Positions 1 through 64,000 of a stretch of 64,000 bases of DNA are shown here, one piece after another. The translations under genes were made by a program, and so were the position numbers. Under the pieces are notes generated by a model. The model did no database searches. It had not been told where the DNA came from and saw only the letters and a list, made by a program, of their open reading frames with translations. Origin of the DNA: Chrysomallon squamiferum (Eukaryota > Animalia > Mollusca); contig CM022674.1 of assembly GCA_012295275.1 (NCBI GenBank), positions 12,586,001 through 12,650,000 of the forward strand. Reading direction: 5' to 3'. The number at the start of each line of letters is the position of its first letter. Position 1 is the stretch's first letter.

Positions 1-122
1 AGAGGAACAAAGGGAAAAGGCAAAAAATGAAAACGGGAATAATGGGCACTGTGAAAAAAAAATGTGGGCTGTGTGTGTGGTCACCATAAAAAATCTTTTA
101 CATTCTACCTTCTCACATACAG

Positions 123-202
123 GAGATCGCAAACCACAACTTGATAAACTAATGATGGAGCAATGGTTGGAATGTGAAATGGCACGGTTTTTTTGCGGAT
201 AG
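123..202 (+). CDS. Candidate terminal coding exon of an upstream plus-strand gene (GDRKPQLDKLMMEQWLECEMARFFCG*), product unknown
   Basis: Pyrimidine-rich acceptor (ttctaccttctcacatacag) ends at 122. A phase-1 frame stays open to TAG at 200-202, and AATAAA motifs follow. No family recognised. Confidence 0.35.
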
Positions 203-274
203 ATTCAGTGACTTGTAGTAACCATTGAAACACAGAGACAGATTCAGTGACTTGTAGTAACCATTGAAACACAG
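201..274. repeat. Local tandem duplication, 39-bp period
   Basis: agattcagtgacttgtagtaaccattgaaacacag occurs at 201 and again at 240. Confidence 0.9.
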
Positions 275-1222
275 CCAAACACCTGTTTTGAAAGAGGACA
301 AGCAAGGACTGTACAATGGAAAATGCACGAATGATTTATCAGTAAAACAGTGGTCATTAAAACGAAGCTGGTATTTATTTTTAATCTACTCAGCTGAAAA
401 ACAAATCTTATAAAAACATCAAAACACCTGGCCCTTATTTTTAATATCTCACACATGATGATAAATAAAAACTGCAGAAAGCACCAAAATATATTGGAAC
501 CAAAATTTCAGGAAAAGAGAATGAGTATTAAAATAAAAAACAATCTCTGAATTTGGTTGGTAGAAATGGTATCTGCATTGAAAGCCCATTCCCTTCATCT
601 CTGAAGATTAAAATAGGTATAATTTCCATGTAGTTTGTTTAATTTCATTTGTATGTGTATTCCAAGTTTAGGAAACGGCATCAACTTTGTAAATGCATAG
701 AAACCTTGTGGGACTTGATGAATGCCACTTTGTGATAAAATAAAAATAACAGAATAAATAAGTTACATCTAATCATTCAAATTTGTTTTTCTTAATTTTT
801 TTCTCTTTTGTTATTATCATTTGTTTTTCTCTCTTTCATTTTTTTTTAAACGAGTTACCTCCATAAAAAATAAAAAATAAAAATCTTTTAAACCAGCTTG
901 AGAAAATTAATTTTTAATTTTACATCACTGTAATTTCTTTGGCATTCGGATGAGACTAGGAGTTTTGCAGGATGTTTTTGTTTGTTGCTTTCTTTGTTCT
1001 TTCTTTGGCACATATTTAAATATTTAAAAAAATAAAATATATAAAAAAATAAAAAAATTTGAATTAAATTTGATAAATTATTAAAATTAAAACCAAACAT
1101 TACACATTTCTAGAACATCATCGTATGACGAAAACAATAAAATGATTGAAAATCTCCATACCATGACAATAAAAATTATTAAAAACTTAATTATTTTATA
1201 ATTTAAAAAAAATATTCAAATT

Positions 1223-10864
<9,642 letters not shown>

Positions 10865-11340
10865 ATTTAAAATGTTATTTTAAGACTGATTGAAAACATA
10901 TTTTAGCACCCTCCGTCACATATTTCCACCTTGAAAATAAGAGAACCAATTCGCATAGCTTTTCATTGATTTTTGTGTACTTTTAAATGCCATTTGAACA
11001 ATCAGTTTAACTATCTGTTAAAAAGGTGTTTCTTTTATATAAAGAAAATGTCTGATAATTAATCATATATGAAATCTTTTTCAAAACCATGTCCTGTCAC
11101 GCTTTTATTAGCAAGTTACATAATGCATAAAAGTACGCTATTTGTAAACTAACGTTTTTGCAAGTTTTAATTCGTTTCCAAATTTAGCTAACTTGTAGTT
11201 TCAAAATTAGATTATACCCTATACACCTAAGCAAAGACATATGCAGCAAAACTACATTTCACAAAAGAACCACAATGCACTCTTCTGAAAAAGTGTTTGT
11301 GACTTTGTGGGTACACAGATCAACAGAAATAATAATAATC

Positions 11341-11385
<45 letters not shown>

Positions 11386-14214
11386 TTAAAGAAAATAAAA
11401 CTGAAATGTAGGAAAAACATTTTTTAAAGTTATTTTTATTTACTTATACATTTTACTCTTGCATTTAACTTGGCGTATTTATAAAATTCAGTAAAATTTT
11501 CACCTGTATTTTCACTTATGTGAACAAGACTAATGTTGCTTTACTGATGGACATATAAAGACAAAGGTAAAGGGATGTCACACATTTTACAGTAAAAAAA
11601 TCACAAGCACTCGTTTTGTCCTAATTTCCTCCCATATTGCTCCCTCATCCAAGTCACACACCACAGACAAACTAGTACAGAGGATCAAACAATATCCAGT
11701 TATAAATAATAAGAGAACTAAAAAATCAAAAACAACAAATTGTAAGACAATGACATTATTTTATTTTCACACATAAAAAAAAAAAAAAAATCAGACTACT
11801 AAAAGCAGTCCAATGCGCAGCACAAGAGATTTACATCACACATTTATTTACAGACTATTATTAAAACAACACTTCTTTACTCTAGAGGGAACATCCAACC
11901 AATCAGATCAACCTTTCTGGTTTCCTTGACAACTATTAATGTCTGCAGACGTTTTCCAAATAACAATCTCTGATAATAATAACATTAGAAATAATAAAAT
12001 AAAAATAAAATAATACTAATAATAACAATAATAAATAAAATAAAATATATATGTATTTTTTTATTTTTGTACAGGAAGCTGAAGACTTTCCAGTTTTTAT
12101 TTTTAAAATCCGAACATGATACTTCAAAAGTAGATGTAGATTTTGTAAGTTAAATCTAGCTTAAAACAAAATTCATTCTGCGTAACACTATCTGAATTCT
12201 TTTGTCTTTTTTCTTTCTAAAATGATATTTTCCATAATCTATGGACAAAACATTTAAAAAGAAATGCACAAACTTGCATCATGATTAAAGCTATATGAGT
12301 ATTTACATTGTAATAAAAAATGAAAAACATTACAAAATGGTAAATTTTAACTCCCCCCATGCATTAAACAGAAAGAAATAAAAAGAAGAAAATAAATTGT
12401 TTATGGGAATGTTATAAAGAACAGCAGAGAAAAAAGAAGAAAAAAAAAAAATTATATTATTTATATATGAACAAATCAACAACTTTTTGTTTGAGAAAAT
12501 ACAGTTAAATGTATTTCAGAAGTTAAGCCTTAATTTTGTTATTGTTTTTTTTTTTAAAATAATCTCAAATTTCCATTTTTAAGTAATCCTCAAGATTACT
12601 GGCTGAAGTAAAGTTTAATGTCTTTTGCCTTAATTAAACTGGATAAGAATTTTGTTAAATGTGCTTATTCCATTTTCGTATTTTTCTTCATTAATTAATG
12701 TCCTTAAAAGTATTGATTACCTATTATTTGTGCAGGATATTTACATTATTCTTTTTAACAGAATGTATATGTGGAGACTAAATGACATAATATCTCATGC
12801 AGGCAACTAATATTAATGCTGATATTTATATTAGATAACTGCCTCACTGGTTTAGATGGGCAAAAATGTCACAGAATAGTAACAACAACAGTAGTAATAA
12901 TAAATAAATAAATAAATAAATAACAATAAAAAAAAAAAGTACCAAAAAATAAAACCACTATATACTAAAAATATTTTCAGCCTAACAGTAACAAATACCA
13001 TTTATATACAATCATGTTTTATATTATCAGACTTTCTATACTTTATTATTATTATTTTTTTATTTTTTTGGTCAGGAAGAAAAAAAAATATTTTTAATAA
13101 AACATATATCCCAAAACTAAACAGAACTTTATCAAAAGCAGTTCTCTAAACTAACAACTTTAGTTTTTTTTCAACATTTTAATAGTGACAAACAACTTTC
13201 TAAAAGGGTTGAATGCACAAAGTGTGTTTTGGTGTTGTATATAATTACATATATTAAAAAAACAACTTGTAAACTTGAAGAGTTTACCTTTTATAAACAA
13301 ATAAACACTGATTATACATACAGTGTATGTAAACAAAACATACTGGGAACATTCCAAAACCAGCATTTTAATTGTACCCATTCAAAAAATGAAAAATAAA
13401 AATCTATTAACCCATTCACCTGTGTAGATATAACAGTAATGTGTTGTCAACATTGTGAAGCTTTTAAAGCGTATCGCAGTATATTGTTTAATCAACCATA
13501 ACAAAAATAATTCTCATTAAATCATTCTATTTTATCATATTATTTATACTTTCTATAATATTATCTATTTTATCATCAAATGATAAAAATTTACAATGTA
13601 GCACTTCAAGTCACTTTTGAAAACATGTTTAAGATTTCTTTAGCTTGAGCGTGACCAATATTTATTATTATATCCAACTTTGTAGTTTGTTTTTAAGGAA
13701 AGGAAACAAGTAAATAAATATAAAAATAATAATAATAAAAAAAATATCAAGTGTACCATAGTTTGGATGTTATGTTTATTTGGTTAAATTAATTTTTTTT
13801 ATCATTACTTGTGTGAACCAAACCAATCATAATAAATAAAACTTCGTAAGAATCTTGGTTTTTTAAATTATTATTATTTATTTTCTTCTTCTTCTTCTGT
13901 ATATTTTTTTGTATTGTTTATAGAGCTTTAGAGGTCACAGTGATGTATTTGAATGATTAACTTTTTGTTTTTTTTTTTATTTCAAATTCCAATCTAAGCT
14001 CCAGATATCAATTTTCAAAAACAGTGTAAATTAATACACGTAAAACATAAATATGGAATTTTTATTATTTTCTTATTTATTTATTTTTCTAAGAAAAAGA
14101 AATGGCAGAGAAGATGAAAGTTGTATGAAAATAAAAAATATTAAAATTACTGACTACAGAACAGACATATAATGTTTATAATTTTGTTTTTCTGACAGTG
14201 ATGATGTGAGTAAA

Positions 14215-46267
<32,053 letters not shown>

Positions 46268-46371
46268 AGTTGGTAAGTGAATGGTTCAGTTTATGTAAAA
46301 TATAACAATTTGTGTTTTTCTGTTATTGAAGTATGATCAATAGAAAGAAAACAGGTGCTAAGGGTTTAGTA

Positions 46372-46487
46372 ACTTCCTGACCCCTCTGCAGATAAGGCGC
46401 AAAGGGTGATGTGATCATGCGCAGTGTGACGTCAATGATCGCTCTTACATCCCATAATAGTTTCATTTTTACATCCCATAATAGTTT
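46372..46487 (-). promoter_or_regulatory. CHD proximal promoter
   Basis: ETS acttcctg at 46372, NRF1-like catgcgca at 46416, perfect CRE tgacgtca at 46427, and two copies of ZNF143/Staf-like ttacatcccataatagttt (46445, 46469). All lie 100-220 bp upstream of the ATG. Confidence 0.65.
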
Positions 46488-46734
46488 TACTTCTTTGTAT
46501 TCAGTATTTAAAATTTCGTTTAATTTTCAAAAAGTATATATTAATTAATTAGCTTTATCTATTGATTATTTGCAATCAATCATTATTTTTGGTAATTTGA
46601 CATTAATTACATGTGTAACAATATAATATGCATTATAATCATTTAAATATATTAGCATTATTTATATCGTTTTATTTTTTTTATTATTATAATTTTTGTT
46701 ATTTATTTATTTATTTTGTTTGTTTGTTTGTTTG

Positions 46735-46779
<45 letters not shown>

Positions 46780-47946
46780 CTTCCCACATACTGTTTCATT
46801 TTTGGCGACGATTTGTTTGTTTTTTTGGTGTTGTTTTTTTTTTTCTTTTTTTTTTCTTTGCAAATACATGATGTATCGCATAAGTAAGATAAAGCGAAAC
46901 AAAAAATGACAACATTATTAACATCAAATTGTACACACTAAGGCATATGTTACTATCTGGACAAAAGGCATATCAAAAATTATATTTATCTTTTTAACTA
47001 AGATAGTTTAACAACTTGAATAATCTCTTTATTTGTCACAAAATTAATAAAAAAAAAAAAAATTATTTATTAGATATGAAGAAAACATATATAATTTATA
47101 TATTAATGTTTTAGAGATAATCGGATCTATCTTTGTTCTCGTCTTTGTCTTTGTCGTTGTCGATGTTCTCATCCTCAATGGAATTATCTCGCACACGTTC
47201 TCAAAATTAATATTCGCAGACACAGTTATTTGTACCATTGTCTGTATGCTACTTTGATGCTAACAATTTAAAAAAATATATTTTTGAAAAACATTATTTC
47301 TTTTTAACACATACATACAAACCTACCTACCTACCTACATGTATAAATACTCAGACGTACGTATATACTTACAAAGTCAGACACACCTAAATATATTCAT
47401 ACATACCTACAGACACAGATACAGAAACACACACATACTTGTCTTTATATTCACGTATATATATACAAAAATATGTCACACACAAACATACGTATATATA
47501 TATATAGACTTTGTCTGTGCGTGTGTACGTTTGTATAGGTTTGTTTCTCTTTAGCTCTTTCTTTCCTGGGATTCACAAAACTCAAAGCCTTATCCGACAA
47601 CAATACTTTGCAAACTATTCGTTCTAGTGACCACAGATTTAAATGGCTGGTCCATGTTAGTCGTACTTGAAGCTTCCAGGAAAGATGTAATTAAGTTTAT
47701 CACGGAAATTGTAGCTTGTAAACCTTTATCTGATTATCCAAAGGTAAGGTTTGAATGGTAAGCAGGCTTATCTCTGTGCTTATGCTGAAACTCGAAATAG
47801 ATTAGCGATTTTTCTTGAATTACGAAATATCGATGCATTATTTCACTAGCCCCAGAGGCGCATTTCAAACAGGAGAAGTCAGACTGGAAATTATGCAGTT
47901 TATTGAATAAATAATTCATTTGTATTCATGCATTTTTATTTCATTG

Positions 47947-48098
47947 TAAATTATTTGTTTAGTTATTGTATATTTTTAGCAGCAGCTTTATGGAGCAGTT
48001 TTAAGTGATCATTTTCTAACAAAATGATTCTTTATTCATTATATAAAACTGTTCCATAAAACTGATGCTAAAATTACTAATAAACAAACAAATTATTT
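47947..48098. repeat. Imperfect fold-back (inverted) repeat
   Basis: ttttagcagcagctttatggagcagtttta pairs with taaaactgttccataaaactgatgctaaaa (3 mismatches in 30), with weaker outward extension. Confidence 0.75.
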
Positions 48099-49702
48099 CA
48101 TCTTTTCAGGTCTCTCGAATTTAGATTAACATTTAAAATATAAATTATCGAAATAAGTAGCGAATAGAAATTGATTATTATTATGAATTATTATTTTTCT
48201 CTATTTATTTATTTATTTATTTTTATTTTTATTTTTTTTTTTTCTTATTTTGCCACATAACTATTTTCACTGATCTGAAACTAATTTAATTTTTAAATAA
48301 ATACACTAAAAAAAAACGAAGTATATTTATTTTATTGAAATACATATCTGAACTTTGATGCGTTTGAAAATTAATGACAAGGAAAAAGTAAATTTTTCAT
48401 TGTGAAAAATATTCAGACAGATCGAAAATTAATGCGGTGACTCTACAGTTTGTATGCAGAAAAAAAAAGCTATAACAACAATCAATAATGACATAAAATT
48501 ATCGGAGGATTTGAGTAAATATTTGCGAAGTTGGATGCGTTGTTTCTTTAAAGATACATTTTGCATATGAGTAAAAATAAAAATGCTTTGAAGATACATT
48601 TAATATATACGGTTTAAAAACAGGCTGATACATGAATAAAATCATTGTAACTGTAAAAGACTTAATTTAAAAAATAATAATATAATGAAATGATCATAGA
48701 AGCTTATTTCTTCTTTCCCTTATTATTGTTGTCATTGTTGTTTTTGGTATTGTTGCTCTTGCTGTTGTTGTTATTACTGCTGCTGTTGGTGTTGTCATTG
48801 TTATTTTGATTACATTTGTATGGATGACTAGGGGCTGGAAGAGATTGTAAGCAAACCTCAAAATTTCCGTTCTACTCACAGGCGAGCACAGTATACAATT
48901 AGTTCTGGATAATAAGAGTCTTAAAAAGATAAACCAGTTTTAGGTAATTTGTACAATAAGCTGTGTTTATATTTTAGAGCTGTACTGTAAAAAAATAAAA
49001 TAAATTAATAAATAAATAAATAATAATAATAATAATAAAACAATAAAAACTGAATGAATGAATAAATAAATATGAAAAAAGTTTTAATGGAACTGTGATG
49101 GATAAGAGGTGTATTATTTTTACAAGGAACTGGGGAACTGGAGTTCAGTAAATATTTATCTTTAAATTCGGAAATTAGATTTATAAAACAAAAAATTAAA
49201 AATTGATCCACTTTTAATAAAATAACGCCTGAAAGAAATACTTTTGAGAGACTAAGTGGAAAAAAATCTACAGACGGCTTTGTTACATTTTATTGTTAGC
49301 GCCAAAACTTTATGAGAAAGTTCAAATTCGTAGGCGTCTATTTTTGAACCTTTCATGTTTTATGGCGATTGGCGACAAGATACCTGGTCATTAAGTTAAC
49401 CTAGTTTAATCTTAGATTTAAACAGTAAAGTTTCAATTAATATGACAATGATAACGATTACAGTTGTTGTTATTATTACAATGTGGTCTGTTATAACGAA
49501 CGGTTTCTGTAAACAATATTTACATAACGAAATATTTTTTTCTGAAAAACTGAAATTGCTCAAACATAATTCTGTAACGTGCAACGTACATAGTGAATAA
49601 ATGTTTGGATGGCGGGCCTGTTTGTGGTGCCTCTAGAATCGTGATATAAAATAATCCTTGCCTGTGGTCGAATAAGAACAGCGGATTTAGTTTAGTATAC
49701 AC

Positions 49703-49907
49703 CAGTGGTGCCCAATACGCCGATCGCATAGATAGTGTGGGTATATCGCATGACACTAAAAAATAGCCCATCATACATCATATATTGTAAATATAAGGTA
49801 TACTTAGTATAAATAAATAAATGTTTTGCTTTTTTATTCTAGGTAGATCATTTTGCCTTGGTCATTTAAAAAGTAGCCCGCAAGCCAAAAAAGTGTGGGC
49901 ACCCCTG
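49703..49907. mobile_element. Non-autonomous hAT (Buster/Charlie-like) MITE, 205 bp
   Basis: TIRs cagtggtgccca / tgggcacccctg. The 8-bp TSD is gtatacac / gtatacat with a central TA. Confidence 0.85.
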
Positions 49908-50687
49908 GTATACATAAGAGTATACATAAATCTGTGCTGATGTGTATTTACGACCGAACAAGAAAATGGCGCCCCATTTGCAAACGATAATTTACATATG
50001 TTAATGTTTTCACTTATAGATCCAGTGGCATTTTATTCAGTGTTAGCATACGCCTTTTTTTCTTCTTTTTTCGGGTTTTTATTCGTGTTTATATATTCAT
50101 TTATTGTATTTTTTATATTGTTATTTATTATTATTAAAAATATATTATTAATTTTTACACACACACACACAAAAATAATAATAAAAAACAAATAATAATA
50201 AAAAAACAAATTGAAAAGTAATAATTACTTTCATGTGACACCCCCCCCGTCAAAAGTCTACGTGTACCCTCGTCACCCAATCACGACTTGACAAGGATAC
50301 AAATTGCCTGAGTGTGCTGCGTTAAACAATACAAATAATTGTAATAAAATTAAACGTTATATTTGTATAAATATATCAGAATTAATTAAGCAACCATTTA
50401 GATACTTTGTTTTCCATTTTTAGGCGATTTTTCCTATGCTCAATATAATAGTTAATACTGGTAACGATATGTCAGAAATAGTCTCGTATCACTATCATAT
50501 AAAGCATGTATTTATAGAGATCGGACGTTTCCACAGATATTCATTCATTTCAGGAAACCTGATTTTAAAAAAAAGAAAAAAGAAGAAGTAATAATAATAA
50601 AATAAAACAATATAAAATAAAAATAAGAAATAGTAATTCAAAATTAATTAAACCCGTCGTAACATGGCTGGAGTGTAGAGGTTTCTG

Positions 50688-50692
50688 ATTGG
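50688..50692 (+). promoter_or_regulatory. Inverted CCAAT box upstream of the RRM-TatD gene
   Basis: ctgattggtc about 100 bp upstream of the first ATG, in a CpG-richer patch. Confidence 0.45.
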
Positions 50693-50787
50693 TCACTTAA
50701 CGTCTGTGCCACTTTGTCTTGGGAGATAACTCTTTTGCAGGCGTAAACAAAAATGTAAAACCGCGGTAAGAAGAAGAGAGAAAAAAG

Positions 50788-50865
50788 ATGAAAGCTGTAT
50801 TAGCACAAGTATCGCGATTTTTCCAAATCTACCAAGTTTTCAGATTAACCACTAATCAAAAATGA
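50788..50865 (+). other. 25-codon upstream ORF whose stop overlaps the main start (ATGA)
   Basis: MKAVLAQVSRFFQIYQVFRLTTNQK*. TGA at 50863-50865 overlaps ATG at 50862-50864. Confidence 0.6.
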
Positions 50866-52707
50866 CAAATCCAGAAACCTGTTTTTCATTGTCAACTGTG
50901 AAGCAAGTTATAATAGGTAACTGTTTTTATGTATCTAAGCAGCCAAAAGTCAAACTGACTGACAGTGAATTCAGTGACAAAAAGAATCATTAATTTTTAA
51001 TGCAAATTACATTCTAAGGGAAGAATACTGCACATATACAATAACATATTGAAACAAATCGTGCAAATAACATTACTTACTAATTAAATAATTAAAATTA
51101 TAAGAGGAAATGTAGATACTGATTAAAAAAACCAAAAACAAATGAGGAATAATCAGACGTAAAAAACATATTTAAACAATATAGCTCGTAATTTATGTTA
51201 TTTGTTAATGTATAGAACTAAAAAATAACGAGTGAAGTTCTTTTTAGATAAGTGCCAGTTATTTTTGATTTGTATGAGGTGCCAATAATGGGTCACTGAC
51301 ATCACCACAAAACAGATTAGACCAATGTTTTACAAATTATTTTCAGACAATGCATTTATTTTTTTATGATTTAGTATTAAAACCCATTTTCTTTTGCACA
51401 CTATTTTTGCAGGCTTTGATATCATTAAATATTTTCTGTTAATTTTATATCATCTTTGAAGTTTTCTATCCCATTCTTAAATTCTTTGTGGCAGAAGCTG
51501 TGTCTAAGTCAGTCTGTCTATGGATAACTGAAAACTGGATTCATCTCTTTTATTCCGAGATACTTTTTTTTTAAAGTACAGATAGCTGGTTTTGATCAGT
51601 ATGTCTATTTATTTTAATGCAAAAAGAAATATTTTGTTTTTTTGAAACAGCTTTAACTTGTAAACAGATCAATAATTTAAATTAATCCATACTAGGGCTG
51701 TACTAAACAAGGTCTGACCGTTCAGGTATTTTGGTCCCCCTCCAGAGTTATAAAGTGTCTTAATAAATATGTTGCCCTAACATAGATATTATAAAAATAT
51801 ATTGTTATATCCTTTTCGTCCATCATTTTTAGTGTCATTTTAAAAATTTATATAGTTTAGTTACATTATTTTCATATATTTTTTCACTATTTTTTTCAGT
51901 GTGCACTTTGTTGTTAAGATTAGAACTTGTTATCTATCCTTTATAATTTAGAAGAAATTTAGTTATGTTATTTACAGATTTATTTTGAAAAGGTCTTATA
52001 TTTATTTTTGTTATTATTATTTTTTTTTTTTCAGGTAATATTCGTAAAGACACAAGTATACAGGATTTAAAGGAATGCTTTGGTCAGTTGATTAAAAAAG
52101 GTGATGTCACATTTAAAATCGCTGTGGATAAAAAAGGCAAGCAAAAAGGCTTTGCTGCAGCCTCTGTGCCCATTACATTGGTGGAAGATTTTCTAAGCTA
52201 CAATGGAAGGTAAGTTTTGACCCACAAAAACACATTAAAGTATTGACATGTATGCTCACACACACACACACACACACACACGCACAAACATGCTTTATAC
52301 ATTCTTTGATAAATGGAAACAATTTGTCAAAACACTTCATTTATTTTTAACCACTGTTAGTGGCTACTTTTATAATTTTTGAGTTTTGAGTTATTTTACA
52401 TAATCAACCCAGATTCATTACCATGCTATAATGTTAAATACACCTAAAAACAACAGCATGGACATCTACCACCACTTAGTAGATATTAGGGACAATTATT
52501 GCATTTTTTAAACTTCCATTTAATGCTTTTTGAATGGTATTGCAATTTTTGATTCTTTCTTTCATTTCAGTTTTCAATTTTTCTTTTTCAGTTTCCATTG
52601 AATTTTATATTTCTATAAACATAAAATATTGCAAATATAAAAAGTATGTGTTTTAAAAACAAATGTTTAGTTTATAAAATCATATTGGAAATTATATATG
52701 TTTAAGA

Positions 52708-52762
<55 letters not shown>

Positions 52763-53713
52763 CTAATAATAAATAAAATAAGAATGCATTAACTAAAATT
52801 ACCACGAGCTTTTCTTTCAGTAAAACAAAACAATTTGCTTTCATTATTTATTAAATTCATTATGTTAAAATTACTATTGCATAAATAAAAGCTTATTAAA
52901 AGTTCAATATTTAGCAGTTCAACTGAAATATATTTTATTTGATGAGAAAATGTTTTTCAAAGAACTGTTACAGAAATAAAGAATGTATTGTAGATAGGAG
53001 GCTGTTTGTTAACAGCTGTGGCAAAATATATTTTTATTTTTATTTATTATGACATCTGTATTGTTCCAGAATATATCTGTGACAGGTCTGGATAATTATT
53101 TATTTCCATGTGCATTTTATACATAACAAAAAAATAAATCTAATTATTTGTTTTGAAATGTCAGTTTAAACCAGACATTTAACCATCAGTTTAATGTAAA
53201 AAAAATCTTTGAACCTAAGTCTTTGAATCTATATAAATCACTGTAGTAAATCAAATCTTACTGGTTCATGTTCTAATTACTGTTATTTAAGAAACATGAA
53301 AGGGCACAGAATCACAGTTGTTCAGAGTGATGGCTTCAAGATTCCCAAGTCAACAAGATGGCAGCAGGAGGAGACGGGAGTTTTCAAGTCAGCCCCGGTG
53401 CAGAACAATTCACTGCCCACCGCACCCTTTCTTTATGATCTTTTTGATGCTGGTGTCTATCTGACACACCCAAAATTTTCCAAGAACGTCCACATGGTCA
53501 TAGAACGAGCACTCAGCTGTGGTATTCAGATATTTTATAACATTTTTATTTGAAATATGTATTTATAAAAGAATGTTTTGAAATACTAGATATTTGTTAT
53601 TTAATTTTGATTTGTTCACATGAAGCCTGATATTGAGAAATGAGTGACAAATAATACATAATGTGAAAATATATAATTTTATGATTTTTTTAAATTTTTT
53701 TTTTTTTTTTTTT

Positions 53714-53750
<37 letters not shown>

Positions 53751-56163
53751 ACGCTTATTATTAATATTATTTTAATATGTAAGTGTATTAATGTTAGAAC
53801 TAAATAATCTTGACAGAAAATAAAAATAATATTTGTTTCAACATATAGTAGGCTTATTTAGTCTAATATTAACATTGAAATAAAATAAAAAAAAAAATAA
53901 AATAAAAAAATTATGAATTATATTAAGATAAATAGTAAAATGTAAATCTGATTATCCTTTTAATTAATTAAAAATCAGATTTTGGTTTTTATTGTTTCAG
54001 GTGTTCAGAAAATGGTTCTGCTTGGTAGAACAATCCATCAATGTGAACAAGCACTCAGTCTCTGCAAACTTTTTCCAGGGTCTCTGTACTGCACAGCAGG
54101 TCTGTATTATTATTAAATTTTTATTTTATTTCTAAAATGAAATTCTTACTTTTGAACTTGTTATTATTGTAGTTTTCTTCATATGTGAATTTATTTTTGT
54201 GTCATGCATACATAATTTAGTCATTTAAAAAACCCATTATATTAGTTTTCTTTTCGGGTGAATTTTACAGGTATAAATATTGAATTAAGTAATTTAATAC
54301 ATCTTTTATAGCTGTTTTATTTTTATATATGAAATTAACTTTGTATTTCAAAAAATATATAAATAAATAAGTAAATTTAAAAAATAAATCAATCTTAAAA
54401 TTCAGTTTGCTACATTAAATTAAATAATGGCTAAAAAAGAAATGATCAAATATTACAGTACTGAAAAAAAGTGATTAGTCCTACAAATATAGTTCCAGTT
54501 AATTAACAGGTGTATAAACAAAATGTTTACTGAAAATATCAAATAATATTATTTTTTGGTGAAATTAAGAAAGAGAATATTAAAATTTGTGATCTAAACA
54601 TTCTAAAGTCACATGAAAAAATGGATTTTAAAAATATTTCTCAAACTGTTTCTAAATTTGCTTCTGTATACTCTGAAATATCTAACTATTAAAATATTTC
54701 ACAAATAAGTCTTAACATTTTTTTAAATATTAAGATATTGTTTTTGAAATGTCCAAATGATAATATATATATAAAATTTCATGAATTATTCCTGGAAAAA
54801 CAACTTCTGTTTAAGATAAAATCTCCATATAACAATCTATATAACATTTCTGGAATTGTTACAGAGAAAGCAACTGTCTATTTAAGATAAACCTGTTCAG
54901 ATGGTAATATATATAAAATGTTAGGAATTATTCTTGGAAAGCAAGTAAATATCTAGGATAAATTTCTAGGTAATAATGTATATATATATGTACAATATTT
55001 CAGGAATTGGTCCTAAAAATGCCATTATATGGACAGACGAGAAAGAGAAACAGCTGCTGGAGATAGCGTCCAGTCCACACTGTATTGCTATTGGTGAGTG
55101 TGGACTGAGTCCACCCTGGATTAACTCCACACTTCAACAACAGATGGATGTTTTTGAAAAGCAGGTACAAAAATATAATTGTTATTAAAACATAAATATT
55201 GTTGGAAATAATGCGTTCAGTGCTTCATTAAATAAATTGTGTCTCTTCAATAACTCTACAAGAAATGGCTGCTCTGCAGTATCTTTTTTTACTAAGAGAA
55301 ACCACTGTGATTGATTTTTAAATTTATTTTAATAATGTGGATTATGCTCCTTTTAGATTTAAATGATTAGAACATGTTTTAGTTGAAATGTGAACTTCGT
55401 GTTGATTTGGTACTAAAGTATCAACTATGTTACATTCAGTCATTTTCTCTCCTTTGGCAACAACAACAGATTTTAATCTTTGAACTGTGGTAAGTGAAAT
55501 TAAAAGATTTATTTGTATTTTTCTATTAACATATGTCATCTGGATTTTGGATTTTGATTTTACTGTTAAAAATGTTTTAATTGTTATCAACCCTTTCATG
55601 TATTGCCTTTATTATTATTATTATTATTATTTTTTTTTTTTTTTTTTGTTCTCTTTTTAAGATTCAGCTGTCCATCAAGTTGAAGAAGCCTCTAGTTGTA
55701 GTGGAAAGGAAGGCACACACAGAGATGTTGTCACTGCTGCAGAAATACAAAAGTCAGCTTGTTGATGTGGCCGTCAACTTCATTCCAGAATCAGCTTCAC
55801 AGATAGAGAACTACATTGAGGAAGGCTGCTACATATATGTTCAAGGTTTATCTGTCTGACTGACTGTTAGTCTTTTTGATGTGTAGATTTAATATTATTT
55901 CTGTAGTGTGTCAGTACAGTAGATCAGTCTGGTAATATTTTATTTAGGAATATATCTATCTGTCTGACATCAAATCTTATGATATACATTTTTGAAATTA
56001 TTGTTACATGATTTAAATATGATGTAGATTTAATGTGTTAATTTAGTGGTAAATAAAATATTTTATCTGAGGTTTTTTTCCTAATTATTATTTTTTTTTT
56101 TTAAATTTAAATTTAAATTTTATTATTATTTTTATTATTATTATTATTGTTTTGGTTTTATTA

Positions 56164-56194
<31 letters not shown>

Positions 56195-56831
56195 TTTTTT
56201 TTTTTGCTTTTATTTCTTATTATTTTTTTTTTTTGCTTTTTATTTATTTATTTATTTATTTATTTCATATTTTAAAATTCTGTTCTATTACTTTTCAGGT
56301 AATGCCTTTTTGCCTAACTACAAGAACTGGTTTGGTAAATGGCTGAAGGACACAGACAGTGAAAACATCCCACTGGAAAAACTTCTGTTGGCCAGTTTTT
56401 CTCCACACTATGGCTTGCAGAGCAGCACTGACCTTGATGTTTACACCAGCAAGGCAGATGAGGATGTGTATGTTAAAAAGTCGTTCGAGTTGATGCTGGC
56501 AAATTGCAAAGATTCTCACAATGAACCATGCAGTCTTCCCGCGCTGCTTATAATGATGTGTCGCCAAACTGGTGAAATCACCAACCCGCTCTCGTTGAGT
56601 AAAAAACTCACTCACAACTCAATGACATTTTTTCGACTCACCAAGGAAAGTGAAGAAACAGCAGAAGAGATAAAGCCTGATGGACAGAAACCCACAGAGA
56701 AAATGGGTTGTCATTGGTCGTTCTACTTTAAATCCTTGTTACTTGCAGTTATTGTTGGTTTATTTGCTGTTGTTGCAGTTGTTATTAAGAATGCTCTTGT
56801 TCTGAATGAAGCCAAAGTTGATAAGAGTTAA
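50862..56831 (+). CDS. RRM + degenerate TatD-family nuclease domain + C-terminal transmembrane helix, 7 exons, 478 aa
   Basis: Exons 50862-50916, 52035-52209, 53292-53521, 54001-54099, 55004-55164, 55662-55845, 56299-56831 (1437 nt, phases consistent). RRM: RNP2 VIIGNI, RNP1 KGFAAASV, beta4 NGRNMKGHRITV. TatD motifs: LFDAGVYLTHPKF, YCTAG, AIGECGL, KKPL, IPLEKLLL, NEPCSL. TM segment SLLLAVIVGLFAVVAVVI. Confidence 0.85.
54770..55015. repeat. Degenerate tandem repeat containing copies of the exon-5 acceptor junction
   Basis: atttcatgaattattcctgg, atttctggaattgtt and atgttaggaattattcttgg precede the real atttcag|gaattggtcct. Confidence 0.6.
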
Positions 56832-59530
56832 GTTGGTGTTAGAAATAGTTACAACAGTGCCTTGTTGTTTTAACAAAGTTAAAGATCTGAAATAATTTTT
56901 CTCTTTATTTTTGGTCACTTGACAAAGTGGATGTTTTCAAGATGTGACAAAATATGTTAACATGTTTTGCAATGTAAATCATACTGCAACAACCACTAAT
57001 CTTTTTTTTAAATTTATAACATAACATTTGAGAATTAGCATGTTTTTTAATTTGGTGGATTAAGACAGTTTAGTCAGTTATGAACAGATTTTTTTCTTTG
57101 AGTTAATTGAAAGCTTTCAGCTCAGTATATGGTTTGATATCTTAATTTTATTTTAAAATAGGTCTTAGTTTTTTCATTTAGACAATATAGTAAAAAAAAC
57201 AAAATCAAAATCAAAATCAAAAAAAGATTTCTGTTTAGATTTCTATATTTCTTTTTCCATTTTCATTTTCTTTTTCTAAAATTAATAACATCATCTTTAC
57301 TAGATGGAATATTTCTAAAATTAAAAAATATATATCTCAAACAGAATCAGTCTTGAGAGCTAAATTTTATTCATGGTGGTAATATTCTGTATGATAAAAT
57401 AAGCAAATAATGGATTTAGTTTACCCAGGAAACTACTTTTGAATGTCACAAACTGGAAATACTCCTTGAAGTTTTTCCTAACAACACTGGTTCTGAACTA
57501 GGATGATAAATGTGCAAAGAACTAAGTGAATAGATTGTTTATTACAACCATTATTTTCCTTTTTTTCTCCTTTGTTGGTTTTAAATTTACATTAATTTTC
57601 AAAATAACATATGAACTAATTAAAAAAAATTTTTATTTCAAAATAAATAATATTATGAAATCAAAATAGTTAAATAGATTTTTAATTTGGTATATTATGG
57701 CAAGGATAAAAAAAAAAGATAGAAAATAAAAAATAGAAAAATAAAATAAACAACATGTATAGTATGCATTTACAAAAGAACAGACATTTTATGAGAAAGA
57801 TTTGAAACTAGGAATTATAACTAACTTGTTAGAACGAGCAAATTTTGTCAAAATAATATTTAACTTTGAAATAAAAACTGAATTGTAGTTAGAGTTTTTA
57901 GACAATACATTTTAATATTCTGAGTACTGTTAAAAAGAAATTTTAACATTAGATTACTCTTTAAAATGATTTATTAATCCAGCAAACAAATTTAACTTGA
58001 ATGATATCAGTTAATAAGTTGACATAGCCACAATAATTTTATTGGTAACATATTCAAATTTTTACATCCATATAACACCCAATACATGATGTATATTTAT
58101 TCTAAGTTACTATTCATTGCTTTATTCATTCATACAGTTTTCTGTTGTGTTGTTAAGACAAACTTTTTTTTTAAAAATGGTGATAATTCAGTATAACATT
58201 CATTGTTTGAACTGTTTATTCAGATATGAAATGACGCAGAGCAAATGATGGTGAATATATTACTTACATGGCAGTGTGAATTTCAGTAATGTTTTTAATT
58301 AATTATTAAGTAAGATTTCAAGAGAAATGAATTTCTCACAGTATGTGAATTGTATACAGTGTTGTTGAAAAACTGTTGTTGAAAAAGTGATTAATCTGAA
58401 ATGGTTTGTCAAGGCACAGAAAGAAAACAATCTATGAAGAATGAGTTAGATGTCAGACATTTTGTTTTATTGTAAAATAATAATAGTAATTTGGTGTTGT
58501 TTTTGTTTTTTTGTACTGTACTCCATTATTTTGATATTTTAAAAACATATCCAATATTCTTTTGACTGTTTAAATACTGAAATATTTTGACAACATAGAG
58601 CAGAATCAAATTTTTATTATTTTTTTTTTTTAAATGTTTTTGTTTACATTAGTCTTTTAACATTAGTTTTGTTGTGGGTTTTTTAATATTCTTACAACAC
58701 ATTGGCAGATCTAAATGGTGTCAAGTGCAGTTGTTATGGTTACAAAATGATGTTAATTGTTAAAAATAGCAATTTATTGCCCTACAAACTTATTCTGAGA
58801 ATCATATACAGAATTTGTCACCAGAATAAGTTACTCTTATGCAATTTCAAATGGATATAAAGTTAAATATTTTAGAACTGTTATTATTATTATTATTATT
58901 TGTTTGGGCTTTTTTTCATTGCTAATCTCTGGAAACAGTGGATGGATAAAAATGATTGAAAATAAGGTGTTTTTCAATATCCTTTCTCAGAACACAGAAA
59001 CATTTCTTTTAGAGGGATCACATTTTACTCATATTTATACAATTGAATAATAATTGATAATAATTTTTTTTTATTATTATTATTATCAGGAAAACAGGGT
59101 AGAGGATAGTTTGTAAAGTCACAGGATTGCAGCAGATGCAGGTTTTGATTTAAAGAAGGGTCACATGCATTTTCTTAACCAGATTTTAGTTTAAAATATT
59201 CAGATATATGTTTAATTTCAGTACTGTCTTTGAGTGGTGCATGCTGGGAATTAATGTATTTTGTAATATGTTGTATTTTTTGACTGGATTGTAAGCAGTT
59301 TTAAATATTGATTGCAAGTCATTTTGGTGTAATTCAGTTGTAATCCTAATTTAGAAGTAATATGTTATTTATGATGTTTTGACCACCTAATTAATAGATA
59401 CACAACCCTAATTAACAGGTATGATATGAGTTTAATCCATTAAACAAGAATTATTTCTGCCTAACTGTTTTTATCAAAACTTCTAATTTTCTGGTTCATA
59501 TGCTTTTTTGAACCAGCATAGGCACAAAAA

Positions 59531-59597
<67 letters not shown>

Positions 59598-60583
59598 TCT
59601 ATACAGAATACTCAAAATAAGTGTGTATATAATCTATCTGTCTTAAACAGTTATACAGTTATTTTGAACATTATTTTTTGGTTACTAAATTACAGTTAGC
59701 TGTGCCTTTTTCACTATGAGAAAATGAGACATCGAAAAGAAATCCATTGGACTGTATACTTTAACTTCTGCAGTTATTTCCCTTAGCTGTATTTATTTCA
59801 CTTGGTTGTTCTGCTCTAATGTGTTATTGCATATTCATAAACAAAATACTATGGTAATGTATTCACCATGATTTTATTAACATAATATATACTGTAGATG
59901 CAATAAGCAGCAAACTTCAGCAACAACAAAAATGTTAATCAAGCTTGTTAAGAATAAATATGACTTTGGAATTTTTTGAAGCATAATAAACAAAATATAT
60001 ATTAATAATAATAACTAACCAAAAAAAAAAAAAATAGTATTGAAAAAGATACATCTTTTAAATTTCATTATTTCTTCTGTGATGTTAAAAAAATTGTTTA
60101 AGCTTTGTTGTTTAAGAATTAGTATTGTTATTTATTATATCTTTGTTGTGTTTTGAAGCCATTTATTTGCCATTTTGAAGTTTTATGGTTTGTTTTTTAC
60201 TATTGCATGATATTCGATGCTGTGTGTTTGGACTGTAATGTTAGTTTGTAGTTTCTGATTGTCAGTTTGTTCATCTATGACTGTTAGTTTTGGAATGTTA
60301 AAATTTTATTTTATCATCAGCAATTAACATAATTATTACATCTGCTTTTGTAGAAACAGTATTTTTGTATTTTATTTATTTTATTTGTAAAATTTCTATT
60401 TTAACTAATTTTAAACATTTATTATATTTTATAATAATTTAGTTACTTCAATTTTTAAATGTTTTTGTTAAATTTTATTTGTAATACTTATTTTTACAAT
60501 TTTTTTTATAATTTAATTTTTCATGTATTTATTTTAATTTAATTCTGTTATTATTATTATTATGATTACTATTATTATTATTA

Positions 60584-60622
<39 letters not shown>

Positions 60623-61247
60623 TTAAAAACTAATTTTTTAATTGTTATTAACAAACATTTTACAAAATCAAAAGAAAACATTTAGTTAATGTTTATCCAT
60701 CATCATATTTCACAACATATTTTTGGTTTTTATTAACTGACATTAATCCAGTTGTATCTGAAGATTTTCTCCACCTGGAAAGTTGAAATTTGAAAACAAG
60801 TTATTGTTGTTTATCATTGTTGTGTGAAATAAATATTAATTTTTAATTTTTTTTTTTTTACTGGTGTTATAATGTTAATATATTATTGGATTTGTTGTGA
60901 TAAATTTGATTTTTCAATTGTTGTATGAATTTTTAAGGTTGTTGTTTTTATCGTTCATAATGAAATTTTTACATACTTTTACTGTTACTTGTATTAGTTT
61001 TCAATGTTAAAATAAAGTGTTGTTTTATCACTTTGGGTTTTGTATTCCCTGTTTAGCATTATAAACGAAACATTTTTATTAATTTATTTAAATAAAACAG
61101 TAAAATATGTTTAACCATTATTGATATGATATTCATATTTATGATTTGTTTGAAAGCACTGATTTCACAGTTACCTGGTACAGAATATACCTCATTTTAA
61201 AGTTTAGCAATATAAAGACATCTGGATTTTTGTTCATGTTTTCTGGA

Positions 61248-61292
<45 letters not shown>

Positions 61293-62119
61293 TGCACAGA
61301 ACATAGACAAATACATTTAGCTTACATAGGACAGAATGAATTTTGTAAATGGTTCATAAAGTTTATAGATTAGCATTATAAAAAATTTAATCTCATATGA
61401 TGTACATGCAGATGGTATTGTGCTGTACTTAGGATAAAAACTGAACTAAATGTTAATTCAAAAAAAAAATTAAGTTTGATAAAGATGATTTGAGAATCAT
61501 AGAACATTATTAAAGAATCCTTTAGAAGGAGAGTTATACTGATGGAGAATTATTTTATTTAAATTATATTTTCTCTAGTGTAACAGTGTGAAGAAGATTA
61601 CCAATAGGTTCTGCGTTACATAATTTGTAAATTTGTTCATTAATAATAGAAAAAAATGAAATAGTTTTATCTTTGAACTAATATTATTATGCATATAATT
61701 CCAAAAATATTAGACATTTGAAAGACAATAGAAATAAGTAAATAAAACACTAATTATGGCTTTAAAATACGTTTTCTGTTTCAAGAAAGATAAATCATTT
61801 TAGACGCTTATTATTTTTAGTTTCCTCATGCAAAACCTAATGCTTTGTCACTTGGAGCTAAGGAAAAGTCACATCAGACTGAGCACACGATTACGCGTTA
61901 AGTGAGACGTAATGAAAGAAATTAATATTTAATTAGAAAATAACTGATGATGATAGTGATAAAAGACGATGGTGTGAAAGACGATGGTGACAGTTATGAT
62001 GGAGGTCATGATGATGATGATAATAATAGTAAAAAGAATAAGAATTAAAAACTTCTGTTAATAGATAGTAATTCAAAATTACATTCATAAGAAAATTATT
62101 AGATAAGAATGTATATAGA

Positions 62120-62125
62120 TAATGA

Positions 62126-62170
<45 letters not shown>

Positions 62171-62430
62171 AACTACTACTACTAATAATAATAAGAAGAA
62201 GAAGAAGAAGAAGAATTAAAAAACGATTATGTAAGAATGTTCACAGATAATAATAATAGTAATAATAATAACACAACAATAGCAACAATAATAACAGTTT
62301 TAGTAATAATAATGATATAATGATGATGATGATGATGATGATGATGATGGCAACAACAGCAATTATAACAACAAAACTACTAATGCTGCTGGTAATGCTC
62401 CTACTGCTACTACTGTTACTATTACTAATG
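62120..62430. repeat. Compound trinucleotide microsatellites (ACT, AAT, AAG, GAT, AAC)
   Basis: Directly visible. Confidence 0.9.
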
Positions 62431-64000
62431 AAAATATTAATAATTATATATTTTTTATAGTCTATAAATAAACAAAAATAAAATCCCCAATGAGATTTTT
62501 AACATCAGTAAATAACAGAAATCTGTATTTTTTAATTACCAGAAATAAAAGGACCAATGACAACAATAAGTAGAAAAAAAGGAAAACAATTAAAAATTAA
62601 TACATAATTAACAAAATTCTTATTTTATTTTAATTTTTTTTTTTTTTTTTTTTTTTTAATGACATTTCATTCTCCTATGCATGCTTATGAAGTTATAATA
62701 ATTTTAACACTGTATTACATGTTATTAATTTATTTTCTTTTAAAATAAATATTATTTTGCTGGCTGTTTTAAATGTGTGTTTGTTCCCTATATCTTTCGT
62801 CTTCTTTATTTAATTTGTAAGTTAATACAAATTAGTTAAACTCAGTATTAGTAAATATTTTAAAAGAAAAAAAGGACAAATAAAACTTACAAATATTAAG
62901 ACAAAAACTTAACCTCATACGAAATAACTTCTGACCCGAATACAGTCTATTTCTCCAACTGAGAAAATAATAACACACACATTATACACACACTGGACAC
63001 ACGATTTGGGACAGTCTAGCCTGTGCACGCGGGTTAATGAAAGAAAAACTGCTTACATCATTTGTGTTTCCGATTCAGAAGTTGGATGATTCTTTTTGTG
63101 TTTAAACTGACTTGAACTTTTATTGATACGGCTGGCACGGAATACCAACAAAGCCGATAATTTATATCGGCCGAGCGAAAACCACCAAGACAAAAGATGA
63201 AAAAATTACGGTGAAGAATCTACGGCTGCAATAACGAGGTATTTGGATAGTTAACTCTCCTTTTTTTTTTTTTTTCTTTCTGTTTTTATGTTTTTGATTA
63301 CTTAAAAACAGACCATATCGTTATAATTCAGCTGGTTATCATATTAGTATTATTACTACTGAAAAAATACTTTAATTTATTTATTTTTACATTATTTCTA
63401 AACTATTTTGGTATTTATAATGATATACTGTATATATATATTTACGATAAAAAAAATAAAAAAAAAAAAATAATAAAAAAAAATTCCGCTATTAATCGGA
63501 GTCCATAAAAATATAAGATAAAACTTTATTTATTCATATATATTTTTTTTTTTTTATTATTTAGTTTTCACATATTTTTTTAAGCTGAATACATCTCATA
63601 AATATTTCATCGTCATTTTAAAGTTTATGGTTTTGGCGTTACAAACACATCACACATCAAAATGATTAATTATGTTTTCAATTAATTTGCCTTTGCTTTT
63701 ATTATTTTTTAATTATCATTATTGATTTAACTAGCTAATGAAAATTAAATTATCATCGTTTAACCCAGCATTATTATGATTTTTTATCTGTACAACTGCA
63801 TATAAAGTGAATTAAATAAGACTATATCAATACATTTATGTAAAGTTAATGTCAAAGTCATTATGGCAGAAATATAAGTGCCAGTTCATATCTGCAAAAG
63901 TTACATTTTTGAATACAGAGCCAAATTTATAAATCATATTACTGTAGAATATTTTGGAGCTCTGTAAGTATATTTGTATACATATTTAAAACAAAATAAG

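Follow-up and report, generated by a model that had tools for sequence, protein, structure and literature searches.

TatD proteins occur in all kingdoms and are described solely as nucleases in the literature examined. E. coli TatD is a Group I 3'-5' ssDNA/RNA exonuclease (PF01026, PRK10425; PDB 1xwy, 4p5u, 4pe8), for which the available part of PMC4176340 reports that the E91A, E201A and D203A mutants are inactive and that H62A is reduced. Human TATDN1 (Group I; PDB 8efg) and TATDN3 (Group II) are active nucleases, and TATDN2 (Group II) carries an N-terminal extension, as does the protein described here; in the available sections of PMC10085689, neither an RRM nor a membrane tail is described for TATDN1, TATDN2 or TATDN3. 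The same sections define a (G/A)xN motif for Group I TatD and give N12, E112, H149, H174 and D222 as the metal ligands of TATDN1, in which only E112A lowered both activities, D222A, E220A, H149A and H174A had little effect, and E112Q raised activity.

PNLDC1/Trimmer of the PARN family offers a likeness of working parts only. It combines an exonuclease-type domain, a partial RRM and a putative C-terminal membrane domain; PNLDC1 was found mainly at the ER in HEK293 cells, and its silkworm counterpart works together with Papi on mitochondria, where it trims piRNAs (PMC5062988, from the part available). It differs from the protein described here in its unrelated DEDD fold, its catalytic activity and its domain order, and no homology was found. 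Both sequence and fold identify the nuclease-type domain here as a TatD barrel, not a DEDD/CAF1 nuclease domain.

The closest relatives are four orthologue-like Haliotis proteins (XP_046547512.1, XP_067658864.1, XP_046335670.2 and XP_071111872.1), which have the RRM, a W-x5-GVF motif, a degenerate barrel and a C-terminal helix. They differ from the protein described here by loss of the E91 glutamate, a tail of only 2 residues and a linker whose length varies widely. Their database labels are "uncharacterized" or "TatD-like exonuclease", and no functional study of them was found in the literature.

Gene structure, transcription and relatives

The gene was found in a 64,000-nucleotide stretch of Chrysomallon squamiferum DNA, referred to as the window. 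It has seven exons with GT-AG at all six introns, and its frame of 1437 nt encodes 478 aa without an internal stop. An unbroken spliced frame with an RRM, a TatD-like domain and a hydrophobic helix 14 residues before the stop, as the first-pass annotation had described it, was thus recovered. The features are as follows.

50862..50916, + strand: exon 1, coding part; aa 1-18, with the start codon and the opening strand of the RRM, where RNP2 begins
52035..52209, + strand: exon 2; aa 19-77, RRM core with RNP1; Pfam RRM_1 E 0.079, under the cut-off; junctions in RNA
53292..53521, + strand: exon 3; aa 77-154, with the final strand of the RRM, the W-x5-GVF motif (53359-53385; conserved), a linker, and strand 1 of the barrel, in which GxY replaces GxN
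54001..54099, + strand: exon 4; aa 154-187, TatD barrel
55004..55164, + strand: exon 5; aa 187-240, H62>G189, H64>K191, E91 kept as E218; Pfam TatD E 3.5e-6; RNA loose end from exon 4
55662..55845, + strand: exon 6; aa 241-302, H127>V254, H152>N279; Pfam TatD E 4e-5, the match running on from exon 5; junctions by homology
56299..56831, + strand: exon 7, coding part; aa 302-478, E201>A333, D203>F335, the last part of the barrel (ending near 56642), an acidic linker, the tail anchor and the stop; junction by homology
56733..56786, + strand: predicted transmembrane helix; aa 447-464, then a tail of 14 residues with a net charge near +1; based on hydropathy and on the corresponding helix (412-432) of the abalone model

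RNA contigs from four runs of a single study, without a DNA control, cover junctions 1-4. The contigs start at 50759-50803 and join exon 1 to exon 2 in all four runs, junction 1 being called from consecutive contig coordinates. Junction 2 was likewise found in 4/4 runs and junction 3 in 3/4, and junction 4 appeared in three of the four as a contig loose end matching window position 55005. Since these contigs carry junctions 1-4, splicing joins the RRM exons to those of the TatD domain. The last two of the six proposed junctions were placed by homology instead: the abalone orthologues are colinear, and Pfam TatD positions 63-114 in exon 5 run on as 115-172 in exon 6. Alternative frame-keeping GT/AG pairs number 14 near junction 5 and 6 near junction 6.

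Six of seven coding differences were synonymous against 1/3 expected for transitions (P ~0.007), and from this excess the gene is under purifying selection. A decaying duplicate, or an artefact of the hand-made gene prediction, is very improbable and already largely refuted. Long branches would suit decay, as would the last third of the barrel, which is 18-19% identical between the window protein and the abalones and 58-61% between some abalones; however, the 478-aa frame is open, its RNA is spliced, synonymous changes are in excess, and the same three-part layout exists in four other species.

Orthologues in the four Haliotis species share 38.5% identity over 358 columns (E 1e-78) and the arrangement of RRM, TatD domain and C-terminal hydrophobic helix. 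The window protein and the four Haliotis proteins form one clade (support 100/99), but the branches are long and no intact animal TatD is included, so the grouping of these five is all that the tree shows. Searches with P0006 and with alignment A2 (for the latter, the best-sharing 7996 candidates were scored) returned only the Haliotis proteins and two weak bacterial-type TatDs. A representative search gave 12 matches: one orthologue, seven short intact TatD pieces, one duplicated bacterial-type TatD piece, and three repeat-rich proteins that were dropped as chance matches. No homologue of exon 7 was found among 1415 longer candidate proteins, metagenome scans yielded no relative, and in the ESM Atlas exon 7 met no relevant cluster and P0006 met generic TatD clusters at 0.82. 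Within the window no intact TatD paralogue was found, tblastn matching exon 5 only. In the literature and family models searched, neither a description of an RRM-TatD-tail protein nor any TatD pseudoenzyme or TatD with an RRM or membrane anchor was found. No catalogued family with this architecture was thus found there, and its known range is narrow, comprising this genome and a single genus of abalones. The first-pass annotation spoke of an "undescribed system"; the gene presents a single protein architecture rather than a system of several parts.

Loss of metal ligands from the TatD barrel

E. coli TatD is the best match by sequence and by fold. The Pfam TatD cut-off was reached on exon 5 (27 bits), abalone P0021 scored 87 bits to PF01026 over positions 1-252 of 253, and the window protein scored 135 bits on a profile built from 71 bacterial Group I TatDs. 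The abalone orthologue matched E. coli TatD at E 2e-21 and TATDN1 far more weakly, at E 4.5e-4; the NCBIfam PRK10425 equivalog cut-off of 395 bits was not reached by P0021 (96.7 bits) or P0006 (87.7 bits). In the structure comparison proposed earlier, the barrel of the abalone orthologue model superposed on 4pe8 with Z 34.2 and rmsd 1.8 A over 245 aligned residues, and TATDN1 and TATDN3 showed the same fold (Z 31.1 and 29.9); this fold was predicted from the abalone orthologue, not from the window protein, with an alignment in which active bacterial TatDs predominate. Gly, Pro and Asp residues that are structural in E. coli TatD are retained, and the barrel fold is predicted to be intact. A single-sequence fold of P0006 was discarded (pLDDT 38.5). 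Alignments A1, A3 and A4 were set aside for misplaced exon fragments, and the A4 register for abalone strand 8 was rejected because local alignment and A5 both gave the register in line with the window protein.

Unlike E. coli TatD, the family is encoded by a spliced animal gene with an RRM added at the N-terminus and a helix at the C-terminus, and it has lost seven or eight of the eight active-site residues. The window protein keeps one of the eight, E218 at the position of E91, and the abalones none; H62, H64, H127, H152, E201 and D203 are all replaced, and in all five family members Tyr stands where the GxN motif of Group I has the metal-binding Asn7. The first-pass annotation's motif readings (GIGPK, GECGLS, PLVVVER, NFIPE, ASF, IPLEKLL and NEPCSL) are all present in the translation, and the loss of catalytic residues proved stronger than it had claimed, given the Asn7 change and the absence of E91 in the abalones, where the position is Gln in two and Pro in two. 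By comparison, H127, H152, E201 and D203 are invariant in 71/71 bacterial Group I TatDs. Among the equivalents of the TATDN1 metal ligands, only the Glu is retained in the window protein. Because TATDN1 tolerates single losses, and because the Glu is kept here and is Gln in two abalones, the term "dead" rests on the combined loss of ligands and on no single residue.

Residual or re-purposed activity of a membrane-bound enzyme, through E218 and replacement side chains, is unlikely. The retained Glu, the Gln of two abalones and the tolerance of TATDN1 for single ligand losses and E112Q (available part of PMC10085689) would be compatible with such an enzyme, as would the predicted intact barrel, but all other ligands were lost together and Pro occupies the position of the Glu in two abalones. 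Furthermore, the replacements differ by lineage (window/abalone: G/S, V/C, N/L, A/S and F/Q), so that, Tyr133 apart, no new set of conserved catalytic residues can be seen. The DNA contacts of E. coli TatD have also gone, R98 and F100 in 5/5 family members and R129 in 4/5, which makes it unlikely that the barrel grips nucleic acid ends in the manner of TatD. With a pI of 5.6-6.5, the barrel ranges from neutral to acidic. The gene may derive from a duplicated Group I TatD gene that contained introns, in which the conserved Tyr would have taken the place of the metal-A Asn and the remaining ligands would have been lost.

The RRM, the C-terminal helix and the favoured reading

Pfam RRM_1 on exon 2 alone gave 13.3-14.6 bits, below the gathering cut-off of 20.7, so the expected Pfam check succeeded for TatD and not for the RRM; no RRM match was found in Pfam scans of the abalone proteins, nor a significant one in PDB sequence searches (best E 0.79), and the fold searches were filled by barrel matches, which left the RRM uncovered. 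The RRM is supported by hhalign, in which the whole domain matched seven bacterial RRMs with probability 95.9 and pairwise E 6e-9 over 72 columns. The real N-terminus scored 13.8 bits against a best of 9.5 among 1000 shuffles, and the N-terminus of the abalone model has beta-alpha-beta-beta-alpha-beta topology (pLDDT ~70-76). From profile-profile comparison and this predicted topology, the RRM is judged genuine but divergent.

The consensus RRM aromatics are RNP2-2, RNP1-3 and RNP1-5 (PMC10342978, from the part available). RNP2-2 is Ile/Leu and RNP1-5 is Ala/Thr, both non-aromatic in 5/5 members; RNP1-3, aromatic in all five, is the sole canonical aromatic kept, and RNP1-1 is Leu in the four abalones. 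The domain is basic (pI 9.1-9.7), keeps a basic beta2-beta3 loop in 5/5 and is 88-96% identical among abalones. These losses, together with those of the barrel DNA contacts and the barrel's neutral to acidic pI, would suit a membrane adaptor working through protein alone, its pseudo-RRM binding a protein partner and W-x5-GVF perhaps covering the sheet, with no RNA bound. Such an adaptor is possible but a minority prospect, since the RRM is still basic with its RNP1-3 aromatic and loop in all five, and the PTBP1 RRMs bind RNA without the aromatics, according to the available part of PMC10342978.

A single C-terminal membrane helix is predicted. In a hydropathy scan, aa 447-465 of the window protein reached a Kyte-Doolittle 19-residue mean of 2.76, the next best segment being 1.11; by hydropathy the protein has the marks of a tail anchor, with one C-terminal hydrophobic helix, a short 14-residue tail and no N-terminal hydrophobic signal. 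The abalone helix is moderately hydrophobic (1.37-1.50 versus 1.16-1.26 for the next-best segments), the abalone predicted isoform P0022 lacks it, and the tail is 93-100% identical among abalones. In mammals, low tail charge combined with a hydrophobic helix speaks for targeting to the ER (available part of PMC5450235). The window-protein tail would suit the ER better than mitochondria, the abalone tail being ambiguous; of the two membranes first suggested, the ER is thus favoured over the outer mitochondrial membrane.

By analogy with PNLDC1, in which a nuclease-type domain, a partial RRM and a C-terminal membrane helix are combined (available part of PMC5062988), the protein might serve as a cofactor of piRNA processing at the outer membrane of mitochondria, holding precursors for an active trimmer. 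The moderately hydrophobic abalone helix would fit, but this rather unlikely role is drawn from analogy only, the very hydrophobic and little-charged window tail favours the ER, and no Tudor or other piRNA-pathway feature was found. The earlier comparison with piRNA-pathway factors gained no evidence of a link.

The favoured reading, at a probability of roughly 45%, is a tail-anchored pseudo-TatD, a non-catalytic adaptor with cytosolic RRM and barrel that would keep RNA or RNPs at a membrane, of which the ER is the likeliest. Nearly all catalytic residues are lost, and an RRM and a predicted membrane anchor are present; the protein is therefore likely a non-cutting adaptor rather than an exonuclease. 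The RRM and barrel are predicted on the cytosolic side with the helix in the membrane; the basic RRM with its W-x5-GVF extension would bind single-stranded RNA non-canonically, and the barrel would be a protein-docking surface, not a nucleic-acid clamp. Against this stand the loss of two of the three RRM aromatics, the weak abalone helix and RNA evidence limited to junctions 1-4. Of the RNA-binding scaffold first put forward, the divergent RRM is real, but two of three RNA-contact aromatics and most barrel DNA contacts are lost. A bolder and doubtful version is that a gastropod TatD was turned into a membrane-anchored RNA-docking platform, whose RRM would hold a defined class of RNA at the ER or mitochondrial surface and whose dead barrel would recruit an active enzyme of 3' trimming or decay. 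An RNA-processing station bound to an organelle would in that case have been invented independently, with a pseudo-TatD as its base.

The reach of the finding is limited, since the known range is this genome and one abalone genus and function is read from sequence and model. For annotation, two abalone orthologues labelled exonucleases keep 0/8 active-site residues, and their labels call for correction. In conclusion, a conserved, expressed and catalytically dead TatD would, if true, represent a non-catalytic use of the TatD barrel and a putative mollusc candidate for RNA tethering at organelles.

Gene structure and transcripts

The RRM-TatD gene lies in AT-rich, animal-type DNA (GC 23-34% per 2-kb bin across the window) and comprises seven exons from 50862 to 56831, all of its introns being GT-AG and 453-1118 nt long; exons 1-7 join into a 478-aa frame with no internal stop. 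Four RNA runs from one study were aligned to window positions 50400-54200, and single contigs (X2, X3) were found to carry the chain of exons 1-2-3-4 and to run on into sequence matching exon 5. Junctions 1 and 2 were present in all four runs and junctions 3 and 4 in three of four; one low-depth piece fell within intron 2, and the introns were otherwise bare. The splicing of RRM exons to TatD exons, proposed in the first-pass annotation, removes the main refuting possibility named there, that the two might not be joined; of its six junctions, 1-4 are seen in RNA, and 5 and 6 as modelled rest on homology. Seven coding differences between the RNA contigs and the window, transitions throughout, are probably alleles: six are synonymous and one changes Lys to Arg, against one third synonymous expected (P about 0.007, from RNA contigs without a DNA control). 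Decay or an artefact is highly improbable beside this spliced, stop-free frame.

Features around the coding exons
50788-50865, + strand: upstream ORF of 25 codons, A at -3, inside the transcribed leader (contigs X1, X2 and X3 begin at 50759-50781)
56832-59554, + strand: 3' UTR of about 2.7 kb, from the 4241-nt X2 contig, provided exons 5-7 splice as modelled
59439: ATTAAA, in the implied 3' UTR
about 21800-46267, - strand: multi-exon CHD3/4/5 (Mi-2) chromatin remodeller gene with CHDNT, PHD, chromo, SNF2 and CHDCT2 domains
49703-49907: 205-bp element between the two genes, with terminal inverted repeats and a flanking duplication
8901-9701, + strand: low-complexity repeat with Ser-Cys-Thr-Ser units in one frame, probably a 12-bp minisatellite

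The stop codon of the upstream ORF overlaps the main ATG, and the ORF could damp translation of the main frame. Its peptide has an RFF-x-x-x-x-V pattern in common with the N-terminal extension of the H. asinina orthologue P0020, which may be chance. The CHD3/4/5 and RRM-TatD genes stand head to head, their start codons about 4.6 kb apart (CHD probable start 46267). In the 205-bp element, which we take to resemble a hAT-type MITE, the inverted repeats match at 11 of the first 12 bases and the 8-bp duplication at 7 of 8.

Relatives and domains

Exon 5, searched against the whole protein library, gave 12 matches, including a 578-aa Haliotis rubra protein, which as query added H. asinina and H. 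rufescens, with H. cracherodii inside the H. rufescens cluster. The window protein is 38.5% identical to the H. rufescens orthologue P0021 over 358 columns (E 1e-78; RRM region alone, E 6e-17), and it shares with the abalone orthologues a W-x5-GVF motif following the RRM and, at the C-terminus, a hydrophobic helix; for the last 176 residues BLAST returned no hit of their own. Word-limited protein-library and metagenome searches found no orthologue beyond Haliotis. The Haliotis matches suggest a gastropod-like mollusc as the source of the window. Seven short exon-5 matches are pieces of intact TatDs, six ending at the EKQ boundary as in exon 5 and the seventh at an equivalent one, from which we infer that this exon boundary is common to intact Group I TatD genes that carry introns, and that the predicted-inactive gene derives from such a gene by duplication.

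In Haliotis (P0006, P0013-P0015, P0020), 18-residue tandem repeats bring the barrel-to-anchor linker from roughly 25 residues to more than 200, while the anchor hardly varies. Divergence in the Haliotis barrel is faster in its last third, which is 58-61% identical between some species, than in the first two thirds (82-85%).

The N-terminal RRM claimed earlier is supported by a profile comparison, for which 7 bacterial RRMs were taken from 15 loci (probability 95.9, 72 columns); the genuine N-terminus outscored 1000 shuffles. An AlphaFold2 model of P0021, built from 41 aligned rows of which 30 are bacterial (mean pLDDT 76, pTM 0.62), shows a beta-alpha-beta-beta-alpha-beta domain at 18-96 and a helix at 412-432; the linker at 98-130 is low in confidence and the barrel is confidently modelled. 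For the barrel part, to which the fold searches apply, E. coli TatD is the best structural match (Foldseek E 2e-19; Z 34.2 and rmsd 1.8 A), in agreement with the proposed TatD-like barrel.

Against the RRM aromatic consensus given in PMC10342978, all five family members have an aromatic only at RNP1 position 3 among the canonical contacts, with Ile/Leu at RNP2 position 2 and Ala/Thr at RNP1 position 5. According to the same source, PTBP1 RRMs of this kind can still bind RNA. The RRM is basic and, at 88-96% identity, among the best-conserved parts in abalones. On this basis RNA binding is slightly favoured; an adaptor for proteins only, into which the missing aromatics would fit, is rather unlikely.

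Loss of the active site

E. coli K-12 TatD and the five family members were aligned with bacterial TatDs (80 loci, of which 76 could be parsed; 71 of these belong to Group I and 5 to Group II, and two Group II rows were left out as too long). All eight active-site residues are invariant in the 71 Group I rows, although row selection partly forces this for N7, H62, H64 and E91 and leaves H127, H152, E201 and D203 unaffected.

The window protein reads N7>Y133, H62>G189, H64>K191, E91=E218, H127>V254, H152>N279, E201>A333 and D203>F335, and the abalones, in the same order, Y, S, R/Q, Q/P, C, L, S and Q. Thus the catalytic residues are lost with the E91 glutamate as sole survivor in the window protein, and the surrounding structural residues are kept in the family, both as first annotated.

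E91A, E201A and D203A inactivate E. coli TatD (PMC4176340). In TATDN1, two metals are held by N12, E112, H149, H174 and D222; single mutants there have little effect except E112A, and E112Q is more active (PMC10085689). This tolerance, together with the retained glutamate, leaves the case for inactivity to the combined losses: all other ligands gone together, Tyr at the metal-A position throughout, and a proline in place of the glutamate in two abalones. The family barrel is on this alignment very probably inactive as a nuclease, and a residual enzyme, which the TATDN1 mutants and E218 would favour, is improbable. Among the E. coli DNA-contact residues compared (R98, F100, R129, R219), R98 and F100 are lost in all five members and R129 in four, so that a nucleic-acid 3'-end clamp is unlikely.

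Predicted membrane anchor and proposed function

By hydropathy scale values, the helix of the window protein scores 2.76, with a tail net charge of 0 to +1; the abalone helices, 93-100% identical among themselves, score 1.37-1.50 and are followed by a two-residue tail. According to PMC5450235, ER targeting in mammals is favoured by a hydrophobic helix combined with a weakly charged tail, and a test protein went to the ER once its tail was removed. Carrying this mammalian rule over to a molluscan tail is an extrapolation. A mitochondrial piRNA cofactor is improbable.

The nearest working analogy to a pseudo-TatD adaptor is PNLDC1 as described in PMC5062988, which is unrelated and active, whereas the window protein is a predicted-inactive TatD. 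A literature search covering few subscription papers gave no description of a TatD with an RRM, a molluscan case, a TatD pseudoenzyme or an inactive transmembrane TatD. Related invertebrate sequences might be present in the tree and alignment that accompany PMC10085689 as supplements.

In conclusion, the window protein is a TatD-domain protein that does not show the sequence features of an active TatD. Its best-supported reading, with a probability of about 0.45, is a tail-anchored pseudo-TatD adaptor, in which the C-terminal helix would anchor the protein on the ER with its domains on the cytosolic face, the RRM would hold RNA or RNP at that surface, and the inactive barrel would dock proteins.
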